A stretch of 64,000 bases of DNA from a virus. Its lineage: Duplodnaviria > Caudoviricetes. The stretch is taken from the IMG/VR virus record IMGVR_UViG_3300028909_000001. One strand, written 5' to 3'. A program made the translations under genes and the position numbers. This document shows, in pieces, positions 1 through 64,000 of the stretch (positions are counted from its first letter, which is position 1; every line of letters starts with the position of its first letter). Below the pieces are notes generated by a model that did not search any database, was not told where the DNA came from, and was given only the letters and a program-made list of their open reading frames with translations.

Positions 1-39
1 AGAAGTAGAGGATAAAAAGCCTTTACGATAACAAAATTG
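1..39 (+). mobile_element. Probable 3' end of a group I intron interrupting the AAA ATPase Walker A motif
   Basis: ATPase frame has TAA at 13-15 and the Walker A lacks its first Gly (x-IPGTGKT); hairpin GTAGAGG/CCTTTAC at 5-26, then a short tail ending in G39, as expected for omega-G. Confidence 0.45.
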
Positions 40-807
40 ATACCAGGAACAGGGAAAACAGCAATTGCCAAAGCCACTGCAAATCAGTTTGGCTTTCCGT
101 TGTTTCAGTTAGATATAGGAAGTTTATTTGGTAAGTATGTGGGTGAAAGTGAGGAAAACTTCCGTAGAGTAATTGAAACAGTTGATAGTATTGGACGGTG
201 TGTGTTGTTCATCGACGAAATTGAAAAAGGTCTGAATCGTAATGCAGTATCTGGTGCTGGTGACTCAGGTACATCTTCTCGTACGTTTGCTACACTATTA
301 AGTTGGTTGAGTGATCACAAATCTCCCGTATTTGTTATAGCCACCACTAATGATCATACTAAACTCCCACCCGAGTTTATTCGTAAAGGCAGGTTTGATG
401 ATGTATTCTGGGTCGACTTGCCTACACTAGCTGAGAGAATATCGATCTTTGATGTGTTAATTAAGCGGTATTTTCGAGAGCCAGCCAAGTATAACCTGGC
501 TAAACTTGCTGAGAAGACTGAAGGTTTTACTGGTGCTGAAATTGAAGAAGTTATCAAAGGTGCCATGTTTAACCGGTTTGATAAAGATGGTAAGGAATTC
601 ACTAACACTGACTTGCTGGATGAGATTAACAGTACTCAACCAATCAGCGTTACGTCCAAAGTTGATATTGATGCTATGCGGGAGAAGGCGGTGGGCAAGC
701 TCAGAGTTGCTAGCGTTAGTGGTTCAGTGAAAATGTTTACCATGGATGAAACTAAGCGAAGAACTGAAGGTAACGGTGAAGACAGAGCGTTAGATCCGTT
801 TAACTAA
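40..807 (+). CDS. Ycf46-like AAA+ ATPase, C-terminal part (5' part outside window)
   Basis: PGTGKT Walker A, LFIDEIEK Walker B, KYVGESE pore loop, RKGRFD arginine finger; ends DRALDPFN. Confidence 0.85.
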   Translation: MPGTGKTAIAKATANQFGFPLFQLDIGSLFGKYVGESEENFRRVIETVDSIGRCVLFIDEIEKGLNRNAVSGAGDSGTSSRTFATLLSWLSDHKSPVFVIATTNDHTKLPPEFIRKGRFDDVFWVDLPTLAERISIFDVLIKRYFREPAKYNLAKLAEKTEGFTGAEIEEVIKGAMFNRFDKDGKEFTNTDLLDEINSTQPISVTSKVDIDAMREKAVGKLRVASVSGSVKMFTMDETKRRTEGNGEDRALDPFN

Positions 808-813
808 AAATAT

Positions 814-842
814 GGGGAAGCTAGCATTAAACTAGCTTCCCC
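814..842 (+). terminator. Strong intergenic hairpin
   Basis: GGGGAAGCTAG / CTAGCTTCCCC 11-bp stem. Confidence 0.6.
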
Positions 843-851
843 TATCTATTT

Positions 852-1262
852 ATGGGAATGTTCGATCAAATAAAATGCAAATATCCATTACCAGTCACTG
901 AGTTTCAAAATACTACATTTCAAACCAAAGATACTCCTGCCCAAGCTTGTGATTTATACGAGATTAGGGAGGACGGCACACTTTGGTATGAGAATTATGA
1001 TCAAGAAGATCAGAGTGAACGAGGTATATGGATTAAAAATCATCCTGACCAAGAACCTCCAGAAGAATTAAAGGGGTTGCGAGGATTCATAGGTTGTGGT
1101 GCCAAGGTTAATAGACGGTGGGAACAAGTTATTTTTACCGGAGAGATTTGTTTTTATGAAGCTCTTGGAAAAGATTATACTGGTTGGATAGAGTTTTCCG
1201 CCTACTTCGAAAACGGAAAAGTGGTAAGACTTAATCTTATAGCACATAAAAAACCTGATTAA
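852..1262 (+). CDS. Hypothetical protein
   Basis: 136-aa ORF in tightly packed + strand run. Confidence 0.7.
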   Translation: MGMFDQIKCKYPLPVTEFQNTTFQTKDTPAQACDLYEIREDGTLWYENYDQEDQSERGIWIKNHPDQEPPEELKGLRGFIGCGAKVNRRWEQVIFTGEICFYEALGKDYTGWIEFSAYFENGKVVRLNLIAHKKPD

Positions 1263-1264
1263 TT

Positions 1265-2251
1265 ATGAAGAATGTAGCATTGCCTGATTTGGAGAAACGG
1301 ACTAGAAACTTATTTCAATCAGGAAAATTAGTACAAGTACATGTCAGTAAATGGAGTATGATGGTAGGAGCAGATACCAAGGATTTAGGAATCGAGGAAA
1401 AAGATAGTAAAATCCCGGCATTTGTGACTATTGGAAAGAAAGCACTTTTTACTGATGAAGTTAGGTTGGTTTTTTCAAGAATAGAATCGGCAGCCAGGGC
1501 ATACTTGATCCACAATTCACATCAATATCCAATAGCTGATGCTCATTTTGTCCCCACCAAGCTGTTAGAGAAGGTTAGTATAGAATTGGATAAGTACCGA
1601 GCCGAGTTTTTCAAGCAAGTTGATAATCTTATTACTAATTACGAAGTATACAAACAACAAATGCTGGACAAGTACCCGGATTATGAAGATAATCTGTTAC
1701 CTTGTTATCTACCTATAAGTGAAGTTAGAAGCAGGTATAATTTTAGCATAAGTTTGTATGAAGTAGCATTTCCGAAGAAGATGGATAAGGTGACAAGGAC
1801 GGAAATTATTGCTCAAAATTTAGCAGCTGAAAAGGCCTCAGCTAAATATGAGGCACTAATGAAAGAACAATATCAGCATCATTTAACGCAAATGGAATCC
1901 TTTCTTAAAGAGAGTACTTTGGCGTTGCGTGGTGAGATAGTAAAGACTTTCGAAGTGATGGCGCAAAAGATACAAAATAGAGAAGTTATTTCTGGTGCAA
2001 ATTTAAAGACAATGAAGGCAGCTATTGATAGTTTTGATGCCTTGGATTTTCTTGATGACCAGAAAGTTAAACAAAATCTGGCTATTGTAAAGAAGTTGAT
2101 TAGTTCTGGAGCTGATTTTAAATCAGACGCTGAGATTGTGCAAAGGCTTAATACAGCCATTAATACTACCCTTGAAACTGCAAAATCCATTAGTGATATT
2201 GACACCTTGACCGGTGAGTATACTAGAAGATTGGATTTTGATGAACTATGA
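1265..2251 (+). CDS. DUF3150-like protein with C-terminal tag (RRLDFDEL)
   Basis: 328-aa helical ORF resembling DUF3150 by eye; ends in tag variant. Confidence 0.5.
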   Translation: MKNVALPDLEKRTRNLFQSGKLVQVHVSKWSMMVGADTKDLGIEEKDSKIPAFVTIGKKALFTDEVRLVFSRIESAARAYLIHNSHQYPIADAHFVPTKLLEKVSIELDKYRAEFFKQVDNLITNYEVYKQQMLDKYPDYEDNLLPCYLPISEVRSRYNFSISLYEVAFPKKMDKVTRTEIIAQNLAAEKASAKYEALMKEQYQHHLTQMESFLKESTLALRGEIVKTFEVMAQKIQNREVISGANLKTMKAAIDSFDALDFLDDQKVKQNLAIVKKLISSGADFKSDAEIVQRLNTAINTTLETAKSISDIDTLTGEYTRRLDFDEL

Positions 2252-2254
2252 ATT

Positions 2255-2617
2255 ATGGTAATATTTGAAGGAATGCCATACCCGTTAGATATGGTATATA
2301 TTAAGTTGGCAGGTAAGACAGAAATTGTCAGTATTCCACTTTTTGAAGCAGTGGCAATTCTAAATAATGCTTCTTTTGATTATAACGGTAGTAAGGCAAA
2401 ATCAATAGAAAAAGGAGTTGAAACTTATGTCTTTAAAGGTGATACTAGTAAGGAAAAGAACAAGGTATTCGTAGTGCCTAAAGAAAAGCTTAGAATAACG
2501 TTAGAAGCAGATATTTACGATAACAACAAAGCAGATAGAATAACAGATTTAGCTATACAACCAATGGATGAGTTGTTGGTTAATGAAGTAAAAAAATTAA
2601 TTGAAATTCAACAATAA
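2255..2617 (+). CDS. Hypothetical protein
   Basis: 120-aa ORF. Confidence 0.65.
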   Translation: MVIFEGMPYPLDMVYIKLAGKTEIVSIPLFEAVAILNNASFDYNGSKAKSIEKGVETYVFKGDTSKEKNKVFVVPKEKLRITLEADIYDNNKADRITDLAIQPMDELLVNEVKKLIEIQQ

Positions 2618-2635
2618 ACAACACATAAATAACAT

Positions 2636-3028
2636 ATGTCACACACTGTAAAAATCAACACTCAATTCAAAACCGAATTCATGACCTCTTTTCAAAGAGC
2701 GCTTACACATTTCGGTTGGAAGATTGAAAACGACAGCAAAATCAACACTTATCCTAGTGACCCGGCTAGAAATGAGGTTTATCCAATGGTGGCCAAAAAC
2801 CCCAATAATGGATATGATATCGGAATGAAGTTGAACGAGACTACCGGAGAAATCGAACTGTACGGTGATTTCTATGATGGTAGCATCTCCAAGACTTTGG
2901 GTAGTAACTGTGAAGCATTGAAGCAGGAGTATGGTTGCTGTGTCATTGAAGACAAACTAGCTTATGAAGGCTATGTTGCGACCCGGCATGTCCAGGAAAA
3001 TGGCATTGTCGATATTTACGCTGAATAA
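2636..3028 (+). CDS. DUF1257/Ycf35-like protein
   Basis: MSH-x-V-x-I-x-T start, ...YDIG...GEIELYGDFY; usual neighbour of Ycf46-type ATPases. Confidence 0.7.
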   Translation: MSHTVKINTQFKTEFMTSFQRALTHFGWKIENDSKINTYPSDPARNEVYPMVAKNPNNGYDIGMKLNETTGEIELYGDFYDGSISKTLGSNCEALKQEYGCCVIEDKLAYEGYVATRHVQENGIVDIYAE

Positions 3029-3031
3029 GCT

Positions 3032-3412
3032 ATGGTGAATACTGCTACACAGAAGCAGGGGCAGCAAGGAGCATGGGGTAATACTCATGCTCCTTCCAAG
3101 CCTTTACACAAAAAATATGAAGTTGGCCTGTCTGATAAGTTAAAGAGCAGGGTTGCTAATTTAATTCTTAATTACTTCTTGTTTGAACAGCCACCAGCAC
3201 AAAGTATTAAACTGGTTGACAATTCTTTGCGTCAATTAGATGAAGTTAATAATGTCTGGGCTGCTAGTGTACAAACAATAGTATATTATAAGAAGATAGC
3301 TCCTAGAGTACATACTTCTAGAGTAAGATTCCGCATCCTGTGTGAAAAAGATATCACTAACATCGAAACATCAAAAATTAACATCCACAAAAACCAAGTA
3401 ATATTTATATGA
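3032..3412 (+). CDS. Hypothetical protein
   Basis: 126-aa ORF. Confidence 0.6.
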   Translation: MVNTATQKQGQQGAWGNTHAPSKPLHKKYEVGLSDKLKSRVANLILNYFLFEQPPAQSIKLVDNSLRQLDEVNNVWAASVQTIVYYKKIAPRVHTSRVRFRILCEKDITNIETSKINIHKNQVIFI

Positions 3413-3615
3413 ACAAACCAAAAATTCACTTCCAAATTGCCAAAGACGGTAACGTTACTGTCATGGACGTTAAGGGAGCAGGCACTAGTTGTCTGGAAAC
3501 TACTTCAGGTATCGAAAAGGCGTTGGGTATTGTAGACGAGAAGTCTCGGGCTACTAATGCCAGTGCTTATGAAGACCCTGAACAGATTAAACTCGAAAAT
3601 ACCATCACTGAATGA
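3409..3615 (+). CDS. DUF2997-like protein
   Basis: I-x-x-DGNV...VKG-x-G-x-SC...IEKALG pattern. Confidence 0.7.
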   Translation: MNKPKIHFQIAKDGNVTVMDVKGAGTSCLETTSGIEKALGIVDEKSRATNASAYEDPEQIKLENTITE

Positions 3616-3839
3616 AAATTCGTGTAGGTACTGACGGTGTTATTTCTGCTGTCTATTCTGATAAGTTAATGAACATGAATCTGGGTAAATTGAAAGTTAC
3701 CAGAGCTAGTAATGTTGAGTTTAATGAAACTAGTCAGGAATGGGAAGCTAGAACACCTGAAAATGAGTTGATTGCTCATGGACCTAACCGGGATGCAGTG
3801 ATTAAAGAAGAAGTTAGAGTCATTGAATCTAGGTTGTAA
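3612..3839 (+). CDS. Hypothetical protein of the DUF1257/DUF2997 cluster
   Basis: 75-aa ORF, ATGA overlap, RASNVEF...W motif. Confidence 0.6.
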   Translation: MKIRVGTDGVISAVYSDKLMNMNLGKLKVTRASNVEFNETSQEWEARTPENELIAHGPNRDAVIKEEVRVIESRL

Positions 3840-3845
3840 GTAGTA

Positions 3846-3880
3846 GAGGGAGGTAGGCATTTATTTTGTCTACCTCCCTC
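3846..3880 (+). terminator. Strong intergenic hairpin
   Basis: GAGGGAGGTAGGCA / TGTCTACCTCCCTC 14-bp stem. Confidence 0.6.
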
Positions 3881-3893
3881 AATTTATATTCTT

Positions 3894-4340
3894 ATGAAAA
3901 TAACTAAAAGAGGTAATAGATGGTATGACGAAAATAATAATAGTTGGATAACTGAAGAATCAGCTACTCTATACTCACCTACCCTAACTAATTGTATATG
4001 GTGTAGAGATTGTAGTGATTGTATTAATTGTAGTTATTGTAGTCATTGTATTAGTTGTATTAGTTGTAGTGATTGTAGTTATTGTAGTGGTTGTAGTAAT
4101 TGTAGTAGTTGTAATAATTGTAGTCGCTGTATTAATTGTAGTAGTTGTAGTTATTGTGTTGATTGTAATGATTGTAGAGATTGTATTAGTTGTAGGTATT
4201 GTAGAGATTGTAGTTACTGTGAATCAATTTATGATCTGAGTAATAAGATAAGTTTTGCAGCCCAATTTAAGGATAGACAAGAACCAACTATTAGGGTGGA
4301 AATAGATATTAATGATAGAAAACTGGAACCAGATTTGTAG
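3894..4340 (+). CDS. Cys-repeat family protein, copy 1 (ends RKLEPDL)
   Basis: Conserved MKITKRxNRWYDENNNSW...YSPTL N-terminus, (Cxx)n core, tag. Confidence 0.85.
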   Translation: MKITKRGNRWYDENNNSWITEESATLYSPTLTNCIWCRDCSDCINCSYCSHCISCISCSDCSYCSGCSNCSSCNNCSRCINCSSCSYCVDCNDCRDCISCRYCRDCSYCESIYDLSNKISFAAQFKDRQEPTIRVEIDINDRKLEPDL

Positions 4341-4355
4341 TATAGTTCTTTATTT

Positions 4356-5489
4356 ATGAGTGAAAAAATAGTATTTAATTTAAACAAACCCAGCCCAACT
4401 TTTATAGCTAGTGCAGATATTCATTTAGGTAAGAAATTGTATAATTTCCCTGAACTTGAAGAAGATTTACGAGATAATTTTGTGAGACTAGTAGAATTAG
4501 CTATTGAAAAAGATGTACGGTATTTAATTATTGCTGGTGATCTATTTGAGGATAATAATTATACCAAACCACATACTATAGCCTTCATAGCTAAATTAGT
4601 GGCAAAATTAGCCTTACATGACATTAAACTGATAGGAATTGCAGGAGATCATGATAAGCCCTTAAAAGGTGAAGCCTGGATAAGAATTAGTGATATTCTA
4701 CCAGTTACTATAGAACCATCTTTTACTGGATTGGACTATTTTGATTACTCTTATGTAACTGTCGATGAATTAGTTACAGCTCTTACAGGAGATAAAAATC
4801 CTGAAAATATTAAGTGGATTTTCCTACATTGTCAATTTCCACAGTTATTCAAGATGGCAGAACCCAAGAAACTAATAGATTTCAATAAACTTGAGTTATT
4901 TAAGAATTTCCCTAATTTACAAGGTATAATAGCTGGAGACATTCATTCCGGTCCTGAAACCAAGGCTTATGGTGTTAATAGAGAGGCTTATGTAGGTTAT
5001 ACTGGTAGTTTGGGTATAACGGATATAGCTGAGTCTAGAACTGTAAAGTCAGTGTTATATTGTGATGGAAAGAATCTAATTAGACTTCCATTCCAGCAAA
5101 GAAGAGCCTGGAAAGAAATTAATTTTCAAGGAGAGGCAGCTGTAAATTTTGATGTTTCAGCTGAGTTAGAATGGATAAATAAAGAAAAATTTAAACCAGT
5201 TTTGAAAATAAACTGGGACAATAATAGTGACCCTTATATAAATAAATTAACAGCCTTATATGAAGCGGCATTGGTTAAATTACAACAACATCCAATTGGT
5301 TCGTTAACAAATGATGAATGTGAAGAAGTACTGACTAGTCGATCAGATATTACTACTGACGTTAAAATTGAAAAAGCTCTACATTCTTGCTGTGATGGGG
5401 ATGAGGATTTATATACCTTATCTTTATCTTTGTTAAATAATGATGTCAAAGACACATTAGACCAATTTAAAGCCAAATATGAATTATGA
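4356..5489 (+). CDS. sbcD: SbcD/Mre11/gp47-like DNA repair nuclease
   Basis: ADIHLG, AGDLF, GDHD and GDIH metallophosphoesterase motifs; upstream of Rad50-like ATPase. Confidence 0.85.
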   Translation: MSEKIVFNLNKPSPTFIASADIHLGKKLYNFPELEEDLRDNFVRLVELAIEKDVRYLIIAGDLFEDNNYTKPHTIAFIAKLVAKLALHDIKLIGIAGDHDKPLKGEAWIRISDILPVTIEPSFTGLDYFDYSYVTVDELVTALTGDKNPENIKWIFLHCQFPQLFKMAEPKKLIDFNKLELFKNFPNLQGIIAGDIHSGPETKAYGVNREAYVGYTGSLGITDIAESRTVKSVLYCDGKNLIRLPFQQRRAWKEINFQGEAAVNFDVSAELEWINKEKFKPVLKINWDNNSDPYINKLTALYEAALVKLQQHPIGSLTNDECEEVLTSRSDITTDVKIEKALHSCCDGDEDLYTLSLSLLNNDVKDTLDQFKAKYEL

Positions 5490-5986
5490 GCAGGCCGGGT
5501 TATTGGAAAACAAAAGATGCTGGTGAAATACCTTATAGTATAATGGAAAATAGCCACGTTAAACATGCATTACGGTACTTACGCAAGACTATATTAGCTA
5601 CAGATACTAAGCCGAATTATAGAGTATATTGTGAAGGTAAGTTAATAGAGTTAGGAGAAGAAGCACAAAGAAGAGGTATAATTACTTCAGAAGATATAAC
5701 TACTGATGCATTAATGGCTCAGATAGAGGTGTGGCAAACTGAATGGGATAGTAGACGAACTGTGATGCCAGTTATACAAAGTTCAATTCATACTCCATCT
5801 AATATTGATTTAAGTAATATATTTAATACAATACCAACTCCTATTAGTATATATAAACCACGCATTTCAGTTATTATAGATGTGGATAAAGAGTTAAGTA
5901 GAGTGACTGGTTTAAGAATATACAACCCTAATAAAGAATATGATGAGGGAATGTTCATTAATAGGAGATTGGATATGGAACTATGA
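5486..5986 (+). CDS. Hypothetical protein with C-terminal tag (RRLDMEL)
   Basis: 166-aa ORF ending in tag. Confidence 0.7.
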   Translation: MSRPGYWKTKDAGEIPYSIMENSHVKHALRYLRKTILATDTKPNYRVYCEGKLIELGEEAQRRGIITSEDITTDALMAQIEVWQTEWDSRRTVMPVIQSSIHTPSNIDLSNIFNTIPTPISIYKPRISVIIDVDKELSRVTGLRIYNPNKEYDEGMFINRRLDMEL

Positions 5987-6153
5987 ACACAGATGATTAT
6001 GATTTAATAGAACGGATTATTGTAGTAGGTGATCGACTAGTTAATTATATTGATTATCCTCCAGATAAATATGAAGCTAAAGCATTGGAAGATTGGAAAG
6101 AAGCTACTAGAATATTTAGATCAATTATAGAAGAAAATAAAAGAAATCTATGA
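5983..6153 (+). CDS. Small ORF (56 aa) absent from ORF track
   Basis: MNTDDYDLIERI...KRNL; ATGA overlaps at both ends. Confidence 0.6.
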   Translation: MNTDDYDLIERIIVVGDRLVNYIDYPPDKYEAKALEDWKEATRIFRSIIEENKRNL

Positions 6154-6545
6154 CAATAACAAAAAGAGATAATAGATGGTATGATGAAAACAATAATAGT
6201 TGGAATACTGAAGAAGCAGCTACTATCTATTCACCTACTCTAACTAATTGTAGTAATTGTAGTGATTGTATAGGTTGTAGTGATTGTACTGATTGTAGTT
6301 ATTGTAGAGATTGTAGCTATTGTAATAATTGTAGTGATTGTAGTAGTTGTAGAGATTGTATTTATTGTAGTAGTTGTATTAATTGTAGTAGTTGTAGAGA
6401 TTGTAGTAATTGTAGAAGTTGTATTGATTGTAGTAGTTGTAGTAGTTGTAGTTATCATGGTGATTGGATTGATGATAAGAAATATATACCAGAAGTTAGA
6501 CCGTTTATAGATTGTAGAGATAGACTATTAGACCCTTATTTATGA
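6150..6545 (+). CDS. Cys-repeat family protein, copy 2 (ends RLLDPYL)
   Basis: Same tripartite architecture as copy 1. Confidence 0.85.
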   Translation: MTITKRDNRWYDENNNSWNTEEAATIYSPTLTNCSNCSDCIGCSDCTDCSYCRDCSYCNNCSDCSSCRDCIYCSSCINCSSCRDCSNCRSCIDCSSCSSCSYHGDWIDDKKYIPEVRPFIDCRDRLLDPYL

Positions 6546-6555
6546 ATATACAATA

Positions 6556-8616
6556 ATGCAATTATTAGAATTAACATTACATAATTATAAGCTGCATAGA
6601 AACAAAACTTTAGCTTTTGAATCTGGTGTAGTAGGAATAGTGGGAGGTAATGCTAGTGGTAAATCTAGTATTATAAGTGCCATTTGTTTCTTATTTACTG
6701 GGGAAATTGATACACCAAAGAAATCAGATTGTATTACATTAGGAGAAACTGAAGGTTGGGTTAAGGGTAAGTTCTTATTAAATGGAAAGGAAGGTACACT
6801 AGAAAGACATTTAACCGGCTCTAAAGTTATATTAACTTATGATGATGTTGTTTATAATAAGACTACTGAAGTTAATCAGCTTTGGAATGACTTGTTACAA
6901 ATAGACAGCACTATCTTTAATAATGTTATAGTAGCTAAACAAGGTGAAATTCAAAGTTTATTCAGTGATGAAACCGTGGTCAGAGAAAAAATATTTCAAA
7001 AAATATTCATGGTTCCTAATACTGATAAAATAAGAAACACAGTTTGGGATAACTATATAAAAGTATGCCCACCAGAGAAATTAGAGGAAGACGTTCAGTT
7101 ACTTATTGTAGATCAGACTAACGTAGCTATCGAACGTAATAAAGCATTGGCCAAAATAGAAGAATATACTATTGAATTAGTAGATGAACATACTTTAAAG
7201 TGTTTCCAGGATAGGATTAATTTTCTTGAAAAGTGTATTACAGACCTGGATAAAAGGCCGGAATTAGAAAATCAGAAAAACTTATATGAAGTAGAAGTAA
7301 GTCAATTACATCAAATTATTATCGATCTTCAAGGTAGTTTAGAAAATTACCAGTCTAGCCTGGAATTACTCAATAAACTTAATGAATTTGTTGAAACTAG
7401 ATCAGTATTTAACAGGAGTCAATCTATAATATCTGAACTGGATGCTATAACTAAAAATATAGATTTAAATTTGTTGGCAGAGAAAAGGAGTGAGCTTATA
7501 GTTGCTGAAGATAGGAAAACTAGTAATTATGATTATCTACTCGAATGTAATGCTGATTTAAAAGAAGTTTTGAAACAGAAAAACAGTTTATTACAATTAA
7601 AGGGTCATGCTAATTGTCCTACTTGTTATCAAGCATTATCGGATGTTCAACCTTTGTTAATTAATCTACAAGTTACTGAAGATGAATTGACTAGAAAAAT
7701 TAATAAAGCTAATACAAGTTATCAAGTAGATTTAAAAGATGTTCAAAGATTGAATATTGAATTGTCTAAATATGATTCTTTGTTATCTAGAAAAGGTTAT
7801 CTAGAACAAGAGCTGGCCAGGACTAAAAAAGTTACTTATTCTGTACAAGAACATACTAATACTCAAACTTTATTAGATGGTAGGCATGATATAGAAGGTG
7901 AATTGACCAAAGCTAATAATAGGTTAATCGAACTTGATGCTGAAATAAGAGTAATTAATGAAAAGTTAAACAATCTGGCTATTTATGATGGAGAGAAATC
8001 AATAGAAGAGGAATTAGCTATATTACAACAAGTTATAGAGAATAATAATACTACTAAAGATAATATAGCTAATCTACAGTTAATTAGTGGTAAATTAGAA
8101 CATGAGCTGACTTTGTTAGAATCTAGAATAGTTCTTAGCCAGAATAATCATACTTATAATATTAGGAGGAAAACCTACTTAGATAAGTTGAATGCTGTTT
8201 ATGATATGTTTGCAGTTCATAAGTTTCCAAGAAAACTGATTGAAACTTATATGGATAATGTACAAAGCTATATCTCTAACTATCTGGATTACTTTGATCT
8301 ACCTTATACTATAGTAGTAAAAGACGGGTTTAGGATTAGGCTATGTGATAGTGCTAAGAGAGTACTACCCACTGTTTCAGGTGGACAAGAGGTAATGATT
8401 GGGTTAAGTTTGAGACTGGCTTTGCATCGAATGTTTGCCAAAGCGTTCCCTATTCTAATAATAGATGAAGGAACAAATCATTTGAGTGAAGTGAATAGGC
8501 AAAATTATTTTAATTTGATTAATGAACTTAGAAAACAAAAGGTTATCAATCAAATTATAGTAATAGATCATGATGTTGGTTTGAGCACAGTAGTTGACCA
8601 ATTAATGGAATTATGA
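6556..8616 (+). CDS. sbcC: SbcC/Rad50/gp46-like SMC ATPase
   Basis: GGNASGKSS Walker A, coiled coil, CPTC zinc hook, VSGGQ signature, IIDEG Walker B, IDHD H-loop. Confidence 0.9.
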   Translation: MQLLELTLHNYKLHRNKTLAFESGVVGIVGGNASGKSSIISAICFLFTGEIDTPKKSDCITLGETEGWVKGKFLLNGKEGTLERHLTGSKVILTYDDVVYNKTTEVNQLWNDLLQIDSTIFNNVIVAKQGEIQSLFSDETVVREKIFQKIFMVPNTDKIRNTVWDNYIKVCPPEKLEEDVQLLIVDQTNVAIERNKALAKIEEYTIELVDEHTLKCFQDRINFLEKCITDLDKRPELENQKNLYEVEVSQLHQIIIDLQGSLENYQSSLELLNKLNEFVETRSVFNRSQSIISELDAITKNIDLNLLAEKRSELIVAEDRKTSNYDYLLECNADLKEVLKQKNSLLQLKGHANCPTCYQALSDVQPLLINLQVTEDELTRKINKANTSYQVDLKDVQRLNIELSKYDSLLSRKGYLEQELARTKKVTYSVQEHTNTQTLLDGRHDIEGELTKANNRLIELDAEIRVINEKLNNLAIYDGEKSIEEELAILQQVIENNNTTKDNIANLQLISGKLEHELTLLESRIVLSQNNHTYNIRRKTYLDKLNAVYDMFAVHKFPRKLIETYMDNVQSYISNYLDYFDLPYTIVVKDGFRIRLCDSAKRVLPTVSGGQEVMIGLSLRLALHRMFAKAFPILIIDEGTNHLSEVNRQNYFNLINELRKQKVINQIIVIDHDVGLSTVVDQLMEL

Positions 8617-8632
8617 ATAAAGTGAAAGAATT

Positions 8633-8983
8633 ATGAAGAAACCAAAACCAATAACTGTAAGTCAGTTAGATTGGAGTGAGTGTATAGAATATTTGGAGAA
8701 GAAGTATGATTTTGAATCCCGTAATTATGCCAAGTCTAGTTATAGTACGTTCAATACAAAACCTTATCTAGATTTCTGGCATTATATATGTGATTCTCAA
8801 AATCCTTCTAATGGAGGTACTATTTATTTTGATAAAGATAGTTTGGATATATGTAAGTTTAATCATGAAGACAAAGACTTGCCTAAAGAGTTTAGAGGCT
8901 GGCGAGAGAAGATAATTGGGTATATCCTCAACGAATTCGGGGAAGGGAAAAACAAACAATGTGAATTCAAAACTGAATGGTAA
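8633..8983 (+). CDS. Hypothetical protein
   Basis: 116-aa ORF. Confidence 0.6.
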   Translation: MKKPKPITVSQLDWSECIEYLEKKYDFESRNYAKSSYSTFNTKPYLDFWHYICDSQNPSNGGTIYFDKDSLDICKFNHEDKDLPKEFRGWREKIIGYILNEFGEGKNKQCEFKTEW

Positions 8984-8990
8984 ATTAATT

Positions 8991-9218
8991 ATGAAAATAA
9001 CAACTAATATATATGGCGTTTTCTTTAAAGGAAACAATGGTAAATGGTCTAAGAACCCGGTTTACGAAGAACTAGTAAATGACAGGGAAATTGCTTCTAG
9101 TAGTGGGCTTGAAGAAACAGCCTCACCTAGAAAGCATAGAATAGCTTATAATAAAGCCTCAGCTAGAAATCTACATAAGAAAACCAAGCTTATGCGGATG
9201 GTTTGGGAAGAAGTTTGA
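8991..9218 (+). CDS. Hypothetical protein
   Basis: ATG at 8991 preferred over the track's overlapping upstream start. Confidence 0.55.
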   Translation: MKITTNIYGVFFKGNNGKWSKNPVYEELVNDREIASSSGLEETASPRKHRIAYNKASARNLHKKTKLMRMVWEEV

Positions 9219-9328
9219 TTATATGTTTTTATCTGGAATAATTGTAGGATTCCTGGTTAGACATATTCTATGGTATTCTGATAAGAGAAAAACGTTAGTC
9301 AATCTGTTTAAACATAATAAAGATAAAG

Positions 9329-10795
9329 ATGAACATTAATATAACTAGAGTTGATGGAGCTATTTTAATAGACCCAGCACCTAGTTATATAACATCTTAT
9401 CTACAATATTCACACAGGAGCTTTGGTTTACAAGGCTATAAGAGAGTTAACAAATTCGAAAAGAAAGAATTGTACACCGCAGCTCCTGAAAGTGGTATTA
9501 TCTCCTTTGCTGGGTTTTTTGACAAAGTTTCTAAGTTAATTGAATCAGAGAATGATACTCTGGTAGTAGATGATTGTAGAACATTTGTTAAAGAACCCAA
9601 CTTAGCAGCAGTAAGAGATATTAACTGGGATGGTATAGACAGTACTGGCTTAAGAGACTATCAGATTCCTTTGTTAGTTGAGTTTTTGTATAAAGCTTGG
9701 GCAGGTAACGGTATTTGTTGTGCAGCTGGTGGTGCTGGTAAAACTATATTAATGGCTTGTACTTATGCTGCTTTTCAAGAAATAGGTCCAACTATTATAG
9801 CTATGCCGTTAAAAACTATATTTGATACAACTTATCTTAAATTTACTAAGCTATTTCCTAACAAGCATATAGGTAGAGTAGGTGGTGGTTTTAATGATAT
9901 TTCAAATGATATTACTATAACTACATATAAATCATTAAAAAATGCTTCATTAGAGAAGTGTAAGTTATTGATAATGGATGAGATACAGAGTACTACTGGT
10001 GAGACAACGGTATCTACATTAAGTAGTATTACCCCAGTCAGAATGTTAGGGTTTACAGCTACAGATAAAAACTTGTTTAATGGCGCTGATAAACTGTTAA
10101 AAGGTTTATTTGGTGAAAGATTAATATATTTCCCTTACGCTGATGCTGAAGCTGCCGGTGCTGTAGTTCCTTGTAATGTATATATGGTTAGAGTTCCAGA
10201 TTCTGCTAGATTTAGTGGAGATAGTATGGATGCTAAGCTGATTAGAGGTATAAAAAAGAATGAGGTTAGGAATAAGTTGATAGGTGAAATTTGTAGTTCC
10301 ATTCCTAACAATTGGCAGAGTTTGACGTTTGTAGATCATATTGCTGACCATCTAATTCCATTATACAATTTCATGCCTTCTGGTACTAATTATGTACATA
10401 GGGGTCAGGGTAAGGAATTTGGAGCCTTTTCTTTAAATGTAAAGACTCAAGATAAAAATTTGAATGACTTTAGAGAAGGAAAATATCAACACCTAATTGC
10501 GACAGATGCTTTGAAAGCTGGTTGTGATTTGCCTGAAATTAGAGTAGTAATTCAAGCTAGTGGTGGAACTAGTGAAGTAGAAATATTACAGGAAGCTTAT
10601 AGAGGGGCAAGAACAGCTCCAGATAAAGAAGGTTTTTTCTTAATAGACTTTCTAGATAACCACAATGAAACGCTTGAAAATATGGCCATGAAAAGAATGG
10701 CTATCTATGAAAAACAAGGTTGGAAAGTTAAGATAGTAAATACTCCTAAAGAAATAGATTGGAGTTGGAATAAAGAAGAATTAAAAGAATTATGA
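9329..10795 (+). CDS. uvsW: Superfamily 2 helicase (UvsW-like)
   Basis: GGAGKT Walker A, MDEIQ motif II, FTAT motif III, LKAGCDLP motif V, QEAYRGAR motif VI. Confidence 0.8.
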   Translation: MNINITRVDGAILIDPAPSYITSYLQYSHRSFGLQGYKRVNKFEKKELYTAAPESGIISFAGFFDKVSKLIESENDTLVVDDCRTFVKEPNLAAVRDINWDGIDSTGLRDYQIPLLVEFLYKAWAGNGICCAAGGAGKTILMACTYAAFQEIGPTIIAMPLKTIFDTTYLKFTKLFPNKHIGRVGGGFNDISNDITITTYKSLKNASLEKCKLLIMDEIQSTTGETTVSTLSSITPVRMLGFTATDKNLFNGADKLLKGLFGERLIYFPYADAEAAGAVVPCNVYMVRVPDSARFSGDSMDAKLIRGIKKNEVRNKLIGEICSSIPNNWQSLTFVDHIADHLIPLYNFMPSGTNYVHRGQGKEFGAFSLNVKTQDKNLNDFREGKYQHLIATDALKAGCDLPEIRVVIQASGGTSEVEILQEAYRGARTAPDKEGFFLIDFLDNHNETLENMAMKRMAIYEKQGWKVKIVNTPKEIDWSWNKEELKEL

Positions 10796-10798
10796 TAA

Positions 10799-11731
10799 AT
10801 GAACACAATATTGGAACAACAACTTAAGCTTAAATATAATAAGGTTAAAGTTAGTGGAGATTGGTTTTATATCCCTTGTCCTACCTGTGCACCTCATAAT
10901 AAGAATAAAATGAAAAGATATGTGCCAGCAAATGGATATAATAGTGGTTGTTTCATTTGCGGAATTAAACAGGATGTAGCAACTCTGGTAGATGGTTACT
11001 ATATACCTTCTAATCTAGTAATTGAAGAAAAGGAAGAAGTAAGAGAAATAAACCAACTATCTCTGGTTCTTCCATATAATCATGCTATTCCAGTCAATCA
11101 ATTAGCAGAAGATCATCCAGCAATTCAATTCTTGTATAAAGATGAATTGAGAGACCTGGATACTTATGCTAATGAATACAAGATAGTGTTTGTGCCGTTT
11201 GAAGGTGGTAGGAACTTTCATAATGGTAGAACATATATTACTAGTGCTGAGAGACTTATATTCCCGGTATACTTTAATAATAGTCTGGTAGGTTGGCAAA
11301 TGAGAAGTATTCCTGGTACTATATATGGTGATTTGCAAAATGTTGTAAAGTACTACCATCTATTTCATAAAGGTGATTACTTATATAACTATGACAATGC
11401 TAAAAAGTTTAAGCAAGTAATTGTAGTTGAAGGGGTTAAGAAAGCTTTAAAATTCCCTAATAGTGTGGCTACTTGGGGTTGTTGTATATCCAAGAATCAA
11501 TTAAAGTTGATACAAACCTGGCCGGAAGTAGTTATGTTATTAGATTCAGATAAGAATAATGACAATACGCAAAAGATGGCTAATAAGTTTGTTGATAACA
11601 TTAATTTAGGTGGGAGTTCCAAGGCCATAAATATAGATTTAGCAAAATACGATGCTTCTTCACCAGATGACTTACCTAAGGATATCTTGCAAGAAATAGT
11701 TGATAATGAATGGAGGATAAATGTACATTGA
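10799..11731 (+). CDS. DNA primase-like protein
   Basis: N-terminal CPTC...CFIC zinc finger; Toprim VVEG and LLDSD motifs. Confidence 0.75.
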   Translation: MNTILEQQLKLKYNKVKVSGDWFYIPCPTCAPHNKNKMKRYVPANGYNSGCFICGIKQDVATLVDGYYIPSNLVIEEKEEVREINQLSLVLPYNHAIPVNQLAEDHPAIQFLYKDELRDLDTYANEYKIVFVPFEGGRNFHNGRTYITSAERLIFPVYFNNSLVGWQMRSIPGTIYGDLQNVVKYYHLFHKGDYLYNYDNAKKFKQVIVVEGVKKALKFPNSVATWGCCISKNQLKLIQTWPEVVMLLDSDKNNDNTQKMANKFVDNINLGGSSKAINIDLAKYDASSPDDLPKDILQEIVDNEWRINVH

Positions 11732-12278
11732 AAATTCGAATACTGCTTTAATAGAGGAATTTTGCTATGAATTTGCTAAACAATGTAATTATGTGCTTAC
11801 TAAGAGTTTAAAAAGCCAGTTATATAATCCAGTTAGTAAAGCATTGGCTATTAGTAGAGAGTTAGAGGTAGAGCCAAAAGTCTATGTAGCAGCTCATGTC
11901 TATTTCTCTCCTTTATTAAAAGGTTATACTAAACTGACTCCAAATCAGCTGTATACTAGAGATTCCAAGACTTATGTTGAAGAATATCTTAAATTTGACA
12001 GACATATAGATAGAGAGTTTGAGACTCAATGTAGAATATTGGCTGAATGCCTGGATAATGGCTGGAAAGAAAGATTAGCTTTATTAAATTCTACTTTAGA
12101 CTTTTTACCCTGGTTTAGAGTATTAATATCTACGGAAAGAGATGAAGAAATTATTAGAGTATATAGTGATGTAGCTACTAATATGTTAAGAAATGATAAA
12201 CCTCTGCTAAACTATCTTAAGACAATTAAATCAGATAGTGGTCAGGGATTGGATTTTTCAAGGTTACCTAGATTATGA
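11721..12278 (+). CDS. Hypothetical protein in replication module
   Basis: 185-aa ORF between primase and DnaB. Confidence 0.65.
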   Translation: MYIENSNTALIEEFCYEFAKQCNYVLTKSLKSQLYNPVSKALAISRELEVEPKVYVAAHVYFSPLLKGYTKLTPNQLYTRDSKTYVEEYLKFDRHIDREFETQCRILAECLDNGWKERLALLNSTLDFLPWFRVLISTERDEEIIRVYSDVATNMLRNDKPLLNYLKTIKSDSGQGLDFSRLPRL

Positions 12279-14686
12279 ATGATACAAATTTTACTGAGCC
12301 TTTAACCGATGCTGATTTTTCGGAATTGTTGATTAGGCATATGCTATTATCTCCGGAAGTGAGTAATAAAGCTAAACAATTGAATATTGTAGGAGATGAT
12401 TTAGTATTGGATGATACTTATGGTAATCAAGTATATAAAGAGCTGGTAAATATCATTAATAGTATAGATGTTAGACCAGTGCCAGCTAATACATTGTTGG
12501 ATGGCTTAAAACATAAATTTGAGGATGGAACTTTAATTGATAGTTTAAAAGATAATACACTTGAACTATTTGAGTACTTCTATAATGCAGATAGGTTGTT
12601 GGAGAGTCCTGAGTTCTTTGATAGTAGATTGTTACCTTTCCTAAAGAATAGGAGGGCACAGAAGCTTATTAATAAGTATAGGGATGATGTTCATACCTTA
12701 ACCAGTGAATTAAATAAACTCAATTTAGATTTGGCTGGCGATTCTCCTATGAGCAGGCCTAGGGTGATGAATCCTTTTAGTAGTATCATATTCAAGACTA
12801 AGAGTAGTATGATAGGTACAGGTTTAAGTAAGCTGGATGAGAAGTTGGATGGTGGACTATTATCTAGTGAATATGCTATGTTGCTAGGATTTTCAGGTGG
12901 GGGTAAATGTCATGGAAAAGGTACTAAAATATTAATGTATGACGGTTCAATAAAGAATGTTGAAGATATTAAAGTGGGTGAATTACTAATGGGTAATGAT
13001 TCAACATCTAGAGAAGTACTTAGTTTGGCTAGGGGTAGTGAGCAAATGTATAAGGTAATTCCTGTTAAGGGGGAACCTTGGACTTGTAATGAATCTCATA
13101 TCCTTAGTTTAGTATGTAATACTCAATGTGGTTTTGGTTATCAATATGGTAAGGGAAATATAGTTAATATGACAGTTAAGGATTATTGTGCTCTAATAAG
13201 AACTAAGAAAGATTGTCTTAAATTATATCGAATTGGTGTTGATTATCCTGTTAAACCTTTGAATATGGACCCGTATATCTTCGGTTGTTGGATAGGAGAT
13301 GGAACACGAGCAGCACCGAAGATTACAAATACTGATCCAGAAATTATTAGTGTAATGATGGAATGGGCTAAAATCAATAAATATAAGGTCAGACAGTATG
13401 ATATTACTTATTGTTTTAGTAGAAAACCTGAAATAAATATATTTCGTAATGAAATAAAAAGAGCTAATGGTAATAATCAAAAGAGAATTCCTAGTGATTA
13501 TTTGATTAACTCTGAAAGTAATAGGTTGCAGTTATTAGCTGGTATTATAGATACTGATGGATATCTACATCATAACTTTTATGAAGTTGTAACTAAGTAT
13601 GAAGGTTTGAGTCAAGATATTCTTTATTTAGCTAGAAGTTTAGGGTTCGCAGCATATAGTTATCCTAAAATAGCTACTATGAAAAGAGAGGATGGATCAA
13701 TATACAGATGTAAAGTATATAGAGTTAATATAAGTGGACACGTAAATAAAATTCCATGTAAAGTTATTAGAAAGCGGGCTGGGATAAGACAGCAGATTAA
13801 AGATGTATTACATGTTGGTTTTACTGTTGAGCCTATAAACGATAGAGATTATTATGGTTTTGAATTATCAGGTAATCATCTTTATCTTTTGGGGGATTTT
13901 ACAGTAACACATAATACAGCTGTAGGTACTAATATGGTGGGTATATCTGCGGAAATGGGTAGAAAGGCGGTTTATATATCTTGTGAAGAGCATGAAGATG
14001 ATTTAAGCCAAAGATTCTATTCCAGAGTATTTAGAATACCATATAGACAATTAAGACAAGGTAGTGCTAATATAGAATTGGAATCAAAGTTTAATGAAGA
14101 ATTAACTACTGAGAAAATAAAATTTTTAAAAGATAATCTCTGTTTAATGGGTTTAAAGGGGATTGATGGTGCTATAACTCCTAATCTGCTATATGAATTG
14201 TTAAAACAAAACTATGAAGAAACTGGTTTTATACCAGAACTAGTAATGCTAGATCAATTACAATTCATAACTCCAGATGCACCTATAAGAAAGAATATGC
14301 AGACTTATGAGATTGAAGGTATGACTGCAGCTGAGTTAGACCAATTATCACATAAACAAATAGGTGGTAAAGGATTTGTATTGTGGGTACAGCATCAAGC
14401 TAAAGGCAAGACTAGGGCATATTTTACTATAGATGAAATTCAAGGTTATAAAGCAATAGTAAATAAGCCAGACTTGGTTTTAGGTGTAGGCAGAGCTGGT
14501 GATAAAAGTGATGAGATAAACTTGTTTCCTTTAAAAATAAGACATTCAGCTGACTTTAAAATAACTCTTAAGACTGAATTTGAATATATGACAGTAACAT
14601 CCACGTTAGTTACTAATGACTTACCATATCAAAATTCTACCATGACAGAAGTAGATCGTACTGGTATTAGACCAGTCACTTATTAA
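12275..14686 (+). CDS. dnaB: DnaB-like replicative helicase with intein
   Basis: Spliced Walker A GFSGGGK/T, YISCEE, LDQLQ, LKIRH; follows primase. Confidence 0.85.
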   Translation: MNDTNFTEPLTDADFSELLIRHMLLSPEVSNKAKQLNIVGDDLVLDDTYGNQVYKELVNIINSIDVRPVPANTLLDGLKHKFEDGTLIDSLKDNTLELFEYFYNADRLLESPEFFDSRLLPFLKNRRAQKLINKYRDDVHTLTSELNKLNLDLAGDSPMSRPRVMNPFSSIIFKTKSSMIGTGLSKLDEKLDGGLLSSEYAMLLGFSGGGKCHGKGTKILMYDGSIKNVEDIKVGELLMGNDSTSREVLSLARGSEQMYKVIPVKGEPWTCNESHILSLVCNTQCGFGYQYGKGNIVNMTVKDYCALIRTKKDCLKLYRIGVDYPVKPLNMDPYIFGCWIGDGTRAAPKITNTDPEIISVMMEWAKINKYKVRQYDITYCFSRKPEINIFRNEIKRANGNNQKRIPSDYLINSESNRLQLLAGIIDTDGYLHHNFYEVVTKYEGLSQDILYLARSLGFAAYSYPKIATMKREDGSIYRCKVYRVNISGHVNKIPCKVIRKRAGIRQQIKDVLHVGFTVEPINDRDYYGFELSGNHLYLLGDFTVTHNTAVGTNMVGISAEMGRKAVYISCEEHEDDLSQRFYSRVFRIPYRQLRQGSANIELESKFNEELTTEKIKFLKDNLCLMGLKGIDGAITPNLLYELLKQNYEETGFIPELVMLDQLQFITPDAPIRKNMQTYEIEGMTAAELDQLSHKQIGGKGFVLWVQHQAKGKTRAYFTIDEIQGYKAIVNKPDLVLGVGRAGDKSDEINLFPLKIRHSADFKITLKTEFEYMTVTSTLVTNDLPYQNSTMTEVDRTGIRPVTY
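12908..13915 (+). mobile_element. Intein (336 aa) with LAGLIDADG homing endonuclease
   Basis: Starts C(HGKGTKILMYDG), ends VTHN before extein Thr; WIGDG and LAGIIDTDG motifs; inserted in the P-loop. Confidence 0.92.
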
Positions 14687-14691
14687 ATTTT

Positions 14692-15111
14692 ATGGGAGAA
14701 ACACTTAATGAAGATACCTTATACTATTTCTTATGCCCATTTAAGGATAGGTACTATACGTTATATTTAGGCTGGTTGAATAAGATACTAATTGAAGCTT
14801 TTAGGAAGTTGGGTGAGGAAGAGGGACATATTTATATACAGAGTGAATTTGAACAACATACTTTCATTAATTATATAGACCAGCCCCTTTTCCTCATCGA
14901 ATTTGATAAAGAAGGCATTGAGAAGTATTATAGTGATGACCATGAATTAGAATTAGAGCCGGAAGAAGGAGAGGTTTATAAAGATAATGAACCTGACACT
15001 ATTAATTATCCAGCTTACTTTACTAAAGGTATTGAATCACTTCTAGATTATAAATTAGGCAAACATTTATATGCTAATGTAGAAGGAGAATGGATACAGA
15101 TAAAATTATGA
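14692..15111 (+). CDS. Acidic hypothetical protein
   Basis: 139-aa ORF, ATGA-coupled to polymerase. Confidence 0.6.
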   Translation: MGETLNEDTLYYFLCPFKDRYYTLYLGWLNKILIEAFRKLGEEEGHIYIQSEFEQHTFINYIDQPLFLIEFDKEGIEKYYSDDHELELEPEEGEVYKDNEPDTINYPAYFTKGIESLLDYKLGKHLYANVEGEWIQIKL

Positions 15112-17846
15112 TGACAATTGATGAATTTTTAACAGAATATAATACATATAGAGTAGCTGGAGCTTCATTTATACAACCTTCAGGAGATCACGAAGCCAAG
15201 TTGATGTTAGTTCTTAGTTATCCTAGTTATGATGCTCTACAAACTGGTAACTTATTAGCTGGGGATAATGGTGATGAACTTAAAGCAGCCCTGGATTTGG
15301 CCGGCTTTCAAGAATCTGATTATTATTTAACTGCTATGGTTAAATTTGATGTAGGTTCAGCCGGAAAGCCTACTAAACAGATGATTGAACAATGTAGCGG
15401 TGTACTGGATTTTGAGATTAAAACAGTTAAACCTAGATTGATCCTTACTTTAGGAGCTGAGCCGTTTAAAAGGATTAAGAAAGAGAAAAGCAAGGTTACT
15501 AGTTATTTAGGCAATATTATAGATTGTCCTTATGACTGCAAGCTGTTACCTAACTATTCTCCTGGAATGATAGTTGGCCAGGACCCTACACTAAGGTCTG
15601 CATTTAGAGAGGTGTTTACTCTAGCTAAAAGATTTATAGAAGATAAGCTGGATTATACTAGATATGATAAACTAGTAGTAGATGACCCTGAATTAAGTAA
15701 AGTTATTATACAAGAATATATAGATAAGAAGGCATTCCTAGTAGGTTATGATGGAGAATGGAAGGGGAAGAAGATGACTGATGATGAGGTCATGTATACT
15801 TTTCAGTATTCTTGTGAACCTAATGTAGCTATTGTATTGGATATTTCAAAAGATGGTGTAACTGAGAATAAAGAATTACTTGATACAGTAAAGCCATTAT
15901 TAGAACATCCACAAGTACAAAGAATGGGTTGGAATATTAGAGTTGATGATGAAAGGCTTAAATTGAGAGGGTTTAATTTATCTGATGACACTCTATTCTT
16001 TGATGGTATGAAAGCTTGTGGATTCTTAGATAGTAGGTATCCTAAAGGTCTAGAAACTGGTATTAAGTACTTCACTAACTATAAACCTTATTATAAAGAG
16101 ATGCCAGATCTCCTCAAAAAGCATGGGTTGAAGTGGGAAGAGTTAGCCCAATTAAAGTTATTAGAGCCTGATTTCTTTTATGAGTATTGTGGTGGTGATG
16201 CAGTAGCTCATAGGACTGCTTGTTTAGCTATGAAGGAAAGTATGGATAAGTTACCAGAGAAAGTAAGAACTTACTTTTATAATACATATCTACCTTTAAC
16301 TCATTATTTCATGGATTTGGAGTTAGCTGGGATACCTATAGATTTGGTGAAAATGGAAGAAATGACTAATCAATATGTATCTAAATATGAAGAACTTAAA
16401 GATATATTAAAAACTAGATTAACTGGTATCTTCCCAGATTTTAATCCAGCTAGTGCACCTCAAAAGAAGAAGTTATTATATCAAGTACTCGGTTTAGCCC
16501 CAGCCTTTTATACTAAAAAAGGAAAGATTAAACCCAGAGCTTGGTACGATCAACAAAAAGCAGGTACAAAGAAGCATTATTCTCCTAGTACTAATAGTAA
16601 ATCATTAAGTACTATATGTTTCGATCTAGAGAAGGAATTGGAAAAACCACAACCAGATAACTTAATACAGGATAAATATATTATAGTTAAGAATCTATTA
16701 GATTTAACTAGAGTAGGAGTATTTGCTACTAAGTTCTTGTGTAAAACTGGTACTGAGTTTGAAGAAATAGATGAAGCAGATCTGGAAGGTGATGCTGACG
16801 AGGATGCCAAAAAGAGTTCATATTGGGCGGCTATTTGTAAAGATGGCAAGATTCACCCAAGTTTTTATGAATGCTTGGATAACTTTAGAAGTAGTAGCAA
16901 GCCTAATGTACAGAATCCAGCTTCCAAAGTGTTAAGTAATATCCCTAATATATTTGTGCCTGGTTATAGTTTAATGAGTAAAGATGACCAAAAGAAGAAT
17001 TATCATCTAATACCAAGTAATCTTAGACATATATTCTATTCCGGGGACCCTGATTGGTATTGGGCTGAGATCGACATAGCCAGTGCCGACCTCGGAATAT
17101 TAGCATTCCTAAGTAAAGACCCTAAATATATAAATGACATTCTTAGTGGTGGATTTCATTTAACCAAAGCTAGAGAGTATTTCCAAGACCCAAATGTAAC
17201 TAAAAACGATTATTCTAAATATGTGTCAGCAAAGTCTATTACATTTAGAGTATCATACACTTCAGAACTATTAGCTGCCTCAATGCCTATTCAAGCAGAG
17301 ATTTATGCAGAAAGTGGCATTTATCTACCTATTCAACGTATCGAATATGCTTTGAAGACATGGGAGCAATATACACAATATATGGAGTTTAGGAAGCAAT
17401 GTATGCAGCAAGTAGAAGAATATAAGTATATAGAGAATGCTAGAGGTTTAAAATACCATTTCGAAGATAGTGATGACTTTAGAATATTGGCTGGTTGGAA
17501 GAATGAAAGTTTGGCTTTTCCACCTGCTAGTGAATTAGCATTGTTTATGTGGGATATATGTGTAACTATGAAACGTTATCTAGTTAAAGAAGGGGTCTGG
17601 ATGAAGTGGATTAAACCAGTAAATAGTGTTCATGATGCTGCATATTATCTTGTACATAAAGATGTTATGAAAGATAATTGGTTTCCTGAAGTTTGTAAGA
17701 ACTACTTTACTAAAGAATGTAAAATAGCTACTGGTGATACTTTAGGAATGGAAATGTCAGTAGGAGATAGATGGAAATGTAAGGAGGAGGCTTTTCATGG
17801 GGAGACGGTCTGGGACTTCAATAATAAATGCTGGAATTGGAAATAA
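15108..17846 (+). CDS. polA: Family A DNA polymerase with N-terminal UDG-like domain and 3'-5' exonuclease
   Basis: UDG family 4-like N-terminus (YLTAMVK...LILTLG), Exo I/II/III (YDGE, NIRVD, YCGGD), motif A DIASADL, motif B AKSITFRVSY, motif C VHD. Confidence 0.85.
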   Translation: MMTIDEFLTEYNTYRVAGASFIQPSGDHEAKLMLVLSYPSYDALQTGNLLAGDNGDELKAALDLAGFQESDYYLTAMVKFDVGSAGKPTKQMIEQCSGVLDFEIKTVKPRLILTLGAEPFKRIKKEKSKVTSYLGNIIDCPYDCKLLPNYSPGMIVGQDPTLRSAFREVFTLAKRFIEDKLDYTRYDKLVVDDPELSKVIIQEYIDKKAFLVGYDGEWKGKKMTDDEVMYTFQYSCEPNVAIVLDISKDGVTENKELLDTVKPLLEHPQVQRMGWNIRVDDERLKLRGFNLSDDTLFFDGMKACGFLDSRYPKGLETGIKYFTNYKPYYKEMPDLLKKHGLKWEELAQLKLLEPDFFYEYCGGDAVAHRTACLAMKESMDKLPEKVRTYFYNTYLPLTHYFMDLELAGIPIDLVKMEEMTNQYVSKYEELKDILKTRLTGIFPDFNPASAPQKKKLLYQVLGLAPAFYTKKGKIKPRAWYDQQKAGTKKHYSPSTNSKSLSTICFDLEKELEKPQPDNLIQDKYIIVKNLLDLTRVGVFATKFLCKTGTEFEEIDEADLEGDADEDAKKSSYWAAICKDGKIHPSFYECLDNFRSSSKPNVQNPASKVLSNIPNIFVPGYSLMSKDDQKKNYHLIPSNLRHIFYSGDPDWYWAEIDIASADLGILAFLSKDPKYINDILSGGFHLTKAREYFQDPNVTKNDYSKYVSAKSITFRVSYTSELLAASMPIQAEIYAESGIYLPIQRIEYALKTWEQYTQYMEFRKQCMQQVEEYKYIENARGLKYHFEDSDDFRILAGWKNESLAFPPASELALFMWDICVTMKRYLVKEGVWMKWIKPVNSVHDAAYYLVHKDVMKDNWFPEVCKNYFTKECKIATGDTLGMEMSVGDRWKCKEEAFHGETVWDFNNKCWNWK

Positions 17847-17890
17847 GTCTGATTCTATAGCAAACAACAAACAATAATAACAACAACTAT

Positions 17891-18673
17891 ATGTTAATAA
17901 TTAATCTAAATACTAAACGTGTCAATCAAAGCACCATTGACCCCGACATTGTAATCTTGACTGGTGCATCACAAGAACTGATTACTAGCCTGCAAAAGCA
18001 TGTATTGTCAGCGTCTGGTACAGCCAAGATTTCAACTAATGAGATTCCGGTAAATACTAATAGGGTTAGTAGGACAGTGCCAGAAAGTACTTATGCTTCA
18101 GCTGATTCAAATTTCACTGAGAACTTTGAGAAGCTGAGTGAGGTAATTGATAATATTACCAACAATGCATTTGAGCCTGCAGTTAAGGTTAAGACTACAA
18201 ACTCAAAGCCTAACCGTACTTTGCTCAGGAATAAGGTTAAGGCTAAGGCTAAGAAGAATGTAGTACCTGCTCCTTATACACGTGACTTGTTGACAGTAAT
18301 TGACGATCTTTTAAGTAATGAAGACTTTGTAAGTGAAGTAAGAGCTACCTATCTTGATAGAGGTAATTTCATTTCTGAGAATACCATTCTTACACCTCAA
18401 AATGTTAAAGTAGCATTGGCTTTGTGGGGGTATTATGGAATACAGAATCCATTTAGCTCTAGTAACGGAGTTGATACTATTAAAAGTAATATCCGGACTA
18501 GCCAAGATACTATTATAAGGTTGAATTCGAAGTTTAAAATTCTTTATGTAGAGGGTGATGGTTCTTCAACCAAATATAGTGTTAGTGAAGAATTCGATCA
18601 GATTGTAAGACTGGTGCTTGCTTCTGACGAATTTATGGATCTTGCTCAAGTCTTGCCAGCCTATAAAAGTTAA
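17891..18673 (+). CDS. Hypothetical protein
   Basis: 260-aa ORF after a G-poor leader. Confidence 0.65.
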   Translation: MLIINLNTKRVNQSTIDPDIVILTGASQELITSLQKHVLSASGTAKISTNEIPVNTNRVSRTVPESTYASADSNFTENFEKLSEVIDNITNNAFEPAVKVKTTNSKPNRTLLRNKVKAKAKKNVVPAPYTRDLLTVIDDLLSNEDFVSEVRATYLDRGNFISENTILTPQNVKVALALWGYYGIQNPFSSSNGVDTIKSNIRTSQDTIIRLNSKFKILYVEGDGSSTKYSVSEEFDQIVRLVLASDEFMDLAQVLPAYKS

Positions 18674-18685
18674 GTAAATAACCTC

Positions 18686-18720
18686 AGCCCCAATAACATC
18701 TAGTTGTTGGGGCTTTTTCT
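18686..18720 (+). terminator. Rho-independent terminator
   Basis: AGCCCCAATAAC / GTTGTTGGGGCT stem followed by T-run. Confidence 0.7.
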
Positions 18721-18721
18721 T

Positions 18722-19222
18722 ATGGATGACCCAATTTTATACATAACATTTAAAGATACTGTATCTAGTAGTAATGACAAAGGTTTAGGTATAGTGGTTG
18801 AGAATTTACGTAATCAACTTCTTAATGTAGCAGACAAAATTAAGGCTGATCCTGAAACCATCTATCATTATATTAGACAAGATTTACCTATTCTTCAGAT
18901 TAATTTATCAGCTCCAATAATTGTATCGCCCAGTGCTGGCTGGCCCCCACCTCAAGAAACAAATAATACACAGATTAATGGTGAACAAACTTTAATAGAT
19001 CAAATTTTCAAAGATCTAAAGAAAACCCATAAAAGTGAAGCAATAATCAAATATATGGTTCAAAATTCTGGTATTGACCTTACCGTAGACCAGATAGCCC
19101 AAGGAGCTTCAATAACTAAACAAGAACTGACTTCCTGGTTATCTCAAACAGCTAAAAAGATTCCTGCAATAGAAAATACTTCTAGAGGAATATACAAATT
19201 TAACCCTAATCAATTAACTTAA
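18722..19222 (+). CDS. Putative winged-HTH protein (paralog A)
   Basis: C-terminal ELTSWLSQTAK...ENTSRGIYKFN shared with next ORF. Confidence 0.55.
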   Translation: MDDPILYITFKDTVSSSNDKGLGIVVENLRNQLLNVADKIKADPETIYHYIRQDLPILQINLSAPIIVSPSAGWPPPQETNNTQINGEQTLIDQIFKDLKKTHKSEAIIKYMVQNSGIDLTVDQIAQGASITKQELTSWLSQTAKKIPAIENTSRGIYKFNPNQLT

Positions 19223-19225
19223 ACT

Positions 19226-19870
19226 ATGCCTGTCCCAACTAATAAAATCAGCCTCCTATTTACAGTTCCTTTAGAATCGAGTGACTCCAAAGTAGTAAGA
19301 GCTGCTTATAAAGAGCTAGCTTCCCAAGTCCTAAGATTTGCTGAAGCTATTAAAATTGATCCTAATATCATGATTGTACATACTACAGTCTCTGAAGACC
19401 TCAAAGACCTTAAAGCTTGTACTCATACTATAGTTGACCCCAAACTAGCAGAACTCCAAACCATTAATAAGAAAGTAGCTAGTGGTAAGTCTGCGGTAGA
19501 TAATCCTAATCAACCTATTACTGAACTTTCTAAAGGGTTTGAAGATGAACCGGCTAGAGTTACTTCAATGCCTATGTCTGAATGGAAGGAAGAGAAGGAG
19601 GCAGTATCTATTCCAGTAGTAGATGTAGATAAGTTGAAGGAGAAGCTGCTTGAGCAATTTCAAAGATTAACTACCAAGACCAAGGCTGTGATTGAGTTTC
19701 TAGCCAATAATCATGATAAGGAAGTAACTAGTGAAGAGATTGCTACTGGAGCTAAACTAGAAGCTAAAGAGATTACTAGCTGGCTTAGTCAAACTGGTAA
19801 AACAGTTAAAGCACTTGAGAATGTTAAACGTGGTGTTTATAAGCTTAATTCAACTAAGGTGAAGATTTAA
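19226..19870 (+). CDS. Putative winged-HTH protein (paralog B)
   Basis: C-terminal EITSWLSQTGK...ENVKRGVYKLN. Confidence 0.55.
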   Translation: MPVPTNKISLLFTVPLESSDSKVVRAAYKELASQVLRFAEAIKIDPNIMIVHTTVSEDLKDLKACTHTIVDPKLAELQTINKKVASGKSAVDNPNQPITELSKGFEDEPARVTSMPMSEWKEEKEAVSIPVVDVDKLKEKLLEQFQRLTTKTKAVIEFLANNHDKEVTSEEIATGAKLEAKEITSWLSQTGKTVKALENVKRGVYKLNSTKVKI

Positions 19871-19876
19871 TTTAGC

Positions 19877-19925
19877 AGCTCCTTAATAGTAAGTATTCAA
19901 TTACTGAAATTAAGGAGCTTTCTTT
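19877..19925 (+). terminator. Hairpin/terminator
   Basis: AGCTCCTTAAT / ATTAAGGAGCT stem followed by T-rich tract. Confidence 0.6.
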
Positions 19926-19929
19926 AATT

Positions 19930-20664
19930 ATGTTAAGTACTTTAAAACCATCTAATAATAGCAAAGTTAGATTTATTCCGAATCATAATAATACGTTTGG
20001 ATTGACACACGGTTCACCTAAGAATGGTGGGACATGTATTGGTGCAACTTGTGGTCCTGGCGGTTGTTTGGATATAAGAGATGGGCTTAAACGCCAGACT
20101 TGTTATGTTTCCAAGATTGTGCAGATTTATAAGAATGTGGGAAAAGTTTTAACAAGTAATTCTGAATTATTGGTGGGAAAAACCCAACCAGAAATGACAG
20201 AGTTACTTATTAGAACTTTTCAAACATTCAAAGATAACAATAAGAAGGAGAATTGGTATTATAGACTTCATTGGGCCGGCGATTTCTTTTCCGAAGACTA
20301 TGCCAGGGCTATGGTCGAAGCTTGTAGTACATTCCCAGAAATAAGATTCTGGGTATATACTAGAAGTTTTGACTTTGTACCTATTTTAGTTGAGGCTTCA
20401 AATTTAGCAGTATATCTTAGTTTAGACCCGGTAAATAAGGATAAAGGGTTAAAGATATATGAGGAATTGAGATATAGATATAATAATGTAGGGGTGGCTT
20501 TTATGGGACCTAGAGATGTTACCAATATTAAGTTTATTAATTGCCCGGAAACTCACGGGAAGATAGAAAATACTAAAGATAAAGGAGCTTGTGCCAAATG
20601 TAAGTTGTGTTTCACTTATACAGATAAGATACAACTAAGAAATATAGCATTTAGCTTACACTAA
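19930..20664 (+). CDS. Phage Gp88-like Cys-cluster protein
   Basis: TCxxAT-x-x-x-GGC...CY, RLHWAGDF, WVYTRS, C-terminal CxxCxxC. Confidence 0.65.
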   Translation: MLSTLKPSNNSKVRFIPNHNNTFGLTHGSPKNGGTCIGATCGPGGCLDIRDGLKRQTCYVSKIVQIYKNVGKVLTSNSELLVGKTQPEMTELLIRTFQTFKDNNKKENWYYRLHWAGDFFSEDYARAMVEACSTFPEIRFWVYTRSFDFVPILVEASNLAVYLSLDPVNKDKGLKIYEELRYRYNNVGVAFMGPRDVTNIKFINCPETHGKIENTKDKGACAKCKLCFTYTDKIQLRNIAFSLH

Positions 20665-20667
20665 ATT

Positions 20668-20937
20668 ATGATAAATGAAGAAACAAGCGTAACAGTGGAT
20701 TACATCAGAGATAATATTGATGAATTATTATCTTTGGCAAAGGAGAAGTTTGACAGGATTTATGGGACAGATGCGCATAGTAGAGAACCGATAGCATTTA
20801 CCCAGTTCGTGCATGCTCTAATATCATTTAGAACTGATATGTTAATTGATTTTTTAGGCAGCAATATAGATGATTTGAGGAAAGCATTCTTCTTAGCAAA
20901 CGAGATAGATTCCGATGACCTGAATTCTATTGATTAA
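20668..20937 (+). CDS. Hypothetical protein
   Basis: 89-aa ORF. Confidence 0.55.
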   Translation: MINEETSVTVDYIRDNIDELLSLAKEKFDRIYGTDAHSREPIAFTQFVHALISFRTDMLIDFLGSNIDDLRKAFFLANEIDSDDLNSID

Positions 20938-20942
20938 TTTAT

Positions 20943-21335
20943 ATGAAAAAACTATACGATTATTTAACCGGAAATTGGGAACATACAGACCTTAGATGTT
21001 CTGTTGCTGAACAATTAAAACATATAGATGAAGAATGTCGGAGTGCTTATGCATTAATACCTAAAGTAACTGAGGTAATTGCTAAGCTACAAAAAAAAGA
21101 AAAATTAAGTGAACTTGATAAAAATATTATAAATCTTGCATCGGCTCAGTATACATTAACTACAATAAATGTTAATAAACGATTTGCATATCTTACAGGA
21201 CAAGGACGAAATATTAATGAGTTTTTAACAAAGGTAATTGTAGGTCTTACTGTTATCTTAGTAGTTATTACAACATATCCTTGTATATTTCATGATATAT
21301 TAGGTTGGTTATATCATATAACAAAAATGTCGTAA
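20943..21335 (+). CDS. Hypothetical membrane protein
   Basis: C-terminal hydrophobic stretch VIVGLTVILVVITT. Confidence 0.55.
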   Translation: MKKLYDYLTGNWEHTDLRCSVAEQLKHIDEECRSAYALIPKVTEVIAKLQKKEKLSELDKNIINLASAQYTLTTINVNKRFAYLTGQGRNINEFLTKVIVGLTVILVVITTYPCIFHDILGWLYHITKMS

Positions 21336-21348
21336 ATAACATATCTAT

Positions 21349-21603
21349 ATGGGTAATCAAGTATTAACCAGGGCTAGTTATTGGACATATCTACCTAATT
21401 CGACTAAATCTTATTGGCAGAAGTTGGCAGATAGAAATATAGCTATTATATGTACTCATAGGGCAAGTTCTAGAACTTATCAAGGAGAAACTAGAGTAAG
21501 AATTGCTTCTACTGCTGGTAAATTCGGTAAAGCAGCAAAGATAGTTAATTTAGATATTTTAAAGATGTTAAATGATGGGTATGTCTGGCGAAGCTACCCA
21601 TAA
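21349..21603 (+). CDS. Hypothetical protein
   Basis: 84-aa ORF. Confidence 0.55.
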   Translation: MGNQVLTRASYWTYLPNSTKSYWQKLADRNIAIICTHRASSRTYQGETRVRIASTAGKFGKAAKIVNLDILKMLNDGYVWRSYP

Positions 21604-21735
21604 AATCAAAATTCCCCACAAAAAGCACCACAAAATTAAAAGTCTGGTCTAAAATAATTCGTGACCTGTTTATCGTGTCGTGATACAATTAATCAATAAA
21701 CAGGATTAACTGACACTAACTAAACACTAATTATT

Positions 21736-22038
21736 ATGAACAAGACTGATACTAAACCTATTATCGTTAAAATCAAGATTCTGGACCAAACTGGACACAC
21801 TACTTTGGAACAGGCTATTGATGATGCAATCAAGACCGCTTTTACCTATAATTTTACAAATGGTAAGAACATTAATGTACGTGGTGAAAACGGAGTAGTT
21901 CCTTTTGAACTATTCGCCAAGGATATTAATGATACGGAAGGATTGCTCAGTGATACGATTAGACTCCATAAAGCTCTCACTCAATTCGAAGACCCTTTAA
22001 TTTTCATTACTGGTGCTTTGGCTGGTGGAGCGAACTAA
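21736..22038 (+). CDS. Candidate ubiquitin-like (beta-grasp) protein ending LAGG-AN
   Basis: 100 aa, di-glycine two residues from the C-terminus, upstream of JAB and ThiF genes. Confidence 0.65.
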   Translation: MNKTDTKPIIVKIKILDQTGHTTLEQAIDDAIKTAFTYNFTNGKNINVRGENGVVPFELFAKDINDTEGLLSDTIRLHKALTQFEDPLIFITGALAGGAN

Positions 22039-22051
22039 ACGCGGAACCCTC

Positions 22052-22082
22052 GGAGCAAATCTAATACTAGTAGGTTTGCTCC
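22052..22082 (+). promoter_or_regulatory. Hairpin between Ubl gene and downstream genes
   Basis: GGAGCAAATCTA / TAGGTTTGCTCC 12-bp stem, no U-tract. Confidence 0.5.
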
Positions 22083-22097
22083 ACTTAATTTAAACCT

Positions 22098-24083
22098 ATG
22101 TCTTTTATCTCACCTGAAAACTTTCAATATTACGCTAATTACTTTGCTCAACTAACAAAAGCCAAATTAGACTATGAAATAAATAGATCTGAAAAATATG
22201 TTAGTGATGATCAAGGGAATTCAGCATATCAAGTAACCTTTCATCCAATTTTTAAGAATATTACGACTTTAGACCAATTAGCCTCAGTTTGGTCAGCTGC
22301 TCCCAACCCTATACCTGTAGATGCTATTAGAGGTGGGGTTATAACTGATGAGTTGCTTAGAAATCCCAACTGTTGCATAGTTAGTGGAAGTGTGTATAAA
22401 CAAAACATTACTTCAATTAAGTTTTATGCTAATAGTGTGTTTGATTCAACTAATTGTAATGTAAAAATTTACTTAATAAACAATACTGTCCTTGAAAGAG
22501 TGGTAAATGCTAGGACTATCAGAGTATGTAGTTTGGGCAGTCTTTATAACAATGGTAAGATTGTTTTCTGTGGTGATGAAAACACTCCCTGGTTTAATTA
22601 TATAGATAAAGGGCATATCATAATATTTGCTTCTGCTGGAGAACAGATGGAGGGTAATAGCCGTACATTTGTCACAGATGCTATAACTTTGGATATGAAC
22701 TATATAATTGCAGCAGCTTCCATCTATCCTCCCGCCATAGATGATATATTACAGAACAAAGCATTTATTCCTAGTAAGGATAGTAGACTAGCTTTGTTAA
22801 GGGTGGAGAAAGCTATTCCAGCCAGATATCGAGAAGCTTATTTAGCTAGAAAAGCCAAGATACAGGAAGACTTTAGCAAAAATACCACTAATGTAATGAT
22901 TGGTAAATTGACTAGGAAAGAAAGTCCGTTTATTGAGCTTAACGGTATCAAGATAACTGCTACCAAAGCTGATTATATAGCTGGTCATGTAACAATAGAA
23001 GCCAATAATCTAGCTGAAGTTGTCTTTGCTAAACTAAATCCCAATGAAACGGAATGGGATATATTCACATTGATAAACATATATACTGATTGGGTTAATG
23101 AACAATTCAGAAACTTGCCACTTAATGCTGATGGGTCTGGCTGTTCAGCAGCCAAATCGTTCTCATTTAAAATCAATGATATTCCGTTAAAGGTGAGTTG
23201 TTTTACTGAGAATACTAGGAGGGCGGTAAATGATCACTTAATCAATGTAGATGAGCTGAGTGCTGTTCTTAAAAGAGCTAGTTGTTATCAAGCAGTTGAA
23301 GGCGAGGATAATGTAAAGAACTTTGACAAGTTTATTTCTAATGTATCCAGGCATTCATTGAAGATTCGTGATATCTGGTCTAATGGTATGCCAGTTAAAA
23401 CTGTTTACTTAGAGAGTGACAGGAATAGTTACGGTAAACAGGCTACTATGAAGCATCCTAAGCTAAGGTTTATTCATAAAGATAAGAAGGGTTTCTATCT
23501 AATAGTGAATCAATATGATAGTAAGAATAAGTCTAAGATCATTTCGACTAATGAGTATAGAATAGGTAAATTTGCAGCATTCATTAAAAGGGTGGAACAG
23601 GCGAACAGAAGTAATTATATGAATTATGTTCATGATTATAGTCGAAATTCTGAAGGTTACTATCTACCACTATCAGGAACTAACAAATGTGCAACTGAAC
23701 TATTAATTATTTTAGCTGAATTTGCTGGTGATATTACTGAAGAGGATAAGAAGGCATTGATAGGTTCCATTAATTATGAGCTGAGTGAAGCTGAAAAGAA
23801 ATCTGAAGAATTGTTGAAAGAAGCTTGTCAACTAACTAACTCTAAAGAAGGTACTAGAGACGGCAAGGTTGGCTATATAGTACCAGGAAAGATGAGAACT
23901 TATTTCGTTGAAGCTGAAGGTACCCATAAAGTTTACGATAATGACCCCAAAGCTACTAATCCTTATTTCTGTGTAGTTAATAAAGGAGATATGGGTGTAG
24001 GTAGAGATGCATTAGTAGCTCGTATATTCGCGCTACATAATGACCAGATGATGGCTAAACAAATTCACACATTACAAAGATAA
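22098..24083 (+). CDS. Large hypothetical protein of the Ubl cassette (possible E2-like or substrate)
   Basis: 661-aa ORF between Ubl and JAB; no motif recognised with certainty. Confidence 0.6.
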   Translation: MSFISPENFQYYANYFAQLTKAKLDYEINRSEKYVSDDQGNSAYQVTFHPIFKNITTLDQLASVWSAAPNPIPVDAIRGGVITDELLRNPNCCIVSGSVYKQNITSIKFYANSVFDSTNCNVKIYLINNTVLERVVNARTIRVCSLGSLYNNGKIVFCGDENTPWFNYIDKGHIIIFASAGEQMEGNSRTFVTDAITLDMNYIIAAASIYPPAIDDILQNKAFIPSKDSRLALLRVEKAIPARYREAYLARKAKIQEDFSKNTTNVMIGKLTRKESPFIELNGIKITATKADYIAGHVTIEANNLAEVVFAKLNPNETEWDIFTLINIYTDWVNEQFRNLPLNADGSGCSAAKSFSFKINDIPLKVSCFTENTRRAVNDHLINVDELSAVLKRASCYQAVEGEDNVKNFDKFISNVSRHSLKIRDIWSNGMPVKTVYLESDRNSYGKQATMKHPKLRFIHKDKKGFYLIVNQYDSKNKSKIISTNEYRIGKFAAFIKRVEQANRSNYMNYVHDYSRNSEGYYLPLSGTNKCATELLIILAEFAGDITEEDKKALIGSINYELSEAEKKSEELLKEACQLTNSKEGTRDGKVGYIVPGKMRTYFVEAEGTHKVYDNDPKATNPYFCVVNKGDMGVGRDALVARIFALHNDQMMAKQIHTLQR

Positions 24084-24089
24084 AAAAAT

Positions 24090-24488
24090 ATGACTCGTGA
24101 AGATTTAACCTTCGCGACCTGTTATCAACTAGCACAACTTATTTCTGAAGACTGGGAAAACCAGCCTTCAGAAGTAAAGCATGCTATTTATCTATTAAAA
24201 CCAATAGATGAACCAGGTGAATTATTTTGGGGAGTTCCTCCAATAGTAAATCCACTTAAGTTAGCAGCGTCAGAAAGGGAACCAGACTCCATAAGATTGA
24301 ATAGAAAACTATATGAACTAGAAGTAGTTTCAAAGTGTTTTAAACTAATAATTGAACATTCTGATCAATGGCAAACACAAAATTCTGACGACCTAAAAAA
24401 GGAAATCATTTCAAGAGTAAAAGAATATGAAGAAGAAATCATTAGCATCTCTAAACCTGTGCCTTTTACATGCCATATCCAAATATGA
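24090..24488 (+). CDS. Hypothetical protein of the Ubl cassette
   Basis: 132-aa ORF overlapping JAB start. Confidence 0.55.
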   Translation: MTREDLTFATCYQLAQLISEDWENQPSEVKHAIYLLKPIDEPGELFWGVPPIVNPLKLAASEREPDSIRLNRKLYELEVVSKCFKLIIEHSDQWQTQNSDDLKKEIISRVKEYEEEIISISKPVPFTCHIQI

Positions 24489-24924
24489 TGATGATTTATT
24501 AGAAGAACAAGGTGGATTTATATTAAAAGAAGTTGGTGTGGATAACTATGAATTTGTACCAGTTACTAATGCCTTAACCGGTACGCATGCCGCTAAAGGT
24601 TTGTATATAGCTGAAACAAGTGAATTTAATAATAAGGTTGCAGCTAGAACATTTGATGATACCTGGACTGTCTTTGCTAGTTATCATACTCATCCTTTAG
24701 GTATGCGAGCATTACCTAGCAATACTGATGTCTCAAAATTGTTCACTAATTTCCCGGTTAACTTTATCTATGCTCCTGATAGAGAGTTGAATAGATTTGA
24801 TTATAACCCAAACTATGTTAAAGATGGTTCTGATAGTAAGTGGATTTTTACTAATGTAAGTAACTTTAATGGCTTTAAAGGAGATAATAAAATTGAAAAA
24901 TGGATTGAATCTGAAAATTTATGA
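24427..24924 (+). CDS. JAB/MPN+ metallo-isopeptidase
   Basis: EQGGFI...YHTHP-x7-S-x2-D JAMM motif. Confidence 0.85.
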   Translation: MKKKSLASLNLCLLHAISKYDDDLLEEQGGFILKEVGVDNYEFVPVTNALTGTHAAKGLYIAETSEFNNKVAARTFDDTWTVFASYHTHPLGMRALPSNTDVSKLFTNFPVNFIYAPDRELNRFDYNPNYVKDGSDSKWIFTNVSNFNGFKGDNKIEKWIESENL

Positions 24925-25202
24925 ATACTGAAACTAATACTGAAACTAAACCTGAAACTAATACTGAAACTAAACCTGTTATAGAAATAGATCCTTCATC
25001 AGTTGGGCATTTTTGTACTGTTAAATATGAGGATGAAGAAGAACCTGTTGATGGAATTATAGTTGAATATAATGATCCATGGTTTCTAGGTGATCCAACC
25101 GTAGCAGTTTTTCTTTTAGATGCGTATATAATTGATGCCTCAGTTGAATTGGACCAGATAATTGAAATAAGAGGGCTTGTAAAATCTGATAAATCTAAAT
25201 GA
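24921..25202 (+). CDS. Small acidic protein with N-terminal NTET/KPET repeats
   Basis: 12-nt tandem repeats at 5' end; ATGA overlaps. Confidence 0.55.
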   Translation: MNTETNTETKPETNTETKPVIEIDPSSVGHFCTVKYEDEEEPVDGIIVEYNDPWFLGDPTVAVFLLDAYIIDASVELDQIIEIRGLVKSDKSK

Positions 25203-25810
25203 AATCTAAAGTAAAAATAGATAGGATAGGAATTGCAGGACAAGGCGGAATTGGGGCTTTTTTAACTAGATTCTTGTTTGATTATGGAGCTAAACGTAAT
25301 CAATTTGACTTTAGTGGTTGTACAGTTGATACCTTCGATATCGATATCGTCGACGCCTCTAATCTTCTTCATCAAGATTTTACAGATGATGATATAGGTA
25401 GATACAAAGCTGACATTGTGGCTGAAAAGTGCTTAAATCTTGTAAATCCTAATAAAAGGTTTATGGAGGTTAAGGATTTTGAGAACTATGATGTTATTTT
25501 TAGCGCTGTAGATTCCATGTCCTTCAGGTCTTCACTCTACAAGTATGGATTCGATCACCCTAGTTTGATGTGGATTGATGGAAGATGTAGTTCTAGACAG
25601 GTAGGACTATATCACTCTAAATTGAGTAGAACGGTATTGGAAAAGGCAATTAATGATAGTAAAGAACGTACTGGATGTTTGTTGGAATATGACAAGAAAA
25701 ATAAAACTTCTCATGTAACTCCTCAAATAATCGCTGCTATGATGACTCAAACTTTTCTCAATTATATTAGAGATGAATTACAGCTTGACCCTGTTGTTCT
25801 TCTTTTGTAA
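25199..25810 (+). CDS. ThiF/E1-like adenylating enzyme
   Basis: GQGGIG, D-x-D-x-VD-x-SNL-x-x-Q, GRYKA, SAVD-x-x-x-x-R, WIDGR, downstream GC. Confidence 0.85.
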   Translation: MKSKVKIDRIGIAGQGGIGAFLTRFLFDYGAKRNQFDFSGCTVDTFDIDIVDASNLLHQDFTDDDIGRYKADIVAEKCLNLVNPNKRFMEVKDFENYDVIFSAVDSMSFRSSLYKYGFDHPSLMWIDGRCSSRQVGLYHSKLSRTVLEKAINDSKERTGCLLEYDKKNKTSHVTPQIIAAMMTQTFLNYIRDELQLDPVVLLL

Positions 25811-25832
25811 TATGAGATACGAAAATTAAAGC

Positions 25833-25863
25833 GAGGGTTGGCATATAATCTATACCAACCCTT
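25833..25863 (+). terminator. Intergenic hairpin
   Basis: GAGGGTTGG / CCAACCCTT stem. Confidence 0.5.
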
Positions 25864-25917
25864 CAAAACTAAAATATAAACAATGACAATAAACTAATAA
25901 CTAATAACTAATTAAAT

Positions 25918-26907
25918 ATGGCAATTATTCGTGCAAGTAAAGCGTTTGAAGGTAGTGAACTTACCCAAAAATCTGCAACCTATATCAAGTCCAATACCCG
26001 GATAGTGGATTTTAAGAATAAGGAGAATGGTGTTTACCTATTCCTTTTAGGGGCATATAAAGAAGATAGTGCTGGTAATGGTGTGTGGTATAAACCGGTT
26101 AAGATTCGTGATAATTACGGGGTGAGCATGTATAAAAAGAAATTTGCTATCCAGCCTAACTGTCCAATTGAGTATTTTGCAAATAAAGTGCTGCAATTTG
26201 CTCCTGATATGGCTAAGAGTAGGGAGATCGAGGAAGATGGCAGAAAGAAATGGATTTATCCAGTTTGGGGTAGGACTGCTTGGAGAGTGCTGTATAATGC
26301 TGCTATCTTCAATGATTATGGCGCTGGTGTTCATGTTTTGGATTTGCCTCAATCTGGTGGTGCTAGTGTGATTGATGAACATGTGAGAGGGAAGCAGGCA
26401 GATGGTTCACCAAATCTAGATATTACTGACTATGAGCATGCTGTTCCAATCAATATCAAGCTAGACTTGAAAGTGAAGGGTCAACCGTGGAAAATAGCTA
26501 TTCAGACGCAAAAGACTTATCCTTTGCCTCGTGAATTGGCAGATACTGATTATTTGTATAATCTGGATGAAGTTATTGCATATCCTGATAAACAAGCGCT
26601 TATTGATGAGCTTAAGAGTCTTGTACCTGTGGATATATTTAGAAAGGGCTTGGAAGGTTATTCAGATGGTCTCACTCCTGAATTTACATCTACTCCTGAA
26701 ACTCCAGAAGTAGATGTTAGGTCAGAAGTACCTCCAGTATATGAGAATCCGGTAGCTTCCATACCAAGGTCTAACACAGCTAAAACTGTGGCACCAACTG
26801 TAAGTATTCCAAAAGCTAATACTGAGCCTAAAGCTTCAGAACCAGTAGCTAGTAATAGTGATGTTTTGAAACGGGCGCAGGAATTCTTGAAGAATAAAGT
26901 TAAATAA
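25918..26907 (+). CDS. Probable single-stranded DNA-binding protein (gp32-like)
   Basis: Position before RecA, aromatic-rich N-terminal domain, low-complexity tail; assignment by context and appearance. Confidence 0.5.
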   Translation: MAIIRASKAFEGSELTQKSATYIKSNTRIVDFKNKENGVYLFLLGAYKEDSAGNGVWYKPVKIRDNYGVSMYKKKFAIQPNCPIEYFANKVLQFAPDMAKSREIEEDGRKKWIYPVWGRTAWRVLYNAAIFNDYGAGVHVLDLPQSGGASVIDEHVRGKQADGSPNLDITDYEHAVPINIKLDLKVKGQPWKIAIQTQKTYPLPRELADTDYLYNLDEVIAYPDKQALIDELKSLVPVDIFRKGLEGYSDGLTPEFTSTPETPEVDVRSEVPPVYENPVASIPRSNTAKTVAPTVSIPKANTEPKASEPVASNSDVLKRAQEFLKNKVK

Positions 26908-26915
26908 GTAACTCT

Positions 26916-26947
26916 GGGAGCACTAATATTAATTAGTGCTCCCTTTT
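26916..26947 (+). terminator. Rho-independent terminator
   Basis: GGGAGCACTAAT / ATTAGTGCTCCC followed by TTTT. Confidence 0.7.
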
Positions 26948-26950
26948 ATT

Positions 26951-28147
26951 ATGCCTACAAATAACGACGAAATATTCCAGAAATTGCTGGAAGCTACAGA
27001 ACATCAGTTTAAGAAGAAGTTTAAAGACACCAATGCCAAGTTTATTCTAGCTAGTGAAGAAAAGCCAGCTATTGGATTAATAGTAGATAATCCGGCTCTA
27101 GAATATATATTAGATAGAAGGTTTTTAGCTTACGGCAGATTTTATCTAGTATATGGTAAAAAGAGTTCTTCCAAGACTTCCTTATTCTATGAAATTGCCA
27201 AGATATTTCAAAAGAATAATGGCAAAGTAATCTGGCTTGAGACTGAAAATGCCATTGACTTGGATTACGCTAAGAGCCAGGGTGTGGATTTGGATAGTGT
27301 AATGTTAATTCATCCTCAGACATTGGAAGAAGCATTAAGTATAGCTGAATCATTTATTAGGAATTTAAGTAAGCTAGATCCGGATGGACAGATGCCTATT
27401 TTGATTTGTTTAGATAGTATTGCTGGTAGTACAACTGAATATGAGCAAGACACCTCTAATAATGTAACTGATACAATGCCAGGAGCACATGCTAGACTGC
27501 TAAGTAGGTTTTATCGAGAGATGGAACATCCTTTAGCAAATGAGCGTTGTGTGTTTCTGGCATTGAACCAGTTAAAGAAAGCGGTAGGTGGATTTACTCC
27601 GTTTGGTGGTGAAGCTGAGAGTATGATGGGTGGAGAAGCACCTAGATTTAGCAGTACATATCAAATTAAAATGGAAAAGATTAAGGATTTGACTGCTGAA
27701 GGAAAAGATGATGGTCCTGAGCGGAAATTTGGCTCCATTCATCAAATAACCTGTACTAGAAATAAGTTAGGGAGGGAAGGCAATACCCAAAGAATTAGAT
27801 TCGATCTATATATTGAGGGTGGTATTGATTGGTATTCTCCATTAGTATCTGAAACATTAGCTAAAAGTTATAAAGACTTGGTTACTGCTAAAGGTCCTAG
27901 GTACTCATGGAACATACCTGGAATGACTTATATTGATAAAGATGGTACGGAAAAACCTCTCAGTACTGAAGAAAGTTATTATGATAGGGATTTAGGGTAT
28001 ATGATAGCCCATAGTACACAAGCTAAGGAGGCTATTAGAACTGCTTTTGGAATCAGACCTCTTCCACCTCAAGCAGTAGTGGAAGAAGTTGAAGCTGAAA
28101 GACTTACTAAACGTAAGAAGAAGAAAGATGAAGAGAAATCATTATGA
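26951..28147 (+). CDS. recA: RecA/UvsX-like recombinase
   Basis: GKKSSSKTS P-loop, WLETENAID, ICLDSIAG, FLALNQ, GGEA, KNKL-like RNKL motifs. Confidence 0.85.
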   Translation: MPTNNDEIFQKLLEATEHQFKKKFKDTNAKFILASEEKPAIGLIVDNPALEYILDRRFLAYGRFYLVYGKKSSSKTSLFYEIAKIFQKNNGKVIWLETENAIDLDYAKSQGVDLDSVMLIHPQTLEEALSIAESFIRNLSKLDPDGQMPILICLDSIAGSTTEYEQDTSNNVTDTMPGAHARLLSRFYREMEHPLANERCVFLALNQLKKAVGGFTPFGGEAESMMGGEAPRFSSTYQIKMEKIKDLTAEGKDDGPERKFGSIHQITCTRNKLGREGNTQRIRFDLYIEGGIDWYSPLVSETLAKSYKDLVTAKGPRYSWNIPGMTYIDKDGTEKPLSTEESYYDRDLGYMIAHSTQAKEAIRTAFGIRPLPPQAVVEEVEAERLTKRKKKKDEEKSL

Positions 28148-28560
28148 AGAAATTAATCAAGAAATCTAAAGTAGTTAAACGAATTGTCAAACCAATTGTC
28201 AAACCAGTCAAGGCTAAGGTAAAGACTAAGATAAAATCCAAGACTAAAGCTAAGCTGGTAAGAAAGAAGATCAAAGTAGAGGAACCTATTGAGCCAGTCA
28301 AGTCTCATATTGCAGTGCTTACAAATGTTGAAGTTAAAGTACCTAAGACAGCTGAACAGACTGCAAACTCAAGTACAACTACATTTGAGAAAGTAGTCAG
28401 AATTAGTAGCATGCCATTTGAGCAACAGATGTCAGTAGTCTTTAATCCGTTACAAACCATGACTAAAACTGAATCTCCTCCAAACATAAGTGAGGCCACA
28501 AAAATAATTGAACATCAAAACGAAAATGAAACAACAACTCCTGATAATAACACCCCATAG
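28144..28560 (+). CDS. Lys-rich basic protein
   Basis: Very Lys/Val-rich N-terminal third, possibly DNA-binding. Confidence 0.5.
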   Translation: MKKLIKKSKVVKRIVKPIVKPVKAKVKTKIKSKTKAKLVRKKIKVEEPIEPVKSHIAVLTNVEVKVPKTAEQTANSSTTTFEKVVRISSMPFEQQMSVVFNPLQTMTKTESPPNISEATKIIEHQNENETTTPDNNTP

Positions 28561-29371
28561 TTTTGTAGACCTTATCACAAATAGTAGTACCGAGCTATTC
28601 GTGTGTAGTACTAAGAAATCAGTTGAAATGGTCGAGGAGCTTTTAAAGAAGCTCCTCCTAAACCATAATGAGATGCTGGATACTCCTAATCAGTATGTTT
28701 TTTCCGAAGTATTTAAGCCAGTGGAAATAGCCAAATATACATATGATAAGGAGTTATTCTCTAAAGATGTAGTAGCTAATTATCATAATTATCATTGGGA
28801 AGACGATAATTATAAATATGTTTCACAAAGGCAAAGGCCCGATTCTTATATCCAAGCTGAAATTGAAGAAAATAAGCTGAGAAAAGAACATCCTGCCATT
28901 GTAAATCGTCGTAAGTATGAGGAGGATGAGACAAAGGAAGAACAGAAAAAACGGGAAGAAGAAAATCGAGATTATTGGAAACAAGAGAATAGAATTTGGA
29001 CTCAGGTAGGTGTAGAAACATTAGGAACTGAAGTTGATTTGTTTATTGAATTCCTTAAATTAAACAAGGCTGAGCAGTATATTGATTTAGTGAATACTTG
29101 GGCAGATAAAGCTAAAGAAGATCACTTAAAAGAGCAAGGAGGTAAGTTTGTTGGGCTTCATAGAATAGTAAGTGAAGCTGAAGCTAACGAGGATAAAATA
29201 CCCAAAGAATTGGCTGAGTTATTTGACTTCTTTACTTTGGTTAACGGATATGAATTTTCTATCCATAAAGGTCAAATTCTAATCTATTCAGCTAATGATA
29301 ACACCATTCCTTATTCATTGTTTGAACAAATAGCTGAATATTTTTCAGCTAGACGATATCACATAGGTTAA
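28526..29371 (+). CDS. HSFVDLITNSSTE-motif protein (paralog A)
   Basis: N-terminal motif identical to next ORF. Confidence 0.65.
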   Translation: MKQQLLIITPHSFVDLITNSSTELFVCSTKKSVEMVEELLKKLLLNHNEMLDTPNQYVFSEVFKPVEIAKYTYDKELFSKDVVANYHNYHWEDDNYKYVSQRQRPDSYIQAEIEENKLRKEHPAIVNRRKYEEDETKEEQKKREEENRDYWKQENRIWTQVGVETLGTEVDLFIEFLKLNKAEQYIDLVNTWADKAKEDHLKEQGGKFVGLHRIVSEAEANEDKIPKELAELFDFFTLVNGYEFSIHKGQILIYSANDNTIPYSLFEQIAEYFSARRYHIG

Positions 29372-29375
29372 ATAC

Positions 29376-29777
29376 ATGATAAATACATTAAAGATTACAG
29401 TACATAGTTTCGTTGATCTAATTACGAATAGTAGCACAGAAATCTACATTCAAGCTACACAGAAGACAATAGAATCAATTACCAAACTAGTTGATAATAT
29501 TTTAACTGTGGCTGGTAGTACGTTTAAGTGTGAGGATTTGTTTGATATTACCATAGATAAAGAAAGTTTCTATAAGAATTATTATCATGGTGAGGAGGAA
29601 GGTGAACCTAAAAAGACAGTAGAAGAATTTTTTGACATGGAACTTGAAGCAGATGCATATAGAGATATACATATAACTGTAAAAGCCAAGATTAACACTT
29701 TGGCAGCTAAACAAGCAGCTGAAATATTAAGTAGCTTAACTAGTCTATTTTGTATGGAAGCTCGCTACGATGGATGA
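29376..29777 (+). CDS. HSFVDLITNSSTE-motif protein (paralog B)
   Basis: N-terminal motif identical to previous ORF. Confidence 0.65.
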   Translation: MINTLKITVHSFVDLITNSSTEIYIQATQKTIESITKLVDNILTVAGSTFKCEDLFDITIDKESFYKNYYHGEEEGEPKKTVEEFFDMELEADAYRDIHITVKAKINTLAAKQAAEILSSLTSLFCMEARYDG

Positions 29778-29783
29778 TTAAAC

Positions 29784-30644
29784 ATGTTAAAAATAAAAAG
29801 AAGAATTGAAAAAGAAGCGAATTATAGTGCGGTATTCTTTGATGGTAAAACATTAAGAATACCGCTTAATCCTTCTAAACCAATCACAGAATTACGATAT
29901 CCAGAATTCTATGACCTTAGTTTTGGTGATAAGTGTGTAACTGGAAAATGTCCATGGTGTTATGCTAAAGGAAATCCTAAAGGTAAGCACTATTCTAATA
30001 TAGTAGGCAAGATTGAGAAGTATTTTGGTTCAATGACAGAGAACCAACGTTGTTTCCAGGTAGCTGTTGGTGGGCAGCAAGAACCATTAGAGCATCCTGA
30101 ATTCTGGGATGCAATGAAGTTGCTAAAAAGTTTGGATATTGTTCCTAACTATACTACTAACGGAGTTCTATTTGATGAAAATGTAGTTAACAAGACTAGA
30201 GAACATTGTGGTGGAGTAGCAATAACTCTACACCCTCATTTAGAAGATGATTGGAGGAAAGCGTTGGATTTGGCTATTAAGTGTAAACTTAAGGTTAATA
30301 TTCATTTTATAGTATCAGATGAAGATTCAGTAGATAGGTTAATTACACTCTATAATGAATATAACGGCAAAATTGATTACTTCGTTCTATTACCTTACAT
30401 GAATGTTGGTTTTGCTGCTAAGAACCCTAAAACCATAGCTTATGATAAACTTGCTGCTTGGTTAGATAGTGTCCAGAATTACGCTAATATTGCTTTTGGT
30501 GCTAACTTCTATAAGTTCCTTAATACTAATAAGAGGTGGGATGTCTCATTATACCCTCCAGAAATCTTGAGTAAATATCTAGTATTAGATGACAATATGA
30601 ATTTGTATAATAACAGTTTTGAAATGAAGCTAGTTAGATATTGA
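29784..30644 (+). CDS. Radical SAM protein
   Basis: CVTGKCPWCY (Cx4Cx2C) cluster motif, GGQQEP, TTNG. Confidence 0.8.
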   Translation: MLKIKRRIEKEANYSAVFFDGKTLRIPLNPSKPITELRYPEFYDLSFGDKCVTGKCPWCYAKGNPKGKHYSNIVGKIEKYFGSMTENQRCFQVAVGGQQEPLEHPEFWDAMKLLKSLDIVPNYTTNGVLFDENVVNKTREHCGGVAITLHPHLEDDWRKALDLAIKCKLKVNIHFIVSDEDSVDRLITLYNEYNGKIDYFVLLPYMNVGFAAKNPKTIAYDKLAAWLDSVQNYANIAFGANFYKFLNTNKRWDVSLYPPEILSKYLVLDDNMNLYNNSFEMKLVRY

Positions 30645-30676
30645 CATTAGTGTGTAGTCTGGCATATTAATCAATT

Positions 30677-31204
30677 ATGTCAGACTACATTCTCAGCTTA
30701 GATAATGGTACAGGCAGCACAGGTATCGCTATGTTTGGACCTAATGATTTGGTTAGATACGAAAAGTTCCCTACTAAAAGTACTATAAACTACCAGAAAG
30801 AGGAACAACATATAACTAGAGTGGATGTTCCAGCTCTTAGAATACTATTAGTTAATTGGAACATACCTAAAGATACTATTGTACTGTTAGAAAGACCACT
30901 TATTAATCCTACTAGATTTAAAGCCAGTATATCTGCTGCTAGATGTTTTGAAGCCACTATTATAGTATTAGAAGAATTAGGCCTGGATTATAAAGTGGTT
31001 GATTCGAAAGCTTGGCAGAGAGTATTACTACCTAATATAGAAGGTAGTAATGAACTTAAGAAAGCTTCATTAGAATTAGGAAAGAAATTATTTCCTAACT
31101 TAAAACTAAAGAAAGATGCAGATAGTTTGCTGATTGGATACTGGGCCAAAAATAAAGACAAACTAGAAACAATTAAACCTATTAAAAAGAAAATAAAATT
31201 ATGA
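30677..31204 (+). CDS. ruvC: RuvC-like Holliday junction resolvase
   Basis: LSLDNG, LLERP, W-Q-x-x-L, DADSLLI acidic catalytic set. Confidence 0.75.
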   Translation: MSDYILSLDNGTGSTGIAMFGPNDLVRYEKFPTKSTINYQKEEQHITRVDVPALRILLVNWNIPKDTIVLLERPLINPTRFKASISAARCFEATIIVLEELGLDYKVVDSKAWQRVLLPNIEGSNELKKASLELGKKLFPNLKLKKDADSLLIGYWAKNKDKLETIKPIKKKIKL

Positions 31205-31214
31205 AAACTTAACC

Positions 31215-31868
31215 ATGACTAAACCTGAAATTGAACGCTATATCTCTGAAATACCTAGACAAACTGTAACTGAATATATCAACTATTGGAATACTATAAA
31301 ACCTGTAAATAAAGATGAATACTATAATAGATTTGTATTTAGTCATCTTTCTGTGCATTGTAGTTGGCGAGCTAATATAAAAGCTTATAAGATGGTGATA
31401 GGTAGAGTAATACCTGATAAACAAACCTTAAAAGATGTAATATCTTATAGTGGGGTAGGACTTATTAACCTTAGAACCAAAGGTATGTGGGAGTTTAAGG
31501 AATCATTCTATAATAACCCTGCTCAATATTATAAGTCTGAAGCTGAGACTTGGGATTGTTTTCGAGATAGAATAATGAATCTCATACATGGATTAGGATA
31601 TGCTAAAACAGCCTTCGCCCTGGAGTTATGTTATCCTAATGAAGCTGAAGTTACTTGTTTAGATGTGCATATGCTTAGATTATATGGCTATGATAAGTCA
31701 CAAACACCTAATAAAGCTTTATATAAGGAATTTGAAGAGCATTGGGTTAATACTTGTAAGACTAATAATATTCCCCCATTCATAGCTAGATCAATATGGT
31801 GGGATAAAAATCAGGTTAATACTAATGAAAGTTTGGGTAAGTATTGGACTTATGTATTCGAAAAATAA
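31215..31868 (+). CDS. HhH-GPD DNA glycosylase/AP lyase-like
   Basis: IHGLGYAKTAF helix-hairpin-helix, then CLDVHMLR. Confidence 0.75.
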   Translation: MTKPEIERYISEIPRQTVTEYINYWNTIKPVNKDEYYNRFVFSHLSVHCSWRANIKAYKMVIGRVIPDKQTLKDVISYSGVGLINLRTKGMWEFKESFYNNPAQYYKSEAETWDCFRDRIMNLIHGLGYAKTAFALELCYPNEAEVTCLDVHMLRLYGYDKSQTPNKALYKEFEEHWVNTCKTNNIPPFIARSIWWDKNQVNTNESLGKYWTYVFEK

Positions 31869-31906
31869 TGAATATTTTCTAGTCAGTTAATTAAAACTAA
31901 AGTTAA

Positions 31907-32104
31907 TTGACTAGAGAGTATATGGATAAACTAACCCAATTCAAAAATCTAACTTGTATTAGAGAGTTACCTATGAGATGTTATAGTAAGAAATTTAGAA
32001 TATTACACGAACACCTGCCTAATATAGATAATGAAGTCTATTATCATTTAGAATGTCTGGAATGTAATATGCAATTTGCTGTAAAGGAACTATATGATAA
32101 GTGA
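31907..32104 (+). CDS. Small hypothetical protein
   Basis: 65-aa ORF with CxxC. Confidence 0.4.
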   Translation: MTREYMDKLTQFKNLTCIRELPMRCYSKKFRILHEHLPNIDNEVYYHLECLECNMQFAVKELYDK

Positions 32105-32393
32105 CCCTAAAAAACAAATAGTGGATATTAATAAAACTTTTGCCAAAGAACTGACTGTCAAATACGATAAAGGTCAAAGAGAACATGGTGGTAATTTCTA
32201 TGCCAAACCTACAGTAAGTAATATTAGGGAAGAGGTGGTTGATCTAGTAGCTTATACTCATGTTCTGGAAAAGCATAAAGATAAAGTGGTTCAAGATTTA
32301 TGTGAGTTATGGGATAAATTGAAAGAAGCCAAATGTAAAAAAGAATTGTTAGATAGGCTAAGTGTTATTATAACTAACACTAAATATATTTGA
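32094..32393 (+). CDS. Hypothetical protein (possible MazG-like helix pair)
   Basis: KYDKGQREHG...REEVVDLVAY. Confidence 0.5.
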   Translation: MISDPKKQIVDINKTFAKELTVKYDKGQREHGGNFYAKPTVSNIREEVVDLVAYTHVLEKHKDKVVQDLCELWDKLKEAKCKKELLDRLSVIITNTKYI

Positions 32394-32418
32394 CATATCA
32401 TATTCTATTAATTATATT
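32390..32418 (+). promoter_or_regulatory. Sigma70-type promoter
   Basis: TTGACA-N17-TATATT at the border of the replication and tRNA regions. Confidence 0.65.
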
Positions 32419-32425
32419 GAACTTA

Positions 32426-32536
32426 ATGCAAAGTTTAGTTACATCAATTAAAACTACCTACTCCCCTAATAAGGAAGGTAGTTGACAGGGTGTATTGATA
32501 TTTTACACCCTAGGTTTAAGTACCTAGGGTTTTTTT
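32426..32536 (+). promoter_or_regulatory. Leader ORF (19 aa) with overlapping antiterminator/terminator
   Basis: ORF 32426-32485; stem AGGGTGTA/TACACCCT shares CCCT with terminator CCCTAGGT/ACCTAGGG+T7. Confidence 0.55.
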
Positions 32537-32739
32537 GTGACAATTTGTTTGAGGCGTTACTCTTGTATTGCAGATATTGGCAAGACCAATACTCTAGTCA
32601 ATATAGGTGGGATTCGTTCCTGCTAGCTGTTGTGCCTTTAAATTAACAGCTCGGTTATTATAATGTATGGTGATGAACCTAGAGTATAATAGCGTGCGGT
32701 GAATATTGATTTATTCTATAACTAATTTCTGATCTTTAA

Positions 32740-32812
32740 GCAGGGGTGATGTAATGGTAGCATGGACGCTTTCTTGTGTCTTGTATTGGTGTAAACCCAA
32801 TCCCCTGCTCCA
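32740..32812 (+). tRNA. Degenerate tRNA (anticodon uncertain, 6-nt loop TTTCTT)
   Basis: GCAGGGG/CCCCTGC acceptor, CCA end, T-loop TGTAAAC. Confidence 0.55.
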
Positions 32813-32815
32813 ACT

Positions 32816-32890
32816 GCTCGTGTCGTATAGTGGCTAATACCTCTGTCTTTCCAACAGAAAAAAGCGGGTCGGAACCGCTCACGAGTACCA
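32816..32890 (+). tRNA. Irregular tRNA, Gly(TCC) or Glu(TTC)
   Basis: GCTCGTG/CACGAGT acceptor, TCTGT-CTTTCCA-ACAGA arm, distorted T arm, CCA. Confidence 0.65.
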
Positions 32891-32899
32891 ATTAACATT

Positions 32900-33172
32900 A
32901 TGATTGCTGATATTTATGCTTTTTCTAGAGATGGATTTAGACATGATACTTTTCAAAATTTTTTAAACGGTGATTTTCATGGTGTGTTTCAGTTTGACCG
33001 GTCTACTATACCACCATATAATCTGTTTAAAGTATCAATCAATTTAGATGATTATGATATAAGTTGTGGACCTGGTGTTGTATATAATCATACTGTCTTA
33101 CATTTTAGAAAGAAAACTATAAACTCCAGACCTGCAGAAAGTGGTGAACGGAGGCTTGAACCTTATTTATGA
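32900..33172 (+). CDS. Hypothetical protein with tag (RRLEPYL)
   Basis: 90-aa ORF ending in tag. Confidence 0.7.
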   Translation: MIADIYAFSRDGFRHDTFQNFLNGDFHGVFQFDRSTIPPYNLFKVSINLDDYDISCGPGVVYNHTVLHFRKKTINSRPAESGERRLEPYL

Positions 33173-33438
33173 ATGAATATATAGTAGGAGATGAAGTTTC
33201 TGTAACTCTTAATTCTGGTAATCGAGTTAAAGCAAAGATTATAAGTATTGATAATGACGAGCTTGCACTAAAGTTTGTAGAGTATACAGAGCTTGTAAAC
33301 ATTGATGCAAGCGGTGGTTCAAGCGGTGGTTCAGGCGGTTGGCCTACTATTCATAGACACATAAATGAGGTAATCTCTTTAGTATCTAAAACTAGAAAAG
33401 AAAATCCTTTTGATAGGAAACTGGAGTTTGATTTATGA
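33169..33438 (+). CDS. Small SH3/KOW-like family protein with tag (RKLEFDL)
   Basis: EYIVGDEV start, beta-rich; SGGSSGGSGG insertion. Confidence 0.65.
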   Translation: MNEYIVGDEVSVTLNSGNRVKAKIISIDNDELALKFVEYTELVNIDASGGSSGGSGGWPTIHRHINEVISLVSKTRKENPFDRKLEFDL

Positions 33439-33902
33439 AAATAACAAAAATAGCTAATAGATGGTATGACGAAAACAATAATAGTTGGTCTACAGAAGAA
33501 CTAGCTACTCTATACTCACCTACCCTAACTAATTGTAGATGGTGTAGAGATTGTAGAGATTGTAATTATTGTTGTCTTTGTAGTGATTGTAGTAATTGTA
33601 GTAATTGTAGTGGTTGTAGTGGTTGTAGTGGTTGTAGTAATTGTTATAATTGTAATTGGTGTAGTAGTTGTGGTAGTTGTAATAGTTGTTATAAATGTAC
33701 TGATTGTAATGATTGTAGAGGTTGTAGTAATTGTAGTAGTTGTTATAGTTGTAGTTATTGTGGTAATTGTAAAGATTGTTTTCACTGCTATTTATGTAAA
33801 ATTTGTAGTAACCTTAGATTTTATGAAAAAGGATCACAATTAAATACTATTATAAGAGTGGAGGCTAATGCTTTTGACAGAAAATTAGAAATAGACTTAT
33901 GA
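33435..33902 (+). CDS. Cys-repeat family protein, copy 3 (RKLEIDL)
   Basis: Family architecture. Confidence 0.85.
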   Translation: MKITKIANRWYDENNNSWSTEELATLYSPTLTNCRWCRDCRDCNYCCLCSDCSNCSNCSGCSGCSGCSNCYNCNWCSSCGSCNSCYKCTDCNDCRGCSNCSSCYSCSYCGNCKDCFHCYLCKICSNLRFYEKGSQLNTIIRVEANAFDRKLEIDL

Positions 33903-34204
33903 AAAAAGACACACTTGTAACATTAACCAAATTAAAACCCCTTGAAAATCCAGAGTATCCAACTCCAAATAAAGCAGACTACAGACCAGGACAATTTAAT
34001 GGAAATGTAAGTTTACCAATAGATTATACAGCTACTGGAATCTTATTAAAAGATATTGAGGTTGGAGAGCCTATTCTTATGTTCAGACATATTAGAAATG
34101 GGATTAAAACTCCTGGTCATTTTTCTTCTAGCCGAGTCTCTAAAATAGAAGGTAATTTGTTATACACTAATAACAGTATTTATAAAATTGAAATATTAAC
34201 TTAA
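33899..34204 (+). CDS. Hypothetical protein
   Basis: 101-aa ORF, ATGA overlap. Confidence 0.6.
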   Translation: MKKDTLVTLTKLKPLENPEYPTPNKADYRPGQFNGNVSLPIDYTATGILLKDIEVGEPILMFRHIRNGIKTPGHFSSSRVSKIEGNLLYTNNSIYKIEILT

Positions 34205-34209
34205 ACTAT

Positions 34210-34632
34210 ATGGAACAACTATATAAAAAGACAAAAAAGAACGGTAAGACTAAATATGCTAAGGTAAATTTAAAAGACTTGGCTGATAATTTACTAGTTG
34301 ATAGAATGACTCTAAGCCCAGGTCTTTGGCTGGTTAAAGAAGTTCCTAATTGTAAGTCATTAAGTTCAGTTTCTAAAGTATCTAGAATACCGGATTACCC
34401 CTACGATTTTACTAGTATAATCATGAATCGTGACGAACTGGCCGATTTCCTCGTCAAATTTAACAATGATTATTCTAAAAAACATCCTAGCTCAGGGAAT
34501 GGATGGCAAATATTTCCGAGTTATTCCGAACTAGCTGAGGCTATTTTAAATGAATTGATTAGACTGGCTGGCCTAGGATTTGGTGAAAAGCGAGAAGTAC
34601 CTGTAACTAGAAAATTAGATTTAGAGTTATAA
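34210..34632 (+). CDS. Tagged hypothetical protein (RKLDLEL), paralog of next ORF
   Basis: Shared G-x-WLVK-x-x-PN...SK...PD pattern. Confidence 0.7.
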   Translation: MEQLYKKTKKNGKTKYAKVNLKDLADNLLVDRMTLSPGLWLVKEVPNCKSLSSVSKVSRIPDYPYDFTSIIMNRDELADFLVKFNNDYSKKHPSSGNGWQIFPSYSELAEAILNELIRLAGLGFGEKREVPVTRKLDLEL

Positions 34633-34633
34633 T

Positions 34634-35074
34634 ATGGCAGACCTATACTATAAAGTTGGAAAAAGATATAGAGTAGCTTTATCTGATGTAAGTGAAGGAG
34701 CTATGACAACATTTTTATCAGAAGATGGAATAAGACCTACCTTTCTAACTATAGGAAATTTGGAGGCAGGTATATATTTGGTAAAACCACTACCTAATAC
34801 TACTTTAGTGAGCATAATCTCTAAACTAGCTAAATATCCGGATAAACCTGAATTACTGGCTCAAATAAAAGTTACCCAGTCTGAAATGGAATATTTTATT
34901 GCTGAGTATAGAAGAACTAGGATTACTAGAATAGGAACTGATACATTAAGTAATCAAGAAATAGCCAAGGTTATTTTTGATTATCTTATAGCTAAATCTG
35001 GTATTAAATTTTCGGAGAAGCCGGTTGAAAAAGTTGAACATATAGTAGAACGAAAACTAGAACTGGATTTATAA
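34634..35074 (+). CDS. Tagged hypothetical protein (RKLELDL), paralog of previous ORF
   Basis: GIYLVKPLPN...SK...YPD pattern. Confidence 0.7.
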   Translation: MADLYYKVGKRYRVALSDVSEGAMTTFLSEDGIRPTFLTIGNLEAGIYLVKPLPNTTLVSIISKLAKYPDKPELLAQIKVTQSEMEYFIAEYRRTRITRIGTDTLSNQEIAKVIFDYLIAKSGIKFSEKPVEKVEHIVERKLELDL

Positions 35075-35084
35075 CGGGGCTATA

Positions 35085-35501
35085 GTGATAATAGTAGCAC
35101 GGAAGTTTTGCAAACTTCAGGACACAGAGCGTAACTGTGTAGTTCCAATCCGGTCTGGAAGCATTAAAGTGATGCAGAGAACTCTTAATTCTCAGAATAG
35201 GGAGCGTTACCCTAGCAGACCACCAATTAAAACGAATGATCAAATTGAACATGTAGAACTTATTACTATACCTCTGCCTATAGTACTAGAAATAGTAAAG
35301 GAGTATATAGAAGCTAAATATAATCTAACTGGTGGAGAAATATTTTTAAGAAAACAAAAAGGACCAACACCTGCTACAGGATATATGAAACTAAATGAGC
35401 CTGAATTGTATGATTTAAAATATAGAACTGTTGCAACACAAGCTGATATACATAAAGATTTATCAGAATTGCTGGAAAGAAAGTTAGAAATTGATTTGTA
35501 A
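35085..35501 (+). CDS. Tagged hypothetical protein (RKLEIDL)
   Basis: 138-aa ORF, GTG start. Confidence 0.65.
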   Translation: MIIVARKFCKLQDTERNCVVPIRSGSIKVMQRTLNSQNRERYPSRPPIKTNDQIEHVELITIPLPIVLEIVKEYIEAKYNLTGGEIFLRKQKGPTPATGYMKLNEPELYDLKYRTVATQADIHKDLSELLERKLEIDL

Positions 35502-35507
35502 GTCATT

Positions 35508-35584
35508 GCAAACGAAGCTTATATGGATAAGCAACCGACTTTTAATCGGTAGATAGCTTGGTTCGAATCCAGCCGTTTGCACCA
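35508..35584 (+). tRNA. tRNA-Lys(TTT)
   Basis: Cloverleaf, ACCGA-CTTTTAA-TCGGT, TTCGAAT, CCA. Confidence 0.9.
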
Positions 35585-35596
35585 ATTTAATAATTT

Positions 35597-35682
35597 GCAC
35601 TGTTATCCCGTAGAGGTAGCGGATTCGACTGTAGATCGAATGCTAAATAGCTCGGGTGGTTCAACTCCATCACAGTGCACCA
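35597..35682 (+). tRNA. tRNA-Tyr(GTA)
   Basis: TTCGA-CTGTAGA-TCGAA, long variable arm, CCA. Confidence 0.9.
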
Positions 35683-35694
35683 AACCAAAACAAA

Positions 35695-35952
35695 ATGAAA
35701 ATAAAACTAAAATATAATGCAACGGGTGCAATGAAAATTATCATGCACATCTTAAAAAGATCTACTAAACGGCATAAGGCCCTAACTTTTAAACAAATAA
35801 TGAGAGAAGGTTTAAGACTTTTTGGACCGTATCTTTATAGTGAAGACTATATGAGAAAAGGTATGGCTGACCTTAGAAGAATAAAATTTAGACTTGTTAA
35901 TCATAAACCAAAAGATTTAAGGATACAATATAGTTATAGGTACATATACTAA
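35695..35952 (+). CDS. Basic hypothetical protein
   Basis: ATG 12 nt after tRNA-Tyr. Confidence 0.55.
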   Translation: MKIKLKYNATGAMKIIMHILKRSTKRHKALTFKQIMREGLRLFGPYLYSEDYMRKGMADLRRIKFRLVNHKPKDLRIQYSYRYIY

Positions 35953-35967
35953 TATAGTATAGTGACA

Positions 35968-36981
35968 TTACGAAACATTTTTATGCAAGTGTAATTCAAT
36001 GGTAGAATGAGGCTCCTCCAAAGCTTTAATGGGCGTTCGACTCGCCTCACTTGCTTGTAATTGTTTAATTAATAAATTAGGTTCTTTTACTATTTCCTCC
36101 CAATTACCACCATATTTTTTAGTCTTAATGATAACTAGATTTGGCACTTTAGCTGTTTTCATTTTGTACTCTGCTTCTTTAGTAATATATCCTTTCAATT
36201 CAACGAAAATATTGTTTAAAATAAAGTCAGGATAGTAATTGCGGGATTTACCGTCTAACGTAGTATAAGGAAATCCTTTTAAGTTTCTAGAATAAGATAG
36301 ATTTAATTGTTCGGCTATTTTGCAAAAATTATATTCCATAGTTGACTGACAGTGTATTATTGTACCATCTTTTTTGGTATAGTCTGAGTGTTTACCCCAA
36401 CCTCCACCTTTACGAGGGCCTCCGGTTTTACCTTTCAATACTTTTGATTGCAGTAACTTATAACAAGCTGAAGAACATGTTGACTTTCTGCAGTGTGTTT
36501 TAAATGGGTTAAGACATATTATACATATTTTATTCACTATTTTAACGACTTGTCCATTTTTATATCTAAAACGAGGAATACCGTCGTTTTCGTAACGATT
36601 TTTTAATGCTAAACTTATGTTCATATTTTTAGTTTTAATTTGTTTTGTTGTTAGATGACTATTCCTATATTTAGCGCTGCAAGACTTATTGCAAAAATTT
36701 AGTTTTGTTCGTTTGATTTCCTTCTGTAATTTATATCTTGTTTTTCCACACTGAGCACAAGTTACAAGTTTTGCAGCATTAGGTTTGCATTGTTTTGAAC
36801 AATAATCGGACACACGACAACTAAGTTTATTTGCAATCTGACGTTGCACTTCATTTTTATTTTTGTAGTATGTTTTATGACAATTACAACATTCTAAAGG
36901 TATAAGATCTCTAGAACCACAAGTGTCAAATATAGCTTGTAACATCAATATCTTCATATGAGTTATATTACCACTATCCAC
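35968..36981 (-). mobile_element. Free-standing zinc-finger PD-(D/E)xK homing-endonuclease-like gene
   Basis: Repeated CxxC...CSxxC fingers and C-terminal YYPDF...FVELKG; only minus-strand gene; sits between tRNAs. Confidence 0.75.
35985..36055 (+). tRNA. tRNA-Gly(TCC), no encoded CCA, antisense to endonuclease 3' end
   Basis: GCAAGTG/CACTTGC acceptor, U73, AGGCT-CCTCCAA-AGCTT, TTCGACT. Confidence 0.75.
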
Positions 36982-37004
36982 TCCAAACTAGCAACAACGA
37001 TTAT

Positions 37005-37080
37005 GCTCTATTAATGTAAGGGTTAGCAATGCCGACCTGTCACGCCGGAAGAACGGATTCGAGTTCCGTATAGAGCGCCA
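37005..37080 (+). tRNA. tRNA-Asp(GTC)
   Basis: Cloverleaf, CTGTCAC loop, TTCGAGT, CCA. Confidence 0.9.
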
Positions 37081-37090
37081 CTAAAACAAA

Positions 37091-37615
37091 ATGACAATAA
37101 CTAAAAGAGACGATAGATGGTATGATGAACGAGGTAATAGTTGGAGAACAGAAGAATCAGCTACTACATACTCACTTACCCTAATTAATTGTAGAGATTG
37201 TAGTAATTGTAATAATTGTATAGGTTGTAGTAGTTGTAGTAGTTGTAGTGGTTGTAATAGTTGTAGTGGTTGTAGTACTTGTTATAATTGTAGTGGTTGT
37301 AGTGCTTGTAATATTTTTAATTATTGTCATGATTGCAGTAGTTGTTTTAATTGTTATAGTTGTACTGATTGTAGTAATTGTAGTGATTGTAATTATTGTA
37401 GTCGTTGTAGTGATTGTAGTAGTTGCAGTAATTGTATTGATTGTAATATTTGTAGTGATTGTAGTTATTGTAGTAGTTGTAGTAGTTGTACTAACTGTAA
37501 TCATTGTGAATTGTGTGGAAAATTAGTTGATCAAAAGTTTCAAGAAAAGATTAAAGACCCATTAATTAGGACAGAGTTTAATGTAGAAAACAGGTTACTA
37601 GAACCAGACTTATAA
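37091..37615 (+). CDS. Cys-repeat family protein, copy 4 (RLLEPDL)
   Basis: Family architecture. Confidence 0.85.
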   Translation: MTITKRDDRWYDERGNSWRTEESATTYSLTLINCRDCSNCNNCIGCSSCSSCSGCNSCSGCSTCYNCSGCSACNIFNYCHDCSSCFNCYSCTDCSNCSDCNYCSRCSDCSSCSNCIDCNICSDCSYCSSCSSCTNCNHCELCGKLVDQKFQEKIKDPLIRTEFNVENRLLEPDL

Positions 37616-37619
37616 ATTT

Positions 37620-37901
37620 ATGCAGTTAATTGAACAAACAATACTAGACTATATTGTAAAACCTGATAAACTTGAAACTAAGTTGTCTCATATTATTGGA
37701 TTTAATATAGTCAAAAACAAGCTATCACCAACCTCAATCAAATGTGTTACTACAATACTAGAACAGGAAAAGGATGCAGTGGATTATTTTACTGTTCATC
37801 CATATACTAGGCTAGGTTGTGATAATACCAATTATGATAGGCAAAATGATTCTTTGTACCAATCACCTAACCAATTTCGTTACTTAACATACACTGATTA
37901 A
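37620..37901 (+). CDS. Hypothetical protein
   Basis: 93-aa ORF. Confidence 0.55.
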   Translation: MQLIEQTILDYIVKPDKLETKLSHIIGFNIVKNKLSPTSIKCVTTILEQEKDAVDYFTVHPYTRLGCDNTNYDRQNDSLYQSPNQFRYLTYTD

Positions 37902-38674
37902 TGACCTGGCGCTTCTCACATTCAAGTATAGGAAGTTACAAGCAATGTCCTAAGAAGTATGAACTTACCTACCTTCAAAAAGGTAAAGTACAAAAAGAGG
38001 ATACAGTTGAACTATTCTTAGGAAAAAGGGTGCATGAATGTTTAGAAGTATTATATCACTATGCTAATTTAGGCAATACCTGGCTTTTAAAAGATTTGAC
38101 TGATCTATTTATCGTTTTATGGGAAGAGAAATGGAATAATGATATAAAGATAGTTAGATTCGGCCTACCTGCTCTACATTACCTTGATTTAGGTATAAAA
38201 CAACTAACTGACTACTATAATAAGTATCATCCTTTCAACCAACACAAATCCCTGAGTTTAGAGCAGAAGCTATATTTTAATTTAGCCCAAGATGAAAAGT
38301 ATGTAATGTCTGGAGTAATTGATAGGATAGAAGAAATTGAGCCTGACTATCTAGCTATTCATGATTATAAGACTGGTAAGAATATGATGAGTCAGAAAGA
38401 ATGTGACTCAGACCGACAACTTGCTACTTATGCTATTGGGGTTTTAAATAAATATCCTGCTACTCAAAAAATTGATTTAGTCTGGCATTATCTACTATAT
38501 AATGTTGAAGTTGTATCTAGTAGGACTGCTGAACAATTAGAAAAGTTAAAGGTTGAACTGATAACAGATATTGATACTATATCTAAAGCTGTTACAGATA
38601 ATAACTTCAAAACTAATATATCACGTTTATGTGATTGGTGTGAAGTTAAGAAATTTTGTCCTGCTCACAAATAA
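37901..38674 (+). CDS. RecB/Cas4-like PD-(D/E)xK nuclease
   Basis: S-x-S...CPK, GVIDRI...IHDYKTG, QLATY, C-terminal CDWC-x5-C. Confidence 0.85.
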   Translation: MTWRFSHSSIGSYKQCPKKYELTYLQKGKVQKEDTVELFLGKRVHECLEVLYHYANLGNTWLLKDLTDLFIVLWEEKWNNDIKIVRFGLPALHYLDLGIKQLTDYYNKYHPFNQHKSLSLEQKLYFNLAQDEKYVMSGVIDRIEEIEPDYLAIHDYKTGKNMMSQKECDSDRQLATYAIGVLNKYPATQKIDLVWHYLLYNVEVVSSRTAEQLEKLKVELITDIDTISKAVTDNNFKTNISRLCDWCEVKKFCPAHK

Positions 38675-38679
38675 TTTTA

Positions 38680-38755
38680 GGCTGTATAGTGAAAGTGGAT
38701 ATCATACAATTCTTCTAAATTTGAGTTCCTGGTTCGATCCCAGGTACAGCCACCA
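38680..38755 (+). tRNA. tRNA-Arg(TCT)
   Basis: GGCTGTA/TACAGCC, CTTCTAA loop, TTCGATC, CCA. Confidence 0.88.
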
Positions 38756-38819
38756 TTTTAAAACCGAAGCCGTTGAACTTCATTAAATCTTCAACAAACA
38801 ACAAATAAACACTAACTAT

Positions 38820-39362
38820 ATGAATAAAGTACCTATTACTAAAACCGCCCTACAAGCACTTTCAACTCCTACTAAAGATGTGATTGACAAGGCTTCACCA
38901 CTAATTAAACGCTTTGCTGAAATTATCATGGGTTATTATAGCCCTGAAGAACCAGCTGTTTTTGAGTCTGAAGGAGATAAGACAGTCCAAGCTTTGTTTG
39001 ATAAATGGCCTAAAGATGATACTACTTTGCGGCTAGCTGAATTGACTGAGGCTATTTACGGATATAAGCCTGTTGTTAAAGATAATAAGACGATTAAATT
39101 TGGAGAATTGATTAAGTACAATAGTGACGTCTATGTAACTGTGCATAGTGATAGTAATAGTTTTTATGTTGCTTCAGTGAATGGAGCAAATTGTCTACGT
39201 CTATATCCAAATAATGCTATTAATAAAGTTACGGCTGCTGAAGCTGGTATTTTTGTTAAAGAATTCTTGAAAGTTAAACCTAGTATATTACTTACTACGC
39301 TAGGTAAGGTAGCTATCAGTATTGTTTTAGAGTTTTTGGAACAGGTTGGAGATAATATTTAA
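38820..39362 (+). CDS. Hypothetical protein
   Basis: 180-aa ORF after a G-poor leader. Confidence 0.65.
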   Translation: MNKVPITKTALQALSTPTKDVIDKASPLIKRFAEIIMGYYSPEEPAVFESEGDKTVQALFDKWPKDDTTLRLAELTEAIYGYKPVVKDNKTIKFGELIKYNSDVYVTVHSDSNSFYVASVNGANCLRLYPNNAINKVTAAEAGIFVKEFLKVKPSILLTTLGKVAISIVLEFLEQVGDNI

Positions 39363-39368
39363 TCTAGT

Positions 39369-39444
39369 TGGTGTGTAGCTCAATTGGTAGAGCAATCGAT
39401 TGTTACTCGATAGGTTCTTGGTCCGACTCCAAGCACACCAGCCA
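39369..39444 (+). tRNA. tRNA-Asn(GTT)
   Basis: TGGTGTG/CACACCA, ATCGA-TTGTTAC-TCGAT, CCA. Confidence 0.9.
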
Positions 39445-39449
39445 ACATT

Positions 39450-39593
39450 TGCTAGGTAGTTTAATATTATGTGTTATAATGATGACTTCAATAGACTATC
39501 TGCTAGCGTAGTTGCGACCCATTATTAAACGCACTTGTAAAACCACAGCTTTCTAAGCTGTTGATGTCGTGTCAAGAACGACCCTGGCTGTCA
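39450..39593 (+). ncRNA. tRNA-Arg(TCT)-like RNA with a 71-nt insertion in the D-loop
   Basis: GCTAGG/CCTGGC acceptor, GTTT/AAAC D-stem split by 39466-39536, ACAGC-TTTCTAA-GCTGT, GTCGT/ACGAC T-stem, TCA end. Confidence 0.55.
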
Positions 39594-39597
39594 ATTT

Positions 39598-39780
39598 ATG
39601 AATGAACAACAACGTAAGAAAAAACTAGTAGATGTAATAAATCTGGTTGATGATGAACTTAGACTAGTTATCAAAGCAACTTATGCTAAAGAGCGTACAA
39701 CTGAGGAAAGACTAGCAATTGCAGATATAATAGAGGCTCAAGGCCGACTATTAGATGCACAGTCACGTCTCGAAAAATAA
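39598..39780 (+). CDS. Small helical hypothetical protein
   Basis: 60-aa ORF. Confidence 0.55.
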   Translation: MNEQQRKKKLVDVINLVDDELRLVIKATYAKERTTEERLAIADIIEAQGRLLDAQSRLEK

Positions 39781-39786
39781 ACTTTT

Positions 39787-39861
39787 GCGGGAGGGTAGGT
39801 TAGATCTACAGAAGTCTCATAAGCTTCTTTAAACTAGGTGCAATTCCTAGTCTCCGCACCC
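39787..39861 (+). tRNA. tRNA-Met/Ile2(CAT)
   Basis: GCGGGAG/TCTCCGC, CTCATAA loop, T-loop TGCAATT, CCA. Confidence 0.8.
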
Positions 39862-39869
39862 ATTTAAAT

Positions 39870-40295
39870 ATGAACCATAACCTTTGTCCTAACTGTAATA
39901 ATACTGGAAAATATCTTGAATACTTTGATTCTTTCTATTGTCCTGACTGTGATAACTGGCTTGAACCAATTTGTGAGGATAAAGAATGTAGATATTGTAG
40001 TGATAGGCCGGAAAAGCCTAGTTTACAATTTTTACCTAATAAAAAGACTTATTCTGACTTAATAGGTGATTTAATGGAATATAATCATTTCGTAGCTCTA
40101 ACCGTATCTGGTTCTATAATAACTGAAGATGGTTATGTCGAATCTGTATTTATTGATGGTATTCATAGACCGGAGATATATATTGAGGGTGGCTGGACAT
40201 TGGAACCGGATAGTAAATTTTATAAACACTACGAATTATTAGAGTTGGGTAAAGCATTTCCTGATAAGGTAATTCAATTAGAATGGTGTACCTAG
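39870..40295 (+). CDS. Hypothetical protein with N-terminal zinc-finger-like Cys cluster
   Basis: CPNC...CPDC...C...CRYC. Confidence 0.6.
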   Translation: MNHNLCPNCNNTGKYLEYFDSFYCPDCDNWLEPICEDKECRYCSDRPEKPSLQFLPNKKTYSDLIGDLMEYNHFVALTVSGSIITEDGYVESVFIDGIHRPEIYIEGGWTLEPDSKFYKHYELLELGKAFPDKVIQLEWCT

Positions 40296-40296
40296 T

Positions 40297-40704
40297 ATGA
40301 CAATAACTAAAAGAGACGATAGATGGTATGATGAACGAGGTAATAGCTGGGATACTGAAGAAGCAGCTACTTTATACTCACCTACCCTAACCGATTGTAC
40401 TAATTGTTATAATTGTTATAGTTGTACTAATTGTAGTCATTGTAGTAGTAGTTGTATTAATTGTAAAGATTGTAGTAGTTGTAGAGATTGTTATAATTGT
40501 AGTAATTGTAGTAGTTGTAGAGATTGTTATTATTGTAGTAATTGTATTAATTGTAATAGTTGTAGAAGATGTAGTCGTTGTGATAGCTGTAGTGATTGTA
40601 GTGAGTGTATTGGTTGTAATGACTGGACTAATAATAAGAAATATGAACCAGTAATTAGACCATTTATAGATTGTAGAGATAGACTATTAGACCCTTATTT
40701 ATGA
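40297..40704 (+). CDS. Cys-repeat family protein, copy 5 (RLLDPYL)
   Basis: Family architecture. Confidence 0.85.
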   Translation: MTITKRDDRWYDERGNSWDTEEAATLYSPTLTDCTNCYNCYSCTNCSHCSSSCINCKDCSSCRDCYNCSNCSSCRDCYYCSNCINCNSCRRCSRCDSCSDCSECIGCNDWTNNKKYEPVIRPFIDCRDRLLDPYL

Positions 40705-41078
40705 ATTCCAAATTTGAACAATTATTACGAACTAAAGGCTGGGTAGTTGAAAATAACAATATTTATGTCAAGGATTACCATTTTATATTGAATAATATGG
40801 ATAAGTTAGTATCCATCAATGTATACTTTTCAGGCTATACCAATGATGGATTTCCCAAGTTTGCTAGATATTCAGCTTTAAATAAATCAAGTATCTATTT
40901 ATCCAAAGCTAATGCATATACTATAATTAAGAGTAAAGATAGAATTATATTAATGTTGGATCTAGCTGGGCAAGAATGTGCTATTAAATTTTTAATGTAT
41001 AGTGAAGCAGTCCATACACTTATGCATCAAGCTAAACTAATATTGGACCAAGCTAATCAAACTTATGCAAGTATCTAG
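40701..41078 (+). CDS. Hypothetical protein
   Basis: 125-aa ORF. Confidence 0.55.
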   Translation: MNSKFEQLLRTKGWVVENNNIYVKDYHFILNNMDKLVSINVYFSGYTNDGFPKFARYSALNKSSIYLSKANAYTIIKSKDRIILMLDLAGQECAIKFLMYSEAVHTLMHQAKLILDQANQTYASI

Positions 41079-41808
41079 TAATAAGCAAAGAGTGTTAGTA
41101 CTATCAGATGTTCATCAAGATATAGCTAGACTAAGATATATTTTAACCCACGAAGACTACGATTTTATAGTTAATTTAGGGGATTTGTTTGATTCATTTG
41201 ATTATAGGAGAGAAGATGATATAGTAGATACTTGTAAATTCATAACTGAGTATATAGATAATCCTAACTATATTTCACTTCAAGGCAATCATGACCTACA
41301 TTATCTATACAGTAGTCCTATGACTTGGTGCTCTGGTTATCATAAAAATAAAGAGAAAGTAATTAATAGGTACTTTAAACAGGATAAAATAGAAGTAAGA
41401 AAGAAGTTTCGATGGTATTGTTGGATAGATGACTTTCTTTGTACCCATGCTGGACTACATCCTTATTACCTAAGCCCTATGCAATCTTTAAATAAGGAAG
41501 AGTTATCAATTTGGTTAGACAATGAAAGTAAGAAGGCTGAAACTAATTTACTCATAGAACAACCTCATTGGTTTTATAGTGCTGGAAAAGCTAGAGGTGG
41601 TAGAGCTAGTGTAGGAGGGATTGTTTGGTTAGATTTTAATCAAGAATTTGTAGCAATAGATGGCCTAAATCAGTTATGCGGTCATACTCCTTACAATAAC
41701 ATAACTCAATACAAGAATACTAATAGTTATGATATTGATTGTCATGTAGCTCAATATCTTATAATACAGAATGGTAAGTTAGAAATTAAAGACTATGTAG
41801 ATTTATGA
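41065..41808 (+). CDS. Calcineurin-like metallophosphoesterase
   Basis: SDVH, GDLFD, GNHD, THAG, CGHT. Confidence 0.85.
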   Translation: MQVSSNKQRVLVLSDVHQDIARLRYILTHEDYDFIVNLGDLFDSFDYRREDDIVDTCKFITEYIDNPNYISLQGNHDLHYLYSSPMTWCSGYHKNKEKVINRYFKQDKIEVRKKFRWYCWIDDFLCTHAGLHPYYLSPMQSLNKEELSIWLDNESKKAETNLLIEQPHWFYSAGKARGGRASVGGIVWLDFNQEFVAIDGLNQLCGHTPYNNITQYKNTNSYDIDCHVAQYLIIQNGKLEIKDYVDL

Positions 41809-41993
41809 AATATTTCGTCACTTATAAAGAGGCTAACTATCCTAAAACTTGGACTTGTTCTAATGAACCTGCTTGGGAATCTAGTTTTCGTGAATTCAAT
41901 AATCTTAAAGATGCCGAAGATCTGATAAATGGTATAATTAATCAAACTGAATATTTTAAAGATATTAATTTATCTGTTGCAGTAGTTATGTAA
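41805..41993 (+). CDS. Small hypothetical protein
   Basis: 62-aa ORF. Confidence 0.5.
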   Translation: MKYFVTYKEANYPKTWTCSNEPAWESSFREFNNLKDAEDLINGIINQTEYFKDINLSVAVVM

Positions 41994-41996
41994 TTT

Positions 41997-42083
41997 GGCA
42001 GCATCGCATAATGGTATTGCCCCTCATTTGAAGTGAGAGTGCGGGTAACACCGGTGAGGGTTCGAGTCCTTCTGCTGCCTCCA
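41997..42083 (+). tRNA. tRNA-Ser(TGA)
   Basis: TTTGAAG loop, long variable arm, TTCGAGT, CCA. Confidence 0.88.
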
Positions 42084-42089
42084 ATTTAA

Positions 42090-42163
42090 CCAGATATAGC
42101 GTAATAGTAGCGTACAAGCCCTGGGAGCTTGTGGTGTCTGTGCAACTCAGACTATCTGGACCA
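42090..42163 (+). tRNA. tRNA-Pro(TGG)
   Basis: CCAGATA/TATCTGG, CAAGC-CCTGGGA-GCTTG, T-loop TGCAACT, CCA. Confidence 0.82.
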
Positions 42164-42166
42164 TTA

Positions 42167-42456
42167 TTTACTAGTTACCGGGTCCGAAACTGTCCTTAAC
42201 CAGACAAAGTAGGTACCAAATACAGATAGAGAACTGTAGTCAACAACGCACACTTAGTAAATGGAGTGTGGACGGAAATGAGCCAGGGAATCTGGATGAT
42301 ACCGTGCAGCCAACAACTTAGTAATAAGTCTGTGGACATGATAGGTGAAGGTCAGGATAACAACCTGGACAAGTCCTAAAGGGTTATGTAAATAGTATAG
42401 CAATATACAGCCCAGTACCTTGAAATATAGGTGTGTTGAGCCTGGTAATTAGTAAA
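42167..42456 (+). ncRNA. Unassigned structured RNA, about 290 nt
   Basis: 17-bp closing helix TTTACTAGTTACCGGGT/GCCTGGTAATTAGTAAA, many internal stems, GNRA tetraloops, no ORF in track. Confidence 0.7.
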
Positions 42457-42460
42457 ACAT

Positions 42461-42534
42461 ACACACGTAATTTAATAGTAGAATATTTGCCTGATTAGCG
42501 AATTGTACTTGTGCAACTCAAGTCGTGTGTACCA
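42461..42534 (+). tRNA. tRNA-Ile(GAT)
   Basis: ACACACG/CGTGTGT, TTTGC-CTGATTA-GCGAA, T-loop TGCAACT, CCA. Confidence 0.85.
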
Positions 42535-42559
42535 ATTTAAACGAACAAAACAAACATCC

Positions 42560-42871
42560 ATGAACAAATTTAATACAACAATGATAAAATTTATTCCAGC
42601 AATGGTAACATTAGCAGTATTATACTTTATTGCTGCTATTTTCGTTGGTTATTATACGGCAAACAGAGACAAACTACTTCAAAAGCAGAGAGAAGAACAA
42701 TATAAAGTGATATTAATAAATGCATATCTCACAGGTTATGAAGATGCACAAGATGTTTATGGTAAGATGATTAAGAATGAATTCCATAATCATACTGACT
42801 TAACAAATTATTCACAAACAGCCTATGATAACTTTTGTACTAACACAGTGAATAAGTATCCGTTACCATGA
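42560..42871 (+). CDS. Membrane-anchored hypothetical protein
   Basis: N-terminal hydrophobic helix. Confidence 0.6.
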   Translation: MNKFNTTMIKFIPAMVTLAVLYFIAAIFVGYYTANRDKLLQKQREEQYKVILINAYLTGYEDAQDVYGKMIKNEFHNHTDLTNYSQTAYDNFCTNTVNKYPLP

Positions 42872-43203
42872 AAAAGACAACTATTAATGTAATAATGGGC
42901 TTAAAAGTGATGGACGACCTTATGCACGCAACTGGTGTGTTTGAATCTTTTAAGAGATTTGGCGAACATCAAGTTATAGAGTATGAAATGCAGAAAAGTG
43001 AACCAGATTTAGATTTCATAACCAGGTTTAAAGAATCAGCTGAAAAAGAAGGCTATATAATTACAGCTATCTGGGTAGGTGAAAATCCTCAAGTCAATTT
43101 AGTGGATTGGTCAATTAAAGCAATTAGTGATGGACAAAAATGGAGTATGTTAGAACCATATTTAAACCATTTCGGTATACAAAAACAAGAAAAAACTATA
43201 TAA
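42868..43203 (+). CDS. Hypothetical protein
   Basis: 111-aa ORF. Confidence 0.55.
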   Translation: MKKTTINVIMGLKVMDDLMHATGVFESFKRFGEHQVIEYEMQKSEPDLDFITRFKESAEKEGYIITAIWVGENPQVNLVDWSIKAISDGQKWSMLEPYLNHFGIQKQEKTI

Positions 43204-43210
43204 TTAAAAT

Positions 43211-43507
43211 ATGAACGCTACTGAACTATTAGATAAGTTTGAAAAAGAACTCCCCAATCTAGGAACTTGGTACTGGACTGAAAAGACAGGCTCCAAACCT
43301 AGAATATTAGTATGCATCACTAAAATGCTTAAAGCAGGGCTGGAAGAAGAAACTGTTAAAGATATTATTATTAGTATGATGTATACTGGTTATGTAGAGC
43401 ATGAAAGACAGGTTAAAGCCGAGACTGGTTTAAGTGTAGAAAAGTTTATGCAGAAAAAGCTTGAATCTTTGCCTGTTGAACAAGAACATTGTCTTACTAA
43501 CGAATAA
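43211..43507 (+). CDS. Hypothetical protein
   Basis: 98-aa ORF. Confidence 0.55.
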   Translation: MNATELLDKFEKELPNLGTWYWTEKTGSKPRILVCITKMLKAGLEEETVKDIIISMMYTGYVEHERQVKAETGLSVEKFMQKKLESLPVEQEHCLTNE

Positions 43508-43513
43508 TTTAAT

Positions 43514-43589
43514 CCGGTTCTGGTGTAGTAGGTCTGCACGCTTGACTGAAAATCAAGAGGTCGTTTTTCGATTAAACGGAACCGGGCCA
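43514..43589 (+). tRNA. tRNA-Phe(GAA)
   Basis: CCGGTTC/GAACCGG, CTTGA-CTGAAAA-TCAAG, TTCGATT, CCA. Confidence 0.9.
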
Positions 43590-43600
43590 ACCTATAATTT

Positions 43601-43909
43601 ATGCTGCAAAAACTGCCAAAAAGCGTAGGTGATTCCATTACTTTGGGTTCTTTAATATGTATAGGAATTGCCCCAACTAGTAATTCTTCTTTTGTTCCAT
43701 TTGCCTCTTTCGAAAGAGATGGAGAGTTAATTAGTTATGAAATAAAGAATCAAGCGTTAATAGATCAGTTATCTGATACCTTAACCGATATGCTTATGTC
43801 TAATATGAAAGACATTGACGTTAGAATTGATTATAAGTATGTAGTAAAAGCAGGTTACATAGAATTACTCTATAATAACAACACTATAGAAATTCAAAAT
43901 GAAAACTAA
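43601..43909 (+). CDS. Hypothetical protein
   Basis: 102-aa ORF. Confidence 0.55.
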   Translation: MLQKLPKSVGDSITLGSLICIGIAPTSNSSFVPFASFERDGELISYEIKNQALIDQLSDTLTDMLMSNMKDIDVRIDYKYVVKAGYIELLYNNNTIEIQNEN

Positions 43910-44244
43910 AATAAACACTAGTACTCTACCTAGTCTGGCTCTTCTTTCTATATTAGGTGAGGATGCAATAAAAATATTAATAACTCATGCTTTAGATAAA
44001 AAAAGAAGATGAGAAGCATATATTTGATATTGACCTTAAAATTGATGGTAAAGAGTATGATTTTCTTGTGTTGGTAGAACAATATCAAAAAAATCTGGAG
44101 CGTATGATCGATCTTGAAGTTAATAGCAGACTTGAATCTAAGTTTAATGAGCTAACCGACAAGTTATCTTTTATATCTAGCATGTTTGATGCAGCTAAGG
44201 CAAAAATTAAGAGTGAACTTAATTTAACTGAGGATGATTATTGA
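43899..44244 (+). pseudogene. ORF split by a frameshift at an A7 run
   Basis: Removing one A from 43998-44004 gives a continuous 114-aa ORF MKTKIN...LDKK-EDEKH...TEDDY. Confidence 0.6.
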
Positions 44245-44252
44245 TAGTTAAT

Positions 44253-44326
44253 GGGGGATTAAGCTAGTAGTAGACGCAGGCTTTTACACAGCCTGAGGAT
44301 TGGTGCGATTCCAATATCCCCTACCA
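44253..44326 (+). tRNA. tRNA-Val(TAC)
   Basis: GGGGGAT/ATCCCCT, TTTACAC loop, T-loop TGCGATT, CCA. Confidence 0.82.
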
Positions 44327-44331
44327 TTTAT

Positions 44332-44643
44332 ATGCCTACAAAAATACAAGATTGTAAAGGTTTATCTGTTTGTATTAATAATCATGTCTTCAAATCTAAT
44401 GAGGTTAGATTAATACCATTTAGTGCTGCTGAAAAAGAATGTAAATGTGTTCTTTATACTGATAGTGACTATGTTATAAAAAGACGAGAGCCAGTAGATC
44501 TAGAATTTCCTGGATTTTTATTAGCTTGTCCAGTCTGTAATGTTATTCAGATAGACGGTTTTAGAAATGCCCCTACTAATTCAACACCAATAAAAGGTGT
44601 TGATAATACAATACCTGAGAGGAGATTAGAAATAGATTTATGA
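44332..44643 (+). CDS. Tagged hypothetical protein (RRLEIDL)
   Basis: 103-aa ORF with Cys pairs, ends in tag. Confidence 0.7.
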   Translation: MPTKIQDCKGLSVCINNHVFKSNEVRLIPFSAAEKECKCVLYTDSDYVIKRREPVDLEFPGFLLACPVCNVIQIDGFRNAPTNSTPIKGVDNTIPERRLEIDL

Positions 44644-44858
44644 ATTTAGAAGCAGCTATAAACAAGATAAAAGGCAAGACTATCTATGTCTGGGTGCCTT
44701 ATAATAGAATAGATCAATGTGCAGTTGAAGTTGACTATGTTAGTGCAGTTAATTGGTTAAAACACGTATATAAAGAAGAGAATGATATTGATCCAATACT
44801 AATCTCTGATCTTAATAAAGATGTTGTGTTAGGGAATGTACAAAGATTGTTGTTATGA
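44640..44858 (+). CDS. Small hypothetical protein
   Basis: 72-aa ORF, ATGA overlaps. Confidence 0.5.
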   Translation: MNLEAAINKIKGKTIYVWVPYNRIDQCAVEVDYVSAVNWLKHVYKEENDIDPILISDLNKDVVLGNVQRLLL

Positions 44859-45058
44859 GTGATGAGCCCAAACCAGTAAATATGGATAAACTTAGGGAAG
44901 CTGTGGAGTATTGTGATTTGCAAGGTAACTGTGATTACGATAATAGTATAGTTCAAGGATATGCTGGTAACTATTTGGAAGAAGTAATTAAGACTTATGA
45001 ACGTGGAGATGAACAGTGGCCTATTCCTCATCCTTTGATTAAAGTACAACCGTTTTAG
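44855..45058 (+). CDS. Small hypothetical protein
   Basis: 67-aa ORF. Confidence 0.5.
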   Translation: MSDEPKPVNMDKLREAVEYCDLQGNCDYDNSIVQGYAGNYLEEVIKTYERGDEQWPIPHPLIKVQPF

Positions 45059-45069
45059 TAAATTTAGCA

Positions 45070-45140
45070 GGCAGACGAACTTAGGTTCAGCTAACTCTCA
45101 TAAGGTAAGTGGCTGAGTGCAAATCTCAGGTTTGCCACCA
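45070..45140 (+). tRNA. Degenerate tRNA(CAT)
   Basis: GGCAGAC/GTTTGCC, CTCATAA loop in weak stem, short D arm, T-loop TGCAAAT, CCA. Confidence 0.6.
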
Positions 45141-45205
45141 TAATTCACACAATTAAATTTGTGATAGGGCAGGCTTAAATTAGCTTGCAAAACAACAGAA
45201 AATAA

Positions 45206-45442
45206 ATGAATACAAATAATACAAATACAGAAGTTAGTCATCCTTCACCTACTGTCGAAAGTTTGATGGATGAACAAAATTCCACTTGTTGCATTGATAG
45301 TTATAAAGGGAGACCTACTTTTGCTATTAATAAAGAAAGTCCATATCCTTTTAGTTTTGGTCTATTAAAAGCTAGATTAATTGTAAAACATATGGAGGCT
45401 TTGCAGAAGTTCGTAGAATCAGATGGTAGAAGCTTGGTTTAA
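45206..45442 (+). CDS. Hypothetical protein
   Basis: 78-aa ORF, YKG-x-P...YPFSFGL-x-KA. Confidence 0.6.
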   Translation: MNTNNTNTEVSHPSPTVESLMDEQNSTCCIDSYKGRPTFAINKESPYPFSFGLLKARLIVKHMEALQKFVESDGRSLV

Positions 45443-45448
45443 TATTTC

Positions 45449-45522
45449 GCTTCTGTAGTTTAAGAGTAAAACTCAGGTTTTGTAAACCTGGTATCCTGGT
45501 GCAAGTCCTGGCAGAAGCTCCA
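45449..45522 (+). tRNA. tRNA-Thr(TGT)
   Basis: GCTTCTG/CAGAAGC, CAGGT-TTTGTAA-ACCTG, T-loop TGCAAGT, CCA. Confidence 0.88.
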
Positions 45523-45527
45523 TTCCG

Positions 45528-45558
45528 AGGCAAGAATAACTATTATTCTTGCCTTTTA
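45528..45558 (+). terminator. Hairpin/terminator after tRNA-Thr
   Basis: AGGCAAGAATAA/TTATTCTTGCCT then T-run. Confidence 0.6.
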
Positions 45559-45562
45559 TTAT

Positions 45563-46015
45563 ATGAAGATAACAAAACGAGAAGATAGATGGTATGACGA
45601 AAACGGTAATAGTTGGTCTACAGAAGAACTAGCTACTAGATACTCTCCTACTCTAACCAATTGTAGTAATTGTAATAATTGTAATTATTGTAGAGATTGT
45701 AGTTATTGTAGTAGTTGTATTTATTCTAATGGTTGTAGTAGTTGTAGTGAGTGTAATGGTTGTAGGAATTCTCTTAATTGTATTAGTTGTAATTGGTGTA
45801 GTAGTTGTGGTAGTTGTAATAGTTGTATTAGTTGTAGTGTTTGTAGTCTTTGTAGAGATTGTACTTATTGTAGTAATTGTAATAATTGTAGAAAATGTGA
45901 AAATTGTTATTTCGTTAGTAGTCTTGAAAATTACGCCCCACTTCTTAAATTTGAACCATCTTCAACTAGACCAGAATTAGATATTAATGATAGAAAACTA
46001 GAACCAGACTTATGA
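45563..46015 (+). CDS. Cys-repeat family protein, copy 6 (RKLEPDL)
   Basis: Family architecture. Confidence 0.85.
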   Translation: MKITKREDRWYDENGNSWSTEELATRYSPTLTNCSNCNNCNYCRDCSYCSSCIYSNGCSSCSECNGCRNSLNCISCNWCSSCGSCNSCISCSVCSLCRDCTYCSNCNNCRKCENCYFVSSLENYAPLLKFEPSSTRPELDINDRKLEPDL

Positions 46016-46386
46016 CTTTAAGAGACATATTAGACAATGATTTAATTGAACGTATTAGAAACCATAACGAAAAAGAAGTAAACCCTGAATCTTCTAGATT
46101 TAGTTCGGATGCTGATTTAACCTTATTTCATAAATGGGCTTACAAAGTAGAGAAAGGTTGGTATGGATTTGATTTAGGTAATAAAGTCCCGTATTGCTGG
46201 GTACTTGCCATAGATAAAGTATTAAAAAAGATCGAAGAACTAGACCCAGAATTTACTATTCAACAAATAAAGTTAAAGTACGGTCAATTATGTTTCTATA
46301 TTGATTATAATAAGAACATAGATGAGATTAATCAATTAGCCAAGGAATTACTGGAATTATGTTGTAGTAGGCACTTAATTTATTAA
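46012..46386 (+). CDS. Hypothetical phage protein
   Basis: GWYG...QQIKLKYGQLCFY pattern. Confidence 0.6.
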   Translation: MTLRDILDNDLIERIRNHNEKEVNPESSRFSSDADLTLFHKWAYKVEKGWYGFDLGNKVPYCWVLAIDKVLKKIEELDPEFTIQQIKLKYGQLCFYIDYNKNIDEINQLAKELLELCCSRHLIY

Positions 46387-46425
46387 TTGCTAGTAAATGT
46401 AGTTTTATACCTTTAAAATATAAGT

Positions 46426-46707
46426 ATGAAGTTACCAAGGATTAATCGTTATATCCCTAAAGATACACCGGTAATTAAAGGTATGATTCTTAGAGGATTG
46501 TGTGACTATGAAGAAAAAGCAATATATATTAACCCCAAACAAAGTGATAAAGAACGGCTTATTACAGCATGCCACGAGTCAACACATTACTTATTTCCAT
46601 CTTTGACTGAAAAGAAAGTAGAAGAATACGGTTGTCTAATAGGTGAAGTGTTGTGGCGGTTAGGATATAGAAGCAGAATTAGAAAGAAACGAAAAGCTAG
46701 TATTTAA
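46426..46707 (+). CDS. Small HExxH zinc-metallopeptidase-like protein
   Basis: GLC...I-x-I...T-x-CHESTH...E. Confidence 0.55.
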   Translation: MKLPRINRYIPKDTPVIKGMILRGLCDYEEKAIYINPKQSDKERLITACHESTHYLFPSLTEKKVEEYGCLIGEVLWRLGYRSRIRKKRKASI

Positions 46708-46731
46708 TTTAAGCTTTAATATAATATCAGA

Positions 46732-47523
46732 ATGCGTGAAATGTATGATATTGTATTAAAGAAATCTATATTTATTTTAGATAAAAAGTTAATGTCGGTT
46801 AGTCGAGAACTTGGTCTGGATTATACTGCAGTCTCCAAACTTCTACACAAAGAACAATTCCACGTAGTTGGTAGATATATACTACCAGAGAATAAAGATA
46901 AGATATTTACTTTAGTTAATTATGATACTGGTGAAGAGTATGACTGTATAACTAATAAGAGTTTAAAACATCATTTTAATCAAGAACTTACAGAGAATGA
47001 AATTAAGTATGTATATGAATTATTATCTGGCAGGCAATATTTAGCTTCTATTTGTGATCGAGCTCTTATTAAGAAGGGTGTAATTAAAGATGGAAATTTC
47101 GTTAATATCAAAGCTTCTTCTATTAGATATAATAAGGAAAGAGAAGCACAGTTATATCGATGTACAACTGCCAGAGATTTGAGAGGCAGGTTGGCTAATA
47201 TAATACAAGCAGTAATAAATAAAAGAAAAAACTCAGCCATAAAATCATTAGTTGGTTGCACTTATAATGAATTAGCTCAACATCTATCTAATCGATTTAC
47301 TTCACAAATGACTTGGGGTAACTATGGAGAATGGGTAGTGGACCATATAATACCGTTGTCATTGTTCGATTTAAGTAATAAAGAAGAAGTATTAAGAGCT
47401 AATCACTATACTAATTTACAACCTTTATGGTCTTCTAAAAATATTGCTGAGAAATACGGTGAGTTTAATTATATCAGCAATAGTGAGAAGAATTGTAAGA
47501 ATATACTAGGCGGAAGAATTTAA
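46732..47523 (+). mobile_element. HNH homing-endonuclease-like gene
   Basis: MTWGNYGEWVVDHIIP...NHYTNLQPLW; abuts tRNA-Gln. Confidence 0.8.
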
Positions 47524-47524
47524 T

Positions 47525-47598
47525 TGGGATGTTGCATAATGGTAGTGCCAGGGTCTTTGGAGCCTTAGGTGAAGGTTCGATTCCTTCCATCCCAGCCA
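47525..47598 (+). tRNA. tRNA-Gln(TTG)
   Basis: TGGGATG/CATCCCA, CTTTGGA loop, TTCGATT, CCA. Confidence 0.9.
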
Positions 47599-47600
47599 TT

Positions 47601-47806
47601 TACAATATAAACGAAATCAAGTCACGTCAATATTAACTGAAGGTACGTTGCTCTGGCTCTATGTATCAACTAGAATAAGTTAATAAATCCCCGAAATTTA
47701 TAGAGATAAAGTACGGGCAGAACCTCATTGAAAGACCACCCTTTAAAGCAATTTTATTGTGTAGACTAGGTGGGAGTTAAGCTAGAGTTGTGCCTAGCAT
47801 ATTGTA
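47601..47806 (+). ncRNA. Candidate structured RNA, about 205 nt
   Basis: TACAATAT/ATATTGTA closing stem, internal CTCTAT/ATAGAG and CTAGGT/GCCTAG stems, no ORF in track. Confidence 0.35.
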
Positions 47807-47831
47807 TTTAAAACCATAAAACCATAAAACT

Positions 47832-48284
47832 ATGAAACGACCTACAAGAAAAGCAACATTAGAAGATTCAGTAACGTATATTCTAGCAGAGATTAAAGAA
47901 TTAGAAGCTTGTCAATATCTGCTTACGCAGATCATTTATAAACTTACTAATGATTATGCACCGGATGATACTCTTTCTGATAGTGTAGCTAAGATAACTG
48001 AAAGAATAACTCGTAAAAAGTGCAGGCTGTTTGAACAATTAGCCACAATTTCTGTTCTTAGCCCAACTGCTGAAGCTAAGTTAAAACAAAGATTAATCGA
48101 TAAATTAAATAAATCTGGTTCATATTTCAGCAATTTTGTTAATCAATCTTGGACTGATATCTCTACCAACCCTGAAGAATTAAAGCAAACTATAAAAGAT
48201 CAGATGAGTAAAGCATTACAAGTAAGAGAGGATGAGGTAGATATGATAGCAGTACCTAAAAGGAAGTTAGAACCAGATCTATGA
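47832..48284 (+). CDS. Tagged helical hypothetical protein (RKLEPDL)
   Basis: 150-aa ORF ending in tag. Confidence 0.7.
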   Translation: MKRPTRKATLEDSVTYILAEIKELEACQYLLTQIIYKLTNDYAPDDTLSDSVAKITERITRKKCRLFEQLATISVLSPTAEAKLKQRLIDKLNKSGSYFSNFVNQSWTDISTNPEELKQTIKDQMSKALQVREDEVDMIAVPKRKLEPDL

Positions 48285-48736
48285 AGATAACTAAACGAGA
48301 AAATGATAGATGGTATGACGAAAACAATAATAGTTGGGAAACTAAAAAATTAGCTACTTTACACTCACCTACCCTAACTAATTGTAGTTGGTGTGGTGGT
48401 TGTAGAGATTGTAGAGATTGTAGAGATTGTAGAGATTGTAGAGATTGTAGTAATTGTAGTGATTGTAGTAATTGTAGTTGGTGTGGTGGTTGTAGTTATT
48501 GTATTTGTTGTAATCAGTGTATAAGTTGTAGTTATTGTAGTGGTTGTAGTAATTGTAGTTATTGTAGTCATTGTAATAATTGTAGTGATTGTGGTTATTG
48601 TCATTATTGTAGAAAATGTGAAAATTGTTATCTCGTTAGTAGTCTTGAAAATTACGCCCCACTTCTTAAATTTGAACCATCTTCAACTAGACCAGAATTA
48701 GATATTAATGATAGAAAACTAGAACCAGATCTATGA
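48281..48736 (+). CDS. Cys-repeat family protein, copy 7 (RKLEPDL)
   Basis: Family architecture; 3' ~120 nt nearly identical to copy 6. Confidence 0.85.
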   Translation: MKITKRENDRWYDENNNSWETKKLATLHSPTLTNCSWCGGCRDCRDCRDCRDCRDCSNCSDCSNCSWCGGCSYCICCNQCISCSYCSGCSNCSYCSHCNNCSDCGYCHYCRKCENCYLVSSLENYAPLLKFEPSSTRPELDINDRKLEPDL

Positions 48737-49107
48737 AGATAACTAAACGAGAAAATGATAGATGGTATGACGAAAACAATAATAGCTGGGATAGTGAAGA
48801 ACTAGCTACTTTCTATTCACCTACCCTAACTACTTGTAGTTATTGTAGTGGTTGTAGTTATTGTAGTAATTGTAGTAGTTGTAGAGATTGTAGTTATTGT
48901 AATCTTTGTAATGATTGTACTCGTTGTACTAATTGTGATTATTGTGATAATTGTAGTCATTGTGGTTATTGTAGTGATTGTAGTGATTGTTTAGGTTTAT
49001 ATAATTATCGAGATAAAGAAAATTTAGAACCTCAAGTAAGAATATTACCTCCAACATCAAGAATAGAATTAGATATTAATGATAGGAAATTAGAACCAGA
49101 CTTATGA
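48733..49107 (+). CDS. Cys-repeat family protein, copy 8 (RKLEPDL)
   Basis: Family architecture; tandem with copy 7. Confidence 0.85.
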   Translation: MKITKRENDRWYDENNNSWDSEELATFYSPTLTTCSYCSGCSYCSNCSSCRDCSYCNLCNDCTRCTNCDYCDNCSHCGYCSDCSDCLGLYNYRDKENLEPQVRILPPTSRIELDINDRKLEPDL

Positions 49108-49313
49108 CTATAGATCAAAGAATAACTAGATTGGAGAAGAAGGCTGGAAGGCCAGATTTACCAGGAACTACAATTAGTAGAATACTTTATAAGAAGAAAG
49201 GGTTTGGCTGGACTGTAGGAGTTGGAGCAATGCATTTATCTAGAATATGGTTTCATGCTAAAACTATAGAATCAGCACTATCCAAAGCTGAAAAACACTT
49301 TAAAATAAAATGA
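49104..49313 (+). CDS. Small hypothetical protein
   Basis: 69-aa ORF. Confidence 0.55.
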   Translation: MTIDQRITRLEKKAGRPDLPGTTISRILYKKKGFGWTVGVGAMHLSRIWFHAKTIESALSKAEKHFKIK

Positions 49314-50458
49314 CTAAATTTAATACACTTTATAAGCGGGCTAGTAATGGGAAGATACAGGAATGGACCATAGTTGTAGATGATAATTCTTACATAGTTA
49401 CGGAAGGCATGAAAGATGGAAAGCTAACTACTACCGCTCCTCATACATGTGAAGGTAAGAATCCTGGAAAGAAGAATGAAACTTTAGCAACAGAACAAGC
49501 TCTGAAAGAAGCCAAAGCAGTTTATGATAAGAAACTTCGTAGAGGTTATGTAGAAAGTATTGGTGACGTTGATAATACTACTTTTGAAAAACCTATGAAA
49601 GGTTCTAAGTTTCAGGATTATGAAAACGAAGTTGAATACCCTGTAGGTTATGACGATAAAATTAATGGGGTGAACTTTAGAATTAAGGCTAAAGGGATTG
49701 AAAGTACGGGTGGGGAATTCTTTTTAACTGCTCCTCACATCATTAATAGCCTAAAACCTTTATTCACTAAGTATCCAAATCTAGTATTGATGGGTGAAGG
49801 TTATAATCCTAAAGCTGAGTTCCTTCATCAAATAACTGAGATTCTTACAGTAACTAAGAAAAACAAAGACATTACACCAGAATTATTAGCATTAAGTGAG
49901 AAAGTTTGTGAATGCTGGTTATTTGATGGGTACGGCTTTGATAATATTGATGAAAATACTAATTGGATGAAGAGGAGAGAAGCAGTTAAAAAATTAGTCA
50001 AAGGTTATAAGTATGTTTATGTTTTGCCTTATAAGACAGCTAATAATAAGGCTGAGTTGGATATTGCTTTGGCTGAAAATAAGACTAGAGGTGGTGAAGG
50101 TCTTATGGTTCGTTGGAAAAATTGTGAGATAAAACATGGTAAAAGCAAATATCTACTCAAGCTAAAACATTGGGAAGATGAGGAGTTTGAATTGGTGGAT
50201 TTCGCTCTAGGGAACGGAAATTGGAGCACATTTCCTAAAAAAGCAATTTTCAAATTACCTGAACCTTGTAAAGATAGAGATGGTAATATCTTAACTACTT
50301 TTGCATCCAATATAGAAGGAGGAGAAGAATATCTTGCTAAATTATGGAAAGACCGTAAAGACTTGATAGGTAAGAAATTTACTGTGAAATACCAGCTTAA
50401 AAGTGCTTATGGTATTCCTCAAATTCCTTGGTTAATTGTACCTAGAACATATGAATAA
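49310..50458 (+). CDS. lig: ATP-dependent DNA ligase
   Basis: KING motif I, LMGEG, EGLMVR, LLKLK motif V, OB-fold tail. Confidence 0.85.
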   Translation: MTKFNTLYKRASNGKIQEWTIVVDDNSYIVTEGMKDGKLTTTAPHTCEGKNPGKKNETLATEQALKEAKAVYDKKLRRGYVESIGDVDNTTFEKPMKGSKFQDYENEVEYPVGYDDKINGVNFRIKAKGIESTGGEFFLTAPHIINSLKPLFTKYPNLVLMGEGYNPKAEFLHQITEILTVTKKNKDITPELLALSEKVCECWLFDGYGFDNIDENTNWMKRREAVKKLVKGYKYVYVLPYKTANNKAELDIALAENKTRGGEGLMVRWKNCEIKHGKSKYLLKLKHWEDEEFELVDFALGNGNWSTFPKKAIFKLPEPCKDRDGNILTTFASNIEGGEEYLAKLWKDRKDLIGKKFTVKYQLKSAYGIPQIPWLIVPRTYE

Positions 50459-50633
50459 ACAAATAATGAAACAAGCAGGGTTTACTGAAGAACTTAAACA
50501 AATAGAAGTAGGTAATTGTCCTATCTGTCGTAAACCGATAAATTTAGAAGATTTCAGAAATGCTTTGTCTAAAAGAGAATATGAGATCTCGAAAATGTGT
50601 AATGCCTGTCAGGACTTAATCTTTGGCCCATGA
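50451..50633 (+). CDS. Small zinc-finger protein
   Basis: CPIC...EYEISKMCNACQD. Confidence 0.55.
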   Translation: MNKQIMKQAGFTEELKQIEVGNCPICRKPINLEDFRNALSKREYEISKMCNACQDLIFGP

Positions 50634-50636
50634 TTT

Positions 50637-50942
50637 ATGTGGATAAAATGGAAATATAATGATCATGGCTGGCCTGATTTTAAAGAACTTGAGATCCCTG
50701 ATGATTTTGATGGTTGTGATTCGATAGAGGATTATCTTTGTGAGCGCGGATATGTTCCAATAGGTATTAAAAGATTTCTGTCGAGTAAGATAAAGTGGGA
50801 GAAGATAGACCTTACTTCTCAAGAAATTAAAGCTAGAAAGATAACTTCATTAAAGAATGAAATCCACTATCATACAATGTGTTTAGCTGACTATAAGAAA
50901 GAATTAGAGGAATTACTTAGAGATGATGTCAAAACCACTTAA
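50637..50942 (+). CDS. Hypothetical protein
   Basis: 101-aa ORF. Confidence 0.55.
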   Translation: MWIKWKYNDHGWPDFKELEIPDDFDGCDSIEDYLCERGYVPIGIKRFLSSKIKWEKIDLTSQEIKARKITSLKNEIHYHTMCLADYKKELEELLRDDVKTT

Positions 50943-51270
50943 AATGTATATCTTTGTGAGAAAATCGCTACCGTCCCACAAAGTAATTAGTGTAGCTCAT
51001 GGTGTATTAATAGCGCATTTAAAATTCAGTCCACTCACACCTTTAGTATATAGTAATGAAAACCAGAGAGTATATAATGAATGGCTTAATACCTCATTTC
51101 GCAAAGTAGTATGTGAAGTGACTGATGCGGAGTTTACGGAGCTAAAGAAGGAATCTGATTATATAACAGTAACAGAATCAGCCTTACCTGGAGAAGAATT
51201 AACACTGGTATTCTGTCCTAGATATGAATGGCCGGTAAAGTTTAAAACTTACCCTTTATTCAATATATGA
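50923..51270 (+). CDS. Peptidyl-tRNA hydrolase 2 (Pth2)-like protein
   Basis: MYIFVRKSL...VAHG...W...FRKVVCEV...T-x-x-FCP pattern. Confidence 0.6.
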   Translation: MMSKPLKMYIFVRKSLPSHKVISVAHGVLIAHLKFSPLTPLVYSNENQRVYNEWLNTSFRKVVCEVTDAEFTELKKESDYITVTESALPGEELTLVFCPRYEWPVKFKTYPLFNI

Positions 51271-51500
51271 TAAAAGTAACTATAATATACGTGGATAGCT
51301 GGTTACAAGGAAGTCATATGGTAAATTTAACTAAAATGGCTAGGGTTGAAGCCTCATCTATCAAAGCTATAATGGAATCTAAATATAGAGATTCGATTGT
51401 CTATATGTTTGAAGGTTGGCCGCTTATGGTAGGTGAAACGATAGAAGACTTAAACAAATCTGAAATTATAACAATAAACGAAGACAGTACTAAAATATAA
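51267..51500 (+). CDS. Small hypothetical protein
   Basis: 77-aa ORF. Confidence 0.5.
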   Translation: MIKVTIIYVDSWLQGSHMVNLTKMARVEASSIKAIMESKYRDSIVYMFEGWPLMVGETIEDLNKSEIITINEDSTKI

Positions 51501-51511
51501 ATAATTAACTT

Positions 51512-51588
51512 GGGTGAGTAGACCAGTGGAAGGAGTCACATGTCTTAGGAACATGGCAGGGTGGGTTCGAATCCCATCTCACCCACCA
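51512..51588 (+). tRNA. tRNA-Leu(TAG) without long variable arm
   Basis: GGGTGAG/CTCACCC, CATGT-CTTAGGA-ACATG, 5-nt variable loop, A73, CCA. Confidence 0.85.
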
Positions 51589-51617
51589 AACTAATAACAA
51601 CAATAATAACTAAACTT

Positions 51618-52328
51618 ATGGAACAAACATTACAATTACAACATTTAACAAATAATTCTGACAGCGCATTACCTTCTTTCTCTACTTTTACTGAACCAGG
51701 TATGTCACAATCAGAGCTATTACTAACTAGAATAGATACTCTGGAAGCTGGGATTAGGGAGATTAAAAATATAGGAGCAACTATAGATAAAACGTTAAAT
51801 AGTATACTTGATTTGATTGAACTTAAAGAAGCTAATCAACCAGCTACTACTGAAAACTTTACGCTAACTCCTACACCATCAACTAACGATGTAGCAGTTT
51901 CAATTATACCTACAGCAACTAAAAAATTGCTTAAGAAGGCAGAACAAGAAGGTGTTGTAGAAAAAATGCATGATGCTTTTTCAAATAATCCAATATTGAA
52001 TGCTAATAAAAATAAATTGGTTCACGCATCTCTACATAAATTGTTTGTATTGTCCTTGGTATTTGATGGCCGCTTTTCGAGTCAAGATGCTAAGAAGGCC
52101 TTGTTAGAATATGGCTTCAATTATGCTGAACAAAATGGACCTACCGCCTTATTACATGATTTTGCTAAACGAGATTGGTTGACCGAAGTTGCACCTGGAG
52201 ATACTACTCAGAATAAAAAACTTTCGTTCTATATCGTGAATCAAAAAATCCTCTCTGTTATTGCAATATTGTTAAACCCGGCTATTTTTATTGAATTGTA
52301 TGATGATAGTAGAATAACTACTGCATAG
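51618..52328 (+). CDS. Hypothetical protein (possible C-terminal wHTH)
   Basis: ATG after G-poor leader; track start lies inside tRNA. Confidence 0.6.
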   Translation: MEQTLQLQHLTNNSDSALPSFSTFTEPGMSQSELLLTRIDTLEAGIREIKNIGATIDKTLNSILDLIELKEANQPATTENFTLTPTPSTNDVAVSIIPTATKKLLKKAEQEGVVEKMHDAFSNNPILNANKNKLVHASLHKLFVLSLVFDGRFSSQDAKKALLEYGFNYAEQNGPTALLHDFAKRDWLTEVAPGDTTQNKKLSFYIVNQKILSVIAILLNPAIFIELYDDSRITTA

Positions 52329-52373
52329 TTCTACATAATAGTGATTTAATAATCGAAGACTAGACCCTTTCTT

Positions 52374-52781
52374 ATGACAATAACAAAAATAGCTAATAGA
52401 TGGTATGACGAAAACAATAATAGCTGGTTATCAGAAGAAGCAGCTACTCAATACTCACTTACCCTAACTAATTGTAGTAGGTGTAGTGATTGTAGTAATT
52501 GTATTGATTGTAGAGATTGTAGTAATTGGTGTAGTAATTGTAATAATTGTAGAGATTGTAGTTATTGTATATATTGTAGTGATTGTAGTTATTGTATATA
52601 TTGTATTGATTGTAATATTTGTAGTGATTGTAGTAGTTGTATTAATTGTAGTAATTGTAGTGATTGTAGAGATTGTAGTAGTTGTATTGATTGTAGTGAT
52701 TGTACTAATAATAAGAAGTATGAACCAGTAACTAGACCATTTATAGACTGTACTAACAGACTATTAGAACCAGATTTATGA
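52374..52781 (+). CDS. Cys-repeat family protein, copy 9 (RLLEPDL)
   Basis: Family architecture. Confidence 0.85.
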   Translation: MTITKIANRWYDENNNSWLSEEAATQYSLTLTNCSRCSDCSNCIDCRDCSNWCSNCNNCRDCSYCIYCSDCSYCIYCIDCNICSDCSSCINCSNCSDCRDCSSCIDCSDCTNNKKYEPVTRPFIDCTNRLLEPDL

Positions 52782-53026
52782 CAAATATCACAGTACGAGA
52801 TAAATATGACCAATCTATAGAAGTAGGAAATAATGTTATAGTAAAGTATTATGGCAGTATTTATAAAGGAACTGTCATTAATATTAAACTAATAAATAGT
52901 ACTGGGACTAGTACCAGTGATTTTTGTGCTCATTTAAGAGATTATTGGATTAAAGTTATCATCCATTCACCTATTAGAGGAGATAAAGAGATAACTAGTA
53001 AATCAGGAGAAATAATAAGAATATGA
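52778..53026 (+). CDS. Small SH3/KOW-like protein, untagged
   Basis: IEVGNNVIV...GTV pattern. Confidence 0.5.
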   Translation: MTNITVRDKYDQSIEVGNNVIVKYYGSIYKGTVINIKLINSTGTSTSDFCAHLRDYWIKVIIHSPIRGDKEITSKSGEIIRI

Positions 53027-53323
53027 AATATAATCTAGTTCAAATTCGTAGTCATATAAAGAATCAACTTCGTGTTTCCTTTGAAGAAATTGAAATAGAA
53101 GGTGAAGTAATAGAAATCAGTTCACCAATGAATACTGGATTTTATTATTGCCTGGCTAAAAGAGGCAAGAAATATGCTTTTGATAGATTAAAGAAACATT
53201 TAATAAAAATGTATGATAAAGAAATTACAAAGATAACAAAAGAGTTAGACATGCTTAAAGCCGTAGAATATCCACATCGAAAAATAAGACATTAATGATA
53301 GAAAGTTGGAACCAGACTTATGA
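53023..53323 (+). CDS. Hypothetical protein whose tag (DINDRKLEPDL) lies in the +1 frame
   Basis: Stop at 53293-53295; tag codons at 53288-53323 one base out of frame. Confidence 0.65.
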
Positions 53324-53751
53324 CAATAACAAAAAGAGCTGATAGATGGTATGACGAAAACGGTAATAGTTGGATAACTGAAGAACTAGCTACTACTGAC
53401 TCTCCTACCCTAACTAATTGTTATAATTGTAGAGGTTGTAGTAATTGTAGAGATTGTAGTTATTGTATATATTGTAGTGATTGTAGTAATTGTATTAGTT
53501 GTATTAGTTGTAGTGATTGTAGTAATTGTAGTAATTGTTATAGTTGTATTGATTGTAGTAATTGTAGTGATTGTTATAGTTGTAGAGATTGTAGTAGTTG
53601 TATTGATTGTAGTAGTTGTAGTGGTTGTAGAGATTGTAGTAATTGTAATAATTGTATTTATTGTAGTGATTGTACTAATAATAAGAAGTATGAACCAGTA
53701 ACTAGACCATTTATAGACTGTACTAACAGACTATTAGAACCAGATTTATGA
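53320..53751 (+). CDS. Cys-repeat family protein, copy 10 (RLLEPDL)
   Basis: Family architecture; last 92 nt identical to copy 9. Confidence 0.85.
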   Translation: MTITKRADRWYDENGNSWITEELATTDSPTLTNCYNCRGCSNCRDCSYCIYCSDCSNCISCISCSDCSNCSNCYSCIDCSNCSDCYSCRDCSSCIDCSSCSGCRDCSNCNNCIYCSDCTNNKKYEPVTRPFIDCTNRLLEPDL

Positions 53752-54593
53752 AAGCACATTGGATCATAGAAAATTTTACAGATTCGGAGGATTACAGGGA
53801 TTTAATTAAAGCAGTAAAAGATTTAGGCAAGGAATGCTTTGTAATAGATAAACGTAATCATTTTGATTTTAATCCTGCCTCATTTGTGGAAAATGAATGT
53901 GTAATAGTTCAAGGGTCAATTCAAATGGTTAAGAATATAGAATCTAGGTTACCTAAAAATTGCTTTCCCATCAAATATTGCACCTTCAACAATTATCTTT
54001 GCTCGGTTTACTATCCTAAATTAAAAGACTTCCTATTTAATGATAAGTATGTATTACTTCCGCTAAAAGAACTTAAAGAGAATAAGTTTGATTATTATCA
54101 GAAGTTTGGAAAAGAAGCACTTATATTTGTAAGACCGGATAGTGGAGAAAAGACATTTCAAGCCCAACTCTTAGATTTGCAGGATTTCGACAGATTTTGG
54201 ACTAACTCTATAGCTTCCAGTACTTTAGATGATGATTTAGTACTAGTTTCTACGCCTAAAGATATAATAGGTGAGTGGCGTTTTATATGTTCAAAGTATA
54301 ACGATGGGGAAATCATAACTCAATCTACTTATCGATATCAAGGCAAGTTATGTTATATACCTGCTGCACCTGTTAAAGCAACTGAACTTTGTAAAAATAT
54401 ATTAAAGGTTCAATATTACCCAGACTCTGTTTTTTGCATAGATATCTGCCAGGCTGGGGATAACAAGTTCTATTTATTAGAATTAACCTCCTTTTCTAGT
54501 GCTGGTCTATATGCTACCGATAAAAAGAAGATAGCAACTAGAGTAAGTGAAATAACCGAATTTGAATATGGAAGAGAAATATTCTATAGGTGA
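53748..54593 (+). CDS. ATP-grasp protein (R2K/DUF4343-like)
   Basis: FVRPDSGEKTF, GEWRF, FCIDI, LLELTSFSSAGLY. Confidence 0.75.
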   Translation: MKAHWIIENFTDSEDYRDLIKAVKDLGKECFVIDKRNHFDFNPASFVENECVIVQGSIQMVKNIESRLPKNCFPIKYCTFNNYLCSVYYPKLKDFLFNDKYVLLPLKELKENKFDYYQKFGKEALIFVRPDSGEKTFQAQLLDLQDFDRFWTNSIASSTLDDDLVLVSTPKDIIGEWRFICSKYNDGEIITQSTYRYQGKLCYIPAAPVKATELCKNILKVQYYPDSVFCIDICQAGDNKFYLLELTSFSSAGLYATDKKKIATRVSEITEFEYGREIFYR

Positions 54594-54810
54594 TCTTGTT
54601 GAATTATTAAATTTAGGTGAAGGGGAGATCGTCTCTATAAAAAACACTTATTATCATATGAGAATGTTGAATCATGTATCTATTGGTAAACGTGATTTAG
54701 ATCCGGGAGATATACTTAATGTGTGGCCTGACGAAATAGTAAAAAAGATAGTAATTCTAAGACCTGATTATAGTAACTTAGATGAAAGAAGAATTGATAT
54801 TGAATTATGA
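54562..54810 (+). CDS. SH3/KOW-like family protein with tag (RRIDIEL)
   Basis: YSIGDLV start. Confidence 0.65.
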   Translation: MNMEEKYSIGDLVELLNLGEGEIVSIKNTYYHMRMLNHVSIGKRDLDPGDILNVWPDEIVKKIVILRPDYSNLDERRIDIEL

Positions 54811-55055
54811 ATGATTATAAGGTAGGTGATGTGATTGAGGCTTTTTATGTAGCATCTATTTATTGTACAGGTAAAATAGTAGAATTTAAGTTTAAGGGAG
54901 TTCTCATACGTATACTAGAAGACATGAATTACAATGATATAATATGTTATCCTAGTAATACACAGTTATTTCTCCCATTTGAAAATATCATAGGGTTTAG
55001 TCAACTTATTAGAACAGAAAACATATATGAACGAAACCTTGACCCATATTTATAA
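54807..55055 (+). CDS. SH3/KOW-like family protein with tag (RNLDPYL)
   Basis: YKVGDVI start. Confidence 0.65.
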   Translation: MNDYKVGDVIEAFYVASIYCTGKIVEFKFKGVLIRILEDMNYNDIICYPSNTQLFLPFENIIGFSQLIRTENIYERNLDPYL

Positions 55056-55293
55056 TATAGGTGATGAAGTTAGTGGGAATTATGCACAATTAGCTGAGTT
55101 TAAAGGATTTATAGTATCATATAAATTTTATTTCAATAAACCTTGGTATTATGTACAGCTAACTGAACGCATATTTATACACAAAGAATTACCTATAGGT
55201 TGGATCATAGCTGTTTCAGAGATGGAAATTAAGGAAGTTAAAAAATTAAGAAAAGAAAACATATATGAGCGAAACCTTGACCCATATTTATAA
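55027..55293 (+). CDS. SH3/KOW-like family protein with tag (RNLDPYL)
   Basis: YNIGDEV; start overlaps previous tag. Confidence 0.65.
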   Translation: MNETLTHIYNIGDEVSGNYAQLAEFKGFIVSYKFYFNKPWYYVQLTERIFIHKELPIGWIIAVSEMEIKEVKKLRKENIYERNLDPYL

Positions 55294-55483
55294 TATAGGT
55301 GATGAGGTGGCATTTTATAGAGGTACTCATAGGTTTGAAGGTAGAATAATAAATAGCGCAGCATTTCATGATCATTGGTGTGTTCAATTATTGAACTCTA
55401 AATTTATGTCAGTACATAAACAATGTTGTAATAAAATTAGAAAAGAAAATCCTTTAGATAGGAAACTAGAGCTTGATTTATGA
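55265..55483 (+). CDS. SH3/KOW-like family protein with tag (RKLELDL)
   Basis: YNIGDEV; start overlaps previous tag. Confidence 0.65.
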   Translation: MSETLTHIYNIGDEVAFYRGTHRFEGRIINSAAFHDHWCVQLLNSKFMSVHKQCCNKIRKENPLDRKLELDL

Positions 55484-56037
55484 CAATAACTAAAAGAGAT
55501 AATAGATGGTTTGACGAAAACAATAATAGCTGGGATAGTGAAGAAGAAGCTACTCTATACTCACCTACCCTAACCGATTGTACTAGTTGTTTTAATTGTT
55601 ATAGTTGTATTGATTGTAGTAGTTGTATTGATTGTAGAGATTGTAGTAGTTGTATTGATTGTAGTAATTGTAGAGATTGTACTAGTTGTGATAGTTGTAG
55701 TGGTTGCATTGATTGTAGTGGTTGTGTTGATTGTAGAGATTGTAGTGGTTGTAGTGGTTGTATTTATTGTATATATTGTAGTGATTGTAGTGAGTGTTAT
55801 GGATGTAGAGATTGTAGTAATTGTAGTAATTGTTATAGTTGTATTGATTGTAGTAATTGTAGTGATTGTAGAGATTGTAATAATTGTAGAGATTGTAGTA
55901 GTTGTATTGATTGTAGAGATTGTAGTTATTGTAGTAGTTGTATTGGTTGTAATGACTGGACTAATAACATGAAATATGAACCGGTAATTAGACCATTTAT
56001 AGACTGTACTAACAGACTATTAGAACCAGACTTATGA
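55480..56037 (+). CDS. Cys-repeat family protein, copy 11, longest (RLLEPDL)
   Basis: Family architecture, 185 aa. Confidence 0.85.
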   Translation: MTITKRDNRWFDENNNSWDSEEEATLYSPTLTDCTSCFNCYSCIDCSSCIDCRDCSSCIDCSNCRDCTSCDSCSGCIDCSGCVDCRDCSGCSGCIYCIYCSDCSECYGCRDCSNCSNCYSCIDCSNCSDCRDCNNCRDCSSCIDCRDCSYCSSCIGCNDWTNNMKYEPVIRPFIDCTNRLLEPDL

Positions 56038-56276
56038 CACAAAAGGAATATAAAGTAGGAGATGTGGTTGATTTTGAGGTTAGTAATTTGAAAGGAATAG
56101 GAACTATAACACCATATAATGGAGACATAATGTATGCTGTAATTATAGAGGAATTTCCCGGTATACCTAGTAGAACTAAATGGCATATATTTCCTGATGA
56201 AATAACAGGTATACATGTTGAACCTAGAATAGAATTTGACATCACAAAAGATAGAAGATTAGAGTTAGAACTATGA
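56034..56276 (+). CDS. SH3/KOW-like family protein with tag (RRLELEL)
   Basis: YKVGDVV start. Confidence 0.65.
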   Translation: MTQKEYKVGDVVDFEVSNLKGIGTITPYNGDIMYAVIIEEFPGIPSRTKWHIFPDEITGIHVEPRIEFDITKDRRLELEL

Positions 56277-56527
56277 ATGAATTTGAAGAAGGAATGAAAG
56301 TTATAGTTACTTTTTATAGCGGTAATAAAGCTGTAGGAATAATAATATGGTATGCTGATGATACTTCCTATGAAGTTGAAGTCTTGCATTATACAGAAAT
56401 TAATGATAAAGAGAAAACGGTGGAGACATTTCCAAATCCTTATAGTAACATTAACTTCATAAATACCGAAGCAATACCAAGTAGAACAGAGAATCCTTTT
56501 GATAGAAAATTGGAACCAGATCTATGA
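56273..56527 (+). CDS. SH3/KOW-like family protein with tag (RKLEPDL)
   Basis: FEEGMKV start. Confidence 0.65.
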   Translation: MNEFEEGMKVIVTFYSGNKAVGIIIWYADDTSYEVEVLHYTEINDKEKTVETFPNPYSNINFINTEAIPSRTENPFDRKLEPDL

Positions 56528-56775
56528 GTGAATATAAAGTAGGAGATGTTGTAGTTTATTGGTCTATTAGTTCTAACTCAGAGGCAGTTGCTAAGATAGT
56601 CGAAACCGATTGGACTAGTTTTAATTATTTAAGGGTAATTATAATAAAACATGATCATCTTAGTGCAGGTACATCAATTTATTTAACAGAGAGTGAAATA
56701 ATAAGATTGGACGGTCCCATTATAAAACACTGTTTTGATATTATGTTAGATAGAAGATTAGATTTGGAACTATAA
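56524..56775 (+). CDS. SH3/KOW-like family protein with tag (RRLDLEL)
   Basis: YKVGDVV start. Confidence 0.65.
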   Translation: MSEYKVGDVVVYWSISSNSEAVAKIVETDWTSFNYLRVIIIKHDHLSAGTSIYLTESEIIRLDGPIIKHCFDIMLDRRLDLEL

Positions 56776-56907
56776 GTAACTGTTTTACCTTATATACCAC
56801 ATTCTCTACTCCAATCTACCACTCTCTCCCCATAATCCTCCCCATCACTCACAATTTCAACTACTTACGAAACTTGTATTAACTCTATATAATAACTTTC
56901 CAACTAT

Positions 56908-57174
56908 ATGAATCCTAAAGTAGAACTAATAAAAATAAACAAAATCCCAATTAGTATAGGTGTGGATAAATACGTATTCCCTATTAAAAATAGTATAGTA
57001 CATCATAACCAAGACTCACTACTAGGCTCTACTATAGTATCAGATCCAGGTTATAGTGTATTAGGATTTCGCCGTGACCCTAAAGCTCTATCCAACCATA
57101 ATCTAGCCTTTGAACTAGCAGAACTAGCCTGGAAAATACAAGAATTTGATCTTATATATGAAAACACTAGCTAA
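56908..57174 (+). CDS. Hypothetical protein
   Basis: 88-aa ORF. Confidence 0.5.
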   Translation: MNPKVELIKINKIPISIGVDKYVFPIKNSIVHHNQDSLLGSTIVSDPGYSVLGFRRDPKALSNHNLAFELAELAWKIQEFDLIYENTS

Positions 57175-57391
57175 CTACCTCAATGACCCGGATAATGACT
57201 TAACTGTTGAACTTGATGCTGAATTATTAAAGAAGATTCAACTAGATACTCTTTATAGTCTATTAATTAAGAGTACTGAAGCCTTAAATCTGCCTGCTAT
57301 CTCTAAGGAGCATACTGATATAATGGTAATTCATTTAATCCTTAATGAAATAGAACTTTTGAAATATGGATTCAACATTAAAGAAGTGTAA
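57146..57391 (+). CDS. Hypothetical protein
   Basis: 81-aa ORF. Confidence 0.5.
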   Translation: MILYMKTLANYLNDPDNDLTVELDAELLKKIQLDTLYSLLIKSTEALNLPAISKEHTDIMVIHLILNEIELLKYGFNIKEV

Positions 57392-57414
57392 GAAACTAAT
57401 AACCTGGGCTGAGC

Positions 57415-57615
57415 ATGAAATTAAAGATTGAATACTTGAAACTACTATATAAAAGAGTACTTAACTGTATATACTATGCTTGTTTGACTGACCAATACTT
57501 AAGTTGTATAGTACTAATTATAGTTTATCCTATATCTCTTATTATAGTGAATCTATATAACAAAGTTGTAATTAAAGATAGTAAACCTAATTGTTGGAAT
57601 GATTTTTTCTTCTAA
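57415..57615 (+). CDS. Small membrane protein
   Basis: Hydrophobic CIVLIIVYPISLIIV segment. Confidence 0.5.
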   Translation: MKLKIEYLKLLYKRVLNCIYYACLTDQYLSCIVLIIVYPISLIIVNLYNKVVIKDSKPNCWNDFFF

Positions 57616-57618
57616 GAT

Positions 57619-57942
57619 ATGACAATAACAAAAAGAGCTGATAGATGGTATGACGAACGAGGTAATAGTTGGTTATCAGAAGAATTAGCTACTTTATACT
57701 CACCTACCTTAACTAATTGTAGTTATTGTGATGATTGTAGTAATTGTAGAAATTGTAGTAGTTGTAGTAATTGTAGTAGTTGTAGAGATTGTATTAGTTG
57801 TTATGATTGTAACGATTGTAAATATGTCTGTTGCCTGACAGACAGAACAAGATTTACTGCTCAATTCGAACCTGCTACAGAAGATACTATAATAAGACCT
57901 GAACTTGACATTAATAATAGAAGACTTGAAATTGAACTATGA
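57619..57942 (+). CDS. Cys-repeat family protein, copy 12, shortest (RRLEIEL)
   Basis: Family architecture, 107 aa. Confidence 0.85.
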   Translation: MTITKRADRWYDERGNSWLSEELATLYSPTLTNCSYCDDCSNCRNCSSCSNCSSCRDCISCYDCNDCKYVCCLTDRTRFTAQFEPATEDTIIRPELDINNRRLEIEL

Positions 57943-58205
57943 ATGAATTTAATATAGGTGACATTATTTCTGTAACATTTACTTTTTCTGGTAATCAAGC
58001 TATTGGTGTTGTAATTGACGATGATAATTTTATGATCACGTCTTATACTAAAGTACTTAAACCAGACTATGTAGTTAAAGGTTTATCAGACCGTGAACCT
58101 CTTTATGGATGTAATATAAGGAATATTCAACTAGTATCACGGAGTATTAGACAAGAAGTTAGACAAGAAGACCCATTTTCCCGTAACCTAGACCCATATC
58201 TATGA
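57939..58205 (+). CDS. SH3/KOW-like family protein with tag (RNLDPYL)
   Basis: FNIGDII start. Confidence 0.65.
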   Translation: MNEFNIGDIISVTFTFSGNQAIGVVIDDDNFMITSYTKVLKPDYVVKGLSDREPLYGCNIRNIQLVSRSIRQEVRQEDPFSRNLDPYL

Positions 58206-58651
58206 ATGAAGAATACCTTAAACTAGTTAAAGAACTGCAAACTACAGTAAAAATTGAATTGGACAAAGCTCCACTAAAAGATAATTACTCCCCAAACTAT
58301 CCTGAAGCATCTGTTAATACCTTGGCAGTTAATATAGGTATTATTATAGATGATAGATTTAGTGTTAATGACTTATCCAATACTAACACTATAAACCCTC
58401 CTATTAAGCTCTATTGGCTCCAGGTCACGTCCTATAATGATTTTGAAGTCTTCCTGTCTACTAGAGGTATTCCAGCCTATATCTCATTTGACGGTGATCT
58501 AGGCCCTAAAGTAAAGGATGGTGAGGATTGCGCCAAACTACTTGTAAAGGTATGTAAGGCCAATAAGTTGAAAGAACTACCTCAATACGAATGTCACTCC
58601 CCTACCCTCTCTAAGAAACAGAAGATAGAAGAGATACTATTAAACTATTGA
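58202..58651 (+). CDS. Cyclic-phosphate-processing receiver (cREC)-like domain protein
   Basis: ISFDGDLG...DGEDCAK...CHS pattern. Confidence 0.55.
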   Translation: MNEEYLKLVKELQTTVKIELDKAPLKDNYSPNYPEASVNTLAVNIGIIIDDRFSVNDLSNTNTINPPIKLYWLQVTSYNDFEVFLSTRGIPAYISFDGDLGPKVKDGEDCAKLLVKVCKANKLKELPQYECHSPTLSKKQKIEEILLNY

Positions 58652-58654
58652 TTA

Positions 58655-58954
58655 ATGAGAACAGAGCTTGAATGTAATAAGAGAGACTTGGAGGATCATC
58701 TATTATCAGAAGCTATTGAAAGCTTTAGTAATATTCTCTCTAATAATGGTTGTAATGATCTTTATATACCGAATACTGAGGAAGCTAGGCTACTTTGGGA
58801 TGAATATCAAGCTTGGAACCTCAAAACTCCTTTAACCGAGCTTAAAGGACATGTAGATTACTGGCCACCCTACGTCGATTCCAAGAATAGGTTAGTAGTA
58901 TATGATTCTTTATTCATATACTTATTGCGAAAACGTACAGGTTTGCTAGATTAG
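58655..58954 (+). CDS. Hypothetical protein
   Basis: 99-aa ORF. Confidence 0.55.
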   Translation: MRTELECNKRDLEDHLLSEAIESFSNILSNNGCNDLYIPNTEEARLLWDEYQAWNLKTPLTELKGHVDYWPPYVDSKNRLVVYDSLFIYLLRKRTGLLD

Positions 58955-58961
58955 ACTTTAT

Positions 58962-59050
58962 GCCTATGTGGTGGAATTGCTAGACACCCGGGAATTAAGA
59001 TCCCGTGACCTTCAAAAGTCGTGCAGGTTGAAGTCCTGCCATGGGCACCA
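58962..59050 (+). tRNA. tRNA-Leu(TAA)
   Basis: GCCTATG/CATGGGC, CGGGA-ATTAAGA-TCCCG, long variable arm, T-loop TTGAAGT, CCA. Confidence 0.88.
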
Positions 59051-59064
59051 ATTTAAATAACATT

Positions 59065-59262
59065 ATGGCTCAATTAATAATAAAGAATATTACCATGAAT
59101 CAAGCCAAAGTATTAGCTAGTTACTACCAAAGACAAGGGGAACAACACGCTGAAGTATGGTTTGAAGACAGAAACGAAGAAACACCAATAGTAGATGTAT
59201 CAAAATGTCCTTGGTTAATAGTAGATGAAAAAGAAGAAACTGTAACTATTATTTGTAAATGA
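59065..59262 (+). CDS. Small hypothetical protein
   Basis: ATG 14 nt after tRNA-Leu. Confidence 0.55.
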   Translation: MAQLIIKNITMNQAKVLASYYQRQGEQHAEVWFEDRNEETPIVDVSKCPWLIVDEKEETVTIICK

Positions 59263-59591
59263 AACTAACAAAACGAGAAAATGATAGATTCTATGATGAA
59301 AACAATAATAGTTGGATAACAGAACAACTAGCTACTGTATATTCACCTACGCTGATTAATTGTAGATATTGTAGTGATTGTAGTAATTGTAGTAATTGTA
59401 GTAGTTGTATTAGTTGTTATATATGTGTTAATTGTAGTAATTGTAGTGAGTGTTATAGATGTAGAGATTGTATTAGTTTGTATAGACATTACAACGAAGA
59501 AAAATTAAAACCTCAGAAGTATGACACTGAAGATACTATAATAAGACCTGAACTTGACATTAATAATAGAAGACTTGAAATTGAACTATGA
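59259..59591 (+). CDS. Cys-repeat family protein, copy 13 (RRLEIEL)
   Basis: Family architecture; C-terminus shared with copy 12. Confidence 0.85.
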   Translation: MKLTKRENDRFYDENNNSWITEQLATVYSPTLINCRYCSDCSNCSNCSSCISCYICVNCSNCSECYRCRDCISLYRHYNEEKLKPQKYDTEDTIIRPELDINNRRLEIEL

Positions 59592-60568
59592 CCACCAATA
59601 ATTTAGAAGAATTTGGTACTAAACTACCAGAACATACAGCTAAATCTAATCAGATTATGATACCTGATGCTATCCTTTATGCTGCACCAGAAGAAATCAA
59701 TGTAGCTAATGGATCAGCTCAAACTCCTACTCAATGGACGGAGCCAGTTTCAGGAATGTTTTTATCCACACCTGAAACAATTAAGAAGTTACCGTCTAAT
59801 GTATATAAGTATGTAGCTTATTCAGATAATAAATGGGGTTTTCTGAAAGTTAATATCAATGTTGACGAACTACTATTACTACCTGATAGTACTTCAGATC
59901 TAGTACTTCAAGAGATTCAAACCTTTCTAGACAATGCGGAAACCTTTAAATACTATGATGTATTGCATAGAAGAGGGTTCTTATTCTATGGTCCAGCAGG
60001 TTCAGGCAAGACTTGCTTAGTACAACAAATCATTAAGAAGGTGATTGACCAGAATGGAGTGATTTTGCTTTGTGATAACCCACAAGCTATCGAACTAGGT
60101 TTAAGAGACCTTAGAGCAGTTGAGCCAGATAGATTCATAGTTTGTCTATTCGAAGATATTGATGCCTTGATTCAGAGATATGGAGAGAAGGAGATTCTTG
60201 CTATATTAGATGGTGAAAGTCAAATCAACAAAGTCTTGAATATAGGAACAACTAATTACCCTGAAGTATTGGATAGGAGAATCATTAGACCTCGTAGATT
60301 TGATATGGTGATTAAGATTGACTGGCCTAGTGAAGCAGTTAGACGACATTATTTTAAGAATAAGCTTAAGATTGATGACAAAGAACTGGGTAAGTGGGTT
60401 AACGCCACGGATAAGTTCTCCTTCGCTGCTTGTGCTGAGTTGATGATTAGTGTTAAATGTCTGGGTAAGGATTTTGAGAAAGCAGTGGAACATTTACGTG
60501 AATTAATGAAACATAAACCAGATAGCCGGGATTTTAACAGCCCTGCAGACTTTAATATAGGACATTAG
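59588..60568 (+). CDS. AAA+ ATPase (BCS1-like)
   Basis: RRGFLFYGPAGSGKT, FEDID, TTNYPEVLD, RPRRFD. Confidence 0.85.
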   Translation: MTTNNLEEFGTKLPEHTAKSNQIMIPDAILYAAPEEINVANGSAQTPTQWTEPVSGMFLSTPETIKKLPSNVYKYVAYSDNKWGFLKVNINVDELLLLPDSTSDLVLQEIQTFLDNAETFKYYDVLHRRGFLFYGPAGSGKTCLVQQIIKKVIDQNGVILLCDNPQAIELGLRDLRAVEPDRFIVCLFEDIDALIQRYGEKEILAILDGESQINKVLNIGTTNYPEVLDRRIIRPRRFDMVIKIDWPSEAVRRHYFKNKLKIDDKELGKWVNATDKFSFAACAELMISVKCLGKDFEKAVEHLRELMKHKPDSRDFNSPADFNIGH

Positions 60569-60575
60569 TTTTAAA

Positions 60576-60664
60576 GGATAGTTAACTAGTAAAGTTACTA
60601 GAACAGTTTACTAAACTGATTGCTCCTTAACTGGAGTGGGGAGCATTACCTCAGCTATCCTCCA
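60576..60664 (+). tRNA. tRNA-Ser with unusual ACT anticodon
   Basis: GGATAGT/GCTATCC acceptor (G1G2A3), CAGT-TTACTAA-ACTG, long variable arm, atypical T-loop AGCATTA, CCA. Confidence 0.7.
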
Positions 60665-60672
60665 ATTTACTT

Positions 60673-61140
60673 ATGAAACTAACAAAAAGATATAATAGAT
60701 GGTATGACGAAAATTATAATAGTTGGGATACTGAAGAATCAGCTACTCAATACTCACCTACCCTAACTAATTGTAGTAGGTGTAGTGATTGTAGATATTG
60801 TAGTCTTTGTAATTATTGTAGTAATTGTAGTAATTGTAATGATTGTATTACTTGTATTAATTGTAGTGATTGTACTCGTTGTATTAATTGTAGAGGTTGT
60901 ATTTGTTGTAATCAGTGTATAAGTTGTAGTGATTGTAGTAATTGTAGTAGGTGTACTAGTTGTAATCGTTGTAGCGGTTGTAGCGGTTGTAGTGATTGTA
61001 CTCGTTGTATTGATTGTAGTTGGTGTAGTTTACTTATAGATAGAATAAGATTTTTCCCACAAACTGGCCCTGACAACTCGGAACTAATAACTAGAAAAGA
61101 AATAGCATTAACAGATCGAAATCTGGAACCATTTTTATGA
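60673..61140 (+). CDS. Cys-repeat family protein, copy 14 (RNLEPFL)
   Basis: Family architecture. Confidence 0.85.
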   Translation: MKLTKRYNRWYDENYNSWDTEESATQYSPTLTNCSRCSDCRYCSLCNYCSNCSNCNDCITCINCSDCTRCINCRGCICCNQCISCSDCSNCSRCTSCNRCSGCSGCSDCTRCIDCSWCSLLIDRIRFFPQTGPDNSELITRKEIALTDRNLEPFL

Positions 61141-61466
61141 AAATAAAACCAGGCTTTGAAGAAGAATTTGAAGTAGCCAAGACTTTAATACATAAACATA
61201 CTGATGCTATAATCAAATATGTTAATGATTGGAGTTTGGCGATGGAGAACTGTATAGCTGAAGGTCAATCATTAAAAGATATAGCCATGCCTTTAAGTGA
61301 ACAGATTTCTATTATAGATAGCAGGCCTGACCATGTTAAAGTTATGGCCGCTATACTATTAATGAACTGTTGGATTTATGGGGATGAGTTGACTGAGATA
61401 TTTCATCCTAGCCACCTTAACTTTGAGCTGGAACTGCTAAAACAATTAAAGTTTGCTAATTACTAG
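61137..61466 (+). CDS. Hypothetical protein
   Basis: 109-aa ORF, WIYGDEL. Confidence 0.55.
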   Translation: MKIKPGFEEEFEVAKTLIHKHTDAIIKYVNDWSLAMENCIAEGQSLKDIAMPLSEQISIIDSRPDHVKVMAAILLMNCWIYGDELTEIFHPSHLNFELELLKQLKFANY

Positions 61467-61469
61467 AAT

Positions 61470-61545
61470 GAGGGTGTAGTGAAATAGCATATAATAACTC
61501 TTTCCTAAAGAGTAGTTACAGGTTGAAATCCTGTCATCCTTACCA
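61470..61545 (+). tRNA. tRNA-Arg(CCT)
   Basis: ACTCT-TTCCTAA-AGAGT, T-loop TTGAAAT, CCA. Confidence 0.82.
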
Positions 61546-61554
61546 AATTAAACC

Positions 61555-62024
61555 ATGAAACTAGACGATCAAACAAAAGACAACATTATTGAAATCTTAT
61601 GGGCAGTATTCTTTGTATTATTGCTCTTAAAGATATTCATATTTTAACTTTATGAAACTGCAAAAAATACTAGAAGCCTGTTTATGGATAACTCTTATTA
61701 TCTTCATAAGTGCTATAGCGGCTCTTACACATCACTTTTTACTAACTATTCTGTTTTCGATTTTTTGTTTACTCTTTATTGGTTATAAAACTTGAAAATA
61801 TCATTATCATTGTTGTATATAATAACACTATTCACAAAAACCTTGAATTTACAAACTAAATGAAACCAGACAAAAAGAAGAAAGACCTTTTAATGCTACT
61901 ATGCGTTATTGGTGGGATGAGCTTGTTTGCAGGCATGACACATACCCCAATACTATTAGTAGCAATTCCGGTTTACCTTTATCTCTATCTAGACGACCTT
62001 GATAAAGATATCAATGAAGATTAA
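61555..62024 (+). CDS. Three tiny membrane-protein ORFs (61555-61647, 61652-61795, 61860-62024) absent from track
   Basis: 30, 47 and 54 aa, each starting MK with one or two hydrophobic helices. Confidence 0.55.
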
Positions 62025-62030
62025 CACAAA

Positions 62031-62615
62031 ATGAACAATAAACTAACTGTATTTTTAGACTTGGATGGCACTATTGTAGACTGGTTGGATAAGATGAGAA
62101 AAGAATGTAAATTACCAATCAGTGCATTTACTCAATTTTATGAGAATCCAGACTCTCTAACTGAGGAAGCAATTACTGAATTATTTGGAGGAGAAAATAA
62201 ATTTCGCAAACTAATGTATAACAGAAGTGCTAAATTCTGGTATACTCTTGATAGCTTTTGGTGGATGGAATATCTGATAGTCCAGTTAAAAAATAACTTT
62301 AATGAAGTTGCCTTCTTTACTAGCCCTGGAGATAACCCTGAAGCTGGGAAGGGTAAGATTTTATGGCAACAAAAGCATTATCCAGAGATTCCTCTTATTA
62401 TGGGGAAACACAAGCATTTATGTGCTGGTCCTAATAAAGTATTAATAGATGATAACTATAGGAAGATTGGTAGGTTTATTGAATATGGAGGTTATGGCAT
62501 TCTTTGGCCTAATCAGTTTCATGTAGCTAAGTTTAATGCCGGTAGAACGTACTCACTTATTTCTGATATAGTAGCTGAAATTCTAGCTTACCAGAAATAC
62601 CATACCTTGATTTAA
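62031..62615 (+). CDS. HAD-family 5'(3')-deoxyribonucleotidase-like
   Basis: FLDLDGT, FFTSP, GK-x-x-W, LIDD. Confidence 0.8.
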   Translation: MNNKLTVFLDLDGTIVDWLDKMRKECKLPISAFTQFYENPDSLTEEAITELFGGENKFRKLMYNRSAKFWYTLDSFWWMEYLIVQLKNNFNEVAFFTSPGDNPEAGKGKILWQQKHYPEIPLIMGKHKHLCAGPNKVLIDDNYRKIGRFIEYGGYGILWPNQFHVAKFNAGRTYSLISDIVAEILAYQKYHTLI

Positions 62616-62616
62616 T

Positions 62617-63288
62617 ATGTCTGACCTCATTTTTAGTCGTGAAGTGCTTAAGTTGAATAAAAATCATTTACCTATAGGATTCTTCACGCCTAAAGATGTA
62701 TTTACAGCTTTGGCTAATTATATGGTTGATAGAAGACAGAACTATATACTGGATGTTAAAGGTAATAAAATGCGCAAGATGCTGGCTTATGATATTACTT
62801 ATGAACAGATAGATGATGACCTATACGACTTCTCCAAACTTCTTAATATGCGGGTAGTTGACTGGGATGAATGGATAACCTTGCCAGTAAGGAGTTATGA
62901 TCTATTCGTACATACCCCTAACCTTGTAGTAAGAGTGCCTAGAGTAGTTGTAAGTCTGGCTTGTGAAGAAATGCCTAAAGTTCGATATAATACTAGCTTA
63001 AAATCTGTTTATAACCTGTATGAAGGTATTTGTCAGATAAGTAAGAAAAGATTAACAATGAAGGAGGCTAGTCGTGATCATGTAATACCTGTCTCTAAAG
63101 GTGGCGAAAATAAGCTAAATAACATCATCTTGGTCGATAGATGTATTAATAGCAGAATGGGTAATAAGTATAAACATGAGTTAGGATTGCCAGAGATTAA
63201 ACCTAAAACCCCTAAAACCATGCCGGTAAAAGATACATTAAGAAATATTAAAGGTGTTCCGGAATGGGAATACTGGTTAAAAAGATGA
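62617..63288 (+). CDS. HNH endonuclease-like protein
   Basis: RVPRVV...SRDHVIP-x-SKGG...N...IN. Confidence 0.75.
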   Translation: MSDLIFSREVLKLNKNHLPIGFFTPKDVFTALANYMVDRRQNYILDVKGNKMRKMLAYDITYEQIDDDLYDFSKLLNMRVVDWDEWITLPVRSYDLFVHTPNLVVRVPRVVVSLACEEMPKVRYNTSLKSVYNLYEGICQISKKRLTMKEASRDHVIPVSKGGENKLNNIILVDRCINSRMGNKYKHELGLPEIKPKTPKTMPVKDTLRNIKGVPEWEYWLKR

Positions 63289-63662
63289 GTACTATATTAA
63301 AGAGTGAATATCTTTATAATGATAATGATAATCATGATAAAGTATATAATGTGACGCTAAAAGAAGTGGAAGGACAAATCACAACAGGTACAGTTATTGA
63401 TTTTGTAGTTACTGCCGAATATGGTAGGAGAGGTTCGGTTTTAAAGACCATAACTAAATATGATGGCATTAGCTATGGTAAAGCTAAAGAAATTTATACA
63501 TCTTTAATAGCAGAAAAAATAGCCAAAGGTTACAATAAAGGACCTAAAAGAAAGAAGGTCAAATCCGAACCTGAATTGAAACCTAAACTGAAACCAAAGA
63601 AGTTGGAAACCCAGGAGCTAAACGATGTACCTTTTAGAAGATTAGACTTTGGTGACTTATGA
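63285..63662 (+). CDS. WGR-domain protein with tag variant (RRLDFGDL)
   Basis: DKVY-x-V...V-x-x-EYGRRG...K-x-x-KGY. Confidence 0.7.
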   Translation: MSTILKSEYLYNDNDNHDKVYNVTLKEVEGQITTGTVIDFVVTAEYGRRGSVLKTITKYDGISYGKAKEIYTSLIAEKIAKGYNKGPKRKKVKSEPELKPKLKPKKLETQELNDVPFRRLDFGDL

Positions 63663-64000
63663 ATAACAACCTTACTCTTTTTAGTTATGTTGATAATACT
63701 ACTTTAACTTTGGCTCAAGGTAGGTTAATTAGTAGTTTTGCCAGACATTTTGGGTATCCTAATAAAGTTATGAGAGGATTGATAGATATGGATAGGGCGG
63801 TACAGGAAAGACTTATTCACTTTGATTTGCCAAATTACGTTATTAGAGATACCTATTATGTAGTTAATGTTAAATTATCCATTAATAAGCTGTTTTCTGA
63901 GAAGTCTTTCTATAAAAGCGATCTGTATTGCCAGTATACCTTAAAAGCCTCAGACCCGGCTAAAACAGATTCGGTATTGGTTGTTTCCAGCCCAGATCTT
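63659..64000 (+). CDS. Hypothetical protein, truncated by window end
   Basis: Open from ATG 63659 (ATGA overlap) to window end. Confidence 0.55.
   Translation, partial: MNNNLTLFSYVDNTTLTLAQGRLISSFARHFGYPNKVMRGLIDMDRAVQERLIHFDLPNYVIRDTYYVVNVKLSINKLFSEKSFYKSDLYCQYTLKASDPAKTDSVLVVSSPDL

Follow-up and report, generated by a model that had tools for sequence, protein, structure and literature searches.

An abundant, possibly circular RNA in the tRNA array of a large peat phage and its kinship with RAGATH-33

What is the sequence that fills, almost to the last nucleotide, the gap between two tRNA genes of a large phage? The question is raised by the window analyzed here, a stretch of 64,000 nt from the IMG/VR virus record IMGVR_UViG_3300028909_000001 (Duplodnaviria; Caudoviricetes). 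The whole record has 85.7 kb, is estimated to be 39% complete, and carries replication genes of the large-phage type (SbcCD-like proteins, helicases, a DNA polymerase, a UvsX-like recombinase, and a DNA ligase). The public runs that contain this stretch are peat metagenomes. The window has 16 tRNA genes dispersed among small ORFs (ARAGORN, Rfam), and the 290-nt element at 42167-42456 lies on the + strand between the genes of tRNA-Pro and tRNA-Ile. The first-pass annotation, made from the sequence alone, stated that it exactly fills this gap. The tRNA calls of ARAGORN and Rfam agree, leaving a spacer of 3 nt (UUA) on the tRNA-Pro side and one of 4 nt (ACAU) on the tRNA-Ile side. We found no ORF of note over the element and neither a sigma-70-like promoter nor an intrinsic terminator beside it. 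BLAST against GenBank phages gave no match to the element (distant mode) or to the surrounding 10 kb (near mode). Two near-identical copies of the element were found (L030 and L114), one of them with a 1-nt deletion in a joining region.

The + strand of the element folds at -83.9 kcal/mol (z = -3.55, with 1 of 200 shuffles equally good); the fold of the reverse strand is not better than shuffles (z = -1.16). The 17-bp terminal helix proposed from the letters is present in full (Table 1). In the Rfam scan of the whole 64-kb window, only tRNAs were above threshold, the models of ROOL and GOLLD had no match, and the earlier view that the element is neither a tmRNA nor an RNase P RNA agrees with the lack of any corresponding ARAGORN or Rfam match. 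A permissive Rfam scan of the element returned a sole weak match, to the orphan candidate RNA RAGATH-33 (RF03102), at 42203-42303, with 17.9 bits (E 0.44), which is below the curated gathering threshold of 120.4 bits and so short of strict membership. Within it, a block of the window is nearly identical to the RAGATH-33 consensus, namely GAAAUGAG, a short hairpin, and AUGAUAC. No Rfam family reaches its threshold on the element, but the idea that it may be a new class goes too far: homologues tie it to RAGATH-33, as described below. Our literature search found no paper naming RAGATH-33, and the main text of its source paper (PMC5737381) does not mention it. A search of the literature on circular RNAs and phage tRNA clusters returned nothing relevant.

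To collect the family, we used a 28-nt module (P3 and HpC in Table 1) as bait, written as a pattern with 19 specified bases, and scanned three collections. The pattern matched 29 contigs of IMG/VR, nearly all of 36-410 kb, at least 80 contigs of metagenomes, and 8 contigs among ~185,000 species genomes. Three of these 8 are real members, all on large phage-like contigs that had been binned into Firmicutes, Mollicutes, or Eubacteriales MAGs, and the RAGATH-33-type family looks phage-specific. Among the matches listed, the module ties together ~100 elements; their contigs are mostly large and phage-like and come from metagenomes of gut, rumen, peat, and other sources. Most matches carry the canonical RAGATH-33 sequence. 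The canonical members L012, L034, L005, and L106 pass the Rfam threshold (with 139, 131, 125, and 124 bits among them), and L042, L009, and all more divergent lineages are below it. The 97 elements among the matches listed form 13 clusters at 90% identity, beyond which there are further divergent members (L061, L095, L099, and L059). The RAGATH-33 family extends far beyond gut phages to viruses of peat and other environments, where Rfam does not detect it.

A covariance model, R1, was made from 22 sequences with the lineage of the window excluded. About 17 of the 117 loci of the pattern scan are chance matches that score at most 20 bits with R1; L041, L049, L066, L067, L100, and L109 lie within one stretch of unrelated sequence. 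R1 gives one match per locus in the 97 loci. Two other routes to window-like relatives led nowhere new. A search by a neighboring phosphatase-like ORF found one distant phage (L120), which lacks such an RNA. A scan with a 3' motif specific to the clade of the window gave 17 loci, of which 16 are unrelated and coding-looking, with no family elements and nothing significant with R1, and the 17th is the already known L030.

Although its own lineage was left out of the model, the window element has an R1 match at 42167-42399 with 55.5 bits (E 1.2e-12); neither the rest of the window nor the remainder of the record has another significant match. Where the module occurs by chance and on its own, R1 gives 11-20 bits, so about 35 of the 55.5 bits come from outside the module. 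R1 places HpA, HpB, P3/HpC, HpD, and HpE of the window correctly and misplaces its 3' end, because of an insertion in HpF and the extra hairpin HpG; P1 and P2 of the window were assigned by the fold and by comparison with L059 and L071. The P3 loop AAAUGAG / AUGAUA around a 4-bp hairpin with a GRAAW loop is exact in the window, but it is also the bait and is therefore not independent evidence. The order of elements of the superfamily is also present, including the AUAGA-type loop of HpA, the UAAC loop of HpE, and the UGNAAA box of HpF. Sequence-only nhmmer profiles of the 5' and 3' flanks without the module had no significant match on the window element (best E 8.4, at HpE). The homology thus rests on the module, the order of elements with their short loops, the covariance model, and the intermediates that link the family to the window (L061, L095, L099, L071, and L059). 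Two of these, L071 and L059, come from other metagenomes and share with the window HpG (stem ACCU/AGGU), the inner hairpin of HpF, and a covarying P2.

Like RAGATH-33, the window has the P3/HpC module, the AUAGA-type HpA loop, HpB, and a place in a phage tRNA array. It differs from RAGATH-33 in the extra HpG, in the insertion in HpF, in its origin from peat rather than gut or rumen, and in lacking GCUAACGGCAGUU, the conserved box at the 5' start of the Rfam consensus, a box also absent from L011, L021, L026, and L002. We place the element, as a very divergent member, in an extended RAGATH-33 superfamily that R1 defines; it is not a strict member of RF03102, since it lacks two defining features, a score at the gathering threshold and the 5' box. 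We are highly confident that it is a real, expressed, structured RNA of this superfamily.

The full-length family differs from its database entry. Its elements have 230-300 nt, of which the Rfam model takes in no more than the 5'-most 113, and in every lineage the conserved region runs 120-180 nt past that model and then ends in a lineage-specific terminal helix. Two closing helices (P1 and P2) surround seven to eight hairpins. From the 5' end, the order is P1, a 5' segment that contains an AGAC box and a variable hairpin insertion, HpA, P2, HpB, and P3/HpC. It continues with HpD (often with a GUAA loop), P4 around HpE (RUAACRA), HpF (loop UGAAACN), P2', and P1'. This order was derived from the alignment and from helix-by-helix inspection, RNAalifold alone having given most of the helices. 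The counterpart of each part in the window is given in Table 1.

Table 1. Parts of the window RNA, its flanking tRNA genes, and the RNA forms assembled from metatranscriptomes (window coordinates).
Feature	Position	Strand	Details and basis
tRNA-Pro(UGG)	42090..42163	+	Encoded CCA; directly upstream of element; ARAGORN, Rfam tRNA 55.2 bits
289-nt unit	42166..42454	+	Closed cycle in one metatranscriptome assembly (319-nt contig)
P1 5' strand	42167..42183	+	17-bp closing helix; pairs with 42440-42456, 3 G-U pairs
5' segment	42184..42220	+	Small lineage-specific hairpin 42191-42206 overlapping AGAC box 42202-42205; alignments, minimum-energy fold
HpA	42221..42238	+	Hairpin, loop AUAGAGAA (family consensus AUAGAAAG); aligned by model R1
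P2 5' strand	42240..42245	+	UCAACA; pairs with 42434-42439; minimum-energy fold
HpB	42249..42270	+	Hairpin CACACU/AGUGUG, variable loop; minimum-energy fold, model R1
P3	42272..42305	+	ACGG/CCGU around internal loop AAAUGAG / AUGAUA and HpC; signature module, common to RAGATH-33; Rfam partial match
HpC	42283-42295	+	Loop GGAAU, inside P3
HpD	42316..42329	+	Hairpin, GUAA tetraloop; fold, helix inspection, R1; GUAA or similar loop at same place in main family
P4	42334..42376	+	GGAC/GUCC around HpE; helix inspection, R1, covariation
HpE	42351-42370	+	Conserved 7-nt loop AUAACAA (family RUAACRA)
HpF	42381..42413	+	Hairpin GGGUU/AGCCC, UGUAAA box (family UGAAAC), inserted GUAUA-GCAA-UAUAC hairpin; minimum-energy fold
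Discrete RNA 3' end	42415..42416	+	High-depth contigs of 3 RNA runs stop exactly at 42415
HpG	42416..42433	+	Hairpin UACCU/AGGUG, specific to window-like clade (window, L059, L071); minimum-energy folds of 3 divergent sequences
P2 3' strand	42434..42439	+	UGUUGA
P1 3' strand	42440..42456	+	
tRNA-Ile(GAU)	42461..42531	+	Directly downstream of element; Rfam tRNA 51 bits; no ARAGORN call

The helices are backed by covariation. In alignment A2 (97 members, 71 distinct rows), 98.1% of the cells are paired and both sides have changed in 47 of 53 pairs, counts that are inflated because the alignment was fitted to the structure. None of 500 shuffles scored as high, and sliding the partners by 1-3 columns reduced pairing to 31-47%. 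Eleven helices covary in the family. Across the 22 sequences of the model, ~55 columns do not vary at all, and many of these are in loops or joining regions. P1 is the closing helix in every lineage, each with its own sequence, and shows compensatory changes in 8 of 8 modelled pairs; in HpA, 6 of 6 pairs covary. P2 covaries at 5 of 6 pairs in the main family and again in the nearest relatives of the window, which have GTTGCTT/GAGCAAC (L071) and GTCAC/GTGAC (L059) in place of UCAACA/UGUUGA. The stems of P3 and HpC covary around a near-invariant internal loop. The stems of HpB, as read from the sequences, vary by lineage (GCGG/CCGC, TTGG/CCAA, GATG/CATC, and TCGG/CCGA), as do those of HpF in the family (GACC/GGTC, ACCG/CGGT, GCTG/CAGC, and ACTG/CAGT). 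The AGAC box is common to most lineages in the alignments. The stem of HpG is invariant among the window, L059, and L071, and hence offers no test by covariation.

This comparison sorted the helices first proposed from the letters of the window. Five local helices (TACAG/CTGTA, CACACT/AGTGTG, ACGG/CCGT around CCAG/CTGG, and ACTTA-GTAA-TAAGT) have counterparts with compensatory changes at the corresponding position in distant relatives. The hairpin GTATA-GCAA-TATAC is part of the minimum-energy fold but is a lineage-specific insertion. The long-range pairing AGGTAC/GTACCT is not supported: it has no counterpart in L059 or L071, the nearest of the distant relatives, and GTACCT is the 5' strand of the local HpG. 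Some other candidates were discarded on the way. A long-range GCGGU/GACUGC helix given by RNAalifold on a MAFFT alignment was rejected in favor of the local HpB, whose stem differs in each lineage. A pairing of the 3' GCUACC with the 5' GUAGCUA gave way to P2 (GGUAGU/GCUACC), which covaries in L005, L006, L009, and L026. A pseudoknot between the 5' GGGUC and GAYYY in the P4 loop fits most sequences of the main family, but it shows only G-U/G-C swaps and has one counter-example, and we do not claim it.

The association with tRNA genes holds across the family. ARAGORN found 642 tRNAs in the 97 loci, every one (642/642) on the strand of the RNA. The nearest tRNA is within 10 nt in 27 of the 97 elements, within 50 nt in 35, and within 1.5 kb in 88. 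The typical spacing is either an upstream tRNA with its CCA, 1-3 nt, and P1, or P1, 4-9 nt, and the next tRNA. These data fit a cis-acting processing spacer that separates tRNAs, offers entry sites for RNases, and has no role once released, as the elements are always part of a tRNA array, share the strand of its tRNAs, and often abut one of them. Such a spacer does not account for the invariant positions, many unpaired, that are kept across habitats together with eleven covarying helices, and in 70 of the 97 copies the nearest tRNA is farther away than 10 nt. The accumulation of the RNA over its neighbors, described next, also argues against it, and we consider it rather improbable that the element is a spacer only.

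We mapped the contigs of four peat metatranscriptome runs, from four studies, on positions 41000-44000 and took as depth the mean k-mer depth per contig, a coarse measure. The depth on the element was 1230 in run X15 (contig 42180-42415), 738 in X16 (a closed 289-nt cycle), 447 in X17 (contig 42190-42415), and 112 in X18 (contig 42183-42415, followed by Illumina adapter). The flanking protein genes had depths of ~2-9 in the same four runs. The RNA of the element is at ~100 times the level of the neighboring messages, a local excess that DNA contamination does not explain. The orientation of the adapter at insert ends is consistent with an RNA of the + strand. The locus gives rise to a discrete and very abundant + strand RNA, which has a defined end at 42415 in three libraries. 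These contig ends agree with the structure: the 5' strand of P1 has its inner end at 42183, and HpG begins with base 42416. The contigs of X15, X17, and X18 do not include 42166-42179 and 42416-42456, gaps that are not to be read as absence of these segments. For the rumen member L020, the shares of its words found in bovine metatranscriptome runs were 0.81, 0.78, and 0.42, which measure neither level nor form.

The abundance and the fold together bear out the more general proposal of the first-pass annotation, a discrete structured non-coding RNA within a phage tRNA array: the element folds better than shuffles, there is no strong hit to an Rfam family, covariation is abundant, and the discrete transcript is very abundant. 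Many invariant nucleotides outside helices, together with a high steady-state level, would suit an RNA that acts in trans through its tertiary structure, and not a passive spacer. We think it reasonably probable that it is a stable structured RNA that acts in trans after release from the tRNA transcript. It might do so as an RNA-protein particle, as an RNA-only assembly of the ROOL or GOLLD kind, as a binder or mimic of tRNA or of parts of translation, or as a self-processing ribozyme. The loops of HpA (UAGAA) and HpF (UGAAA) could conceivably be T-loops that bind tRNA elbows, an idea that the HpA loop of the window does not fit. Likewise, AAGUCG...GUAACAA has what we take to be a resemblance to the 3' end of 16S rRNA; AAGUCG is a covarying strand of P3 in the family and is not kept in the window.

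The form of the RNA is a separate question. In X16, the 319-nt contig corresponds to 289 nt plus an overlap of 30 nt (k-1), and reads from 42295 to 42454 and then from 42166 to 42324 (160 + 159 nt, 0 mismatches). The joint connects 42454 to 42166 or, equally, 42455 to 42167, and its string is absent from the IMG/VR contigs, the window, and the rest of the 85.7-kb record. A snap-back copy of the 3' strand is excluded, since the letters that follow the joint include the G residues found in the genomic 5' strand. The RNA might nonetheless be linear in the cell, the joint being an artefact of reverse transcription or assembly favored by ends that P1 holds together; template switching by reverse transcriptase on an abundant RNA with its ends together in a helix could be its source. 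In line with this, the head-to-tail joint occurs in 1 of 4 RNA runs, in one assembled contig, and the other three contigs span only 42180, 42183, or 42190 to 42415. However, the cycle is clean, has no extra letters, is isolated, and measures exactly 289 + 30 nt at high depth, and a linear RNA of 42166-42454 alone leaves the sharp end at 42415 unexplained. To a linear RNA we give a little under an even chance. That the RNA is truly circular in vivo we hold to be an evenly balanced proposition, and contig depth cannot yield the circular fraction.

How such a circle would be made can be narrowed. A search of the 85.7-kb record, 39% complete, returned neither an RNA ligase nor an RtcB gene, a result that also favors a linear RNA. 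Among carrier phages, RtcB was found in 1 of 30 and an RNA_ligase domain over the cut-off in 8 of 30, neither being a consistent companion. The circle would therefore need a host enzyme or self-catalysis. Under self-catalysis, the element would be a ribozyme that cuts itself at G42415/U42416 and/or at its ends, with termini joined by itself or by RtcB, in a viroid-like manner. This would bring together the defined end at 42415 in three runs and the joint in the fourth, and it would suit the very many invariant unpaired nucleotides of the family; RAGATH motifs were originally found through their association with ribozyme-linked genes. Yet there is no known self-cleaving motif in or beside the element at Rfam E-values up to 10, and lineages differ in the joining region that follows HpF (AG, GA, or AUA), so that we deem a self-processing ribozyme unlikely. 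Group I introns are also able to form circles and are present in phages, and part of the element had been likened to their P4-P6 domain, with its GNRA loops and A-rich internal loop as points in favor. The likeness did not hold up, as Intron_gpI had no match at Rfam E-values up to 10. Moreover, exons are lacking, with complete tRNAs on both sides, the 3' residue at the joint is A and not G, and the helix order is different, all of which makes a group I intron or its remnant exceedingly improbable.

Taken together, the locus is probably best explained as the gene of a stable structured non-coding RNA of a large phage, released from a tRNA transcript and partly circular. P1 and P2 would stack and enclose HpA to HpG together with the irregular P3 helix and its almost invariant internal loop. 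The RNA would be transcribed on the tRNA strand within a polycistronic transcript of tRNAs and small ORFs and be excised beside the flanking tRNAs. On the tRNA-Ile side, RNase P may cleave at the 5' end of the tRNA, with 3' trimming as the next step; on the tRNA-Pro side, an endonuclease may act just past the tRNA. At least part of the product would then be joined covalently into a circle of 289 nt, with P1 as a hairpin arm of 14-15 bp and a loop of 3-5 nt. Part or most of the circle may be opened at G42415/U42416, and reverse transcriptase would tend to stop at the base of the P1 hairpin, giving the contig starts at 42180-42190.

Excision followed by ligation has precedents in the circles of archaeal and eukaryotic tRNA introns, the circles of archaeal rRNA processing, and permuted tRNA genes. 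There, as in the scheme proposed here, a long helix brings the cut sites together and the excised piece is joined head to tail. The window differs in that its complete tRNA flanks leave no possible bulge-helix-bulge, and in having no RtcB found in the record. Stable non-tRNA RNAs within a phage tRNA operon are also known from T4, where species 1 and 2 (rnaC/rnaD) have ~120-140 nt and are released from the tRNA cluster by tRNA-processing enzymes; the analogy to the window RNA is one of context only. To our knowledge, the T4 species have not been reported to be circular. ROOL and GOLLD are large ornate RNAs of phages and prophages, often beside tRNAs, which were seen by cryo-EM to form RNA-only multimers (bioRxiv 10.1101/2024.12.08.627333). 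The window RNA resembles them in being phage-borne and tRNA-adjacent and in having many conserved, tertiary-looking elements, but it is half their size or less, and the comparison is one of context, not of multimerisation. The two kinds can meet: ROOL RNA and a RAGATH-33-type RNA share a tRNA region in 8 of the 30 records that were searched.

RAGATH-33 itself was already catalogued; what is new here is the full-length architecture, the lineages that Rfam misses, the level of expression, and the circular joint. A broader reading, which we put forward only tentatively, is that large DNA phages encode an ornate RNA in their tRNA operons that is excised, circularised by its own catalysis or by host ligases, and perhaps reopened at G42415/U42416. 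This life cycle would be common to the RAGATH-33 superfamily, because the closing helix is kept in every lineage. If true, it would amount to a circular non-coding RNA encoded by DNA phages. In natural samples, the window RNA ranks with the most abundant phage transcripts, and it is perhaps circular. Conserved, hyper-abundant, and possibly circular, such a companion of phage tRNAs offers a handle on the role of the non-tRNA RNAs of tRNA clusters, such as T4 species 1 and 2, ROOL, and GOLLD.

RAGATH-33-type RNAs recurrently share their surroundings with a second orphan ornate RNA, the large phage and prophage RNA ROOL. The two are paired, with ROOL at full length and scoring 285-323 bits, in a single tRNA region in 8 of the 30 large-phage records (G004, G011, G013, G016, G017, G018, G027, G028), and three contigs have the same association (Table). 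In contig L002, 83 nt (4532-4614) lying in an array of 24 tRNAs narrowly exceed the threshold of the Rfam tmRNA model, with 51.2 bits against 47; this is probably a tRNA-like element and not a tmRNA.

Six contigs (L012, L017, L054, L082, L088, L097) have, near the RNA, an amber suppressor tRNA with a CUA anticodon, reported by ARAGORN as 'tRNA-Pyl (cta)'. In a carrier phage other than these, an RNA-ligase-like frame (G020:C1:42725-43237) contains 2 in-frame TGA codons. Together, these sequence features hint at stop-codon recoding in some carrier phages.

Counting tRNA-Ile(GAU), ARAGORN and the Rfam tRNA model give a total of 16 tRNA genes in the window, all on the + strand between 32.8 and 61.5 kb, where they occur single or paired, dispersed between small ORFs. 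Against PHROG, the metallophosphatase-like ORF gives two weak hits, one on a NinI-like phosphatase (E 3e-6), the other on a portion of an 'RNA ligase' family (E 7e-6); its product could be an RNA-end-healing enzyme. The sole distant relative that we found (L120, 33% identity) is encoded by a phage without the RNA.

Features of the window and of contigs carrying RAGATH-33-type RNAs
Feature	Location	Strand	Remarks
Metallophosphatase-like ORF	window 41065-41808	+	directly upstream of tRNA-Ser/Pro/RNA/Ile block
tRNA-Ile(GAU)	window 42461-42531	+	Rfam tRNA model 51 bits; not called by ARAGORN
ROOL RNA	L012 8251-8844		tRNA region also carrying RAGATH-33-type RNA
ROOL RNA	L005 3766-4364		as L012
ROOL RNA	L042 1775-2028		as L012
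Divergent RAGATH-33 superfamily member	L071 1532-1817		non-gut metagenome; R1 match
Divergent member	L059 1-256		as L071
Divergent member	L061 354-585		as L071
Divergent member	L095 1133-1392		as L071
Divergent member	L099 3690-3901		as L071

Two near-identical copies of the window element (L030, L114) lack 1 nt at window position 42312 (the A of GCCAACAAC), within the single-stranded joiner that links helix P3 to the hairpin HpD. Since this variant is also that of the high-depth RNA contig of the peat metatranscriptome X15, two strains of the window phage are transcriptionally active in peat.

Finally, R1, our covariance model built without the window lineage, gave scores of 44-94 bits to the five additional, very divergent members. 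In one of them (L061) a tRNA begins 4-6 nt past the end of the closing helix, the same arrangement as in the window element. With these members, the RAGATH-33 family is far wider than its Rfam entry.

Follow-up and report, generated by a model that had tools for sequence, protein, structure and literature searches.

An (8/4)-type serine tRNA gene with the anticodon ACU in a large uncultured phage

Does a phage gene that resembles a serine tRNA and carries the anticodon ACU encode a working decoder of AGU codons, and is it tied to the AGT-rich gene that follows it? This question is raised by a stretch of 64,000 nucleotides (the window), which spans positions 21525-85524 of a virus record in IMG/VR (IMGVR_UViG_3300028909_000001, 85.7 kb) with a CheckV completeness of 39%. 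The source is a large uncultured phage, the G+C content of the window is 33.2% and nearly every gene lies on the + strand. In the original prediction, a tRNA with serine hallmarks, a long variable arm and an ACT anticodon had been recognized, all of which are borne out by the sequence, by ARAGORN at a relaxed threshold (-ps90) and by RNAfold. It had further been proposed that this tRNA is tuned to the Cys-repeat genes of the phage or withstands host anticodon nucleases, its function being considered doubtful in view of U73 and an odd T-loop.

The gene and its surroundings

Table 1. Features of the tRNA-Ser(ACU) gene, its neighbours and other tRNAs of the window (positions in the window)
Feature	Position	Strand	Basis or remark
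tRNA-Ser(ACU), (8/4)-type class II, 89 nt	60576..60664	+	ARAGORN -ps90, RNAfold cloverleaf, R1/R2 covariance models
Acceptor stem, 5' strand, 8 bp, starting G1G2A3; pairs with 60653-60660	60576..60583	+	U8-A pair in MFE fold
D arm, CTAG/CTAG stem, A18-G19 in place of G18-G19	60586..60601	+	
Anticodon ACT (A34 C35 U36), loop TT-ACT-AA	60610..60612	+	Sequence, ARAGORN
Long variable arm: stem of 5 bp with G.U as closing pair, loop of 6 nt	60622..60637	+	Fold, family alignment
T arm, 4-bp stem GGGG/CCTC, loop AGCATTA (A54 G55 C56 A57 U58)	60638..60652	+	
Discriminator U73 and genome-encoded CCA	60661..60664	+	
AAA+ ATPase gene, synteny anchor	59588..60568	+	Pfam PF00004; 609 homologues at E<=1e-20
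Cys-ladder protein copy 14, 155 aa	60673..61140	+	phrog_15341 at E = 8e-18
Canonical (7/5) tRNA-Ser(UGA), U73-CCA end	41997..42083	+	
tRNA-Ala(UGC) and tRNA-Lys(CUU), AGCRTWA T-loops, A18-G19 D-loop	35076..35225	+	

The RNA is predicted by RNAfold to form a cloverleaf with a long extra arm (-29.2 kcal/mol, z = -3.46) in which all helices are intact (Table 1). The variable arm is ~17 nt long, and the T-loop occupies positions 60642-60648. RNAfold allows the D stem to reach 6 bp, capped by an AAGT tetraloop; what the family described below conserves is a stem of 4 bp with an 8-nt loop. A partition of the acceptor and T stems into 8 and 4 bp is favoured over the canonical 7/5 partition by 1.5 kcal/mol, the MFE structure pairing U8 with A78. 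Since U8, U62 and A78 permit both folds when the window tRNA is taken alone, its 8/4 assignment rests on homology.

Standard tools do not report this gene. Default ARAGORN makes no call for it, and neither Rfam RF00005 nor the tRNA-Sec model matches it at E<=10, even with 109 nt alone as query. The ARAGORN check that had been suggested is thus negative at default settings and positive at the 90% threshold (-ps90), where tRNA-Ser(act) is called with a length of 89 nt and exact ends at 60576-60664; Markov shuffles of the 85.7-kb record yield ~0.35 such calls per genome, counting both strands. At relaxed thresholds, 22 tRNAs are found on the + strand between 32 and 64 kb (32816-61545), seven of which (Asp, two Met, Ile, Ala, Lys-CUU and Ser-ACU) are called only once the threshold is lowered to -ps95 or -ps90, and Rfam RF00005 at E<=1 lists 14 of the 22. 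The 85.7-kb record, which represents ~39% of the genome, contains no tRNA-Ser(GCU), Cys, His or Trp, so that tRNA-Ser(ACU) is its sole AGY-box tRNA; a tRNA-Ser(GCU) could be encoded elsewhere in the genome. A sibling contig (L091) extends past the end of the window and carries a tRNA-Ile(UAU) ~4 kb beyond it (L091:19351-19423). This extension likewise holds no Cys, His, Trp or Ser(GCU) tRNA, and the tRNA-Cys for which the original prediction had recommended a search was found in neither sequence. The class II synthetase core domain to whose family SerRS belongs (Pfam PF00587) is not encoded in the 85.7-kb record.

The gene fills the interval between the AAA+ ATPase gene, which ends with its stop codon at 60566-60568, and copy 14 of the Cys-ladder genes, which starts with an ATG at 60673; the spacers measure 7 nt on the upstream side and 8 nt after the CCA end, the latter as had been noted. 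Copy 14, one of 14 Cys-repeat paralogs, has no Pfam family match and uses AGT for 15 of its 20 Ser codons. Just downstream of it, a 109-aa protein (61137-61466, +) matches the Pfam family Tad4 (PF25186, E = 4e-11), a type I Thoeris inhibitor; genes of anti-defence type are thus present within the tRNA region. Several Cys-ladder genes begin at ATGA overlaps, the preceding genes ending in a common R-x-L-E-x-x-L tail, and a Shine-Dalgarno-like motif is absent upstream of all 14. At a distance from this locus, an 803-aa protein (12275-14686, +) combines Hint and LAGLIDADG homing-endonuclease domains and corresponds to an intein, apparently in an ATPase or helicase host protein. A scan for promoters and terminators gave no signal above shuffles. 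Among GenBank phages, blastn with the locus and with the tRNA found no relatives and tblastn with the Cys-ladder protein gave no match; an IMG/VR search anchored on the DNA polymerase returned no close relatives.

Relation to the (8/4) serine tRNAs

The (8/4) tRNA-Ser or allo-tRNA class of bacteria and phages has been described by Mukai et al. (2017, Nucleic Acids Res 45:2776, PMC5389517). Members are reported to function in E. coli translation and to be accepted by SerRS (PMC5389517; 2020 review PMC7609411), an enzyme which does not read the anticodon (PMC5389517). The window gene resembles them in its 12-bp acceptor branch split 8/4, its long D stem with a possible tetraloop, its long variable arm and extended anticodon stem, its discriminator (G73 or U73 in the class, here U73), its serine anticodon and its location in a phage tRNA cluster.

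This resemblance is supported by covariance models. R1, built from the window tRNA sequence alone, scores the (8/4) tRNA-Ser genes of two related jumbo phages at 40-58 bits and canonical Ser(GCU) genes at 16-25 bits; family homology overall lies at 40-100 bits. Like the window tRNA, the genes matched by R1 extend the acceptor stem by an eighth pair and have D and T stems of 4 bp each, an AA linker, a mismatch at 27:43 and a variable arm closed by G.U. A pattern scan of IMG/VR with GCT in the anticodon loop, filtered by R2, returned 112 matches, of which 87 are distinct, from 80 loci (L217-L296, alignment A11). As an observation in its own right, (8/4) tRNA-Ser genes are common in large IMG/VR phages, often with several per cluster. 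Of the 87 distinct members, default ARAGORN detects 19, and escaping standard tRNA finders is typical of the family.

Covariation points to a maintained structure. In a five-member MAFFT alignment, all 125 cells hold standard pairs and compensatory changes are seen at 15 of the 25 pairs; the ten-member alignment has 98% of its cells paired and such changes at 16 of 20 pairs. None of 500 shuffles reaches the values of either alignment, and slid controls pair at 34-46%. In the ten-member alignment, the eighth pair flips twice from U-A to A-U, the 7/5 alternative being broken in both sequences. The alignment of 87 members was fitted to the model and hence is biased towards its structure; with this bias, the eighth acceptor pair is AU in 31 members, GC in 23, UA in 18 and CG in 6, and is unpaired in 7, the 7/5 alternative pair is possible in 31, and the G.U pair closing the variable arm is found in 79. 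When a relative was subjected to random AT-biased decay up to the observed divergence, 13.6 +/- 2.3 of 25 pairs survived, and none of 20,000 trials left more than 22. Collectively, these data indicate that the structure is under selection and that, judging from alignment and fold, neither decay nor chance folding accounts for the gene: it is a genuine tRNA-like gene, serine in its architecture, and a member of the (8/4) tRNA-Ser class.

Synteny relates the locus to canonical serine tRNAs as well. AAA-ATPase homologues occur by the hundreds on jumbo-phage-sized contigs. The two closest relatives from metagenomes, L011 (61% identity) and L012 (55%), carry tRNA-Leu(UAA), AAA ATPase and tRNA-Ser(GCU) in this order. 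Since both relatives carry tRNA-Ser(GCU) there, the position after the AAA ATPase is an AGY-serine slot. Two other IMG/VR relatives (L129 and L130) have the AAA ATPase flanked by four Ser tRNAs (UGA, GCU, CGA and GGA) within 5 kb, the AAA-ATPase/tRNA-Ser neighbourhood being recurrent across these four sequences. The tRNA-Ser(GCU) of L011 and L012 is canonical, with a 7/5 partition, a GG D-loop, a TTC T-loop and G73. The window tRNA shares with such canonical genes the AGY box, the slot and a mismatched 27:43 pair; in contrast to them, it has an extra nucleotide before the D stem, making it 8/4 and not 7/5, lacks G18 and U55, carries U73 instead of G73 and A34 instead of G34, and obtains no Rfam tRNA score. 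Decay from the canonical tRNA-Ser(GCU) found in the syntenic position was also considered and is ruled out by membership of the separate (8/4) lineage: the two types are separate lineages because one relative (G005), among the phages matched by R1, carries both kinds of tRNA-Ser(GCU) side by side.

U73 and the T-loop, which had been taken as grounds for doubting function, lose this weight, as both recur in the family. U73-CCA ends are present in 12 of the 87 members, A54/U58 in 17 and G55 in five, all five having A18; one member has the T-loop AGCATTC, against AGCATTA in the window tRNA. Each of these traits occurs in the (8/4) family, but the combination of U73, A18/G55 and A54/U58 in one molecule, as in the window tRNA, was not seen among the members recovered. 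Compared with a canonical bacterial-type tRNA (G18-G19, T54-Psi55-C56), the window tRNA has A18-G19 and A54-G55-C56. Across the 22 phage tRNAs, the class of T-loop covaries with D-loop positions 18-19 (TTC with GG, TGC with AG, TTG with GC, AGCRTWA with AG), the last class comprising Ala, Lys-CUU and Ser-ACU. Because of this covariation, the odd T-loop can be understood as a coherent elbow variant and not as damage, which suggests that the elbows of the phage tRNAs have been rewired yet remain intact. Similarly, both Ser tRNAs of the phage, the canonical UGA and the (8/4) ACU, have U73, whereas G73 is found in all 20 Ser tRNAs of phages related through the AAA ATPase. The presence of U73 in both may reflect the host SerRS or a common pressure on the acceptor end.

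The anticodon and the AGT codons

What sets the window tRNA apart is its wobble base. The anticodons of the 87 family members are GCU (49), UGA (15), GGA (15) and CGA (8), the excess of GCU reflecting the search pattern, and A34 occurs in none. It is also absent from nine other 8/4-type and 12 canonical-type Ser tRNAs in 71 AAA-related phage records. Among ~97 other family sequences, none has A34, the window lineage being the sole exception, and IMG/VR pattern scans with ACT replacing GCT retrieved this lineage only, apart from chance matches rejected by R2. The search for relatives with the same anticodon recommended earlier thus led only to a sibling. A literature search for tRNA-Ser(ACU/ACT) gave, among the matches listed, only papers that were eukaryotic, organellar or unrelated. 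Apart from position 34, the anticodon loop is that of the family (TT-GCT-AA). A34, on a known (8/4) tRNA-Ser scaffold, is the sole feature unique to the window lineage in the family recovered.

The sibling (IMGVR_UViG_3300037172_000055) is 95.6-98.4% identical to the window over aligned blocks, differs by 2.16% overall and carries an identical 89-nt Ser(ACU) gene. The original prediction had envisaged that homologues might carry GCT and that ACT might be a base-call error. Homologues do carry GCU or another standard Ser anticodon, but a base-call error is excluded since the same 89 nt are present in an independent assembly ~2% diverged. The 21 tRNAs common to both phages contain a single difference over 1,625 nt, against a divergence of 2.16% for the region around them; as a class, and with the seven sub-threshold ones included, these tRNAs are ~35-fold more conserved than their surroundings. 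For the Ser(ACU) gene by itself the evidence is weak: 0 of 89 nt differ where ~1.9 differences are expected (P ~0.15), and the flanking AAA gene is identical too. As the nearest non-sibling family member is 72% identical, the change from G34 to A cannot be dated. Elsewhere, the sibling lacks a segment of ~3.4 kb that separates two Cys-ladder paralogs (window 52347-55714, by comparison with L003/L091), and its other differences concentrate in Cys-ladder genes, a pattern consistent with recombination among the Cys-ladder copies.

The meaning of AGT was assessed with the four AGT codons of the AAA ATPase, two of which are at conserved sites. These two align with invariant or near-invariant Ser, at position 288 in 17 of 17 homologues and at position 101 in 15 of 17, and AGT, as judged from this alignment, means Ser in the phage. 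Recoding of AGT to Cys, considered given that U73 is a CysRS identity element, is ruled out by this alignment and by the frequency of U73 in the Ser family.

AGT is the commonest Ser codon of the 120 ordinary genes (529 of 1392, AGC accounting for 96) and is used for 243 of the 282 Ser codons in the 14 Cys-ladder genes. Inside the Cys tracts it reaches 222 of 228 Ser codons; outside them, in the same genes, it falls to 21 of 54, which is the genomic baseline. AGT had been reported as the commonest non-Cys codon of the 14 Cys-repeat cores, and the counts at the x positions of the C-x-x-C cores agree (AGT 217, AAT 103, GAT 98). The ratio of AGT to AGC is 772:104 overall, AGU making up 88% of AGY codons. 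In ordinary genes this ratio is 5.5 and, since it lies inside the range of 3.1-7.0 of the other NNT:NNC pairs, codon usage bears no signature of an AGU-only tRNA.

The abundance of AGT in the tracts is related to base composition. On the coding strand, the C content is 2.5% in the Cys tracts (e.g., 60772-61030), 15.8% elsewhere in these genes and 13.6% in the window. AGT is the sole C-free Ser codon, and TGT, AGA, AAT, GAT and TAT are likewise free of C; the common amino acids of the tracts are only those with C-free codons. The monopolies of AGT, TGT and AGA can thus be ascribed to the tracts being nearly C-free, a DNA-level property, whatever its cause. Regarding the proposal that the tRNA is tuned to the repeat genes, the heavy use of AGT in the tracts stands, but a special link does not, given these C-poor tracts, the predominance of AGT in ordinary genes too and the frequency of such neighbours. 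Of the 12 Cys-ladder genes in the tRNA region, three are preceded by a tRNA (Asp, Thr or Ser) at a distance of 40 nt or less, where ~2.8 are expected by chance for random neighbours among 22 tRNAs and 71 ORFs. A functional coupling of tRNA-Ser(ACU) to copy 14 through adjacency is ruled out, adjacency being at chance level.

Competing readings and significance

We consider it somewhat better than an even bet that tRNA-Ser(ACU) is a working (8/4) serine tRNA which reads AGU, and probably only AGU, its expression, processing, serylation, modification state and decoding being inferred. In this AT-rich lineage (33% G+C), the wobble base of an (8/4) tRNA-Ser would have changed from G34 to A34. The gene would be transcribed together with the co-oriented array of tRNAs and accessory genes, and the RNA, with its genome-encoded CCA, would be excised by host tRNA-processing enzymes. 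The host SerRS would then recognize its variable arm and acceptor end and charge it with serine; because SerRS ignores the anticodon, the RNA should still carry serine. A34, most likely unmodified, would pair with AGU in Watson-Crick fashion and the rare AGC would be left to the host tRNA-Ser(GCU). The tRNA would serve the translation of all phage proteins, AGU being the Ser codon used most often, and would be in especially high demand from the Cys-ladder genes, whose C-free tracts allow Ser only as AGT; its position beside copy 14 would be incidental.

An unmodified A34 can read beyond U, and misreading of AGA or AGG is a risk in a split codon box. Natural A34 tRNAs include tRNA-Arg(ACG), in which TadA converts A34 to I34, and the tRNA-Thr(AGU) of Mycoplasma, whose A34 stays unmodified. 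Like them, the window gene encodes its wobble adenosine genomically; unlike them, it serves a split AGY/AGR box and not a four-codon box in which broad reading is harmless, so that inosine or a promiscuous A34 would place Ser at Arg codons. The absence of A34 in ~97 other family sequences would be expected if it is usually selected against. The intact structure could reflect selection exerted before a recent, neutral or mildly harmful change from G34 to A. A stronger version, to which we give limited credence, holds ACU to be an adaptation: an AGU-only decoder with unmodified A34, the first kept in a split box of a bacterial system, which frees translation of the C-free Cys ladders from the host tRNA-Ser(GCU) and which, with U73 and the rewired elbow, could also hide from host tRNA-targeting defence.

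Several other explanations have to be weighed against the reading as a working tRNA. The gene might be a recent anticodon mutant drifting from use, with the host tRNA-Ser(GCU) doing the work and the RNA perhaps still made and charged. A34 is indeed unique among the ~97 family sequences and the IMG/VR pattern scans, G to A is the favoured direction in a genome of 33% G+C, the change is undatable with the nearest non-sibling at 72% identity, and 0 of 89 differences from the sibling is not significant alone. Yet serine identity is independent of the anticodon, so that Ser would still be inserted at a Ser codon and little would be lost; AGU makes up 88% of AGY codons, no stem is damaged and the tRNA class is ~35-fold more conserved than its surroundings. 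We regard this explanation as unlikely but worth keeping in view. Deamination of A34 to inosine by the host TadA, after which the tRNA would read AGU, AGC and also AGA, seems very unlikely. The natural TadA substrate is tRNA-Arg(ACG), with the loop U33-A34-C35-G36-A37, and the window tRNA retains four of these five bases (U33-A34-C35 and A37), but position 36 is U, not G, and I34 would read as Ser the main Arg codon of the phage, AGA (490 in ordinary genes and 106 in Cys-ladder genes). The sole deaminase in the record is ComEB/dCMP-deaminase-like (78.9 bits compared with 25.6 for TadA), which argues against this editing and, as far as the record reaches, against a phage-encoded TadA.

A role other than decoding, either as a processing signal between the AAA-ATPase and Cys-ladder messages or as a decoy or resistant substitute against host tRNA-targeting defence, would agree with a tRNA filling its intergenic gap almost exactly (spacers of 7 and 8 nt) and with anti-defence-type genes in the region, including the Tad4-like gene at 61137-61466. 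It is also in line with the nuclease-escaping phage tRNAs described by van den Berg et al. (2023, eLife 12:e85183, PMC10264068), who proposed that changes in the anticodon loop allow phage tRNAs to escape host anticodon nucleases. Like these, the window tRNA differs from its relatives in the anticodon loop and lies in a region with anti-defence genes; however, the changes they described flank the anticodon and keep its reading, whereas here the wobble base itself is changed. Moreover, the anticodon loop is a canonical 7-nt loop which keeps U33 and A37 and equals that of decoding relatives save at position 34, and U73 changed in parallel with the other phage Ser tRNA, which suggests common aminoacylation constraints. 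To our knowledge, no nuclease specific for tRNA-Ser(GCU) at G34 has been described, and we judge such a role improbable. Finally, that default ARAGORN and Rfam miss the gene might point to a chance cloverleaf or an assembly artefact, an explanation effectively refuted by family homology at 40-100 bits, covariation, an identical copy in an independent assembly and an expectation of only ~0.35 chance calls per genome.

If tRNA-Ser(ACU) works, it would represent a natural wobble adenosine in a two-codon box, an arrangement which bacterial decoding normally avoids, and would show how far the retuning of decoding by a phage can reach when its base composition differs from that of its host. Independently of this, as (8/4) Ser tRNAs are common in large phages and mostly missed by standard finders, tRNA inventories and analyses of codon supply undercount them. 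With the comparisons of A34 with G34 and of U73 with G73, tRNA-Ser(ACU) offers a clean system in which to test how SerRS recognizes a non-canonical scaffold and what wobble rules hold on it.
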